DNA from: a virus
Taxonomy: Duplodnaviria; Caudoviricetes
IMG/VR virus record: IMGVR_UViG_3300032248_001448
Coordinates: 1 to 45,186 of that record
Direction: 5' to 3' (one strand)
Length of the DNA stretch: 45,186 nt
The notes beneath the pieces were generated by a model. It was not told where the DNA came from and searched no databases. It saw only the letters and a program-made list of their open reading frames with translations. Of the stretch, positions 1 through 45,186 are shown piece by piece (within the stretch, counting starts at the first letter, position 1; each line of letters opens with the position of its first letter). The translations under genes were made by a program, and so were the position numbers.

Positions 1-563
1 CCCCACCTCCTCCACCGCCACCTCCTCCACCACCACCACCGCCTCCGCCTCCGCCGCCTCCGCCTGGCCCAAGCAAAAGTAGTGGAAGCAAAAGTAACAG
101 CAAAAGTAGTGGAAGCAAAAGTAGCAATTCTTGCGGGGGATGTGGAAACAGTTCGAGAGGAGGCTGCGTGACAACTTATAACAGAAATCGCCAGCCGACT
201 GGACAAGTATGTTGCCAGCAATGTCCACATTCATATCCTGGGCATTATTCTGATTATAGGCTTAAAACAAATTTAGAAATAATCTCTGATGGAATTATCC
301 GTTTAAAACAATTACCCGTATATAGATTTAATTGGATCTCTGATTTAGAAGGAAATAAAGTTGATGGGTTTATAGCTCACGAGACAAAATCTATTATACC
401 CGAATCTGTCTTTGGGGAAAAAGACGCAGTAGATTCAAAAGGTGAACCAATTTATCAAAAAATTGATCAATCTAAAATTGTTCCTCTTTTAGCCGCCGCA
501 TTAAAAGAAGCGATTGCGAAAATTGAAGACTTAGAAAATAAAATTAACAATTTAAAATATTAA
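1..563 (+). CDS. 5'-truncated tail fibre/spike-like protein with C-terminal intramolecular chaperone (Peptidase S74-type) domain
   Basis: The frame of the 168..563 ORF stays open back to position 3: P x21, GPSKSSGSKSNSKSSGSKSSNS, then six Cys. It continues SDYRLKTN (249), YRFNW, GFIAHE, IDQSKIVPLLAAALKE and a terminal coiled coil, the S74 chaperone signature. GTG168 is an internal Val. Confidence 0.85.
   Translation, partial: PPPPPPPPPPPPPPPPPPPPPGPSKSSGSKSNSKSSGSKSSNSCGGCGNSSRGGCVTTYNRNRQPTGQVCCQQCPHSYPGHYSDYRLKTNLEIISDGIIRLKQLPVYRFNWISDLEGNKVDGFIAHETKSIIPESVFGEKDAVDSKGEPIYQKIDQSKIVPLLAAALKEAIAKIEDLENKINNLKY
3..65 (+). repeat. (CCN)21 poly-proline coding tract, truncated by the window edge
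   Basis: 21 consecutive Pro codons with mixed third bases (CCA/CCT/CCG); very GC-rich against the AT-rich background. Confidence 0.95.
72..125 (+). repeat. 27-nt tandem repeat x2 encoding SKSSGSKS[N/S]
   Basis: agcaaaagtagtggaagcaaaagtaac (72-98) and agcaaaagtagtggaagcaaaagtagc (99-125); one mismatch. Confidence 0.9.
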
Positions 564-576
564 TTTAATTAAATTT

Positions 577-585
577 TGCTATAAT
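577..585 (+). promoter_or_regulatory. Extended -10 promoter element (TGnTATAAT)
   Basis: TGCTATAAT in the 31-nt gap, 9 nt before ATG595. Confidence 0.55.
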
Positions 586-594
586 CTATATTAG

Positions 595-1401
595 ATGATA
601 AATTCACCTAAATTCTACATGTCTTATTGTCCGAAGGGTTATCATGGATGGAATAATCAAAAGCCTTCTAATTTTTTATTAGACACATATAAATTAAGCG
701 CAAATTTAATATTAAAACATTATGGCGAAGTGTGTTTGATTACAGATTCTAATTCAAAAAAATATTTTGAATCTATACCATTTACAAAAGTAGACACAAT
801 TTTGGATGAGTTTTTAATACCAGAAGAATATCAAAAAGTTTGGTCTTTAAGTAAAATATTTGCTTATAAATATTTATCTTTAAATGGAGAGAGTTTTATT
901 CATATAGATAATGACGTTTTTTTATGGAAACCTCTTCCGATAAATTTTACAAAATTAGGTTTATTAGCTCAATCGCCCGAAACAAAAATTAATTATTTTT
1001 ATAAATTAAATGATTTTTATAAAAGATGCCCTAAAAAATATATCGCTCAATATGCGAGGACCAATTATGCGCCTAACGCTGGAGTTTTTGGCGGCTCCAA
1101 TTTAGGGTTCATTTATAAATATAGCTCTTCTGCATTAGATATGGTTTTAGATCCAGTTAATAAAAAATTTTGGACGGAAGATAATTTTGGCGCAACTTGG
1201 CGGAAAGCTGTTTATGCAGAACAATATTATTTAGCCGTTTGCGCAGAATATTATGAACAAAAAATAAATTTTCTTTTTAATGAAGGAGAATTTTCTCCAA
1301 TAAAATGTGCAGAAATTGGATACACTCATCTTCTTGCTGCGAAAAAAGGCAAATATATACCAGAAAAAATTAAACTAATTATAAAATTAATGAATTTTTA
1401 A
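595..1401 (+). CDS. Putative GT-A fold nucleotide-sugar transferase (DUF6734-like)
   Basis: WSLSKIFAY...FIHIDNDVFLWKPLP (DxD motif), PNAGVFGG, AEQYYL and a C-terminal GYTHL. Confidence 0.65.
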   Translation: MINSPKFYMSYCPKGYHGWNNQKPSNFLLDTYKLSANLILKHYGEVCLITDSNSKKYFESIPFTKVDTILDEFLIPEEYQKVWSLSKIFAYKYLSLNGESFIHIDNDVFLWKPLPINFTKLGLLAQSPETKINYFYKLNDFYKRCPKKYIAQYARTNYAPNAGVFGGSNLGFIYKYSSSALDMVLDPVNKKFWTEDNFGATWRKAVYAEQYYLAVCAEYYEQKINFLFNEGEFSPIKCAEIGYTHLLAAKKGKYIPEKIKLIIKLMNF

Positions 1402-1408
1402 AAAATAA

Positions 1409-1415
1409 GTGTATA
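1409..1415 (+). promoter_or_regulatory. Putative late promoter, variant GTGTATA
   Basis: AAGTGTATATAAT just after the upstream stop and 8 nt before ATG1424; resembles the GTGTAAT motif found before other structural genes. Confidence 0.5.
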
Positions 1416-1423
1416 TAATATAT

Positions 1424-3568
1424 ATGGCGACTAGCTCTACTTCTTTAAAGTCAATAAATTTACCGATAGGAGAATGGGTCCAATTACCCGACGAAGATGT
1501 TAATTCGATTACATTATTAAACAATAATGACGCAGATATAAAAGTCAAAGAATTAAAAAATCAAGCTTTAACTAGCTATTCTTTTAAAGATTACAATCCA
1601 ATGTCCATTTATGATCCGGTGAAGTATAATGTTGGTTTAGGCGAAATTTCTACGATAAAATCTGGGGTTCAAGAAAATAAAATTTTTAAAGCAGAAAATA
1701 TAACCAAAAGATTAGCGGCTTATACAAAATTATCTAAATTTGTAGACAAAAATAATTTAGAAATAAGCTTTGATTTTTATAATCCTTCTCCAATTTTTTC
1801 TAAAATAGTTTCCATGGAGACGACAAACGATATACCATTAGGTTGGGAATGGGGGACGACTTATAATACAATAAGTTATACAAGCAGTTATCCAGGAGGC
1901 ATAGGAATGACTCTTTTCGAGAACCCAAATTGGGGGATAAAATTTAAAATTTCGAATTGGAAAAGCTCTTATTCCTACAATAAATGGGACGGGTATTCTT
2001 CAGGATCGGGCTCTACACCATGGAGACTAGTTGTTTATAAATATGTAGAAAACGATTTTTCAGAAAAAAAAGCTAATGCTTGGTACGCTGAAGCTCAAAG
2101 TTGGTCAATCAATTCTCAAAATGAAGAATTAAATCTTACGATTCCTTTATATCTATTAAATGGAATTAAACCTTACGAAAGAGTGTTTGTTTGTTTTGAG
2201 CAATTTGAAACGACAAATGACTTCACCACTTGGCCGAAGGCACAAAATGGTAATTATGTAAGAATAACCCCATTCCAAGAAGTGATTTTAAGAGGTTGGG
2301 GAGGGCGCAAAACCGGATCGGCAATCGAATTGACTAAACCAGAATTTATAAATGATACGAATCCAACATCTCAGCCAAATCAACAAATTATACTTGATTC
2401 TGTGGCTATGTCTGGAGGAGTATTTACATATCATTGTCGCTACAATTCTACAATAAATGGTTTTAATACCGATTTACTGACTTTAGAATATTCAAAAGAT
2501 AATATAAATTGGAATCGAAATACTGACACGGCGGCCAGACTGAGAAGTTATTATATTAACGAAAATTCTGGAAGATTTTATTTTCGCGTATCTTATCCTA
2601 GAACTTGGGCCAGCTATCCAAATGTAGTTTATTCCAATACTCTCACAGTCGACTGGAGCTCTAGGACCCTTAGTGAATATTATTATAGAAATAATTATTA
2701 TGGCATAATTAGAAGAGCGGTTGGCGGCTCGAGTAATCCTACTAATGAATTTTTTTATACAGGATATGGGACTCAACTTACAACGACTAATGGAACAATA
2801 GGCATTTTGCCCACAAATACGACGGATAATGGCGGGAAAATAATAAGGCCAATGGTTACGATGCAACCAAATTCTTCTGTTAATTTATTTCTTTTTTCTA
2901 ATTGGTCTTCTAAACCGTATCCCGAAAGTCTTCCTTTTAAAAATGCAATAAGCGGAGGAGACGCATATCGTATTTCTTTTGATATTTTTAATTACGCAAT
3001 AAGCCTTTATCATGGCTCGGACACAAGGTCTAGTTCTAAACCTTATTTGATTCAAAATAGTGCTTTTCCATATTTCACCGATGCACCAAAAAATGAATGT
3101 ACCGAGCTGAGGCCGGACTATATTTGGGTTAGCTATAACCAAAACGATTGGAATAGCTGTAAAATAAAAATTAAAAATGGATTTATGTCTGTAGGATTGA
3201 ATGGAATACCCGCTGGAGAAGTGATAAGATTTAGAATAAATGATCCAAAATATTCTCTAAAAAATTTAGGCGATTATGTCGGAGTGACAACTACTCATAA
3301 TTTTCCTTCAAAAAATATTGGAAAATCTTTTTATGGAGAAATTTCTTCTATTTATCCTGCTCTGCCTGCGGATATTCAAATTAAAAATTTTAAAATTAAT
3401 AATCAAAATATTTCTAATTTAAGTCTATTAGAAATACAATCTTTGCCAGATTTAAATTTATATGGAAATTCAGGATTAGAAATAGATGGAATTTCAAATA
3501 CGAATCAAATTTTCTTACAAAATAATTCCTCCGAAGATTGCTCGATTTCTTATAGAGCTGTAATTTAA
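1424..3568 (+). CDS. Large beta-rich putative virion protein with lectin-like and Fn3-like segments
   Basis: ATG1424 preferred because GTG1409 lies inside the promoter-like motif. Aromatic/Asn-rich. EYSKDNINW...FYFRV is Fn3-like. RISFD...WNSCKIKI...VGLNG...YVGVT...IKNFKI is ConA/L-lectin-like. Confidence 0.55.
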   Translation: MATSSTSLKSINLPIGEWVQLPDEDVNSITLLNNNDADIKVKELKNQALTSYSFKDYNPMSIYDPVKYNVGLGEISTIKSGVQENKIFKAENITKRLAAYTKLSKFVDKNNLEISFDFYNPSPIFSKIVSMETTNDIPLGWEWGTTYNTISYTSSYPGGIGMTLFENPNWGIKFKISNWKSSYSYNKWDGYSSGSGSTPWRLVVYKYVENDFSEKKANAWYAEAQSWSINSQNEELNLTIPLYLLNGIKPYERVFVCFEQFETTNDFTTWPKAQNGNYVRITPFQEVILRGWGGRKTGSAIELTKPEFINDTNPTSQPNQQIILDSVAMSGGVFTYHCRYNSTINGFNTDLLTLEYSKDNINWNRNTDTAARLRSYYINENSGRFYFRVSYPRTWASYPNVVYSNTLTVDWSSRTLSEYYYRNNYYGIIRRAVGGSSNPTNEFFYTGYGTQLTTTNGTIGILPTNTTDNGGKIIRPMVTMQPNSSVNLFLFSNWSSKPYPESLPFKNAISGGDAYRISFDIFNYAISLYHGSDTRSSSKPYLIQNSAFPYFTDAPKNECTELRPDYIWVSYNQNDWNSCKIKIKNGFMSVGLNGIPAGEVIRFRINDPKYSLKNLGDYVGVTTTHNFPSKNIGKSFYGEISSIYPALPADIQIKNFKINNQNISNLSLLEIQSLPDLNLYGNSGLEIDGISNTNQIFLQNNSSEDCSISYRAVI
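3558..3564 (+). promoter_or_regulatory. Putative late promoter, variant CTGTAAT
   Basis: Lies in the last codons of the upstream gene, 8 nt before ATG3573. Confidence 0.4.
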
Positions 3569-3572
3569 TTAT

Positions 3573-5282
3573 ATGAATTCATTTTCTTTAATTGGTCCAG
3601 AAAGCCTCAATGGAAATACTTATAAAATAATAAAAATTACGAATAATCCAATAGAGAATGGGAAAAAATTATTAAAAGAATACGAAGAAATAAGTGAAGA
3701 TAATTATAATCAAAATAATAGATTTACTTTATTCTTGCCTCCAGGAGTATATGATTTAGGGAATAAATCTTTAAATTTATATAAACCATCAGTTAATATT
3801 ATAGGATTAGGCGAAGGAGCGGCTCAGCAAAAAATTATTAGTTCAGTCCCAACTGGCGCAGTATTTAATATACTACACGACGGATTAAATATAAAAAATC
3901 TTACGATAAATAATACTTTTGAGATACTAAATCCAACAGATCAGCAAGTCGCAGAATTAAGTGCGTATAATATGGCGAATACAAATAAAACTTACGGACT
4001 GTTTGCTCCAACGGCTTTATATTATTTATATAAATTCACTATTAGAGATGGAGTTAATTATATTACGTTTAAAAATATGAATAGTAATTTTTATAAAGAA
4101 ATATATAATCATTTAAATCCATTCCCTTCGACTTGGAATTTAAATTTTTTTAATACGCCTATTTATAAAGCCGAAGACCAAGATTTATACGTAGCAAAAT
4201 TTCAAAATACTGCGAATAATTTACCATTAGCTTGGTATATTTTTTCTAAATCTACAACTTCTAATTTAATAAATATAATTAAATTTTCAACAGAAAGCTA
4301 TAAACCTTTTCCATGGCAATGTAATGTTTGGAAAAATTTTTCTAATCCACAAGAAACAGCAGAAGTAGATTTTAAAATATGGCCATGGCCGGAAGATTAT
4401 AATAATTTAGAAAATATAGCTCTTGAAGAAATGTTTTGGGCGCTTACAATGCCGACTAATTCTTGTTTTATTGGTAATTTTAAAAATGTCAAAGCGGGAA
4501 GATGCTCTTTTGGCGGATATGATGGTTTCGCGGCTGGTAAATTTGAAAATTGCGAAGGAGAAATGTACTCCTTCGGTCATCCTTGGGATTTCGACAGAAC
4601 AAATCAAGATAAATTACTTTTTTGTAGCGGAGAATTTATTAATTGTAAATCAAATCTTGGATCTTTTGGGCACTTAGGTTTAATAGCTGGTAAATTTAAC
4701 AATTGCCATCAAATTGCAGGTAATTTAGAAAATCAGATGGATATAGGTTATGCTACTTTTGGAGATCTTACGGGAATTACATCATCTATGTCAAATTGCT
4801 TTATTTATGGCACTGGGCAAAATATGACAGTTGACGATCCTACTCCCGTTGGCAGCTTGTGGAATGAATCAACCGATGGAGATTTAAGCAATAATCCTTA
4901 TTCTCCAACTTCAATTGGAGCATTATCTGGGCCAGTTAACTCTATTTATATTATTAGGAATGAAAGCAGTGCTTTTGATTCTGACTTTTTCACTTTAAAT
5001 ATCCCTCCAAATAAACAAATAGTAGAAATTAAATTAACTAAATTTGAAACAGATAATTCGACAATACCATTATTTTTTGGAATTCAAGCGGGCTCGGCTT
5101 GGACAGCTGGAGGAGACGAGACTTTAATGATCGGGTCGGCTTACTTAAGGCCAAATAATCTTAATCAAAATATTCTTACGGCAATGAATTTAACAAGTGT
5201 AGGTCAAGGAAATATTACATTTAGAAATCAATATTTATCTACAGCTATCGCCGCATTAGAATTTCAAATTAAAATAATTTAA
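3573..5282 (+). CDS. Putative virion protein with pectin-lyase-like beta-helix and a C-terminal beta-sandwich
   Basis: LFLPPGVYDLG...VNIIGLG...IKNLTINN is a typical beta-helix start. Repeats G-x-F-x-N-[CV]-x5-SFG occur at about 4470-4770. The C-terminal domain begins WNESTDGDLSNN. Confidence 0.55.
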   Translation: MNSFSLIGPESLNGNTYKIIKITNNPIENGKKLLKEYEEISEDNYNQNNRFTLFLPPGVYDLGNKSLNLYKPSVNIIGLGEGAAQQKIISSVPTGAVFNILHDGLNIKNLTINNTFEILNPTDQQVAELSAYNMANTNKTYGLFAPTALYYLYKFTIRDGVNYITFKNMNSNFYKEIYNHLNPFPSTWNLNFFNTPIYKAEDQDLYVAKFQNTANNLPLAWYIFSKSTTSNLINIIKFSTESYKPFPWQCNVWKNFSNPQETAEVDFKIWPWPEDYNNLENIALEEMFWALTMPTNSCFIGNFKNVKAGRCSFGGYDGFAAGKFENCEGEMYSFGHPWDFDRTNQDKLLFCSGEFINCKSNLGSFGHLGLIAGKFNNCHQIAGNLENQMDIGYATFGDLTGITSSMSNCFIYGTGQNMTVDDPTPVGSLWNESTDGDLSNNPYSPTSIGALSGPVNSIYIIRNESSAFDSDFFTLNIPPNKQIVEIKLTKFETDNSTIPLFFGIQAGSAWTAGGDETLMIGSAYLRPNNLNQNILTAMNLTSVGQGNITFRNQYLSTAIAALEFQIKII

Positions 5283-5286
5283 CCAT

Positions 5287-5484
5287 ATGAAAAATATTAT
5301 AATAAAACAAATCTCTGACAAACATGATGTAGAAATTTTTTTGCAAGAAGGCGTTTTAAATATAAATTCAAAAAATGAAGACTTTAAATTCAAAATAAAT
5401 TCTGAAATTTATAGTAAAAAAAATATTACATATTTAGATGGGACAGGGACAGCTAGATCTTTGACAGTTTTTGCAAAAGATTAA
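5287..5484 (+). CDS. Small hypothetical protein (65 aa)
   Basis: Starts 4 nt after the upstream stop on the same strand. Confidence 0.65.
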   Translation: MKNIIIKQISDKHDVEIFLQEGVLNINSKNEDFKFKINSEIYSKKNITYLDGTGTARSLTVFAKD

Positions 5485-5550
5485 TATACAAAATATATTT
5501 AAGGCAGTCCGTCTTATTATCCGATGGTAAATGCGTACTAATAGTATTAT

Positions 5551-5579
5551 TTAGATATTTATAAAAAATATATTATAAT
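5551..5579 (+). promoter_or_regulatory. Sigma70-like promoter TTAGAT-N17-TATAAT
   Basis: TTAGAT 5551-5556 and TATAAT 5574-5579, ATG at 5587; identical hexamers and spacing recur at 19236. Confidence 0.65.
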
Positions 5580-5586
5580 ATATTTA

Positions 5587-6003
5587 ATGCTTAAAATATA
5601 TTGTCAATCTTGCGGAGCAAAATATGAATATTCTAATTCAAAACCAAATTTTTGTTCAAAATGTGGCACGAATTTAAATCAATTTTCAAATTATACAAAA
5701 GCGGAATTAATTGTTCCAGAAAATATAGAAGAAGAATTAGACTCATTAAAAGTTCCTAAAATAAATAATTTAGAAGTTGAAATATCTAAATCAGAACTAA
5801 TATCGGAAAAAATTTCTGATATTATAAGTTCTTCTCCAGAAGAAGAATATGAAGATTTTAAACAATTGATTGAGAATAATCAAACTTATCATACAGAAAA
5901 TGAAGAGCAATTTCTTAAAGATTTTTCAGAAGAAGCTGGCGCGCTAAGACCGAAAATAAGAGAGCATAAAACTAATGTCAAAAATAAAAACTCCAAATTT
6001 TGA
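5587..6003 (+). CDS. Zinc-ribbon protein with acidic C-terminal region
   Basis: YCQSCG...NFCSKCG (two CxxC), followed by a Glu-rich region. Confidence 0.75.
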   Translation: MLKIYCQSCGAKYEYSNSKPNFCSKCGTNLNQFSNYTKAELIVPENIEEELDSLKVPKINNLEVEISKSELISEKISDIISSSPEEEYEDFKQLIENNQTYHTENEEQFLKDFSEEAGALRPKIREHKTNVKNKNSKF

Positions 6004-6661
6004 AAATTATATTAAAGAAATCGACCAAGAAATATTAAAACGAAAAAATAAATGGACACTCACTGCAATTTCTTGGATGGATTTTAATGATGTCGCCCAA
6101 ATATTAAGATTTCATATTTATAAAAAATGGCATTTATACAATAGTAATAAACCTCTTACGCCCTGGATTAATAGAATTATAAGTAATCAAATTAAAAATT
6201 TAATTCGAAATAATTATAGCAATTACACTCGCCCATGCTTAAAATGCTCCGCCGCCGAAGGAGAAACTGGCTGCGCTATTTATCAAATCCAATGCAAAAA
6301 ATGCCCATTGTATAAAAATTGGGAGGAAAAAAAGAAAAATGCATATTGCACAAAAATTACATTTAGTCTAGAAAATCATAAACAAGAAATTGGGGATATA
6401 AAAGAAGAGTCTATGGATTTAGAGTCTTCGGTTAAAAATATACATACGAAGATACAATATTTCTTAAAACCTATAGAATGGAAAATTTATCAATATCTTT
6501 ATATACAATGCTTAGAAGAAGAAAAAGTAGCTAAACTCATGGGGTATAAAACAACGGAAAAGAACAGATCTGCAGGATATAAACAAATAAAAAATTTAAA
6601 AAAATCTATTTTTTTGAAAGTTAAAAAACATCTTTATAACGGAGACATAGATATTTTATGA
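5975..6661 (+). CDS. Phage RNA polymerase sigma factor, ECF-like, with Cys-rich insertion
   Basis: Region-2-like DFNDVAQILRFHIYKKWHLYN...LTPWINRIISNQIKNLIR. Region-4-like LKPIEWKIYQYLY...EEKVAKLMGY. CxxC-x8-C-x6-CxxC lies between them. Confidence 0.75.
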   Translation: MSKIKTPNFENYIKEIDQEILKRKNKWTLTAISWMDFNDVAQILRFHIYKKWHLYNSNKPLTPWINRIISNQIKNLIRNNYSNYTRPCLKCSAAEGETGCAIYQIQCKKCPLYKNWEEKKKNAYCTKITFSLENHKQEIGDIKEESMDLESSVKNIHTKIQYFLKPIEWKIYQYLYIQCLEEEKVAKLMGYKTTEKNRSAGYKQIKNLKKSIFLKVKKHLYNGDIDIL

Positions 6662-7752
6662 GCGAAGAAATTTTAATATTGACAGAAGAGCAGCAATTAA
6701 AATTATTAAAAGAATGGAACGATAGACCGAATAACCCGCCCTCTTTGGCGGAACTAGTAAAATTAGCCTTTCAAAGAGACGATTTAGACGGAAGAAGTAA
6801 AGAAGGGAAAGCTGTAAAACAATTTCTTGCTTCTAGACAAATTAAGCCTAAAAAAAGTCATGAATACGAAGCAAAAGGTTTAATAGAATTACATAACGAG
6901 CAGAAAGAGTATATCAGTAATAACTGTCATACCATGACAGGTTTAGAAATGGCCAAGATTCTTTTCAAGAACGAATCACTAACAAATTTGTCGCAAGAAA
7001 CTAGAAGCGTTTTAGAATACATGAAAAATATTCCTACGAATATAAAATTTAATAACATTGAAAACGAAAGTATTCCTACAGATGAATACAAGCCCCCAAA
7101 AAGCGAAGAAAGAACAATCGCTAAAATTAATAAATATATTCTTGACGGAATAGACAAAAATAAATTGACTCATAAACATAAAAAAGAAATTAATTCTTTA
7201 ATTGGATATATGAATACATATAGATTTTCTCATCAAATTAATCTTTATGACGACGAAAAAGATCGAGAACTTTTCGAAAGTAGTTTCGTTAGGTATACGT
7301 ATGATAAAAGCGACCTAACTCAAGAAGAAGTAGACCAATACATCGTTCTTTCTACAGAAGTAGTTATATCTTCTAATATACAGCAGACAATAAATGTTTT
7401 GCAAAATCAAATTGATATGGCCATTCAAGAGGACGGGAAAATTCCAATGGCACTTGTTGAAGCGAGTAATACTGCTAGAAAAGAATATAATGATTGCGTA
7501 AATCGCCAGCAAAAACTTCTTAGCGATCTTAAAGTCAAAAGAAGCGAAAAATTAAGCAAGCAAATAAAGGAAACTGCTTCGATCATAAATCTTGTCCAAA
7601 TGTGGAAAGAGGAAGATAATAGGCAAAAATTAATTAAAATGGCGGAAATGAGAAAGCAAATCGTAGAAAAAGAAATTGATAGATTATCTTCTATGGATGA
7701 AGTAAAATGTAAAATACTGGGCATTTCTAAAGACGAGATTTTAAATGGATGA
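6658..7752 (+). CDS. Hypothetical helical/coiled-coil protein (candidate terminase small subunit or packaging accessory)
   Basis: ATGA-coupled to both neighbours; HTH-like MTGLEMAKILF; C-terminal coiled coil; two genes upstream of terL. The function is a synteny guess. Confidence 0.45.
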   Translation: MSEEILILTEEQQLKLLKEWNDRPNNPPSLAELVKLAFQRDDLDGRSKEGKAVKQFLASRQIKPKKSHEYEAKGLIELHNEQKEYISNNCHTMTGLEMAKILFKNESLTNLSQETRSVLEYMKNIPTNIKFNNIENESIPTDEYKPPKSEERTIAKINKYILDGIDKNKLTHKHKKEINSLIGYMNTYRFSHQINLYDDEKDRELFESSFVRYTYDKSDLTQEEVDQYIVLSTEVVISSNIQQTINVLQNQIDMAIQEDGKIPMALVEASNTARKEYNDCVNRQQKLLSDLKVKRSEKLSKQIKETASIINLVQMWKEEDNRQKLIKMAEMRKQIVEKEIDRLSSMDEVKCKILGISKDEILNG

Positions 7753-8684
7753 GTGTTATATGCAAAGTCGATGGGAAAGAATTTAAGGACGAGAAAAGCC
7801 TTCATCTCGCCCTCAAGTCTTACGGGTTAAATAAAGAAAAATATTACCACAAGTATTATCCAAAAAAAGATTTTTTGACCGACGAAGTAATTAATTTTAA
7901 ATCAAAAGAACAATATTTTAATAATGATTTTAATCATAAAAATAATATGAAAAAATGGCTTAAAATTCAGCCGATAGAAAAAGCTCGAGAATATTGTAGG
8001 GAAATTCTTGTCAAAAGAAAAAAAGAAAAAAAAATAATATTTTCTCCATCTCAAGTAGAATTAAGAAGTATAATGAGCCCTTCAATTTTATTTTATAATA
8101 AAATTTTTAATAATTACTATGATCTTTGCGAGAGCCTAGAATTAAAAAATAAGTTTATGTCTCCAGATAATATATATAATCAATTTAAAAATAAATTATC
8201 TATTAAAGACACAATATATATTGATACTAGAGAGCAAAATTGGTTAAAATTTAATATACCATTTGAAATTAAAACCTTGCCCTATGGCGATTATACTTGC
8301 AATAATTATAATTGCAATTGCTATATAGAAAGAAAAAGTTTAAGCGATTTTATTAGTACTTTAAGTACGGGAAACATAAATAGATTTAATAATGAAATAT
8401 TAAAAGCAAAAAAAGATGGGGCTTATTTGATAGTAATCATTGAAGAGAAACTATCAAACGCTTTAAGCTTCAAACATCTTCCCCACATAAGCAAAAAAAT
8501 AAAGGTTACGCCTGAATTTATTTTTCATAACTTAAGAAGTTTAATGCAAAATTATGATAATTTACAATTTTTATTTGTAGACGGGAGAGAAGAAATGAAA
8601 AGAGTAATAGAGTCAATTTTTTCTAGCGAATGTTTTTATAAAAAAATAGACTTACAATTAGCATATGATATGAAAATTTTATGA
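7749..8684 (+). CDS. ERCC4/XPF-family nuclease with a degenerate N-terminal Zn-finger-like region
   Basis: IDTREQ, LPYGDY, IERKSLSDFIST and RFNNE match ERCC4 nuclease motifs; N-terminus CKVDGKEF...LHLAL. Confidence 0.8.
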   Translation: MSVICKVDGKEFKDEKSLHLALKSYGLNKEKYYHKYYPKKDFLTDEVINFKSKEQYFNNDFNHKNNMKKWLKIQPIEKAREYCREILVKRKKEKKIIFSPSQVELRSIMSPSILFYNKIFNNYYDLCESLELKNKFMSPDNIYNQFKNKLSIKDTIYIDTREQNWLKFNIPFEIKTLPYGDYTCNNYNCNCYIERKSLSDFISTLSTGNINRFNNEILKAKKDGAYLIVIIEEKLSNALSFKHLPHISKKIKVTPEFIFHNLRSLMQNYDNLQFLFVDGREEMKRVIESIFSSECFYKKIDLQLAYDMKIL

Positions 8685-10522
8685 TTGAATGTCCAAAAAA
8701 ATATATAAAAGAAGTCAAAGACGTTAATAAAGAGCTTTTGGAGCTCAAAGGTTTTCTTAACGATAAAGAAGCCAAAATAACTCTTGCTAAATTTTTAAGA
8801 GCAAATATAGGATTGACGACAGAATTGATAAGCGGCGTCAAACTAGCTCCTTATCAAGAATTACATATTAAAGCATTTTTTAATCGTAATTTTAATATGT
8901 GTGTTTTTGGTCGAGGGTGCGGAAAAAGTTTTATGGCTGCAGTTTTCTGTTTTCTCCAATGTATTTTTGAACCAAATACAAAAATTCTTATAGCTGGGCC
9001 CACATTTAGAACAGCTCGATTTATTTTTAATAATCTTGAAAAAATAGTTAATAGTCCTGGAGCAGAATTGCTCGCTCAATGTTTCGGGGCGAAAGCTAAG
9101 CGTAATGATCAATTTGAATGGCAAATAAATGGGGGAAGTATCGTGGCTATACCTTTAAACGGCGAAAAAATTAGAGGTTTTAGAGCGAATATTTTAGTTT
9201 TAGACGAATTTTTATTATTACCAGAAGAAATTATTAAAAATGTTTTAATGCCATTTTTAGTCGCTCCACAAAATATTAAAGAACGTATGGAAATACGAGA
9301 AATGGAAGATAAATTAATTTCAGAAGGTTTAATGAGAGAAGAGAACAAAACTATATTCGAAAATACGAGCAAAATGCTAGCTTTTTCATCAGCAAGTTTT
9401 ACTTTCGAAAATCTTTATAAAACTTATAACGAATGGACGGAAAAAATCATTAATAATGAGAAAGGCGAAGCTACTTATTTCGTTAGCCAAATGAGCTACG
9501 AGGCTCTTCCCGAAGAAATGATAGATAAAACAATTATTGAAGAAGCTCAAAACGGCGGCGCAAGTCATAGCAGTTTTTTGAGAGAATATTGCGCGAGATT
9601 TACGGATGGAAGCGATAGTTATTTTAATGCAAAAAAAATGGAAGATTGCACTTTGAAATTAGGAGAAAGACCTCATACTTTATTAAAGGGTGATCCAAAT
9701 AAAAAATATATATTAGGTATTGACCCAAATATGAGTGATAGTCCTAATGCAGATTATTTTGCGATGGCAATATTAGAAATAAACGAATCGGACAAAAGCG
9801 CTACGCTTGTTCATACTTATGCTGGTTTAGGTAATTTAAAAAATCACGTTGCATATTTTCATTATATATTAAAATATTTTAATATAGTGTTAATTGTAAT
9901 TGATAATGCCGGAGCAGACACATTTTTGTCGGCATGCAATCAATCTGAAATTTTCAAAAAAGATAAGATTAATATTAAAACATTTGAAATAAATTCTGAT
10001 TTAGATGGTCAAGATTATGAAATGATGATTCGAAATGCTAAATCAAAATATAATTTGCAAGATAGAAGAATCGCTTTTAATCAAGTATTTACTAGTGATT
10101 TCATTAGAAAATCTAATGAATATTTACAAGCTTGTATAGATTATAAAAAGATATGGTTTGCGAGTAAGACTGCTGCATTCGAGCCATTTTTTAATGAAGT
10201 GATAAATTTAAATATTGATTTGAATTTGATAAAAGAAGAAAAAAAAGACTGGACAATGATTGATTTTATAGAAAATCAAGACGATTTTATATATCAAACT
10301 AAAAAACAATGTGCATTAGTTGAATATACGTCTACAAGTCGAGGCGCTCAAAATTTTGATTTGCCCCAGCATTTAAAAAGAAGTTCTTCTGCAAATAAAG
10401 CCAGAAAAGATAATTATTCCGCATTATTACTGGCTAATTGGGCGGCGAAATGTTATTTTGATTTGAATAGGGCTCCAGAAAAAATAGAAAATGCTACTTT
10501 TTCGCCTATAATGATTAAATAA
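8681..10522 (+). CDS. terL: Terminase large subunit
   Basis: LAPYQ adenine-binding motif, Walker A GRGCGKS, IRGFRANILVLDEF Walker B, FLREYCARF, and RNase H-like nuclease motifs ILGIDPN and KDNYSA. Confidence 0.93.
   Translation: MIECPKKYIKEVKDVNKELLELKGFLNDKEAKITLAKFLRANIGLTTELISGVKLAPYQELHIKAFFNRNFNMCVFGRGCGKSFMAAVFCFLQCIFEPNTKILIAGPTFRTARFIFNNLEKIVNSPGAELLAQCFGAKAKRNDQFEWQINGGSIVAIPLNGEKIRGFRANILVLDEFLLLPEEIIKNVLMPFLVAPQNIKERMEIREMEDKLISEGLMREENKTIFENTSKMLAFSSASFTFENLYKTYNEWTEKIINNEKGEATYFVSQMSYEALPEEMIDKTIIEEAQNGGASHSSFLREYCARFTDGSDSYFNAKKMEDCTLKLGERPHTLLKGDPNKKYILGIDPNMSDSPNADYFAMAILEINESDKSATLVHTYAGLGNLKNHVAYFHYILKYFNIVLIVIDNAGADTFLSACNQSEIFKKDKINIKTFEINSDLDGQDYEMMIRNAKSKYNLQDRRIAFNQVFTSDFIRKSNEYLQACIDYKKIWFASKTAAFEPFFNEVINLNIDLNLIKEEKKDWTMIDFIENQDDFIYQTKKQCALVEYTSTSRGAQNFDLPQHLKRSSSANKARKDNYSALLLANWAAKCYFDLNRAPEKIENATFSPIMIK
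10484..10512 (+). promoter_or_regulatory. Sigma70-like promoter ATAGAA-N17-TATAAT inside the terL 3' end
   Basis: TAGA 10485-10488, 18-nt gap, TATAAT 10507-10512; same geometry as the 5551 and 19236 sites. Confidence 0.45.
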
Positions 10523-10523
10523 A

Positions 10524-10530
10524 GTGTAAT
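10524..10530 (+). promoter_or_regulatory. Putative late promoter GTGTAAT (portal)
   Basis: Exact motif in the 19-nt gap, 11 nt before ATG. Confidence 0.7.
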
Positions 10531-10541
10531 TTTTCTTCGAA

Positions 10542-12437
10542 ATGTCTAAAAAAGTTAAAAAAATAGAAAAAAGTCTAAAAAATCCAGAAATACAACCATT
10601 GATGGTTTCTGCTTCGGAAGCCGTATTTAAATATAGCTCAGAAGGATCAACGGAAACTACAAAAATAAGAAGAAATGCCTCTAGCACGATACAAAGAACT
10701 GACAAATATAAAAATATTGAAGAAGGATTAATCCCTTTCAGATATTCGGGCGGGATAAAAAATGAATCAAACGTCTCAATCAGAGACGCAGTAATACTTT
10801 GTCAAAAAGCTTATTATAATTTTGCTATATTTAGAAATACGGTCGATTTAATGACAGAATTTTCTTCTAGCCATATATATTTTAGAGGAGGAAGTCAAAA
10901 AAGCAGAGATTTTTTCGAAGCGTTATTTAAGAAAATAAATTTGTGGGATTTTCAAGATCAATTTTTTAGGGAATACTATAGAAGCGGTAATGTTTTTATC
11001 TATAGATTCGACACGAAAGTTTCAGATGATGACATAACTAAAATTACTCAAACATTTGGATTATTTTCTAAGGCAGCGGTTAATTTGCCTTCGAGATATA
11101 TGATATTAAACCCTGCAGATATTCAAATGGGCGGAAGTATTAATTTTTCTCTAGGAAGATATTATAAAATAATTAGTGATTATGAACTCGAAAGATTGAA
11201 AAGTCCAAAGACTGATGAAGATCTAGAAGTATTGAAAAGCTTACCCCCAGAAACTCAAAGGCTTATACAACAAAAAAGTATAGGTATATTAACTTTGCCA
11301 CTAGACGCAAAAAGACTTGTAGCAGTTTTTTATAAAAAACAAGATTACGAACCTTTCGCTGTTCCTATGGGGTATCCAGTTTTAGAAGATATAAATTGGA
11401 AAGCTGAAATGAAAAAAATGGACATGTCTATAACCAGAACTATGCAGCAGGCAATTTTATTGATCACAATGGGCTCAGAGCCAGAAAAAGGTGGAATTAA
11501 TCAAAAAAATTTAGAAGCTATGCAAAAACTTTTTGAAAACCAAAGCGTTGGAAGAGTTTTGATCGCGGATTATACAACGAAAGCAGAATTTGTTATTCCT
11601 GATATTGGAAATTTAATCGGGCCAGAAAAATATCAAATTGTTGATAAAGATATTCAAATTGGGCTTAACAATATTCTTATCGGAAGCGAAAAATTTGCCA
11701 ATCAAAGCATTAAAGTCCAAGTTTTTGTAGAAAGACTAAAACAGGCTCGCCAAGCTTTTATTAATGAATTTTTATTTCCAGAAATAAGAAGAATAAGCAA
11801 GGAATTAGGTTTTAAAAATTATCCTACGCCAAATTTTGAAGATATTGATCTTAAGGATGACGTTCAATATTCCAGAATCTATAATAGATTAATAGAATTA
11901 GGAATTCTAACTCCAGAAGAAGGCATTAGAGCAATCGAGACGGGAAGACTCCCGAATGATGAAGAATCTCAAGCCGCTCAATTAAAATTCAAAGAATTAA
12001 AAGACAAAGGATTATATCAACCATTAATTGGCGGAACTAAAAATGATCAAGTCGGGAGACCAGCGGGATCAGATGGAATTAAACAATCTACGAAAAATAT
12101 AAAACCAATTGGAACAAATGCCAAAGAACAATATAGCTTTTTAAAAGTTAAAAATAATTTAATAGCCTACCAAAAGCTAGAAGAAGAAATCGCTAATTTT
12201 TTGAGAAAAAAACACAATCTAAAAAAATTATCATTTGATCAAAAAAATATAGTCGAAGATATAACTAAAATAATTGTAGCTAACGAAATTCCAGAAAATT
12301 GGAAAAATAAAATAGAAGATTACATAAATTCTCCTGTAGATAAAAATTTTGGTCAAGTCAAAAATATACAATCTATAGCCTTAAACCATCAAATTGATAG
12401 CTACTTGGCGTCAATTTTATACCACAGTAAAATTTAA
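10542..12437 (+). CDS. Portal protein
   Basis: 631 aa directly after terL. FRNTVDLMTEF, EYYRSGNVFIY, YEPFAVPMGYPVL and LIELGILTPEE resemble portal wing, stem and crown segments. Confidence 0.85.
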   Translation: MSKKVKKIEKSLKNPEIQPLMVSASEAVFKYSSEGSTETTKIRRNASSTIQRTDKYKNIEEGLIPFRYSGGIKNESNVSIRDAVILCQKAYYNFAIFRNTVDLMTEFSSSHIYFRGGSQKSRDFFEALFKKINLWDFQDQFFREYYRSGNVFIYRFDTKVSDDDITKITQTFGLFSKAAVNLPSRYMILNPADIQMGGSINFSLGRYYKIISDYELERLKSPKTDEDLEVLKSLPPETQRLIQQKSIGILTLPLDAKRLVAVFYKKQDYEPFAVPMGYPVLEDINWKAEMKKMDMSITRTMQQAILLITMGSEPEKGGINQKNLEAMQKLFENQSVGRVLIADYTTKAEFVIPDIGNLIGPEKYQIVDKDIQIGLNNILIGSEKFANQSIKVQVFVERLKQARQAFINEFLFPEIRRISKELGFKNYPTPNFEDIDLKDDVQYSRIYNRLIELGILTPEEGIRAIETGRLPNDEESQAAQLKFKELKDKGLYQPLIGGTKNDQVGRPAGSDGIKQSTKNIKPIGTNAKEQYSFLKVKNNLIAYQKLEEEIANFLRKKHNLKKLSFDQKNIVEDITKIIVANEIPENWKNKIEDYINSPVDKNFGQVKNIQSIALNHQIDSYLASILYHSKI

Positions 12438-12476
12438 TAGATTTTATTATATTTCATTTTTATAATAAAGTGTAAT
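12437..12476 (+). promoter_or_regulatory. Tandem promoters: ATAGAT-N18-TATAAT and GTGTAAT (lysis cassette)
   Basis: ATAGAT 12437-12442, TATAAT 12461-12466, GTGTAAT 12470-12476, ATG 12485. Confidence 0.65.
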
Positions 12477-12484
12477 ATAAATAT

Positions 12485-12799
12485 ATGCAGAATTTTTTAT
12501 CAAAATTATTCGGCCCAAGTTGGCGGTCTTCAACTTCTGGAGTGATTACTGTCGTAGCAGTAACAACTGCTCTTGTAATTAACGGAGACCATACGCTTGT
12601 AGCCTTTCTTCCGGATAAATTGGAAGAATATATAGTTGGAATTTCAAAAATCGTTGCGATTGTTAGCGGAGTTATTTTTGCTTTAAGCGTTAAAGATAAC
12701 CGTGTAACTGGAGGCAGTATTCCGCAAACAGTAGAAGCTGAGCATAGAGCAGAAAAAATAGAAAGAAATCTAGTCAATAAAAATAGGAAAAATATATGA
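12485..12799 (+). CDS. Putative holin
   Basis: 104 aa, two hydrophobic helices, charged C-terminal tail; first gene of the cassette ending in the endolysin. Confidence 0.6.
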   Translation: MQNFLSKLFGPSWRSSTSGVITVVAVTTALVINGDHTLVAFLPDKLEEYIVGISKIVAIVSGVIFALSVKDNRVTGGSIPQTVEAEHRAEKIERNLVNKNRKNI

Positions 12800-13254
12800 A
12801 TAAATTAAATTTAATCGCGGCTACCATTATGGGTATTTTTATTATTGGTTGCACTACAACTAATACGTATAAAGATAATCAGATTGGTGGCGCAACTGCT
12901 GTCGAAAACGCACTTCCATACATTAAACCAGCAATAATTCTTGCTTGTACGGTAGTTCTTGAGCAAGCTCTTTCGCCAGAAGATCGTGTAGAAAAAGCTA
13001 AAATGATAAATCATGTTGCTTTGGTAGTCGAAGCTCTTACAGTCGGCCAGACTCCTACTCCAGATCAATTGCAAAAAGCTCTTACTGACTACCTTCCGGC
13101 AGAAAAAACTCATTGGGCGAAATATATTATAGCAGTTAAAGATATTTACGCCGCTCAATTTGCTAAAATTAATGGAGACGCTGCTCTTGCCATCAAAATC
13201 CTTAATGCTATCGCAGGCGGATGTAAAGATGCCACGGCAGAATATGTAAACTAA
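12796..13254 (+). CDS. Predicted lipoprotein, helical
   Basis: MNKLNLIAATIMGIFIIG-C signal peptide with a lipobox-like IIGC. Confidence 0.7.
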   Translation: MNKLNLIAATIMGIFIIGCTTTNTYKDNQIGGATAVENALPYIKPAIILACTVVLEQALSPEDRVEKAKMINHVALVVEALTVGQTPTPDQLQKALTDYLPAEKTHWAKYIIAVKDIYAAQFAKINGDAALAIKILNAIAGGCKDATAEYVN

Positions 13255-13455
13255 ATGCCAACGGGAATCATTCAAGCTTTATTATCTGCGATATCTGGAG
13301 TATTTTCAGCGATTAATAATTTATTTGGAGCTAAAAATACAAAAGAAATGAAAGAGCGTCAAGAAGCCCAAAAAGAAGTAGAATACCAAAGTGAACTTGA
13401 GAAAGAAATTAAGGATAAAGATCTTGAAAAAATTCGTAAACGTATTAGTTCTTAA
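13255..13455 (+). CDS. Putative inner-membrane spanin-like protein
   Basis: Hydrophobic/amphipathic N-terminus plus charged coiled coil; its 3' end is overlapped by a lipoprotein gene, as in Rz/Rz1. Confidence 0.5.
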   Translation: MPTGIIQALLSAISGVFSAINNLFGAKNTKEMKERQEAQKEVEYQSELEKEIKDKDLEKIRKRISS

Positions 13456-13840
13456 TTTTTTTCTAGTTAGCTGCGCGACAATTACGCCGAATAAAATAGA
13501 AGACACAGCTGCATCTTATGATGCGTCTACCCCATCTCAATATGGCCAAGATAATGGTGGAGTTATTGCTATTTTAGATAATGGAGCGGTAATTACTTTG
13601 CAAGCGAAAGACCGCTATAATAAATTAATTGAGATGTATAAAGTAAAATTTAAAAAAGAAAAAGCTATTGAACTCGTTGTCAATTCTGGAATTAAGCTAT
13701 ATAAAGATCGATACGGAAATGATTTATTTTTAATCGATAATGAGCACCTCGTTTATTTTGGGGTAATGAATAGTTGGCTTAAAGAAAAAGTCGCGCAAGA
13801 TAATTTAATTGATAAAACAATTGATAAAATAAATAATTAA
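13424..13840 (+). CDS. Lipoprotein, putative outer-membrane spanin-like
   Basis: A TTG13424 start (AAGGA 8 nt upstream) gives the signal peptide MKKFVNVLVLNFFLVS-C; overlaps the upstream gene. Confidence 0.6.
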   Translation: MKKFVNVLVLNFFLVSCATITPNKIEDTAASYDASTPSQYGQDNGGVIAILDNGAVITLQAKDRYNKLIEMYKVKFKKEKAIELVVNSGIKLYKDRYGNDLFLIDNEHLVYFGVMNSWLKEKVAQDNLIDKTIDKINN

Positions 13841-13841
13841 T

Positions 13842-14732
13842 ATGAAGCATTTTATTTATACAAATTTTACTAATGGCGGCAATGTGACGTCTCCACCTCC
13901 GCCTCCAGGAGGCGGATCATCGAGCGCAAAAATTATATTTTTAGGAGATAGCGGAATGCCTCCGTTGGCAGATACTGAAAATACTGCTAATAAAATAAAG
14001 CAAGAAGCGCCAGATTATGTGATACATTTAGGAGATGCAAATTATGAAAGTCCTCAAAAATTAAATACAAATTTTTTAAATTTTTGGCAAAATTATTTAA
14101 ATAAAATGTATTTTGTTTTTGGAAATCATGATTTGGATTATGATTATGGAGCCGGAATTATTGAAAATTTACCGCTTGTTAAAAATAATCTAACTCAACA
14201 AAAAATTAATAGTAAATTTTTATGCTATGATTTTAAGATTAATAATATTCATTTTTTTGCGTTTAACTCTGGCAATACATATTCGGGAGATTCATTGACC
14301 CAACAAAATGATCAATTTCTTAATTTAGAAAATCAATTCGAGGAAATGTTACCGAAAATTAGAAATTCTCAATATAAATGGAAAATTGTTTTAGTTCATA
14401 AACCGCCGTATACGAATGAATATACCCACAAACCAGGAGCGGGGCCACTTAGATTAGACTATAAAGCTGAAGGAGTAGATATAGTTATGAGCGCTCACTC
14501 GCATCTTTATGAAAAGATCAATATTAATAATATTTTTTATTTAATACAAGGACTTGGCGGTGCTGAAAAAAGATGTGGAAGTACTCCCTATTTAAATGGA
14601 ACAAATTTGAATTATTGTTTAAAAAATGCATATACAATACTTAACGTTTCGAATAATAATTTAGAATTTATAACGAAAAATATAGATGGCGAGATAATAG
14701 ACCAGTTTGGTTTAACAAAATTTTTAAGTTAA
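13842..14732 (+). CDS. Calcineurin-like metallophosphoesterase, purple acid phosphatase type
   Basis: GDSG, GDANY, GNHD, VHKPPY and AHSH match the five metal-ligand motifs. Confidence 0.88.
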   Translation: MKHFIYTNFTNGGNVTSPPPPPGGGSSSAKIIFLGDSGMPPLADTENTANKIKQEAPDYVIHLGDANYESPQKLNTNFLNFWQNYLNKMYFVFGNHDLDYDYGAGIIENLPLVKNNLTQQKINSKFLCYDFKINNIHFFAFNSGNTYSGDSLTQQNDQFLNLENQFEEMLPKIRNSQYKWKIVLVHKPPYTNEYTHKPGAGPLRLDYKAEGVDIVMSAHSHLYEKININNIFYLIQGLGGAEKRCGSTPYLNGTNLNYCLKNAYTILNVSNNNLEFITKNIDGEIIDQFGLTKFLS

Positions 14733-15361
14733 TGTTAAACGGCAAATCTATTAAACTTATTTTAGAGTTCGAAGTTGGTGGCGGAGAAAATTATTATAAT
14801 AAATTTTTAAAAAATCCAACTTGGCCAGGAGAGCAAAGTGGGATAACAATTGGCGTTGGTTATGATGCTGGATATGTAAATAAAACAGAATTTACAAATG
14901 ATTGGAAAGAATTAAATCAAAAAGACTTTAGCAGATTATATAAAGTCGTTGGAATAAAAGGTGTCGCCGCAAAAGATCATATTCGGGGGTTGAAAGATAT
15001 AGTTATACCTTGGGAATTAGGACTTAAAGTGTTCATGAATAAAACTGTAAATAAATTTTATAGTTTGGCTAAAAATACTTTTCCACATTTTGATAATCTT
15101 CCAGAAGATGCAAAAGGCGGGTTAGTAAGTTTAGTATTTAATAGAGGCGCAAATCTTGAAGGAGATAGACGCCGGGAGATGAAAAATATTTATGATATAA
15201 TGAATAAAAACGAAACCTTTGATCAAAAAATATTATCTCAAATTGCTGATCAAATTCGTAGTATGAAAAGAATATGGATTGGCGGGAGCATAGAAAAAGG
15301 GATGTCTCGGAGAAGAGACGCCGAAGCCAAAATAATTGAAGAAGCCGTCTCAACTATTTAG
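14732..15361 (+). CDS. Endolysin, lysozyme-fold muramidase (GH24/pesticin-C-like)
   Basis: LILEFE, WPGEQSGITIGVGYDAG, LVSLVFNRG, GMSRRRDAEA. Confidence 0.85.
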   Translation: MLNGKSIKLILEFEVGGGENYYNKFLKNPTWPGEQSGITIGVGYDAGYVNKTEFTNDWKELNQKDFSRLYKVVGIKGVAAKDHIRGLKDIVIPWELGLKVFMNKTVNKFYSLAKNTFPHFDNLPEDAKGGLVSLVFNRGANLEGDRRREMKNIYDIMNKNETFDQKILSQIADQIRSMKRIWIGGSIEKGMSRRRDAEAKIIEEAVSTI

Positions 15362-15401
15362 CATAATTTTCGAAAATATTTTTAAAATAATCTATAATTA
15401 A

Positions 15402-15408
15402 GTGTAAT
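15402..15408 (+). promoter_or_regulatory. Putative late promoter GTGTAAT (head operon)
   Basis: Exact motif 11 nt before ATG15420; TATAAT immediately upstream at 15393-15398. Confidence 0.7.
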
Positions 15409-15419
15409 ATATTTTTGAC

Positions 15420-15866
15420 ATGAAATTTAATAAATTAAATTTTGATAATTTTAATTATATTGAAAGCAAATCCAAAGATTTAAATATAGATAATTCCAAA
15501 AAAATTATATCTATATTAAAAGAAAAAGTTTCAGAATTTAATTTAAATAATAAAAATCGCGTAAATATAAATCAATTTAAAAAAATTTATCGTCACGCAT
15601 CCAGAAATAAGCCAAAAGATACCGCGGCAAATTATCATGAATATGCAATAGCTAAAGTAAATGCATTTATATCTGTTTTGAGCAATAAAAGAAAATTTAA
15701 TTTATCATTATCTTCAAAAAAGAAAATATATGATTCATTTTTAATCGAAAGCTCAATTGAGCCTCTTCCCGAAGATTATGAAGAAAATAAATTAAATATA
15801 TATTACTCAAATCCAGAAGATTTATATTTAGAAGATGAAGAAGACGTAATTACATTTAATTATTGA
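15420..15866 (+). CDS. Hypothetical protein in the head operon
   Basis: Open frame ending 1 nt before the protease gene. FKKIYRHA...YAIAKVNAF resembles a small helical viral domain (recalled as DUF5824-like, unverified). Confidence 0.6.
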   Translation: MKFNKLNFDNFNYIESKSKDLNIDNSKKIISILKEKVSEFNLNNKNRVNINQFKKIYRHASRNKPKDTAANYHEYAIAKVNAFISVLSNKRKFNLSLSSKKKIYDSFLIESSIEPLPEDYEENKLNIYYSNPEDLYLEDEEDVITFNY

Positions 15867-15867
15867 C

Positions 15868-17415
15868 ATGAAAAAAAATAAATTTACGACTATATTTTCG
15901 AATATTCATTTGAAGCCGATTGTTAGCGCCGAAAAAGATAAATATTTATCTACGGCATCTATAAATCAATTAAAAAAATTTATTCCTGATATTAATATAG
16001 AAGAGAATATAGATTTATTACCCATAGCATTTGATGCGTGCGTTGTTAATAGAGTCAATAAAAATGGAGACGTTATCGATGCTTTGACTGCTTCAAAAAT
16101 AGCTAAAAATTTTATTAATAAACCAATTAATATAGAGCATAATAGAAATACTGTCGTAGGCTGCATATTAAATTATGGATTTACTGAATTTGGTACATCA
16201 AATAAAATTGAAGAAAAAGACATAGAAAAAATTAAAAAACCATTTAATATTACTTTAGGTGGATTAGTTTGGAAAGTAGTTAATCAAGATCTAGCCGATA
16301 AATTAGAAGAAGCTAATGATCCTACTAGCGAAAATTATATGAGCATTAGCGCCAGCTGGGAATTAGGATTTGATGAATTTAATATAGTATTATTAAATAA
16401 TAATGAAAAAAATATTGAAAATGGTCAAATTATTAGCGACGCAGAAGAAATTGAAAAATATGAAAATTCTTTAAAAGGCTTTGGAGGATCTGGCAAGGTA
16501 GACGAAAATAAATATATATATCGTCAAGTTTTAGGGAAAGTAATTCCTCTTGGAATAGGATTAACATTAAATCCAGCGGCAGATGTCAAAGGGGTTATTA
16601 CTGCTAAAGAAATTAATCCGATTTTAATTTCTGAAAATCCCTCTAAAGCCTCAGATGAAAATAATTGTTCCCAAAACGAACAAATAGATGTAAAGAAAGA
16701 GAGAATATATATGAAGATATCAAAACTTGAAGAAATCACGGATTCACTTCTTAAAGAAGTGACTGCTTCTGCGGTAATTGATTTTATTTCAGAAGAAATT
16801 AAAAAAGTAAACGATCAATATTTAGTTGAAAAAAATTCGAAAGAAAATGCGTTAAAAGATGCTTCTGAAAAAATAAATTCTGTTACAGCTGAATATGAAA
16901 ATGTAAAAAAACAATTAGAAGAAGTTAATAAAAAATTAGGCGATATCGAAAAAGAACAAGAAACCAAAGCTAAGCAAGAAGCTTTTAATATGAGAATGGC
17001 AGCTTTTGATGAAGAATACGACCTAGCCGATGAAGATCGTAAAGTTTTAGCCGAAGATATTAAAGACCTGAACGAAGAAGGCTTTGCTGCTTATAAAAAC
17101 AAAATGGCCGTGCTCATGAAAGAAAAAAATAAAGCTACAAAAAAATCCATGAAAGAAAAAGTAGATAAAGAAGATTTAAAAGATAAAGGCGCAGACGAAG
17201 ATAAAGAAGACAAAAACGGAAAAGTGATTAAATCCGCTATTGCTTCTGAAGAGGCTGCGCAACAAGTTTCTACAACCCAAGAGGTTGTCGAACAAGCTGT
17301 TGATAATGGATCAAAAGCTTCAACTGAAATACCAAATTCCGCTCCAGCTTCTGAGCCAAGCGTAAAAGAAAAATACGCCAGAGCTTTTAGTTTGGAAGGA
17401 TTTAATATAAAATAA
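15868..17415 (+). CDS. Prohead protease fused to a scaffolding protein
   Basis: N-terminal half has VNKNGD, INIEH (His) and SASWE (Ser), as in herpes-fold phage proteases. C-terminal half is a charged coiled coil. Lies upstream of the capsid genes. Confidence 0.8.
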   Translation: MKKNKFTTIFSNIHLKPIVSAEKDKYLSTASINQLKKFIPDINIEENIDLLPIAFDACVVNRVNKNGDVIDALTASKIAKNFINKPINIEHNRNTVVGCILNYGFTEFGTSNKIEEKDIEKIKKPFNITLGGLVWKVVNQDLADKLEEANDPTSENYMSISASWELGFDEFNIVLLNNNEKNIENGQIISDAEEIEKYENSLKGFGGSGKVDENKYIYRQVLGKVIPLGIGLTLNPAADVKGVITAKEINPILISENPSKASDENNCSQNEQIDVKKERIYMKISKLEEITDSLLKEVTASAVIDFISEEIKKVNDQYLVEKNSKENALKDASEKINSVTAEYENVKKQLEEVNKKLGDIEKEQETKAKQEAFNMRMAAFDEEYDLADEDRKVLAEDIKDLNEEGFAAYKNKMAVLMKEKNKATKKSMKEKVDKEDLKDKGADEDKEDKNGKVIKSAIASEEAAQQVSTTQEVVEQAVDNGSKASTEIPNSAPASEPSVKEKYARAFSLEGFNIK

Positions 17416-17427
17416 GGAGATAAAATT

Positions 17428-18057
17428 ATGGCATTATTAAAAGGATTCAGAGATTATAGCGAACACGATGTACTAAATCTTTTTAGTTACAAAGGTAGTT
17501 TGAGCGCTGTAGCTGGTTGGGCTCATGTCCCTGCTGGCACAGTAGTAGAAATCGAAAATGGAGTTACCTTAAATGAAGGCACCGTTCCTTCAAGTGAAGA
17601 CTTAGGTTTTCAATATGGTAACACAGTTTCTAGCCGATATGGTGTGTCCGCTTCAGTAAAAGTAAACGACAATAGTGGCGCCCCACTAGGCTTAACTTTA
17701 ATGGACGTAAGAGAATTTGACGAAAACGGAGAGAAATTAATTTTCAATCCGCGCAAAGCTGCTGAAATTAATGCAGTTGTTAAAGGTCAACCCGTTCCAA
17801 TCTTAACAAGAGGTTTAATCACTGTCGAAGTTACAGACAATATTACATCTTCTGCAACTACGGAAGAAATTGCTGCGAATCCAAGCTTAGCTGGTACGCA
17901 AGTAGCTCGTCCTTCTTTTGCGGGATACGGAATATATACAAATAATGGTGGGAAACTTCAAACAAATGCTAATGGTCAAAAAGTTGGAATATTGCTTAGC
18001 AATATTACCAATGGCGTAGCACTCGTTAAAGTTGATTTTAACCTAAAATGGGAATAA
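17428..18057 (+). CDS. Capsid decoration/cement-type protein
   Basis: Between scaffold and major capsid protein (MCP); strong SD (TAAGGAG); beta-rich with PLGLTL, VPILTRG and VGILL. Confidence 0.6.
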   Translation: MALLKGFRDYSEHDVLNLFSYKGSLSAVAGWAHVPAGTVVEIENGVTLNEGTVPSSEDLGFQYGNTVSSRYGVSASVKVNDNSGAPLGLTLMDVREFDENGEKLIFNPRKAAEINAVVKGQPVPILTRGLITVEVTDNITSSATTEEIAANPSLAGTQVARPSFAGYGIYTNNGGKLQTNANGQKVGILLSNITNGVALVKVDFNLKWE

Positions 18058-18078
18058 TTTAAAAGGAGAAATTTAAAA

Positions 18079-19182
18079 ATGAAATTAAAACTAAAAGAAA
18101 CACCCGAACAAGTAGAGCTTATTAAAGCTATGGGAAGCAGAGATGCTTCTGTGGCTAAAGAAGCTTCTGAAGCTTTTGCTAGCTTTATTGGCCCAGTAGT
18201 TAACAAGGTTCTTCTAGAATCTGGTTCCGCCAGTATGGTCTATTCTGATCTTCCTTTCGACGAAGATGATAGTCCTTCAATCCCTCTAGATCTATGGCAT
18301 AACGAAAAAGAAGGTTATGTTAATGTTTGGAGTCAAAACGTAGCGGGCGGTCTGCCAACTTCAGTTGTAGAAGGATTTTCAGAAATGAAAGTCTCTACAT
18401 ATAGACTTGATAGCGCAGTCTCTTTTCTAAAAAGATATGCGCGTCGTGGACGTCTAGACGTAGTCAGCAAAGCAGTTGAGCGTATGGCTAATGAGGTTCT
18501 AGTGAAACAAGAACGTAACGCTTGGGCAGTCATTTTAAAAGCTTTGGCTACTGCTTCTACCCACGGACAAGATCATGTGGTCAGACCAACTGGTGGATCA
18601 GGCAGTGCTTCTAGAAAAGATCTTCGCTTAGGTCATTTGAACGCTCTTTTGACAAAAGTCAAAAGAATTAATACTTCTTATGCTGGTGGAAGCACAAATT
18701 CTTCTTATGGAGTTACCGATTTATTCGTAAGTCCAGAAGTAAAAGGCGATATTCGTGGATTTGCGTATAATCCAATTGGTAATAATGCTACAGAAACTGC
18801 TCCAGATAGCGTTAGAGAAAGTATCTATCGCGCAGCAGGAACTCAAGAAATATTTGGCATTTCAATCCATGAAATGGTTGAATTTGGCGTTGGTGGTAAA
18901 TACAATACTCTATTCAAGAGTTTATTTGCAGCTAATGATAATAATAAATTCAATGCCCAAGAAGACGAAGTACTCGTTGCTCTAGATCTTACGAAAGACG
19001 CCTTTGTAAGACCCGTCGCTAGAAATAGCGAAACAGGATCTACATTTACGGCTCTTCCTGACGATCAGTTCGTAACCCGTGCCGAAAAAATAGGCTTCTA
19101 CGGTTCTCTAGAAGAAGGCCGAGTCGCTTTAGACGGTAGGGCTGTATCTGGTATCGTATTAGATAAAACTTATAGCCTCTAA
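18079..19182 (+). CDS. Major capsid protein
   Basis: 367 aa, strong SD (AAAGGAG), followed by a terminator. DVVSKAVERMANEVLVKQE resembles the spine helix; VTDLFVSPE and GFYGSLEEG fit an HK97-fold pattern. Confidence 0.85.
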   Translation: MKLKLKETPEQVELIKAMGSRDASVAKEASEAFASFIGPVVNKVLLESGSASMVYSDLPFDEDDSPSIPLDLWHNEKEGYVNVWSQNVAGGLPTSVVEGFSEMKVSTYRLDSAVSFLKRYARRGRLDVVSKAVERMANEVLVKQERNAWAVILKALATASTHGQDHVVRPTGGSGSASRKDLRLGHLNALLTKVKRINTSYAGGSTNSSYGVTDLFVSPEVKGDIRGFAYNPIGNNATETAPDSVRESIYRAAGTQEIFGISIHEMVEFGVGGKYNTLFKSLFAANDNNKFNAQEDEVLVALDLTKDAFVRPVARNSETGSTFTALPDDQFVTRAEKIGFYGSLEEGRVALDGRAVSGIVLDKTYSL

Positions 19183-19201
19183 TAAATAGAGAGCTAGTAT
19201 T

Positions 19202-19237
19202 AAAAACCCGAAGGTTAATCCCTTCGGGTTTTTTTTT
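19202..19237 (+). terminator. Rho-independent terminator after the MCP gene
   Basis: AACCCGAAGG-ttaatc-CCTTCGGGTT perfect stem followed by a T run. Confidence 0.92.
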
Positions 19238-19264
19238 AGATAAATTTATAAAATACTATATAAT
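19236..19264 (+). promoter_or_regulatory. Sigma70-like promoter TTAGAT-N17-TATAAT
   Basis: TTAGAT 19236-19241 and TATAAT 19259-19264, then AGAGGT SD and ATG19283. Confidence 0.65.
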
Positions 19265-19282
19265 AAATGTAGAGGTAAAAAT

Positions 19283-19618
19283 ATGCCAAAAAAAACAACT
19301 AAAAATAGTCAGACCCATGGTAAAGTAGAGACTCCAAATTCATTAGATCAAATTTGGGGAGACACTGGTATTTCAAAGTATGGAACCCTAAATTTAGAAG
19401 AATATAAAAAATTTTTAAATGATTTAAATAAAAGCGATTTGCAGGCGCACGCTAACAAAATAGGTTTAATCCCTATCGATGATACACTAACTTTAAAACA
19501 AAGACTAGAAAGAGAATTTGTAAAACACGCCGCGACCTATACGGCTAAAAGCGCCTTTGATCAAAAACAAGAGCTCATATCGAAAGAAGCCAAAGATATT
19601 TTGGCTGAAGGAAAATAA
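19283..19618 (+). CDS. Small protein with a possible Rho-N/SAP-like helix-extension-helix motif
   Basis: LNDLNKSDLQAHANKIGL...LKQRL pattern; has its own promoter and SD. Confidence 0.55.
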   Translation: MPKKTTKNSQTHGKVETPNSLDQIWGDTGISKYGTLNLEEYKKFLNDLNKSDLQAHANKIGLIPIDDTLTLKQRLEREFVKHAATYTAKSAFDQKQELISKEAKDILAEGK

Positions 19619-19638
19619 TTTAAAATTTTAAAATAATA

Positions 19639-19645
19639 GTGTAAT
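19639..19645 (+). promoter_or_regulatory. Putative late promoter GTGTAAT (head-tail connector operon)
   Basis: Exact motif 7 nt before ATG19653. Confidence 0.7.
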
Positions 19646-19652
19646 AACTATT

Positions 19653-20174
19653 ATGCCTATTTCTACAAACGATATTGCTAACGAATTATATAGCGAACTA
19701 AATCGCCCAGAAGACACAAGCGTTCCGGTAATTTCTTATTGGTTAAAATCTAATATTGGAGATTTAAATATTTTAATTAATAAAAATTATATAGTAAATC
19801 AAATCACCCTCGCAATTACGTCTTCTGACGAAAATGAAGCATTTGGATTTAGAGAAAAAAGTATTTTTAAAATGATATATATGATTCATTTTTACGAAAG
19901 ACTTTTCAGAAATTCTTTAGGCGCAGCTAGTGTAGATAGCGTAGTAAGCGTAACTGACGATGGAAGTACCGTCGTTAAAATAAATAAAAATGAAATTGCG
20001 AAAAATTATTCTCAATTAAGAAAACAAATTAATGAAGAATTGATGGTTTTGACAAAAAATTATAATTTGAATGAATCCAAACCGATGCAGGTAGCAGGGG
20101 ACGACACCATTCCTGGCCCAACTTCTGCCGTTACTTATGGAAATTTGGTAAGAACAATAGAGGGATCAATCTAA
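19653..20174 (+). CDS. Putative head-tail adaptor
   Basis: Synteny after the MCP; helical with a beta-hairpin (SVTDDGSTVVKIN). Confidence 0.55.
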   Translation: MPISTNDIANELYSELNRPEDTSVPVISYWLKSNIGDLNILINKNYIVNQITLAITSSDENEAFGFREKSIFKMIYMIHFYERLFRNSLGAASVDSVVSVTDDGSTVVKINKNEIAKNYSQLRKQINEELMVLTKNYNLNESKPMQVAGDDTIPGPTSAVTYGNLVRTIEGSI

Positions 20175-20188
20175 ATGATTTATTTAAT

Positions 20189-20632
20189 ATGGCTAGTTTA
20201 TTAAATGAAACGGAAAAAAATAATCTAACTCCCTTAATAGAGGATTTATTCGATACTTTTGCGAGAGATATAACTATACATAAAGAGCCGAAGAAAATAA
20301 TTAAAAATAATTTAAATAAAACGCTAGTTGGGTATCAAGACGGGTCAATTCAGCAAAATATAGAATATATTCCAGAAAAAAGAACGTTTAAGGCTAAAAT
20401 AAAATACCAAACAGAACAAGATTTAAAAAATTTACTTACCTTAAATTATGATATAAGTAAAGGGATTGTGAAAATGAAAGTTAGAAAAGATGCAAGAGAT
20501 TATATATTAAATGGATCAAAAACAGAAAAAATAGAAATAGATGGTTTATTTTTTAATTTAATCACAGATGAATCTGTCAAAAAATTTTTTAATACAACAT
20601 ATTACGTTTTCTTTTTAGAAAGAACAAAGTAA
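20189..20632 (+). CDS. Putative head closure/stopper protein
   Basis: Synteny; beta-rich, with KIEIDGLFFNL and a terminal YVFFLER typical of stopper folds. Confidence 0.55.
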   Translation: MASLLNETEKNNLTPLIEDLFDTFARDITIHKEPKKIIKNNLNKTLVGYQDGSIQQNIEYIPEKRTFKAKIKYQTEQDLKNLLTLNYDISKGIVKMKVRKDARDYILNGSKTEKIEIDGLFFNLITDESVKKFFNTTYYVFFLERTK

Positions 20633-21201
20633 TGAATAAAATAAATTTTAATTCTATTCGGACAAAAGCTTCTAAGGTGAAAAAAATAGAAATTAAAGCC
20701 GATGAGATTGTAAGAAAAAAATTAATAAAAAATAAAGAAGAATTTTTAACGGAATTTGATAATCATTTAGTTACGAAAGAAATAGAAGCTGGGCCAGGCG
20801 GAAATAACATTTCGAATACTTTAAATGGTAAAGGAAATCTGTTTAGTTTTATAGGTTTTATTAAATCAGAAAATCCAATAGAAGAATTAAGATCGTTTTT
20901 AGACCAAAATTTTTCTTTTAAAAAATCTAAGTTAAATAATAAATTAAATTATATTATTAGTTATCCGAACCTAGAAAAAATTAAACAAATTACTCCTATG
21001 CCTTGGGAAGGCGGAAATAGTTGGGCAATTTCTATAGAAAGAGGAATATCTGGTTTAAGCTATTATTTAGCTAATAAATTTGCAGATAAAAGTAGGTCTG
21101 GTACTGGGCTACAAGCTAAAAATAAAATAAATAATTTAAATTATAGACCCGTAGGATATCTTTCTGAAATAATTAAAAATTTTAAAAAAAAATTTAAATG
21201 A
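20632..21201 (+). CDS. Putative neck/tail completion protein
   Basis: Synteny; basic protein, GNLFSFIGF, WAISIERG. Confidence 0.5.
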   Translation: MNKINFNSIRTKASKVKKIEIKADEIVRKKLIKNKEEFLTEFDNHLVTKEIEAGPGGNNISNTLNGKGNLFSFIGFIKSENPIEELRSFLDQNFSFKKSKLNNKLNYIISYPNLEKIKQITPMPWEGGNSWAISIERGISGLSYYLANKFADKSRSGTGLQAKNKINNLNYRPVGYLSEIIKNFKKKFK

Positions 21202-22037
21202 GAACGCAAATAGATAATATTTTAATGTCCAGTATGATACTTTGGATGGATAATAAAATCTTATCCAAGGGGGAAGCTTTTACCAATTATGGAAGTTTAT
21301 TTTATGAATCTAATAATTCATTTAATGATTTAAAAAATTTTACTTTACCATTTAGACAAATTGTAGCAGATTCTTCAATAACTAACGCAAATATATTAAG
21401 TGGCGTTTATATTGATGGAGAATATTCTGCAATTGGTGAAAATGGATTCTCTGGAATAGATCCATATAAATCTACCATATATTTAAATGATAATATTAAT
21501 TACAATGAAATATCTGGAAATTATGCGGTAAAAGATTTCAATATATATCTAGCGTCCGATACCGAAGAGAAAATATTATTCGAAACTCAATATAAAATTA
21601 GACCTAAAACTAGTCAAAATCCAACAGGAATTTCTAATGATTCTATAACTTATCCAGCTATATTTTTGAAACATAATTATTCTAGAAATAAGCCATTTTC
21701 TTTTGGTGGAGAAGATATGACTTCTATAAATATAAGAGCATATATTTTAGCAGATAATTTATTTAGCCTTGACGCGGTTAATTCAATATTAAGAGATACT
21801 AATTCGACTTATGTCCCCCTAATAAACGATTTTCCTACAGATTCGTTTGGTTGCATTAATAATGGCTATTATAACTATCATAGTTTATACGATCCAAATA
21901 ATATATCAAATATGGGATTTTATATATCAGAGGTAAATATATCTAAATTAGATCGCCTCGATAATGAACTTAATCCTAAAACATATTCTAGTATAATATA
22001 TTTTACTCTAGAAAATATTCGACATCCAAGATCTTAA
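21198..22037 (+). CDS. Putative tail terminator
   Basis: Immediately upstream of the tail tube; YPAIFL motif typical of terminator folds. Confidence 0.55.
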   Translation: MRTQIDNILMSSMILWMDNKILSKGEAFTNYGSLFYESNNSFNDLKNFTLPFRQIVADSSITNANILSGVYIDGEYSAIGENGFSGIDPYKSTIYLNDNINYNEISGNYAVKDFNIYLASDTEEKILFETQYKIRPKTSQNPTGISNDSITYPAIFLKHNYSRNKPFSFGGEDMTSINIRAYILADNLFSLDAVNSILRDTNSTYVPLINDFPTDSFGCINNGYYNYHSLYDPNNISNMGFYISEVNISKLDRLDNELNPKTYSSIIYFTLENIRHPRS

Positions 22038-22072
22038 AATTATAAAAATAACTTCTCATAATTAATTTGTTA

Positions 22073-22079
22073 CTGTAAT
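22073..22079 (+). promoter_or_regulatory. Putative late promoter, variant CTGTAAT (tail tube)
   Basis: Intergenic, 24 nt before ATG22104, followed by SD CAGGAG. Confidence 0.6.
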
Positions 22080-22103
22080 TATAAATATACAGGAGATTTT
22101 ACT

Positions 22104-23174
22104 ATGGCAAGAAAAAGAGTAATTTATCAAAGCGAAGCCCTTTTCGTTGGACCAACGGGTTCAAATGCTACGGTGGCGGCTAATAATAAACAATTAAATA
22201 GAGTTCAAAGCGCGAATTATAATTTTGATATCGCTCGTAAAGATGTCAATCAATATGGTAATTTGGCGGCGATTGATCGTATTATCGTAGAGCAACCCAA
22301 GGTAGAATTAGATTTTACTTATTATGCAAATAGTGGTGAAAATGAAAAAAATATTGGCCTAGCCCTTTCTAACGGAGACTCCTCTGTTTCTGCTCTTTCT
22401 AATATTTTAACTGGTAAAGTAGATACAGACCCAGTTAATTTTTACATCTTAACTTCGCCAGAAGGTTCAGATGCAAATATCGCTGGATGGACTCAAACTG
22501 ATGGCCAAACGATTGGCGTAGGGAATGCTTCTATTACCTCTTATCAAATCGAAGCCTCAGTCGGAAATATTCCTACAGTTTCTGTCAAAGCTGAAGCGCT
22601 AAATATGAATTTTGTAAATGCAATCAGTGGCTCTGAAAATCCTGCAATTAATCCAGAAAATGGTTCAAGCTTAGGAATTGGATTCACTCTACCTACCCCT
22701 GTTAGCGGCTCAGGATACAGTGCATTGCGCCCAGGAGATATTACTGTCACGTTAAATAATGGGACCATTGGCTTAGTAGAAACCGACTTAAAAGTGCAAA
22801 AAGTTTCTGTTAGTTTGGATATTAAAAGAGATCCAATTCAAAAATTAGGCAGCAGATTTGCATTTACTAGAGAAGTAACGTACCCCGTCGTAGCAAAAAT
22901 GTCCGTAGATGCAATCATCGGTTCTGCTCAGGCCGCAACGCTATCAAATGTATTAAGCACTGATAATGATTATACAGTATCGATGAAATTAAACGCTCCG
23001 GGCTCTACGAGCGTAAGGGCTTTAAAATATACATTGAAAAAAGCCAAACTTGATTCCGAGCAATTTAGCTCTAAAATTGGCGATAATAAAAGCGTGTCTT
23101 TGACGTTCTCGACTCAAATCGGCGGCCCAAATGATACTGCTGCTGGTCTATTCATAGATGGTCCTAGCGCTTAA
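22104..23174 (+). CDS. Major tail (tube) protein
   Basis: Strong SD and a downstream terminator. RVQSANYNFDIARKDVNQYG and KVQKVSVSLDIKRDPIQKLG indicate a duplicated tube fold. Confidence 0.8.
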   Translation: MARKRVIYQSEALFVGPTGSNATVAANNKQLNRVQSANYNFDIARKDVNQYGNLAAIDRIIVEQPKVELDFTYYANSGENEKNIGLALSNGDSSVSALSNILTGKVDTDPVNFYILTSPEGSDANIAGWTQTDGQTIGVGNASITSYQIEASVGNIPTVSVKAEALNMNFVNAISGSENPAINPENGSSLGIGFTLPTPVSGSGYSALRPGDITVTLNNGTIGLVETDLKVQKVSVSLDIKRDPIQKLGSRFAFTREVTYPVVAKMSVDAIIGSAQAATLSNVLSTDNDYTVSMKLNAPGSTSVRALKYTLKKAKLDSEQFSSKIGDNKSVSLTFSTQIGGPNDTAAGLFIDGPSA

Positions 23175-23193
23175 TTATAAATAAATTATACAG

Positions 23194-23230
23194 TAAAACG
23201 GCGTAATGAAAATTGCGCCGTTTTATTTTT
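23194..23230 (+). terminator. Rho-independent terminator after the tail tube gene
   Basis: TAAAACGGCGTAAT-GAAA-ATTGCGCCGTTTTA (one G-U pair, GNRA loop), then TTTTT. Confidence 0.9.
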
Positions 23231-23249
23231 AGACTATTAAATTAAATTT

Positions 23250-23256
23250 GTGTAAT
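23250..23256 (+). promoter_or_regulatory. Putative late promoter GTGTAAT
   Basis: Exact motif just after the terminator, 26 nt before ATG23283. Confidence 0.7.
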
Positions 23257-23282
23257 ATAAATTAAGGTATAAGGCTTAATTT

Positions 23283-23582
23283 ATGGAATCTGAAAAAAAT
23301 AATGTCAGAGATTACATAATATTTCAAATTCATAGAAATATTATAAATTTATATAAAAGATATCTTAATCTAATTGAGGATTTACAAGAAGAACATCTGA
23401 ATATGCTTAATAAACTAAGCAAAAAGAATGATATCGAGACTTTAAAATCAATAGATTATTTTGATGAAAATAAATATAATTATATTCGCAAAAGAATATT
23501 AGATCTTGGAAACGAGTCCTTAAGAGAAATAGAAAAAAATTTTGAATTTCTAGACTTAAATATAAAAAATGAAAAAAAATAA
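23283..23582 (+). CDS. Hypothetical helical protein in the tail operon
   Basis: Open frame after the promoter motif with a TAAGG SD. Confidence 0.7.
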   Translation: MESEKNNVRDYIIFQIHRNIINLYKRYLNLIEDLQEEHLNMLNKLSKKNDIETLKSIDYFDENKYNYIRKRILDLGNESLREIEKNFEFLDLNIKNEKK

Positions 23583-23841
23583 ACAAACATTTAATTTCAA
23601 CATAAGAGACGTCATCCAAGCTAATCTTGGCCTACAAACTGTTCAAAGGACTTTGGAAAAAAGTTTTGGTCTTTATAAATTCGACGTAAATACAATTTTA
23701 GATAATAAATATATTAATAATTTTAATAAATGGGACGAAGATAAAAAAAGCCTTTTTATCTCTACTATAGGGGGTAAGGCAAATTTTTATAAAACAAAAA
23801 AATTTATTGAAACTAAATTAATTGAGGAAAATAAATTATGA
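23569..23841 (+). CDS. Hypothetical protein
   Basis: Overlaps both neighbours and fills the gap between them. Confidence 0.65.
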   Translation: MKKNKQTFNFNIRDVIQANLGLQTVQRTLEKSFGLYKFDVNTILDNKYINNFNKWDEDKKSLFISTIGGKANFYKTKKFIETKLIEENKL

Positions 23842-24644
23842 ATCCAGAAAAATACTTATACGAATTTTCTTTGCAAAAAGAAGAAGAGAGAGAAAAAGTT
23901 GAAATTTCTAAAAATGAATTAGGCGAAGAAATAAAAATTTTAAAAAAAGAAATAGTAAAAAAGCCTCTACTTTTTAGGATTGTTAAGCCTACCAGAAAGG
24001 TTTTTGACCAAGCAGAATTATTTTATGGAGTTAAACTATCTGAAGGAATAAAATCTGGATTATTGACTAGATCGCTTTTGGCTAAAAGATATCAAAATGA
24101 CGGCGGAGCTTTAAGTGAGCCAGAAAAAGAAAGATATGCAGCTTTATATATAGAACTTTTTCAAAAAGAAACAGAGCTCCAACGATTACAAGTTAATTTA
24201 GATAAACTTTCAGAAGAGGAGCAGAAAGAAAAAATCTCAATAGTTCTAAATAGTCTTTTAGAGATAAGAAAAGAGCTCCAAGAATTTGAGTATTATCAAT
24301 CTAATTTATTTGACCAGACCGCAGAGAACAGGGCCAGAAACCAAACCATAATATGGTGGGTGCTAAATATTTCATACATCCAGAAAGAAAAAGAGTTCGT
24401 TTCATTATTTGAGACCGGATCCTTCGAAGAAAGATTAGCTAAATATGATGAAATTGAAGACGGAGAAGATTTATTTTTAAAAAATGCCGTTAAAAAATTT
24501 GCTTACTTTATAAGTCTTTGGTATGTAGGCAGAATTTCTAATAAAGAAGAGTTTGAATATTTCGATAAAAACTATGAGAATAATAATTCTTATACTCCAA
24601 TTGTCGAAAAATCGGAGAAAGATACCAAAGAAGAGCAAAAGTGA
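23838..24644 (+). CDS. Putative tail assembly chaperone
   Basis: Acidic coiled-coil protein between tail tube and tape measure. Confidence 0.5.
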   Translation: MNPEKYLYEFSLQKEEEREKVEISKNELGEEIKILKKEIVKKPLLFRIVKPTRKVFDQAELFYGVKLSEGIKSGLLTRSLLAKRYQNDGGALSEPEKERYAALYIELFQKETELQRLQVNLDKLSEEEQKEKISIVLNSLLEIRKELQEFEYYQSNLFDQTAENRARNQTIIWWVLNISYIQKEKEFVSLFETGSFEERLAKYDEIEDGEDLFLKNAVKKFAYFISLWYVGRISNKEEFEYFDKNYENNNSYTPIVEKSEKDTKEEQK

Positions 24645-25645
24645 ATTTTCTTGAAAAAGAAATTCAATTAACAAGAAAATTATATCGAGATATCCTCAAT
24701 GGATATAGTTGTTTTAATTTTAAAAATAAAAAAATTTATTTCAAACATTTAAAAGAAATTGATCTAGGGAAATGTAATGAAATTTATCTAGAACATTTTA
24801 AAAAAGCTAAAGAGCAAGGGCTATTAGAAACTAAAGACAAACTAAAAATTTTAGAAGAAAATGGAGATTGGAGCAAAGAGAAAGATACTAAAATAAATCT
24901 ATTAGTTGAAGAAATCGATAATTTATCTCAAACTAAAAATAAATTAATTATAAAATCACAAATAGAAGAATTTAATAAAAAAATAAAAATTTTATCAGAT
25001 GAATTAACTTCTTTAGAAAACGAAAAAAAAACTTTATTAGGTTTAACTGCAGAAAATTTTGCCGATAAAAAATCTAATGAATATATTATATATTTAAGTT
25101 TTTATCACGACCCCTCTCTTACTCAAAAAGCATTTAAAGACGAAGAAGAGTTCGAAGATTTAGATATCCATAATTTAGCTGAATATTTTTATTTGTATAA
25201 AGATTTAATTATTGAATTATCTGATAAAAATTTAAAAAAGATTGCCGTGTGTCCATTTTTTTTAAATTATTATTTTTTATGCGCAGGAAATCCATTTTTT
25301 TATTATGGTAAAAGTATAGTCGATCTTACAAAATACCAGCTAGATCTATTCACCTTAGGGAAAAATTATGAAGGTATTTTAACTCGTACAGGAAAAAATC
25401 CGCCAGAATACATAAAAACATTGCAAGAACTTGTAGAATGGTATGAAAATAATGGATTTCTTAAAAATATTCAAGAGAAAAATAAAGACCAAATAGGCCA
25501 AACTTACATTGGAGCTTCTAAAGAAGAATTAAAAGAATTGGCCTCCAATAGTAAAGAAGAGGTAATAGATTTGCTTGAAGAAGCTAAAAAGTTCAATAGA
25601 GATTTATCTTTTGATGATATATTAAAAATTCATGGAGAAAAATAA
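24641..25645 (+). CDS. Putative tail assembly chaperone (second)
   Basis: Directly upstream of the tape measure; GTGA overlap with the previous gene. Confidence 0.5.
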   Translation: MNFLEKEIQLTRKLYRDILNGYSCFNFKNKKIYFKHLKEIDLGKCNEIYLEHFKKAKEQGLLETKDKLKILEENGDWSKEKDTKINLLVEEIDNLSQTKNKLIIKSQIEEFNKKIKILSDELTSLENEKKTLLGLTAENFADKKSNEYIIYLSFYHDPSLTQKAFKDEEEFEDLDIHNLAEYFYLYKDLIIELSDKNLKKIAVCPFFLNYYFLCAGNPFFYYGKSIVDLTKYQLDLFTLGKNYEGILTRTGKNPPEYIKTLQELVEWYENNGFLKNIQEKNKDQIGQTYIGASKEELKELASNSKEEVIDLLEEAKKFNRDLSFDDILKIHGEK

Positions 25646-25656
25646 TTGAAAATTAT

Positions 25657-25663
25657 GTGTAAT
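25657..25663 (+). promoter_or_regulatory. Putative late promoter GTGTAAT (tape measure)
   Basis: Exact motif 22 nt before ATG25686, followed by TAAGGAG. Confidence 0.7.
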
Positions 25664-25685
25664 AATATTAAAGGATTTAAGGAGT

Positions 25686-28600
25686 ATGGCAGAAGGATCA
25701 CAAGACATCATTTTAAATGTAGGTGGAGACACTCGACAACTTGAGAGAGACATACAAAGAGTTGTATCTAATTCTAATTTAAATTTAAATACAAAAGGAT
25801 TTTCTCAGCCCTTAGGAAAAATTACCGGCCAACTGGGAGAATTTGAAAAATCTTTAGCTGCTTCTAATGCTCGAGTTATTGCGTTCGGCGTTTCGGCTGG
25901 AGCAATTTATGCTGTAGAAAAAGCTTTTTCAGAAATGATTAAAAGTACGCTTAGTGTAGAAAAATCTTTAGCAGAAATTAACACTATTCTATCGGTAAGT
26001 CAAAAAGAATTGAATAGCTTTGGAAATAATTTATTTGAATTAGCCAAAAATACAGGTCAAAGTTTTGATATCGTAGCAAAATCAGCGTTAGAATTTTCTC
26101 GTCAAGGGTTAGGAGTAGCGGAAACTTTAAAGAGAACAAATGATGCATTAATTTTAACTAGACTAAGCGGTATGGATGTAGTTAGCAGTACCGAGTCTAT
26201 AACAGCGGCTTTAAATTCTTTTAATCAGACTGCAATAAGCTCAAATGAGCTTATTAATAAATTAGTTGCTGTTGACAATGGCTTTTCTGTAAGTTCTGCT
26301 GATTTAGCTGAAGCGATTAAAAGAGTAGGAAGTTCTGCACAAGATGCTGGAGTAGGTTTAGACGAATTAATTGCGCTAGTCACTTCTGCCCAACAAATTA
26401 CCTCTCGAGGAGGATCTGTAATAGGAAATAGCTTTAAGACAATCTTTACGAGATTACAAAGACCCGAAGTTTTATCGGCTTTAGATGAATTAGGCGTAAA
26501 AACAAAAGACGCAGAAGGTAATATTATGCCTTTAATTCAAATATTAAGTCAACTATCTTCAAAATTTGAAAGTTTAACTGGCACACAAAGATCCCAAATT
26601 GCAGAATTAGTCGGCGGAGTGTTCCAAATTAATATTTTAAAAGCTTCATTAGGCGATTTATCCAAACAATATTCTATATATAGTCAAGCTTTAGAAACTT
26701 CCTCAGGAGCAACAGATGAAGCTAATAAGAGAAATGAAGCGTTAAATCAAACACTGGCGGCGACTCTAAATAAAACTCTAGCTAATTTAAGTAAATCTGC
26801 TTCAGAAATAGGAAATTTATCCTTGGGCCCAGCTATACAAAAAACTTTAGGTGGATTAAATTCGGCTTTAGAAAATTTTTCTACCAAAGGAGATGGAACA
26901 GATAGCCTTGGGTCTAAAATTGGTCAAGGAATAGCTAGAGGTTTAGGAAATTTTCTTGGTGGCCCTGGGATAGCTTTAGCTGTTGTAGGTTTGGCTAAAG
27001 TTTTCGAAAGATTGACTAATTATTCAAAAGATGCTTTCAAAAGTTTAAGCGGTTTGAATAATGCTTCTATGGAGCAGTCTCAAATACAATCACAAGTATT
27101 GAATATAATTGGTAAGAATCCTAAATTAATTGACCAAATAAATAAAGGAACTATCGACACAGCGGCTCTTCATAGAGAAATTTTATCTTTAATAGAACAA
27201 GAAACTGCTAATATGCAAAAGCAAATTTCTATTGCTGCTACATTGGCTAAAAGCTTATCTTTATCTGGAGTAGGATTAGCACAATCTGGGCCATTAAAGG
27301 GAACGGTTATTTCTAACAAAATAAAAGCTTATGGTCATATACCTAATTTTAGTTATGAACAAACCGAAATTTTAGGCGCAGCCATTGGAGGTTATAAAGC
27401 GGGAAACATTAAGCGAATGAATATCGCAGGAGAGGGAAGCGTTATTTATAATGATGCTGAATCTGTAGTAAAATTTCCAGGGGCAAGCCAACCAGCTATA
27501 ATTCCTCCAAAAAATAGCTCTGCAGGGCAAAATTATGGAAAACAATTTGAAAAACAAATTGGTTTTGACCCTTATAATTTTCAAGGATTTGTTCCTAATT
27601 TTGCATCAGAACAAAGAGCGAGCTCAAATAAAATAGTTTCTATTGCGAACGCTTTATATAGCGGGAAAATGGATAAAATTCCGGATTGGGTTACTAATAA
27701 AGAAGATATATCAAAAATTAATAAAACATTTAATGAATTAAAAACTAATCAAAAAACTAATTCTACTTCAATTAAAGTTGGAAGTTTATCTGAATTTCCA
27801 CTTTTAGCTTTAACTCGCGCAGGAAGTAAGCAGGGGTATACTTTTAGGCCTAAAAATGGGCCTGTTATAGATGTACTTTTCCCAGTTTTTCAATTTGATC
27901 AAAATTCAGCAGGATTTAAGCTCGATGATATCAAGGGAAATTTAGATGCAGCAATAGATAAATCAATAAAAGATTTTGCCGAAGCTATATATAAAACTAG
28001 AGACGTTGATCCTCCTGCGAATCTGCCAGGAACTATTGAGGAGGCGAAGAAACAATCCGAAGGTTTAAAAGGATCTATAGAAGGCAGTATTGGCGGAATT
28101 TTTGAATCTGCTTTTAGAGCTTCTTTCGGACAAGCCGTTAAAGCGAGCAAAGGTGGAACTTTTGACATACAAGATTTAGGACAAGCTGAAGATTTATATA
28201 AATTTTTTTCCCCAACTAATTTAAAAAAGATTAAGGGCCCAGCGGATTTTAAAAATTCAGATAGTAGTGAAAATAGAGAAAGCATGGGAGAGAAAATAAT
28301 TAAAACTGTTAGACCAGATTTAATGGAATTTTTGTCCAAAAAAAGAGCCGCGAACACACAATTAGCATTAGCCGCATTTAATGGGTTTATTCCTAATTTT
28401 TCCGCTTTAGAAGAAGCTGTTCAAAGAGAAAAAAAATCTTCTCCAAATAGCGCCCCAGAAATATTATGGTCTGATACTTTGGGGAGTTTAGTAGTTGCGA
28501 ATAGCAAACAAACAGCAAAATATGGGAAAAATGCAGATAGAATCATTCAAAATGATCATATAAATCAAGGACAATTAGCTTCTAGAAATAATTTAATGAT

Positions 28601-31600
28601 GACTGGAAGCGGAAAAGAAAAATATTTTAATAGAGGATTTATTCCGAATTTTGCTTCAACATCTTCCGATGACCAAGGAAGCATAATTTTAAATAATCAA
28701 ACAAATGCGAATAAAGTTTCTTCTGAATTAGAAAAATTTATTAGTAAATTAATTAGTTTAAATAAAAATACTGATCAAATTGATTTAGCATTAAAAGAAG
28801 TTGCAGAAAAATTTAAAATTACAAAAAACTATACAGATAGCATTAATGTAAGCTTATCAAAAGCTGAAGAATCTATCCCGCCAATTTTGCCAAAAAATGT
28901 TGGACTTACACAAAAAATTAAAGATAATGTATCGAAAGCATTTAATGACGAAGCCTTACCACAGAATATCCAAAATTTCAAAAGTAAATTAATTTTTGCG
29001 AGCTTTGGCTTGTCAATGATTGGCGGTTTTGCTTCTAATTTTGCTGGAGATAATAAAAAAGCGGCTCAAACGATTGATTCTTTTACTCAATCTGTAGGAA
29101 CAGCTTCTACTGCCATTGGCTTAATTCCTGGACCCGCCGGAATTGCTATTGGCTCATTGATCGGTATAGCTGGAGTAATGAATGCCCTAACTTCATATTT
29201 ATTTAGCAAAGCTCCAGATATAGAAAAATCTTTAGAGAAAATAAAGGATGAAAATTCTAATTTTGCAAATGGAACTCAAAAATATTCTACAGTTTTGCAA
29301 AAACTAACTGAAGCATATAGTAATCCAAAAACAAAAAGCTCAGATTTAGTTAAATTAAATAAAGAACTTTTAGACGCCGCTAGAGAAATACCATCAGCAT
29401 ATAGATTGCAACTTTTAGCTATACAAGATAATACAAAATTACAAGAAGAAATTACTAAGATACAGAAAGATTTAATACAAAAGCAAAAAGGCTTAGAATT
29501 TGCTGCAAAAACTCAATCTGCGATTGATTCTAATGTCCCTGATAATTTTTTAAGATTTTTTACAGAAGCAGCGAAAGGCATTTTTGGTGGCGCCGATAAT
29601 ATTATACAAAAAATGGGAGGAAATTTAACTTCGATATCTACTACTGGAAATATTATTGGTCGCGCAGCAGAATTTGCTGGGATTGAAAATAAAATTACTC
29701 CATTAATAGGAAATATATTAGAAAATATTTTTCAGGATGCAAGATCTACGCTATTAAAAACTAATCTAGCCGGTCAAACTGCTGCCGCAGGAGTTGTCGG
29801 ATCATTTTCAAAAGAGGGCTTAAATAAATTTGAAGAACTTTTTAGAAATCCTAAAGAAATTAATAGTTTGAGAAACTCATCTGGCGCAGATTTTATTAAT
29901 AAAATGCAAAGAGATTTTGGCTTAGATAAAAATGTGTCAGAAGTTTTAAGAAACGCCAGTCCAGAAGACATCAAAAGGTTAAGAGAGCAAATTATTAGAT
30001 TGGGATCAGATTCTTCTAAAACTGCAGAAGTTATGAAAAAAACTGAGGCAGCAAGACAAGAATTAAATAAGCAAATAACCGAAGAAAAAAAGAATATAGA
30101 TCTCGCCAAAAGCTCTGTGGAAAGATTTAAAGAGGCCTTAGTAGCTTTAGCTCAAAGCGCAATAGAATTTCGATCTTATCGAGAAAAATTTAATCAGCAG
30201 TCCGTGTCGAATAAAAATTTACTAGACATCGAAAAAGCGAAAGGGCTAGTAGATTATCAAAAACCATTTTTAAATTCTTTTGAAGAAGCAAAATTAACCT
30301 CTTCTATAGAAGAGCTTATGAGGCGGCAAGATTTCGTAAATGAAGCACAAACAATAAAAAATAATACAAATGAAAATTTAATGAAAACAGCAATGGCTTC
30401 ATTAGGCGGGATGAAAGGCAAAGTCGAAGATGATAAATATAATGAAGTTTTAACTAATTTAAGTAAAATTAATACTACTAACTCTGGAGAAAATGTAGCA
30501 AGAGAGATATCGTCTTCATTAGATAAACTTGGAAAAGATTTTACAAAAGGGGATAGAGAAAAGCTTAATACAGATCTTAGATCAAATTTAGATAAGCAAA
30601 ATCAGCAATTAATAGACTTAAATCAGAAAAATGCACAAGCTAACGCAATAGCAAATGCCCAACTTCAAGTTCAAAAAGCCATGGCTTCCAGGGATGTTGA
30701 CCGCGCCGCTTTTGGAGGGCAATCCGCATTTGGGTTTCAAGATTTGAGAGGAGATAGACAAAGTTTACTCGATAGAATTAAACAAGATAAAATGGCTCAA
30801 GCCGCTTTTAATGCAGAACGAGGAGGATTTAATTCGTCGCTTTCTGGAGGTCAAACTCCAGGATTTCAAACTGGATTGTATAAAATGATAGCAGATCAGC
30901 TAGGAGGATTTGCTCCAGGGGAAGAAAGAGGAGCTTCTCGAATTAGAGAAGCAATGATATCTAGTAGAACAAATGACATCTTATATCAAGGAAGCACTTT
31001 AAGACAAGCAATTTATGAGAGTAATAGAATTTATGATTCAAAAGGACAATATGGCGGACAGTTAATGTTAAGCTCAGGCCAAAGTGCTATGTTAGATTTA
31101 TTAAATTCTAGGATGTCTCGCGCCAAACAAATTGCCGCGACTCAAGTAGACGAGGCTCTAAAAACTGGAAAAGCGACTTCTGAATTACCATTAAATGTCC
31201 AAGGAATGGCTAATGACGTAAAAACTATCACAGGACTATTGCAACAAATATCAGGAAATATGAATAATACTATTTCTTCTGGTATACGACAGGCAATTAA
31301 AGATAGCATTAGCAACTATTTATTAGGGCTCAATCCTTCAAATGCAGTGGATATAGGTAATAACAATATTAAGGGGGCTCAAACAAATGCTGATTTTGTA
31401 GAAAATATTGGGAACAAAAAAATAGATATATTCAACGCGTTAAGCTCTAAAGTTATAAATGAAGCCAACTTAAAAGAAGAAATGTCGAGGACAACGGATT
31501 TAAGGCAGAATATGTTAAATGCAAATGAAAGTTTAGGCAAATGGATCGAAACGCAAGTTAAAAATGCTGTCGCTCAAAATAAACCAATAATGAGTTTAGA

Positions 31601-32438
31601 GGAGCTCACAGAGCAAGAAAAGAAAAAAAATTCTTCTAAAAGTTCAGCTTTGCAAAATCTTACGAAAGATACTGGATCAGTTCAATATCAAGCTTTCGAA
31701 CAATACATCGAGAATGCTCAAAAAATTCAAGAATTACAGCAACAAATTAAAGGCAGTTTAGATTTATTGCAACAAAAACAACAAGAAATACAACAAGAAA
31801 TATCAAAGAACTTGGGTAAAGAAGGCGCCCCGTCATTGAATCAAGAAAATAAAAATCTAACTTCGAGTGGAAACATGATAAATCGAACAGTCATGCCTAA
31901 TGGACAAGTAATCATTGGTTATACTGGCGCTCAACCAAAAGCGCAGTCAAATTCTGGAACGAATAATGATTTTGAGCGCTTGGCTTCTATAATTCAAAGA
32001 GTAATTCAAGCTCCTACTCCTCAATTACAAAATAATAGCAGTCAACAAGACATTAAATCTTTAAATAAGGATATTTCAAATCTTTCTTCTGCTATTAAAA
32101 CTAGTTTCAATAGAAATACTCAACCCGAAAATGTTAATGTAGACGGGAATATTAATGTTTCTCCTTTAGCTGTAGAAGGAAGTGTAGCGGTTAATTTAAC
32201 TGCCCCCACATTTAAAATTGAAATTGCTGATAGTGATTTAGAGAAAACTAAACAAGAAATTGAAAAAAACTTTGATCAAAAATTAAAAGAAATGTCTCAA
32301 TCAATTTTAGCTCAAGTTCAAAAAGGAGTTGCCGAAAGTTTGAGACAATCTATTGGTCGCGCAACAGGAAAAGAATTACCAGCTACTACGGACAATCCAT
32401 TTAGAAATTATGGAGTGGGTAGATCTTTCATAGGATAA
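25686..32438 (+). CDS. Tail tape measure protein (TP901-type core) with an internal modular block
   Basis: 2250 aa. Core motifs ALEFSRQG, DLAEAIKRVGSSA, GSVIGNSFKTIFTRL and LDELGV. Gly/Ala-rich hydrophobic helices and long coiled coils. Confidence 0.93.
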   Translation: MAEGSQDIILNVGGDTRQLERDIQRVVSNSNLNLNTKGFSQPLGKITGQLGEFEKSLAASNARVIAFGVSAGAIYAVEKAFSEMIKSTLSVEKSLAEINTILSVSQKELNSFGNNLFELAKNTGQSFDIVAKSALEFSRQGLGVAETLKRTNDALILTRLSGMDVVSSTESITAALNSFNQTAISSNELINKLVAVDNGFSVSSADLAEAIKRVGSSAQDAGVGLDELIALVTSAQQITSRGGSVIGNSFKTIFTRLQRPEVLSALDELGVKTKDAEGNIMPLIQILSQLSSKFESLTGTQRSQIAELVGGVFQINILKASLGDLSKQYSIYSQALETSSGATDEANKRNEALNQTLAATLNKTLANLSKSASEIGNLSLGPAIQKTLGGLNSALENFSTKGDGTDSLGSKIGQGIARGLGNFLGGPGIALAVVGLAKVFERLTNYSKDAFKSLSGLNNASMEQSQIQSQVLNIIGKNPKLIDQINKGTIDTAALHREILSLIEQETANMQKQISIAATLAKSLSLSGVGLAQSGPLKGTVISNKIKAYGHIPNFSYEQTEILGAAIGGYKAGNIKRMNIAGEGSVIYNDAESVVKFPGASQPAIIPPKNSSAGQNYGKQFEKQIGFDPYNFQGFVPNFASEQRASSNKIVSIANALYSGKMDKIPDWVTNKEDISKINKTFNELKTNQKTNSTSIKVGSLSEFPLLALTRAGSKQGYTFRPKNGPVIDVLFPVFQFDQNSAGFKLDDIKGNLDAAIDKSIKDFAEAIYKTRDVDPPANLPGTIEEAKKQSEGLKGSIEGSIGGIFESAFRASFGQAVKASKGGTFDIQDLGQAEDLYKFFSPTNLKKIKGPADFKNSDSSENRESMGEKIIKTVRPDLMEFLSKKRAANTQLALAAFNGFIPNFSALEEAVQREKKSSPNSAPEILWSDTLGSLVVANSKQTAKYGKNADRIIQNDHINQGQLASRNNLMMTGSGKEKYFNRGFIPNFASTSSDDQGSIILNNQTNANKVSSELEKFISKLISLNKNTDQIDLALKEVAEKFKITKNYTDSINVSLSKAEESIPPILPKNVGLTQKIKDNVSKAFNDEALPQNIQNFKSKLIFASFGLSMIGGFASNFAGDNKKAAQTIDSFTQSVGTASTAIGLIPGPAGIAIGSLIGIAGVMNALTSYLFSKAPDIEKSLEKIKDENSNFANGTQKYSTVLQKLTEAYSNPKTKSSDLVKLNKELLDAAREIPSAYRLQLLAIQDNTKLQEEITKIQKDLIQKQKGLEFAAKTQSAIDSNVPDNFLRFFTEAAKGIFGGADNIIQKMGGNLTSISTTGNIIGRAAEFAGIENKITPLIGNILENIFQDARSTLLKTNLAGQTAAAGVVGSFSKEGLNKFEELFRNPKEINSLRNSSGADFINKMQRDFGLDKNVSEVLRNASPEDIKRLREQIIRLGSDSSKTAEVMKKTEAARQELNKQITEEKKNIDLAKSSVERFKEALVALAQSAIEFRSYREKFNQQSVSNKNLLDIEKAKGLVDYQKPFLNSFEEAKLTSSIEELMRRQDFVNEAQTIKNNTNENLMKTAMASLGGMKGKVEDDKYNEVLTNLSKINTTNSGENVAREISSSLDKLGKDFTKGDREKLNTDLRSNLDKQNQQLIDLNQKNAQANAIANAQLQVQKAMASRDVDRAAFGGQSAFGFQDLRGDRQSLLDRIKQDKMAQAAFNAERGGFNSSLSGGQTPGFQTGLYKMIADQLGGFAPGEERGASRIREAMISSRTNDILYQGSTLRQAIYESNRIYDSKGQYGGQLMLSSGQSAMLDLLNSRMSRAKQIAATQVDEALKTGKATSELPLNVQGMANDVKTITGLLQQISGNMNNTISSGIRQAIKDSISNYLLGLNPSNAVDIGNNNIKGAQTNADFVENIGNKKIDIFNALSSKVINEANLKEEMSRTTDLRQNMLNANESLGKWIETQVKNAVAQNKPIMSLEELTEQEKKKNSSKSSALQNLTKDTGSVQYQAFEQYIENAQKIQELQQQIKGSLDLLQQKQQEIQQEISKNLGKEGAPSLNQENKNLTSSGNMINRTVMPNGQVIIGYTGAQPKAQSNSGTNNDFERLASIIQRVIQAPTPQLQNNSSQQDIKSLNKDISNLSSAIKTSFNRNTQPENVNVDGNINVSPLAVEGSVAVNLTAPTFKIEIADSDLEKTKQEIEKNFDQKLKEMSQSILAQVQKGVAESLRQSIGRATGKELPATTDNPFRNYGVGRSFIG
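27333..28652 (+). repeat. Four dispersed G-[HF]-[IV]-P-N-F peptide motifs in the tape measure
   Basis: In-frame at 27333, 27585, 28383 and 28635 (spacing 252, 798, 252 nt). Confidence 0.9.
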
Positions 32439-32441
32439 AGT

Positions 32442-33998
32442 ATGGACTATATATTTAAAGATACTACGTTGATGTCTATAGATATCGAAAAGTCTTATAG
32501 TTCAAATAATAACGCTTTATTTAATACTACTAAAAAAGTTGATTTACAAGGTATATTATATAATAGGAAAAAAAATACTGACGGCGAAGGGGTAAAAGAA
32601 TCTATTTTAGATACAAAAGAAATACTGAATTCAATTTCTGGTCAATATGCTCCTATAGAAATAAATGGATATTTTCTTGGAAGCGGAATTATAAAATCTG
32701 TTAATTTCACAGAAAAAAATCCAATATTTATAGGTAAATATAAATATTCTATAGAAATTATTGAAAATAATGATTTTGGATCTTTATCTGGAGTATACTA
32801 TGGATCTTCTTTGCCGCTAGTACAGGGCCAAATTGAGTCTTTCGATGAAAATTTTAATTTTAATTATGATTCTAGTAAATATGATTATTCCCACGATCTA
32901 AAAATAAAAGTTAAAAACTTAGAATTAAGCAACGAAGAAACTTTTAGTAAAATTAAAAATTTTGCCTCCCAAATATTTAACGATAATTTAAACTATGGCT
33001 TATACGGAGATTTTTCTGGATATTATAATATATTAAAGACCAAAAAAAATTATTTTTCAGAGACTTACAATTCTGTAAATGGAGAATGTTTTTTTTCAAA
33101 AAAAATTCAGATTGATAAAAATTTAAAAAATAATTATTCTATTTCTTTAAATCATATTTTTAATATTAAAAATGATGGGAGCGCTAATATAACCGAAGAA
33201 GGAGAAATTTTACTCATTTCTCCAGATGCGCAAAATTTTGATGAAATAATAAATTTAGAAAAAGATCTTTCGTTTAGTAGATGCAATAATTTCTTTATAA
33301 ATTATGCAGATATTTATTCTGGTCAATATTTTAATTTATCTGAAAAACCTTTAGAATTTGGAAAGACTTTTGAGCCTCAAAAGTCTCAAGCAAGATATAA
33401 AGTAATATATACAAATGATGTCGCGCATGCTCTAAATTATTATTTAGAATATTCTATAAATAAATCAATCGATGGAGCCGGAATTCAAACTGATAATGAA
33501 AAAGGGAATATTTTAATATATAAAAATTCTAATGTGACTTCTCAAGATATTTTTGAGATAAGAAAATCTCAATATCCTAAAATTTTACAAGATAGCTTTT
33601 CTTATCCTAGTGGGAATTATTATCCTTTAGAAAATTTTAAAAATATGAATTATGAATATTCTATCTCTAATACATCTGATCCATCTTATTTTGGGCCAAA
33701 TAATACTATAAAATATTTAAAAATAAAAACATCTGATAAAAAACCTACGCCTATGATTAAAGAGTATGTTATTGTCAATCATAACACTATAAAAAGCCTT
33801 GGCAATCAAAATAACCTTGGAGAAAAGACTTTCGAAATAAAGGGCGTCGGAAAAAATTTAACATTTAGAGAATTAAGAAATTTGATGGCAGGAATATCTT
33901 CCAGTCAAACTTTTTCTTCTGTAGTCGAAGACGAGGGATATACTATAAGTTTAAATGGGGATTTCGAAGGAAAGAAAGTGGTCGCATATGACTCTTAA
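32442..33998 (+). CDS. Putative distal tail/tail-tip protein
   Basis: First gene after the tape measure; beta-rich; resembles the next gene. Confidence 0.55.
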   Translation: MDYIFKDTTLMSIDIEKSYSSNNNALFNTTKKVDLQGILYNRKKNTDGEGVKESILDTKEILNSISGQYAPIEINGYFLGSGIIKSVNFTEKNPIFIGKYKYSIEIIENNDFGSLSGVYYGSSLPLVQGQIESFDENFNFNYDSSKYDYSHDLKIKVKNLELSNEETFSKIKNFASQIFNDNLNYGLYGDFSGYYNILKTKKNYFSETYNSVNGECFFSKKIQIDKNLKNNYSISLNHIFNIKNDGSANITEEGEILLISPDAQNFDEIINLEKDLSFSRCNNFFINYADIYSGQYFNLSEKPLEFGKTFEPQKSQARYKVIYTNDVAHALNYYLEYSINKSIDGAGIQTDNEKGNILIYKNSNVTSQDIFEIRKSQYPKILQDSFSYPSGNYYPLENFKNMNYEYSISNTSDPSYFGPNNTIKYLKIKTSDKKPTPMIKEYVIVNHNTIKSLGNQNNLGEKTFEIKGVGKNLTFRELRNLMAGISSSQTFSSVVEDEGYTISLNGDFEGKKVVAYDS

Positions 33999-35484
33999 TT
34001 ATATAAAATATAATCAAAATTTTTTGCCTTCGCCTACGCCTATGGTGACGATATCAAAAGAAATAAAATCGAACAGAAAAAAAACTGGAGCCATAGAAAA
34101 AATAGAATTAAACGGACAAATTACAGGAAATAATTTTTTAGAATTACAATCTGGTCAAAAATATTTAACTGATATTTTTTCTGAAAATTTTAAAGAATTA
34201 GAAATATATGAAAGAAATAATTCAAATATTGATGAAAAAATATATAATAAAAATTATATTACAATAAATTCAATAAATTTTAAAGAATCAAATTACAATA
34301 AAATTGTTGATTATTCTATAAGTTTAACTTCTGAAGATTTTTTATATAACGTGAATAATCCAATAAATGAATTTTCTTTTAATCAATCTCAAGATAAGAC
34401 TAGTTTAGTGCATAAAATTTCTGCGGAAGGTATAAATACTAATAGTGGATATTCTAACGCTTTAAATAATGCTATAGAATTTGTAAAAAATTATTCTGGT
34501 TTGAGTTCAATTCCTAGCACCTTATTTATAACTGGTGAAAAATATTCTCTGAATTCTTTTAAGGAATCTATAGACAGAATTAATAGCAAATATGAAATAC
34601 AGGAATCTTATATTTTGTCTAATTATTCTGGAGGAGTTTTGCAATATAGTTTAGATGCTTCTTCTGGTGCAAAAAATAATTTTATAAATGTGTCTCTGCA
34701 AGGAAACTATAGTTGCGGGCTAAATCAAAGCATTGATAATTTTGAGAATAATATAAATTATTATAATATTGCTACTGGATTATTCAGCGGATATTTAAAT
34801 CCAATAATACTTGAATTTTCTTTGACAAAGAATAATGAAAAAAATACAATTTCTTTCAATTGTTTATTTAACAATGATAATCGGCCAAATCCATATATAG
34901 AATATAAAATTACTAAAAATAAAAATTATTTATACGATGTAACAGAAACCATTGTCGAAGGAGAACTAATTTATAGAGGCCATCAAAAAGCGAAAATAAC
35001 AGAAGCAGAAGCGCTAAATTCTACACCTAATTTTAATAATTTTGGTTTTTTAAAAAATTTAAATATTTCGAAAACTAATCTTGGAAAATTTAATTTTTCT
35101 AAAACTTATAGTAATCAAAATTTACCCGCTAATTTTACGGAGGGAAATTATTCGTTGGGAGTTAAGCCTAGCTTGATTATCAGAAAATATGTTCCCTCTG
35201 CAGTTGCGCCGTGTTATTATATACAAAATTTTCAAGGATATTCTTTAGAAAAGATTCAGCTTCAGGGCTCTTTTAAGGGAAGCGGTATAAGAAATTTTTA
35301 TGGATCAGAAGGAATGAATTTGGAAAATATAACAGTTAATACTTCGTCTTATGATCCAACAGAAAAAGTCTGGCAATATAATTTAGAAGGATATACTGCC
35401 TCACAAGTTTTACCTCCTTTAGAATTAGGCATCCAATCGTCTTCTACGGTTCAAAATCAATTTCCTGGATTTATAATTATATGA
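33988..35484 (+). CDS. Putative distal tail/tail-tip protein (paralogue of the upstream gene)
   Basis: ATG33988 preferred over 33955 because the overlap is shorter; PSPTPMV N-terminal motif; repeating beta-strand pattern shared with 32442..33998. Confidence 0.55.
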   Translation: MTLNYIKYNQNFLPSPTPMVTISKEIKSNRKKTGAIEKIELNGQITGNNFLELQSGQKYLTDIFSENFKELEIYERNNSNIDEKIYNKNYITINSINFKESNYNKIVDYSISLTSEDFLYNVNNPINEFSFNQSQDKTSLVHKISAEGINTNSGYSNALNNAIEFVKNYSGLSSIPSTLFITGEKYSLNSFKESIDRINSKYEIQESYILSNYSGGVLQYSLDASSGAKNNFINVSLQGNYSCGLNQSIDNFENNINYYNIATGLFSGYLNPIILEFSLTKNNEKNTISFNCLFNNDNRPNPYIEYKITKNKNYLYDVTETIVEGELIYRGHQKAKITEAEALNSTPNFNNFGFLKNLNISKTNLGKFNFSKTYSNQNLPANFTEGNYSLGVKPSLIIRKYVPSAVAPCYYIQNFQGYSLEKIQLQGSFKGSGIRNFYGSEGMNLENITVNTSSYDPTEKVWQYNLEGYTASQVLPPLELGIQSSSTVQNQFPGFIII

Positions 35485-36608
35485 ATGATATAAATATAAA
35501 AGAATATTTAAAAAATAATCTTATTGATGAAAAATCTTTAATTGTTAATTATAATTTTAATTATTTTTCTGGAAATTTTATAAAAAACGAAGTTTTTAAA
35601 AATGAGCCTCAATTTAGTGGAAATAATAATAATGTTTATTTAGAGGGCATTTATAATCCCGCATTTTTTAACAAATTAGATACTAGTATAGTATCTGGGT
35701 CGGGATTTTTCAATAAAAATAATTTTTTACAAATTTCTCATCCAATTAATTTTAAAAATTTTACTATTATGATAAAATATCAAAACAATTTGAATAGTCA
35801 AGCTAATCAGGACGGGCTTGGAGAAATTTTATTAGAAATGAAAGATTTCAATAATTTAAATGGATCTAAATTATTTTTAGGCCTTAATGATATAAGGAAA
35901 ATATTTTTAGATTTTTCTGGGTCAGCATTTCGAACGATAGGATTAAATAATCCTACTGCAAAAAATAATATTGTCTCTTTAAGTTATTCAAATAATAACT
36001 TAAATCTTATGCACTTCAATTTGTTTAATCAAAATATTATAGAAAATAATTTATCCAATATTAATTTAGGTTTTGAAGATAAAAATAAAACTCTTATTTT
36101 TGGCGGCACAAAAAATTCGGCCTACACGGGGTTCTTGGGCAATATTAATAATATAATGATATTTAATAAATCTTTATCTAAAAATGATATAATTAATATA
36201 TCATATTTATTAGAAAAAACAGGAGAATTTTTAGAGCAAGAGTTTTCAACGATAACGGGTACTTATACCGAAAGTGGATATGTGAATCCAACGGGTATTT
36301 TAGGCCAAGGGGTAGTCAATTATGAAATAATTCAAGAAGAGCAATCTTTAAAAAATGAAAATAATACAAATATTAACGCCTTCATAAATTTATATTCTGG
36401 AATAATTGGAAATATAACTGGAGAAAAATTAGAATATATAGCAGTCCAAAATATAGAAAAAATTATAACAGGCGAAAAATATATAGATTTATACAATAAT
36501 GATTCTATAAATATGTATTCTGGAGTCAGTTACTCGTCTCAAAATATTTTTGATGCTAATTCTCAAGTTTTGTTTGACAATGAATTTAATAAATTTATTG
36601 ATTTATAA
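35481..36608 (+). CDS. LamG/concanavalin A-like domain tail protein
   Basis: NFTIMI, LIFGG, FLGNINNIMIFNKSLSKNDI. Confidence 0.7.
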   Translation: MNDINIKEYLKNNLIDEKSLIVNYNFNYFSGNFIKNEVFKNEPQFSGNNNNVYLEGIYNPAFFNKLDTSIVSGSGFFNKNNFLQISHPINFKNFTIMIKYQNNLNSQANQDGLGEILLEMKDFNNLNGSKLFLGLNDIRKIFLDFSGSAFRTIGLNNPTAKNNIVSLSYSNNNLNLMHFNLFNQNIIENNLSNINLGFEDKNKTLIFGGTKNSAYTGFLGNINNIMIFNKSLSKNDIINISYLLEKTGEFLEQEFSTITGTYTESGYVNPTGILGQGVVNYEIIQEEQSLKNENNTNINAFINLYSGIIGNITGEKLEYIAVQNIEKIITGEKYIDLYNNDSINMYSGVSYSSQNIFDANSQVLFDNEFNKFIDL

Positions 36609-36615
36609 GTGTAAT
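36609..36615 (+). promoter_or_regulatory. Putative late promoter GTGTAAT (hub/fibre operon)
   Basis: Exact motif right after the stop, 24 nt before ATG36640, followed by TAAGGAG. Confidence 0.7.
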
Positions 36616-36639
36616 ATTTATATGGTATAAGGAGAAATC

Positions 36640-38826
36640 ATGGCTGTTTCTGAGCAATATCTGACTAATATTACCGTGGGAGGTAATCCTCCGGGCATGG
36701 CCTATGGGGGCTATATTTTTTCAGCAAGATCAGAATCTTCTTTTACTTCTACTCCTAGTAAATGTACCTTAAGGGTTATTATACCAAATTCTCCAAATAT
36801 AAAATCTCCTCCTAAACCGAGTTTAGTTGAGCCTGTAACGCTATCAATTAATAAAATTCCATTTCGAGCGTTTCTTTTAGAATCTAAAGTCGAAAAAACT
36901 GTGGGAGAAACAATTTACGATTTAACTTATTGCGATCAATCTGTAAAATATTTAGATCGGCATGTTATCGGTTTGTATAAAAGAGCTGGATATAGGCCAG
37001 GCGTTGGAGGAAATTTACATCTTCTTGGCGCTGAACAATCTGTAAAAAAAATTCAAGACAAAAAAGTTTGCCTCGACTGCTTGGAAAAAGTTGTTGAAAC
37101 GCAAGAGAACGTATCACTTAATACTGTATGTGGAGAAAAAGATATTGTTTATTCTGGTCAAGACTTTGTGGAGTTTGCTTTACAAGAAATTGGTTGCGCT
37201 GGAGGAAATTTACAATATTTGTATGAGGCAAAAAATCTTTCTAACGTAGGATCTGTTCGAGAAGTTTTAAATTCAATTTGTTCAGATTTAGGATTAATGT
37301 GGTATTGGGATTGGAGCGATAATACTGTTAATATTCTTAATTCAGAAGCAAGCGTACCAAATGTAAACCTCAATGAGCCTTCGATAACTTCTTATTCTAG
37401 AAGCCTTTCTAAAGAAGGGACTTTTTCTAGTGGGTACAATGAATATTCTCTAGTCACAAATAAGTCCGCCTCTCTTTCTGCAGAAAATTATCAGCAAATT
37501 ATACTAAACTATGTCGGAAATACTTTGGATCAAGACGTAGTTTGTGGAGTATTGGCTCAGATTAGTAAAGATTTAAGAGACGATTATTGCTATGGAAGTG
37601 GACAATATTATAGATTAGGCTTCATGGGCACAGTAATTGGAGGAGGATTTAGCTCTGTGAGCCAAAGTTATATGAAACTAGTAGCCGAAGCTTTGGGGGA
37701 TAAAGCTTTGTGGGATATTGCTTGCACTTATGATGTTTGGTATTTTAGCATAGTGGATCCTGAGCTTAGAAACTATTATGAAGCTAGAGAATCTGGAGCG
37801 CTTCAAGATTATGGCAAAAGATTTAAAGTAGTATCAGGAAATCCACAGGGAGGACCATCAATTGATATATGTGATCAAGGAAAATATGCGAAACAAGTAT
37901 CTTATGAAAAATATCCAGACTTTGATGATGCAGGAAACTGGGCAAAAACAGTAGGCGTTACAGATACAAAAAAGAAAAGGGAAGATTATAAAGGCAGATA
38001 TCCTGCTACAGTTATTCCGTGGATTGGCCAATTAAAAGACGTTATGGTTCAGGGCGGGACAACTCCAGCGGGAATCATGGGGTATTATAGAACTAATCGA
38101 ACCCCAATAACAGATACTAATGCCTTTTCTTTTATCGATGAAAATAGAAATGCAGCATATTCTTTAATAGCGTTCCAAGGTAAGCCGTATGGACAAGCTT
38201 TCGGAAGAGATGGAAACGCCGTCCATCCTGACGAAGAGCTTATCAAGCCTGTTAATACGGGAACTGATAAATGCTCGACTGATCCTTGCGGTCAAACCGA
38301 CTCATGTGACAAATTTACATCAAGCTGCTCCAATAAAGGAAAAGGTATACTGCAGGGATCTTTAAGCAATATAGGATGGTCTTATGATGGAATCGTTTTG
38401 CCTTCTACTGCTCCTTTTTATGGATGGATTAAAAAAAGTACTGCTGTTGAAAGAAACATTGATGGAAATCTTAATATCGCTGAGGGCGTTATGCGTGATG
38501 GAGACTATCAGTTAGCGAGATACGAAAGCAAGGACCGGTCTCAAGATGGAACAGCTTTGCAAAAAAGAGGCGCAACCGGAGAATTGTTTCCCCAGGGGGA
38601 TATGGGAGCAGGAGATAGAACTAATTATACTATGGCTGAAAGTTTAACTGTAGAATATATAGGAATAAATTCCAGTGCCATAATTAATTCTGGATTAACG
38701 AGTTTTTCTTTTATTATAGATTCAAATGGCGCCTTTACTTCGGTCACTTACTCGTCGCGTCCTTATGAACCCCCTAAAAATGATCCTGTATTAGGAAAGG
38801 TATTAATAAAAAAATTAGCTTTATGA
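36640..38826 (+). CDS. Putative baseplate hub/tail-tip (Tal-like) protein, Cys-rich
   Basis: GSVREVLNSICSDLGLMWYWDW is typical of hub folds; position in the tail module; strong SD. Confidence 0.6.
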   Translation: MAVSEQYLTNITVGGNPPGMAYGGYIFSARSESSFTSTPSKCTLRVIIPNSPNIKSPPKPSLVEPVTLSINKIPFRAFLLESKVEKTVGETIYDLTYCDQSVKYLDRHVIGLYKRAGYRPGVGGNLHLLGAEQSVKKIQDKKVCLDCLEKVVETQENVSLNTVCGEKDIVYSGQDFVEFALQEIGCAGGNLQYLYEAKNLSNVGSVREVLNSICSDLGLMWYWDWSDNTVNILNSEASVPNVNLNEPSITSYSRSLSKEGTFSSGYNEYSLVTNKSASLSAENYQQIILNYVGNTLDQDVVCGVLAQISKDLRDDYCYGSGQYYRLGFMGTVIGGGFSSVSQSYMKLVAEALGDKALWDIACTYDVWYFSIVDPELRNYYEARESGALQDYGKRFKVVSGNPQGGPSIDICDQGKYAKQVSYEKYPDFDDAGNWAKTVGVTDTKKKREDYKGRYPATVIPWIGQLKDVMVQGGTTPAGIMGYYRTNRTPITDTNAFSFIDENRNAAYSLIAFQGKPYGQAFGRDGNAVHPDEELIKPVNTGTDKCSTDPCGQTDSCDKFTSSCSNKGKGILQGSLSNIGWSYDGIVLPSTAPFYGWIKKSTAVERNIDGNLNIAEGVMRDGDYQLARYESKDRSQDGTALQKRGATGELFPQGDMGAGDRTNYTMAESLTVEYIGINSSAIINSGLTSFSFIIDSNGAFTSVTYSSRPYEPPKNDPVLGKVLIKKLAL

Positions 38827-41800
38827 AATTAGAAGGCAAAAAAAAAATAAATATATTTTATGAAAATAAATTAAATTTTATTTTTGATATAGAGGCCACT
38901 TCTAATCCTAATTGTACAGGGATGTTTGGTTTTGAAGATTTTAATTTTAAAACTTATAACAATAAACTTTTAGATCCAGACAATCTTTTTATTGATTCGA
39001 TTGAAAGCGGCAAAAACATATTTTTATCAGGAGAAGTTTCGAATACGGGATATAGTTATTATTTAAACAATGTACCAATATCATTAAATAAACCTAAAAA
39101 TATAAGTAAAAGAAATACTTTTATTTATGATTTTCAAAATGGATTTTTAAATTTAAAAAATCTAAAATTTTTAGGAGTTTTTTTGGGGATTGATTTAAGT
39201 TTTCCTAATTATATTGAGGTCGGCCAAAACGTAACTGGAACAATTACAAACATTTCTGATAAAACTTTTCAAATTAATTCTGGCGTAATTGATTCTTACT
39301 ATAATTTTAAATTAGAGTCTTTAAGTACTGGAATTTATAGCCCAAATTCAACTGGTCAGATTATAATTTCTAGTTCGGGACTAAATCCATCTATAAATTA
39401 TGAAAATTTTTTAATAAATTTAAATTTGTTCACAGATAGTAATAATTCTAAAAAATCAATTTATTTAAATTCAAAAAAAACTGACGTAAATTATTTTATA
39501 TTTAGTGGATCTAATATAAATTATTCTAATTTAGATGCAGGGCTAGGTGAGTCTATCGAAGGATATAATATATTAAATTATGAATTTATAACGGGACAAA
39601 AAATAAATTCTCAAGAAAGTCTTTATGGAAATAAAGAGGTCGAAATAAAATTAAGCTATTTAAGTGGATATACTGGAAATTATCAAAGTTCTATTATCGG
39701 TTCGGGAATAACTAATGTTAATTTTTCTGGAGATATAACGGGGTATGGATATATGTTTAAAAATATTGATATAATAGGGACTGGGAAAAATCCTTCGAAT
39801 AATTTAAATTATATTAATACCATTAATCAAAAAGTATATTCAGATTTAATTATTGTTAGCGGATTTGTAGAGAATCAGAATGTAAGTGCGTTAAGCACTG
39901 GAAATGCTTCCGGAGAATTTATTACCGCTTATCCAATTTCAGTTATCCTAAATGAATCTAAAGCTATTAATTTATCTAATAATATTTTCGGCTTCGGTTT
40001 ATTGACGGGAATAACTAGCGGAATTGGTATTTCTCAAAATGGAATAACCGGAAGTGGAATATTTTATTACAATAGTGGATCTTATTTTTTTGGAAACTAT
40101 AATTTTAATCCGCAAAATATTCAGACGACTGGAATGTATGATGGAGAAGTAGTCGGGCTTAATTATTTTAATACTGGATATTATACTGGTCAATTTTCTG
40201 GAATTGTTACGGGCAGTGGTTTTATTAATTCAGATTACGCATCTTATAATGCTACTGGGATAATTAGCGGGGATTTAAATAATAGAATTATTGAAAAAAA
40301 TATCACCAACAAGTTATCTATTCCAGCTGTCGCGACGGGTTATGTGAATATAAATTTAAATTATTTAGGCTTTGGTTTAGCAACCGGAGACTATACAAAT
40401 ACAAACATATTAGGAAATATTATAGAATATACCGGAAATGTAAATTCTAACTATACTGGGTTCGTGAATGGAACGGGATATTTATTTGTTTCTGGCTCAA
40501 ATATTTTGAAAAATAAATATGGAGAAGAGAAACTAACAACTTATTTAGATTTTATAACATATGAGGCGAATGGGAATCCAAATAATATTAACTCTCCAGA
40601 AAATATTGTGAATTATACTTATTCTTGTGTTGGAACGGGTTTAAAATATACCACAGGAATTAATGGAGTCTTAGGGATTTCTTATGAAGAAGGCTATAAA
40701 ATATTTACTGGTGATATTATCGAAACTGGACTAGTTACTCATAATGAGTACAACTTGTATAAGGCAACAGGATTGAATTTTAATTTATTGAATAATAATT
40801 TTTATTCTAATCCTGTTACAGGATATATAGAAGATCGTGGAACTTATTCAATTCGAACAGGATTTACGGGAAAATGTGATTTTTTAGGAGAATATGCAAT
40901 CAAGTTTTATGGAATTGGTACTGGGGCAAAAGATGGAGAAATATATGAAGAAGATCATCCAAGAATAGGCTATATAAATAAAATTTATCAATTAAATACT
41001 GGAATATTTTTCGAAACAAATGATTCAGGAGTAAAAAACATAATAATCACTCGTCCAGCAATCGAATTTATTGAAAATGGTATTATGCCGAATTTGATTC
41101 GCGATTTCACAATTTCTCCGCCAATTGTAAAACCTGGAAGTTCTATTTGGGTCTCATCTGGCAATTTAACTGATACAAATTTACGAGGAGATGCAGAAAC
41201 AAAATTTTTGGTTATCCCAAATAGTGGAGACATTCATTGTCCTTGGGAAAATGATCCAAATAGCCCTAATTATGGGCTAAGGTCTTCAGCTTGTGGAGGA
41301 TCTACTTATCATACTTATTATTTAGAATCTGGTTATAATAATTGGTTCGGTCCTCCAAGAGAAAAAATGCTTACGGGATATTTGACTTTAACTGGAAGTG
41401 GTTTTATGGAAACTAGCTATCCAATTAATAATATTACGGGAATTCTTATATCTGGAAATGGATCATTGCTTACAACGCAAAATATAACTGGATCTGATTT
41501 TGAATATATAACCGGATATCGAAAAGTTGTTTCAAAATTAAGAACTCAAACGATAGAAAATAACATTTTTTCTGGGTTTGATAATACTATTGTCAATAGA
41601 ACTGGAATATTTTCTATCCCAGTTACAAAATCTGTAACGGGATTTAATTATAGTCAAATAGAATTTACTTATACAGGTATTATGACTGGGGAATTAAAAA
41701 ATATATTAATTAATAATTCGTCTGGATATTTATCAACTGGAGTCTATTTGGAAAGATCAAAAAATGAAATTAATTTAAATAATTTTAAATATTTAAATAT

Positions 41801-42680
41801 AGATAATAATATTTATGATTTAAATTTAAATGCAATATCTAATTTATCTGGATCCGGAATTGGTATAATCCCTGCGACAGGTTTTCTCGTTAAAAATTTT
41901 GGAGGAGTTTTTGCTCTTACAAATACTATCAATGATTCTGGAAAATTTTTGGTCACAGGCTTAAATCTTGGTTCTAATATGGTATTAAATTATACTGTAG
42001 ATGATTTTGGAGTTAAAAATATCAACCAATTCGTCACTGGATTGATAAAAAATCCAAGAATATATAATTCGACGATTGATATAAATAGTAATGCTGTTAT
42101 TGGGACAGGCGTAATCAATTCGTCGGTCACTGGGTCAGGCTTTTGTGAAAAAAATATTGATGTTATTAATATAAGCGGAGATATTCCTTTAGGAAATAAA
42201 GTGTTTGGAAATTATATAGACATTAAAAACATAGAATATACTTTAACTGGAAACGCTATAGATGGAGTTGTCGAATATAATAATATCGTAACGGGTTACA
42301 GCAACGGTCTTTTGTATAGCGGGTACGTTACTAATTTTACTCCTGTAAAAACATATATTTTAAATAAAAATATACTTATAACCGGATTAATGAATGATCC
42401 TTTGAATTATAATATAAATTTTGAAAATAGTTATTCTATATCGACTGGGTATTATGATGTTAATTCTAATAATGTTAATTATAAAAATTTAAATTTTATA
42501 GATAATATTTATTCTGGGAAGGCAATTTTACCAAATAATGCAAAACAATTATATATTAAAACCCAACTCAAAGAGCATAAAAATGACAATCCTATAAGCG
42601 CTAATTTAACTATTTTGGGAAATAACGCTTCTGGTATAAGTGTAATTAATATGCAATACAAAAACCCAAGGACAATATAA
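38823..42680 (+). CDS. Long TG/SG-rich fibre-like tail protein
   Basis: 1285 aa, with recurring [IVLFY]-[TS]-G and ATG tripeptides and Asn-rich beta strands. Confidence 0.6.
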   Translation: MKLEGKKKINIFYENKLNFIFDIEATSNPNCTGMFGFEDFNFKTYNNKLLDPDNLFIDSIESGKNIFLSGEVSNTGYSYYLNNVPISLNKPKNISKRNTFIYDFQNGFLNLKNLKFLGVFLGIDLSFPNYIEVGQNVTGTITNISDKTFQINSGVIDSYYNFKLESLSTGIYSPNSTGQIIISSSGLNPSINYENFLINLNLFTDSNNSKKSIYLNSKKTDVNYFIFSGSNINYSNLDAGLGESIEGYNILNYEFITGQKINSQESLYGNKEVEIKLSYLSGYTGNYQSSIIGSGITNVNFSGDITGYGYMFKNIDIIGTGKNPSNNLNYINTINQKVYSDLIIVSGFVENQNVSALSTGNASGEFITAYPISVILNESKAINLSNNIFGFGLLTGITSGIGISQNGITGSGIFYYNSGSYFFGNYNFNPQNIQTTGMYDGEVVGLNYFNTGYYTGQFSGIVTGSGFINSDYASYNATGIISGDLNNRIIEKNITNKLSIPAVATGYVNINLNYLGFGLATGDYTNTNILGNIIEYTGNVNSNYTGFVNGTGYLFVSGSNILKNKYGEEKLTTYLDFITYEANGNPNNINSPENIVNYTYSCVGTGLKYTTGINGVLGISYEEGYKIFTGDIIETGLVTHNEYNLYKATGLNFNLLNNNFYSNPVTGYIEDRGTYSIRTGFTGKCDFLGEYAIKFYGIGTGAKDGEIYEEDHPRIGYINKIYQLNTGIFFETNDSGVKNIIITRPAIEFIENGIMPNLIRDFTISPPIVKPGSSIWVSSGNLTDTNLRGDAETKFLVIPNSGDIHCPWENDPNSPNYGLRSSACGGSTYHTYYLESGYNNWFGPPREKMLTGYLTLTGSGFMETSYPINNITGILISGNGSLLTTQNITGSDFEYITGYRKVVSKLRTQTIENNIFSGFDNTIVNRTGIFSIPVTKSVTGFNYSQIEFTYTGIMTGELKNILINNSSGYLSTGVYLERSKNEINLNNFKYLNIDNNIYDLNLNAISNLSGSGIGIIPATGFLVKNFGGVFALTNTINDSGKFLVTGLNLGSNMVLNYTVDDFGVKNINQFVTGLIKNPRIYNSTIDINSNAVIGTGVINSSVTGSGFCEKNIDVINISGDIPLGNKVFGNYIDIKNIEYTLTGNAIDGVVEYNNIVTGYSNGLLYSGYVTNFTPVKTYILNKNILITGLMNDPLNYNINFENSYSISTGYYDVNSNNVNYKNLNFIDNIYSGKAILPNNAKQLYIKTQLKEHKNDNPISANLTILGNNASGISVINMQYKNPRTI
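42640..42646 (+). promoter_or_regulatory. Possible late promoter GTGTAAT inside the upstream gene's 3' end
   Basis: AAGTGTAAT, 35 nt before ATG42682. Confidence 0.45.
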
Positions 42681-42681
42681 T

Positions 42682-43962
42682 ATGATTTTCGCAGGAATAG
42701 ATGGAGGGCTGCCTTGTTTCGTAGGAAAATATGTAAATTTTAGTAATAATATTTTAAAGAAAAATTTTATTTCTATAGGCGCCGAAAATCCTAGAAGTGT
42801 AAATGCAAGCTGTTCTCTTGAGCAATATCAAGTTTTTTCCCAAAGTCGTACTGATATCAATGGGAATTGGGGCTGGCACTGGCATTATTATGATGGTTCT
42901 AATGGAGAAAATTCAAATTATATTTCTTTAGGGCAAACGTATAAAAAATCTTATTATAACAATGGCAACCTTGGAAAAGGAAAAAATGAAGCTTTTACTG
43001 CAATTATATCTCCTACATATTTTCAATTTGGAATTACTCCTGGATATAACCTTTTAGGCCCTGGATTGACATTTGATGCTTTAAATTATTATGGACTTTT
43101 TGAATTTAAAGCAACGTATGAATCAATAAATCCTGAGGATGACCATCATTTCCTTACTCAAATTAGAGGCAGTGATAATATGGTTAGAATTATAAATTTT
43201 TATAATAATAATCTTTACGCCGGAATAAATTTAAAAGCTAATGAGGGATCGGTTTACGCTTATATTAAAAGTGGGTCTACAAATAACTTTTGCCAGATGA
43301 GAGGATATATGGGCAGGCTAGAGACTGGAATAAATACAGATGGACCATATATATCAAGACGAGGATCAGCTTATGGTTTGATGGGACAATTAGAAGATGG
43401 AATGTTCGGTCTTCTTTTTAAAAGTTTTGACAATCAAATGGAGTGGGCTATTAATCCTTATTTAGATTATGTTGAATTCTTTTTGAAGAATAATTATACA
43501 CCAAATAGAGTAGGTTTAAAATGCAGTAAAACCGAAGCTTCTATATACGCAACTTCTCATAATTACGATTCTAATTTTCTTTGGGATGGACAAGGATCTG
43601 GGATTCTACATATTTATGGAGGACAATATTCAATGCAAAATATGTATTTTTACGCAAGTCAAAGTAGTTTTTGGATGCAAAATTATTCTTCTGGATGTAA
43701 CTTAAAATGGAATTCTGGATCAGGAATTTTCCAGGCTTGGGATAGTGCGCAGAGATATATAGATTTATGGCTATATAGATTAGAATCAGGGATGACTGCA
43801 ACATTTCACTATGTTTATACTTGCGATGAAAATACTGGCGAAATTACTCCATATAAAAGTGCATCCGGAAGAAATGTGATGATTTTTTCTACTGGACCTA
43901 TTATAGTCAAAGGGTGCCAAAGCCAGAAAAGCAGTCCTTTATGTGCAATTCAATATGGATAA
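42682..43962 (+). CDS. Putative tail fibre/spike protein
   Basis: Gly/aromatic-rich short beta-strand periodicity; lies in the fibre region. Confidence 0.55.
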   Translation: MIFAGIDGGLPCFVGKYVNFSNNILKKNFISIGAENPRSVNASCSLEQYQVFSQSRTDINGNWGWHWHYYDGSNGENSNYISLGQTYKKSYYNNGNLGKGKNEAFTAIISPTYFQFGITPGYNLLGPGLTFDALNYYGLFEFKATYESINPEDDHHFLTQIRGSDNMVRIINFYNNNLYAGINLKANEGSVYAYIKSGSTNNFCQMRGYMGRLETGINTDGPYISRRGSAYGLMGQLEDGMFGLLFKSFDNQMEWAINPYLDYVEFFLKNNYTPNRVGLKCSKTEASIYATSHNYDSNFLWDGQGSGILHIYGGQYSMQNMYFYASQSSFWMQNYSSGCNLKWNSGSGIFQAWDSAQRYIDLWLYRLESGMTATFHYVYTCDENTGEITPYKSASGRNVMIFSTGPIIVKGCQSQKSSPLCAIQYG

Positions 43963-43971
43963 TAAATATAT

Positions 43972-45186
43972 ATGAATTTACTTATTGATTTTAATCCCCT
44001 AAACAATGACCAAGCGAAAGGATCGTCAGGAACGCTTGTGCTTGATCCAAATACTAAGAAAATATCTGATCAACTTGCCAATCAATTTTATGGAAAATAT
44101 CTGAGCGTTGGAACTTTCGAATGCAAAGTTTTAGGAATGTATTTAAATCTTGGAACAAATTTGCAAAACGCTTGGGGATTTTTTCCAGAATATTTTTACG
44201 CAAGAGACAAAAATAATCGTTGGTCTTTTGGAGTAGATAATTCAATCGCTGGTTCTGCATTATATTTTAATTCTGGAGCAAATTCTTTTAGTGTTGGGCA
44301 TAACCAAATATTCTACGGAAATCAGACGAATTATGCTACAATTAGTCAATTTGGAATGCTTGGAACTGAATTATCTTTAAAATCTGGCTCTGGAACAGTA
44401 TTCGCACGAACAGATGGAATAGACAATGGGTTTACAGCAAAAGGAGGCTCCACAAAATCTTCAATGGGCACAAGTTTAAATTACTCCGCTTATGTTGATC
44501 TTATTTCTGGATGCAATAAAGCTTCTTTAATTTCTGATGGAGCGCCTAGATTAGCTTTAGACTGTTGCGGAGGATCATCCGCTAGAATTAGTTGCTGGGG
44601 AATTAACATACAAAATTCTTGTTTTAATTTTAACGTCGGCTGCTCGAATGGAATTGAAATTTATAATCAAGGAAAATACGTGGGAATTGATCCTAAAGAT
44701 TTAGGCCTATTTAGTTGGGCTGGATTTGCAGAAATAAGAAATAAATTTGGAAATTTAATTGGAAAATATTTAGGTACAACTAATTTAGTATTGACAGAGA
44801 CTACTACGGTAATTGTCGGCACAGCTGCCACAGCAATGACTGCGGGTTATGCTGCTACAGCTGGATATGCCAGCACTGCAGGATATGTAAGTACTGTCGG
44901 ATATGCTGGAGGAGCTGCATCTGCTGGAGTTTTATGGGGATGGCATGAAGGGCCACTAGAGGAAGTCGGTAAAGCTTTACGTATAGGTTATGCTAGCACA
45001 GCTGGATACATTAGTACTGCTGGATATGTTGCTGGCGGCTGTTGTTTAGATCATATTTGGGGATGGCACGATGGTATTTTAGACGAGGTTGGTAAAGCTT
45101 TACATATAGGTTATGCTAGCACAGCTGGATACATTAGTACTGCTGGATATGTTCCTGGCGGCTGTTGTATAGATCATATTTGGGGA
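43972..45186 (+). CDS. 3'-truncated tail fibre-like protein with tandem repeats (missing from the ORF track)
   Basis: ATG43972 MNLLIDFNPLNNDQAKG... is open for 405 codons to the window end; contains AGY[AVI]ST repeats and 41-aa repeats. Confidence 0.85.
   Translation, partial: MNLLIDFNPLNNDQAKGSSGTLVLDPNTKKISDQLANQFYGKYLSVGTFECKVLGMYLNLGTNLQNAWGFFPEYFYARDKNNRWSFGVDNSIAGSALYFNSGANSFSVGHNQIFYGNQTNYATISQFGMLGTELSLKSGSGTVFARTDGIDNGFTAKGGSTKSSMGTSLNYSAYVDLISGCNKASLISDGAPRLALDCCGGSSARISCWGINIQNSCFNFNVGCSNGIEIYNQGKYVGIDPKDLGLFSWAGFAEIRNKFGNLIGKYLGTTNLVLTETTTVIVGTAATAMTAGYAATAGYASTAGYVSTVGYAGGAASAGVLWGWHEGPLEEVGKALRIGYASTAGYISTAGYVAGGCCLDHIWGWHDGILDEVGKALHIGYASTAGYISTAGYVPGGCCIDHIWG
44935..45186 (+). 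repeat. 123-nt (41-aa) tandem repeat, two full copies plus the start of a third
   Basis: Units start TGGGGA at 44935, 45058 and 45181: WGWHxGxLxEVGKALxIGYASTAGYISTAGYVxGGCCxDHI. Confidence 0.95.

Follow-up and report, generated by a model that had tools for sequence, protein, structure and literature searches.

A punctuated block in the tape measure protein

The window (the whole 45,186-nucleotide stretch of viral DNA analysed here) carries terminase and capsid genes and, downstream of them, its longest ORF (25686..32438, + strand), which encodes a tail tape measure protein of 2250 aa with a TP901-type N-terminal domain. The ORF was identified through PHROGs, TIGR01760 (E 6e-39, above the cut-off) and PF10145 (aa 119-307, E 1e-30); this PhageMin_Tail domain (26040..26606, + strand, E 1.4e-30) belongs to the conserved backbone. 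Nearby genes without a family match are presumed from their position to encode the tail tube and tail-tip proteins. Just upstream of the capsid genes lies a probable head protease-scaffold fusion (15868..17415, + strand), recognised by its position and residues. The 15868 protein matched no family in library searches; H91, S161 and S163 are invariant among eight sequences, and its position together with these His and Ser residues indicates that it is probably the head-maturation protease.

Within the tape measure, a pattern search located four copies of a joint motif on the + strand: GHIPNFS at aa 550 (motif 1, 27333..27353), GFVPNFA at aa 634 (motif 2, 27585..27605), GFIPNFS at aa 900 (motif 3, 28383..28403) and GFIPNFA at aa 984 (motif 4, 28635..28655). 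Motifs 2 and 3 form the left and right edges of a swapped slot, as judged from the swap profile described below. A six-frame search of the window with G.[IV]PNF returned these four only, while 0.002 are expected by chance in the tape measure. The preliminary description of this DNA had reported four in-frame motifs in one block, and we recovered the same positions and motif-to-motif spacings (84, 266 and 84 aa). The extent it gave for the block, 27333..28652, is right at the start but short at the end, as the last motif reaches 28655. It had also proposed to check whether motif number varies among homologues. That number is constant in the backbone clade, with exactly four PN[FY] in 14 of the 14 proteins checked; an apparent variation among close relatives was an artefact of a strict search pattern.

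The block does lie between two hydrophobic segments, both called from hydropathy only. The first (aa 419-441; 26940..27008, + strand; Kyte-Doolittle peak 1.52) is a candidate membrane span before the cassette, and the second, a glycine-rich region (aa 1102-1173; 28989..29204, + strand; peak 1.79), holds candidate spans after it; a weaker third stretch falls at aa 514-532. A peak about 119 aa before motif 1 is kept in 160 relatives (above 1.6 in 85%), and the peak after the last motif exceeds 1.4 in 91% and 1.6 in 57% of them. As also proposed earlier, the modules between the motifs are globular rather than extended helix. The 441-aa block contains 22 prolines against 36 in the remaining 1809 aa, and its AlphaFold2 model consists of alpha/beta modules with pLDDT mostly 70-94, with low confidence at motifs 1-3 and short predicted strands at motifs 3 and 4. 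The resulting frame is fixed: hydrophobic stretch, motif, module A, motif, slot, motif, module C, motif, hydrophobic stretch.

Fixed end pieces and a swappable module

Module A (27354..27584, + strand), the opening module, is alpha/beta in the AlphaFold2 model and has no known family. A homologue search with A gave 403 matches at E<=0.001 among 50% cluster representatives, located near aa 540-640 of long proteins in most of the 150 matches listed, and an alignment of 17 sequences has 22 invariant columns. Module C (28404..28634, + strand), the closing module, follows the backbone lineage in a comparison of relatives; it was found in 270 of 283 relatives and was last in 266. Across 334 distinct relatives the order is A first, C last and a variable slot between. 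Relative L102 has C alone between degenerate motifs, with A and B both absent.

The three modules had been described as mutually dissimilar, which agrees with BLAST and a shuffle test (p 0.09) except that A and C share an opening, a helix and beta-hairpin followed by a G-V-Y-N-x-x-E-like stretch. The C profile matches A segments weakly (best E 0.007) and the A versus C profile comparison gave no significant match, so that kinship of A and C is a hint only. Profiles of A or C likewise gave no significant match to a C-terminal 'GG..DDVPAML..GEYV' module of the relatives, whose likeness, by eye, is in the joint only. An ESM Atlas search with A returned only leads under 0.8.

Module B (27606..28382, + strand; folded core aa 692-885), the swappable basic cargo, was defined from 225 sequences (effective depth 71) and a model. 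Its near-invariant residues are G803, F806, E807, D827, D/E854, K856 and K870 (97-99%). E807, D827, D/E854 and K856 occur in 99% of weighted sequences, forming an E ... (P)D ... (D/E)xK pattern. It occurs in 162 of 171 B segments and is absent from all 286 shuffled ones; the first of these counts is circular, since B segments served to define the pattern. B has a median net charge of +12 and a dN/dS of 0.27 (22 overlapping pairs), and B modelled alone reaches pLDDT 86 and pTM 0.77. The B domain is intact and folded, carries a basic charge and is under purifying selection. The invariant E, D, D/E, K, K set persists despite a median pairwise identity near 23% and therefore resembles an active site; B is very likely a metal-dependent enzyme.

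Nucleases of the PD-(D/E)XK kind have an alpha-beta-beta-beta-alpha-beta core in which a helix bears an invariant E, followed by D, by D/E-x-K in a strand and by a helix that bears K. The model of B places its residues in the same order on the same elements, but B has no structural or profile match to this group. Strands that precede the E helix in the chain seem to complete the central sheet of B, a possible permutation. Fold searches with B alone and with the cassette model gave no significant match, which a permuted core could escape; solved structures, searched by sequence and by profile, yielded nothing beyond weak, unrelated matches, and an ESM Atlas search with B gave no usable match. 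A Gs-alpha match at E 0.03 was taken as chance. Because no solved fold matched, we consider it only likely, at slightly better than even odds, that B is a nuclease of or near the PD-(D/E)XK kind.

Exchange and stacking of cargo among relatives

Near-identical tape measures can carry B versions less than 35% identical, and the switch falls at the motifs. In 249 pairs with backbones at least 95% identical (pairs that are not independent), B was below 35% in 29%. Over 212 proteins that have all three parts, pairwise identity in A followed that in the backbone with a rank correlation of 0.60, against 0.20 in B. The closest backbones to that of the window carry distant B modules: P0039 (88% backbone identity) gave no BLAST match to B and P0017 (87%) has a B 30% identical, while P0006-P0009 and P0011-P0013 combine backbones 56-61% identical with B at 47-50%. 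In trees of 34 hand-picked rows, a 16-member backbone clade stays together by backbone (100/98); on the B tree it takes 7 changes, of which starred branches force at least five. Across 187 swapped pairs, identity is still 0.93-1.0 immediately ahead of motif 2, drops to 0.10-0.14 immediately beyond it and recovers at motif 3; A and C of swapped pairs show lower synonymous identity. The idea of interchangeable modules between kept flanks is therefore supported for the middle slot (B) but not for A and C, which are fixed end pieces. One relative's contig matches both sides of B, with other sequence in between, but as the match covers only 21 letters it was not counted.

Expanded relatives hold arrays of ten or more segments in the slot, and the relatives' cassettes contain 759 segments in 109 clusters. 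As anticipated from tape measures that carry enzymatic domains, some of this cargo matches cytoplasmic enzyme families, namely GNAT (L003, E 5e-5; L074) and SNase, the staphylococcal nuclease family (L004, P0210, P0216). An HExxH-like stretch was seen by eye in one two-member cargo cluster. The tape measure of the window carries a single cargo, B; the multi-domain variable architecture is a property of the family of relatives.

Pfam, NCBIfam and PHROG searches found none of the Hub domains (zincin MPTase, ArdC-N, MuF, SNF2 ATPase) in the tape measure, nor was there a match to a peptidase family or to a Hint splicing domain. B differs from a polymorphic toxin, which is C-terminal, in its internal position and in the lack of an adjacent cognate immunity gene: none was found beside the tape measure, and the next gene, which starts 4 nt after its stop, is also present in L087, L006 and L008 with other B types. 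Where ORFs seem to be missing downstream of the tape measure in relatives, the genes there run in the opposite direction, as checked in L043 alone.

Proposed delivery of tail-borne cargo

T5 pb2, like lambda gpH, is a proteolytically processed tape measure. Lambda gpH is cut into gpH* and gpHC and then ejected, a precedent for a cut tape measure; as its source describes it, there is one cut near the C terminus, at an unknown site and by an unknown protease, and no enzyme cargo (PMC12617516). Thermus phage P23-45 gp96, a tape measure fused to a virion RNA polymerase, likewise bears a cytoplasm-acting enzyme, as predicted here, but that enzyme is single, fixed and N-terminal, and gp96 is full-length in virions, whereas the slot here is internal, swappable and expandable with repeated joints (PMC10770324). 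Mycobacteriophage TM4 motif 3 and related cell-wall hydrolase motifs are also optional enzyme domains inside tape measures that vary among phages; these act on peptidoglycan, the available text describes no delimiting peptide (PMC1796659), and the cargo here looks cytoplasmic (nuclease-like, GNAT, SNase). Phage polyvalent proteins are large virion-delivered polypeptides that join conflict domains of unrelated kinds, which are predicted to come apart on deployment (Iyer et al. 2017, PMC5512222). The resemblance lies in unrelated effector domains strung in one polypeptide, including GNAT, named for polyvalent proteins in PMC7824862 and found here in the relatives' arrays. The carrier here is instead a tape measure ('tape' occurs 0 times in the main text of PMC5512222), and one short peptide fences the domains, where embedded MPTase domains process those of polyvalent proteins (PMC5512222). 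By analogy, the system may work like polyvalent proteins and enzyme-bearing tape measures.

We propose, with a probability of roughly 0.6, that the tape measure contains a swappable cargo slot whose enzymes are delivered into the host with the ejected tape measure. Because related phages exchange or stack modules in the slot, it is probable that enzymes enter the host ready-made, carried by the tail. The slot content is exchanged between phage lineages, for which ordinary homologous recombination in the conserved DNA of modules A and C is very probably responsible; that content has grown into arrays in other relatives. From tape measure biology, the cassette would form part of the virion and would enter the cell along with the DNA, the tape measure being threaded through the tail and ejected at infection. 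The lactococcal phage TP901-1 tape measure has the same N-terminal family, TIGR01760, and two hydrophobic regions, and the stretch between these is predicted to be cytoplasmic, although it spans 129 aa there versus about 660 aa with three folded modules here (PMC5099701). On the basis of that prediction, ejection and the two hydrophobic stretches would likely put the block on the cytoplasmic side, where the early targets of B would be host DNA, host defences or competing phages. A protein partner would read the PNF peptide. At a little under even odds, this reading releases each module through a protease or by self-cleavage; otherwise PNF may, more tentatively, be a chaperone or packing contact that leaves the cargo tethered.

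The preliminary description had also considered the motif a recombination junction, and it could be a DNA site for integron- or shufflon-like site-specific cassette exchange with the peptide a by-product. Swap edges do coincide with motifs, the motif copies form a 25-nt direct repeat family (72-88% identity), and the commonest spelling accounts for 37 of 319 motifs. Against this, the 319 motifs from 75 loci have 175 different 18-nt spellings with codon use and third positions near background, third-position identity at motif 2 in swapped pairs is only 0.61, and the PNF amino acids are retained where the rest of the motif drifts. Additionally, no recombinase occurs among 40 ORFs scanned, and no excised form was supported in contigs from three runs of one study. 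What selection maintains is the peptide with its PNF core, not a DNA site, and the DNA-site explanation is largely refuted. It is very improbable that the 15868 head protease, the enzyme put forward in the preliminary description, processes the cassette as a polyprotein at its motifs while the virion is assembled, since nothing ties that protein to the motif, which occurs in no head protein of the window; all 307 motif contexts in 2.1 Mb of loci fall within tape-measure-like ORFs. The invariant His and Ser and the low-confidence, probably exposed linkers at motifs 1-3 would suit such cutting, and lambda gpH is cut during assembly, but before tail-head joining and by an enzyme its source leaves unknown (PMC12617516); four mid-ruler cuts before ejection would presumably break the chain inside the tube.

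It is improbable, though less so, that B lacks catalytic activity and serves in DNA binding or as a scaffold, acting as a pilot that pulls or shields the entering genome, with the motifs as uncut folding or packing joints. Its basic charge, the unmatched nuclease fold, the missing immunity gene, the short strands at motifs 3 and 4 and the enzyme domain that stays in full-length P23-45 gp96 (PMC10770324) are all consistent with this. The conserved acidic and lysine set is typical of an active site, however, the slot in relatives holds GNAT and SNase matches, and B is not a core injection part since L102 does without A and B. B could instead be a selfish in-frame homing-type endonuclease that cuts rival alleles in mixed infections and is repaired in through the A and C flanks. 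Its nuclease-like residues, its spread across backbone lineages and the lower synonymous identity in A and C, as co-conversion would give, point that way. Unlike an intein or homing endonuclease, it leaves no empty junction (0 of 297 A-to-C intervals below 60 aa; shortest 172) and has no Hint match beside it, and the A and C models are alpha/beta; further, its catalytic-type residues show no decay, the slot also takes non-nuclease cargo, and word-limited searches of limited sensitivity found no stand-alone B of about 106-480 aa. We regard this origin as distinctly improbable.

A broader form of the cargo-slot proposal, which we think rather unlikely, is that the tape measure serves as a peptide-punctuated polyprotein throughout a widespread family of large uncultured phages, with all its modules cut free after ejection as early effectors. 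The effectors would be nucleases, acetyltransferases and many domains without an assigned fold, freely re-stocked; B would be an enzyme whose nuclease fold is new or permuted, and the joint may be read or cut by A or C.

Searches found no cultured phage relative and no RNA holder. Five matches among prokaryote genome contigs were MAG contigs labelled Proteobacteria or Flavobacteria, four of them under 4 kb; they are probably mis-binned, hence no host is assigned. By title and abstract opening, with subscription papers mostly outside the search, no description of the system was found, and the string GFIPNF occurred in no paper.

Tape measures have so far been treated as rulers and DNA channels with an occasional fixed enzyme. 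Here, the slot is standard across a large phage family and comes with a defined seven-residue joint, so that domain borders can be read straight from sequence. About 100 segment clusters, mostly without a known family, thereby become candidates for effectors that act early against bacterial hosts or the defences of these. The old question of which agent cuts tape measures, at what point and whether with any consequence would become testable by one precise mutation.

Architecture of the tape measure block

The window, a linear viral record 45,186 bases long (~30% complete), carries a head-tail module of terminase, capsid and tail genes. A phage sigma-70-like factor (5975-6661) lies upstream of the packaging genes, an ERCC4-type nuclease gene (7749-8684) overlaps the beginning of the gene for the large terminase subunit, and a metallophosphoesterase gene followed by a pesticin-type lysozyme-like gene (13842-15361) sits between terminase and head genes. 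Elsewhere are a tail-fibre-like gene whose Peptidase_S74 chaperone end lies at 168-563, a DUF6734 protein gene (595-1401) and an ORF open at the contig end (43972-45186); this ORF contains GYASTA-type repeats of low complexity, and a block close to its end is repeated.

Judged by its sequence, the ORF at 25686-32438 encodes a TP901-type tape measure of 2250 aa. The preliminary description placed GxIPNF-type motifs at aa 550, 634, 900 and 984, and all were re-found there as the sole matches across six frames (chance expectation in the protein, 0.002). They fence three segments, A (84 aa), B (266 aa) and C (84 aa); we refer to the interval from motif 1 through motif 4 as the block, to the conserved part of the protein outside it as the backbone, and to the A-to-C interval holding B as the slot. 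The block is flanked by hydrophobic stretches on its N-terminal (aa 419-441) and C-terminal (aa 1102-1173) sides, and in 160 four-motif relatives the median peak hydropathy was 1.84 before the block, 1.0 inside and 1.65 after. The C-terminal third lacks a 'GG..DDVPAML..GEYV' module carried once or twice by 206 of 334 relatives. G-x-[IV]-P-x-[FY]-A-x-G-G, a joint similar by eye, borders that module, and aligning the module itself with A or C gave no significant match.

The motif had been proposed as a possible recombination junction. Among relatives' DNA taken from 125 loci, 319 motif copies in 75 loci used 175 nucleotide spellings, with codon use near background except for a CCT bias at proline, so that selection acts on a peptide and not on a DNA site. 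The 2.1 Mb of loci yielded 307 distinct motif contexts, every one of them in a tape-measure-like ORF, a class to which any ORF with two or more motifs was assigned. Exactly four PN[FY] occur in 14/14 backbone-clade proteins, all within the block, despite drift at G, F or I; the residue following PNF is alanine in 52% and serine in 22%. These sequence patterns establish the motif as a peptide-level joint.

Fixed frame and exchanged slot

Using the block as a query matched 606 tape-measure-sized proteins, of which the best 120 were analysed, and A alone as an unfiltered query returned 403 cluster representatives, of which the best 150 were analysed. Exactly four motifs were found in 85 of the 120 (strict pattern), and the A query added 136 proteins with 0 to 15 motifs each, some of them fragments. 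Motif number, expected to vary among homologues, does so in the A-query set and is constant in the 14 clade proteins. Inter-motif segments of 30-700 aa numbered 759 and grouped into 109 BLAST clusters. Module C was found in 270 of 283 near-complete proteins and was the final module in 266; A came first in at least 271, a circular count since A was the bait. The expected pattern of variable domains between conserved flanks holds for B in the slot and fails for A and C, which are constant ends. In a relative recovered via its backbone (L102:8873-13969), C stands alone between two worn motifs without A or B, an arrangement that, from its module content, is a minimal state. Comparison of these relatives demonstrates a fixed frame and a slot that is swapped and expandable.

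Three giant tape measures of 4,100-5,000 aa (P0238, P0196, P0203), together with L003:8001-13150, which ends at a contig edge, have 10-15 motifs; most segments of the giants have no family and form a pool of uncharacterised domains. Five proteins (P0130, P0132, P0137, P0141, P0151) carry a second, diverged A copy far downstream of the array with worn joints at its borders, and four (P0014, P0024, P0028, P0029) additionally have PF01832, a glucosaminidase family, within the tape measure. Gene order near the tape measure varies among relatives (L043:14699-20230; L097:4771-5883; L046:2939-4177), with genes downstream of it on the opposite strand and the homologue of 22104-23174 inverted, a second, distant copy lying nearby. 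A search for a cultured relative found none.

The window's nearest backbones have distant B and distant backbones have close B, in a set gathered with the block and so biased towards close B. The 334 distinct sequences included 212 in which backbone, A and a B-family domain were all present, and 87 in which backbone and A occurred with no B-family domain. Across the 212, the rank correlation with backbone identity was rho 0.60 for A and 0.20 for B, and among 249 overlapping pairs with backbones at least 95% identical, 29% had B below 35% identity. A 16-member clade in the backbone tree (support 100/98) required 7 changes on the B tree (34 hand-picked rows), for which the tree tool gave a long-branch warning. 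In 187 swapped pairs, identity falls seven residues past the start of motif 2 and recovers at motif 3; the fall was absent from 169 unswapped pairs. Such sharp edges alone are no proof of crossover at the motif. Third-position identity across A and C was 0.63-0.81 in 16 swapped pairs versus 0.83-0.90 in 22 unswapped pairs, and this reduction throughout A and C fits exchange by homologous recombination within the conserved flanks. Architecture and exchange are well supported by these comparisons.

Nature of the modules

The preliminary description's globular-looking segments appear in the AlphaFold2 model of the block as three compact alpha/beta units whose relative placement is not confident (pTM 0.49); the linkers at motifs 1-3 are of low confidence, and motifs 3 and 4 carry short strands. 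B modelled alone reached pLDDT 86 and pTM 0.77. B is basic, and an alignment of 225 B sequences with an effective depth of 71 shows 97-99% conservation of G803, F806, E807, D827, D/E854, K856 and K870, in the residue order of PD-(D/E)XK nucleases; a related segment cluster (probability 97%) spells the pattern EAK. Fold, profile and family searches with B gave no placement with any nuclease. With a dN/dS of 0.27 (backbone, 0.07; A and C, 0.21), B is under purifying selection. Conservation marks B as intact and enzyme-like, its activity being predicted. Slots of relatives matched GNAT in L003, which passed the cut-off, and in L074, which did not; SNase in L004, P0210 and P0216, which all passed; DUF7178 in P0132; and weakly PGDYG, cytidylyltransferase and WYL. 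When 38 segments from the loci were scanned, just 5 matched a Pfam family at E <0.01.

Reading of the joint and predicted delivery

Because the joint appears once with each module and retains P-N-F regardless of what adjoins it, it is best explained as being read by a protein partner. Cleavage at the motif is tentatively predicted, at a probability of about 0.45, and lambda gpH is described as cut by an unknown enzyme (PMC12617516). A chaperone or packing joint that stays uncut is possible, if somewhat doubtful, and in P23-45 gp96 the polymerase is described as remaining attached in virions (PMC10770324). Nothing ties the protein of the ORF at 15868..17415 (+), once proposed as the motif protease, to the motif; it looks like a head protease-scaffold, and library family searches with it gave no match. 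That B is a homing element is unlikely because empty sites numbered 0/297. An immunity gene was sought beside the tape measure and none was found.

As far as the cited texts describe them, polyvalent proteins (Iyer et al., PMC5512222; PMC7824862) and the enzyme-bearing tape measures of TM4 (PMC1796659) and P23-45 (PMC10770324) are the known systems in whose manner the window's tape measure would work. Polyvalent proteins have hub domains (PMC5512222), whereas the window's tape measure lacks them and has a peptide-fenced internal slot as its own feature. Its firm assignment is to the TP901-type tape measures, and any place in the polyvalent, polymorphic-toxin or PD-(D/E)XK families would be tentative. 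Within the library searched, literature searches by topic and by motif returned no description of the system, and the architectures in the supplements of PMC5512222 could include tape-measure fusions. The system is real and seems not to have been published before; the enzyme activity, delivery and cutting ascribed to it are predictions. The tape measure would be ejected at infection, for which lambda offers a precedent (PMC12617516), and the block, between two hydrophobic regions, would be placed in the cytoplasm, as predicted for the corresponding stretch of TP901-1 in a paper that itself doubts a membrane role (PMC5099701). There, B may act early on nucleic acid.
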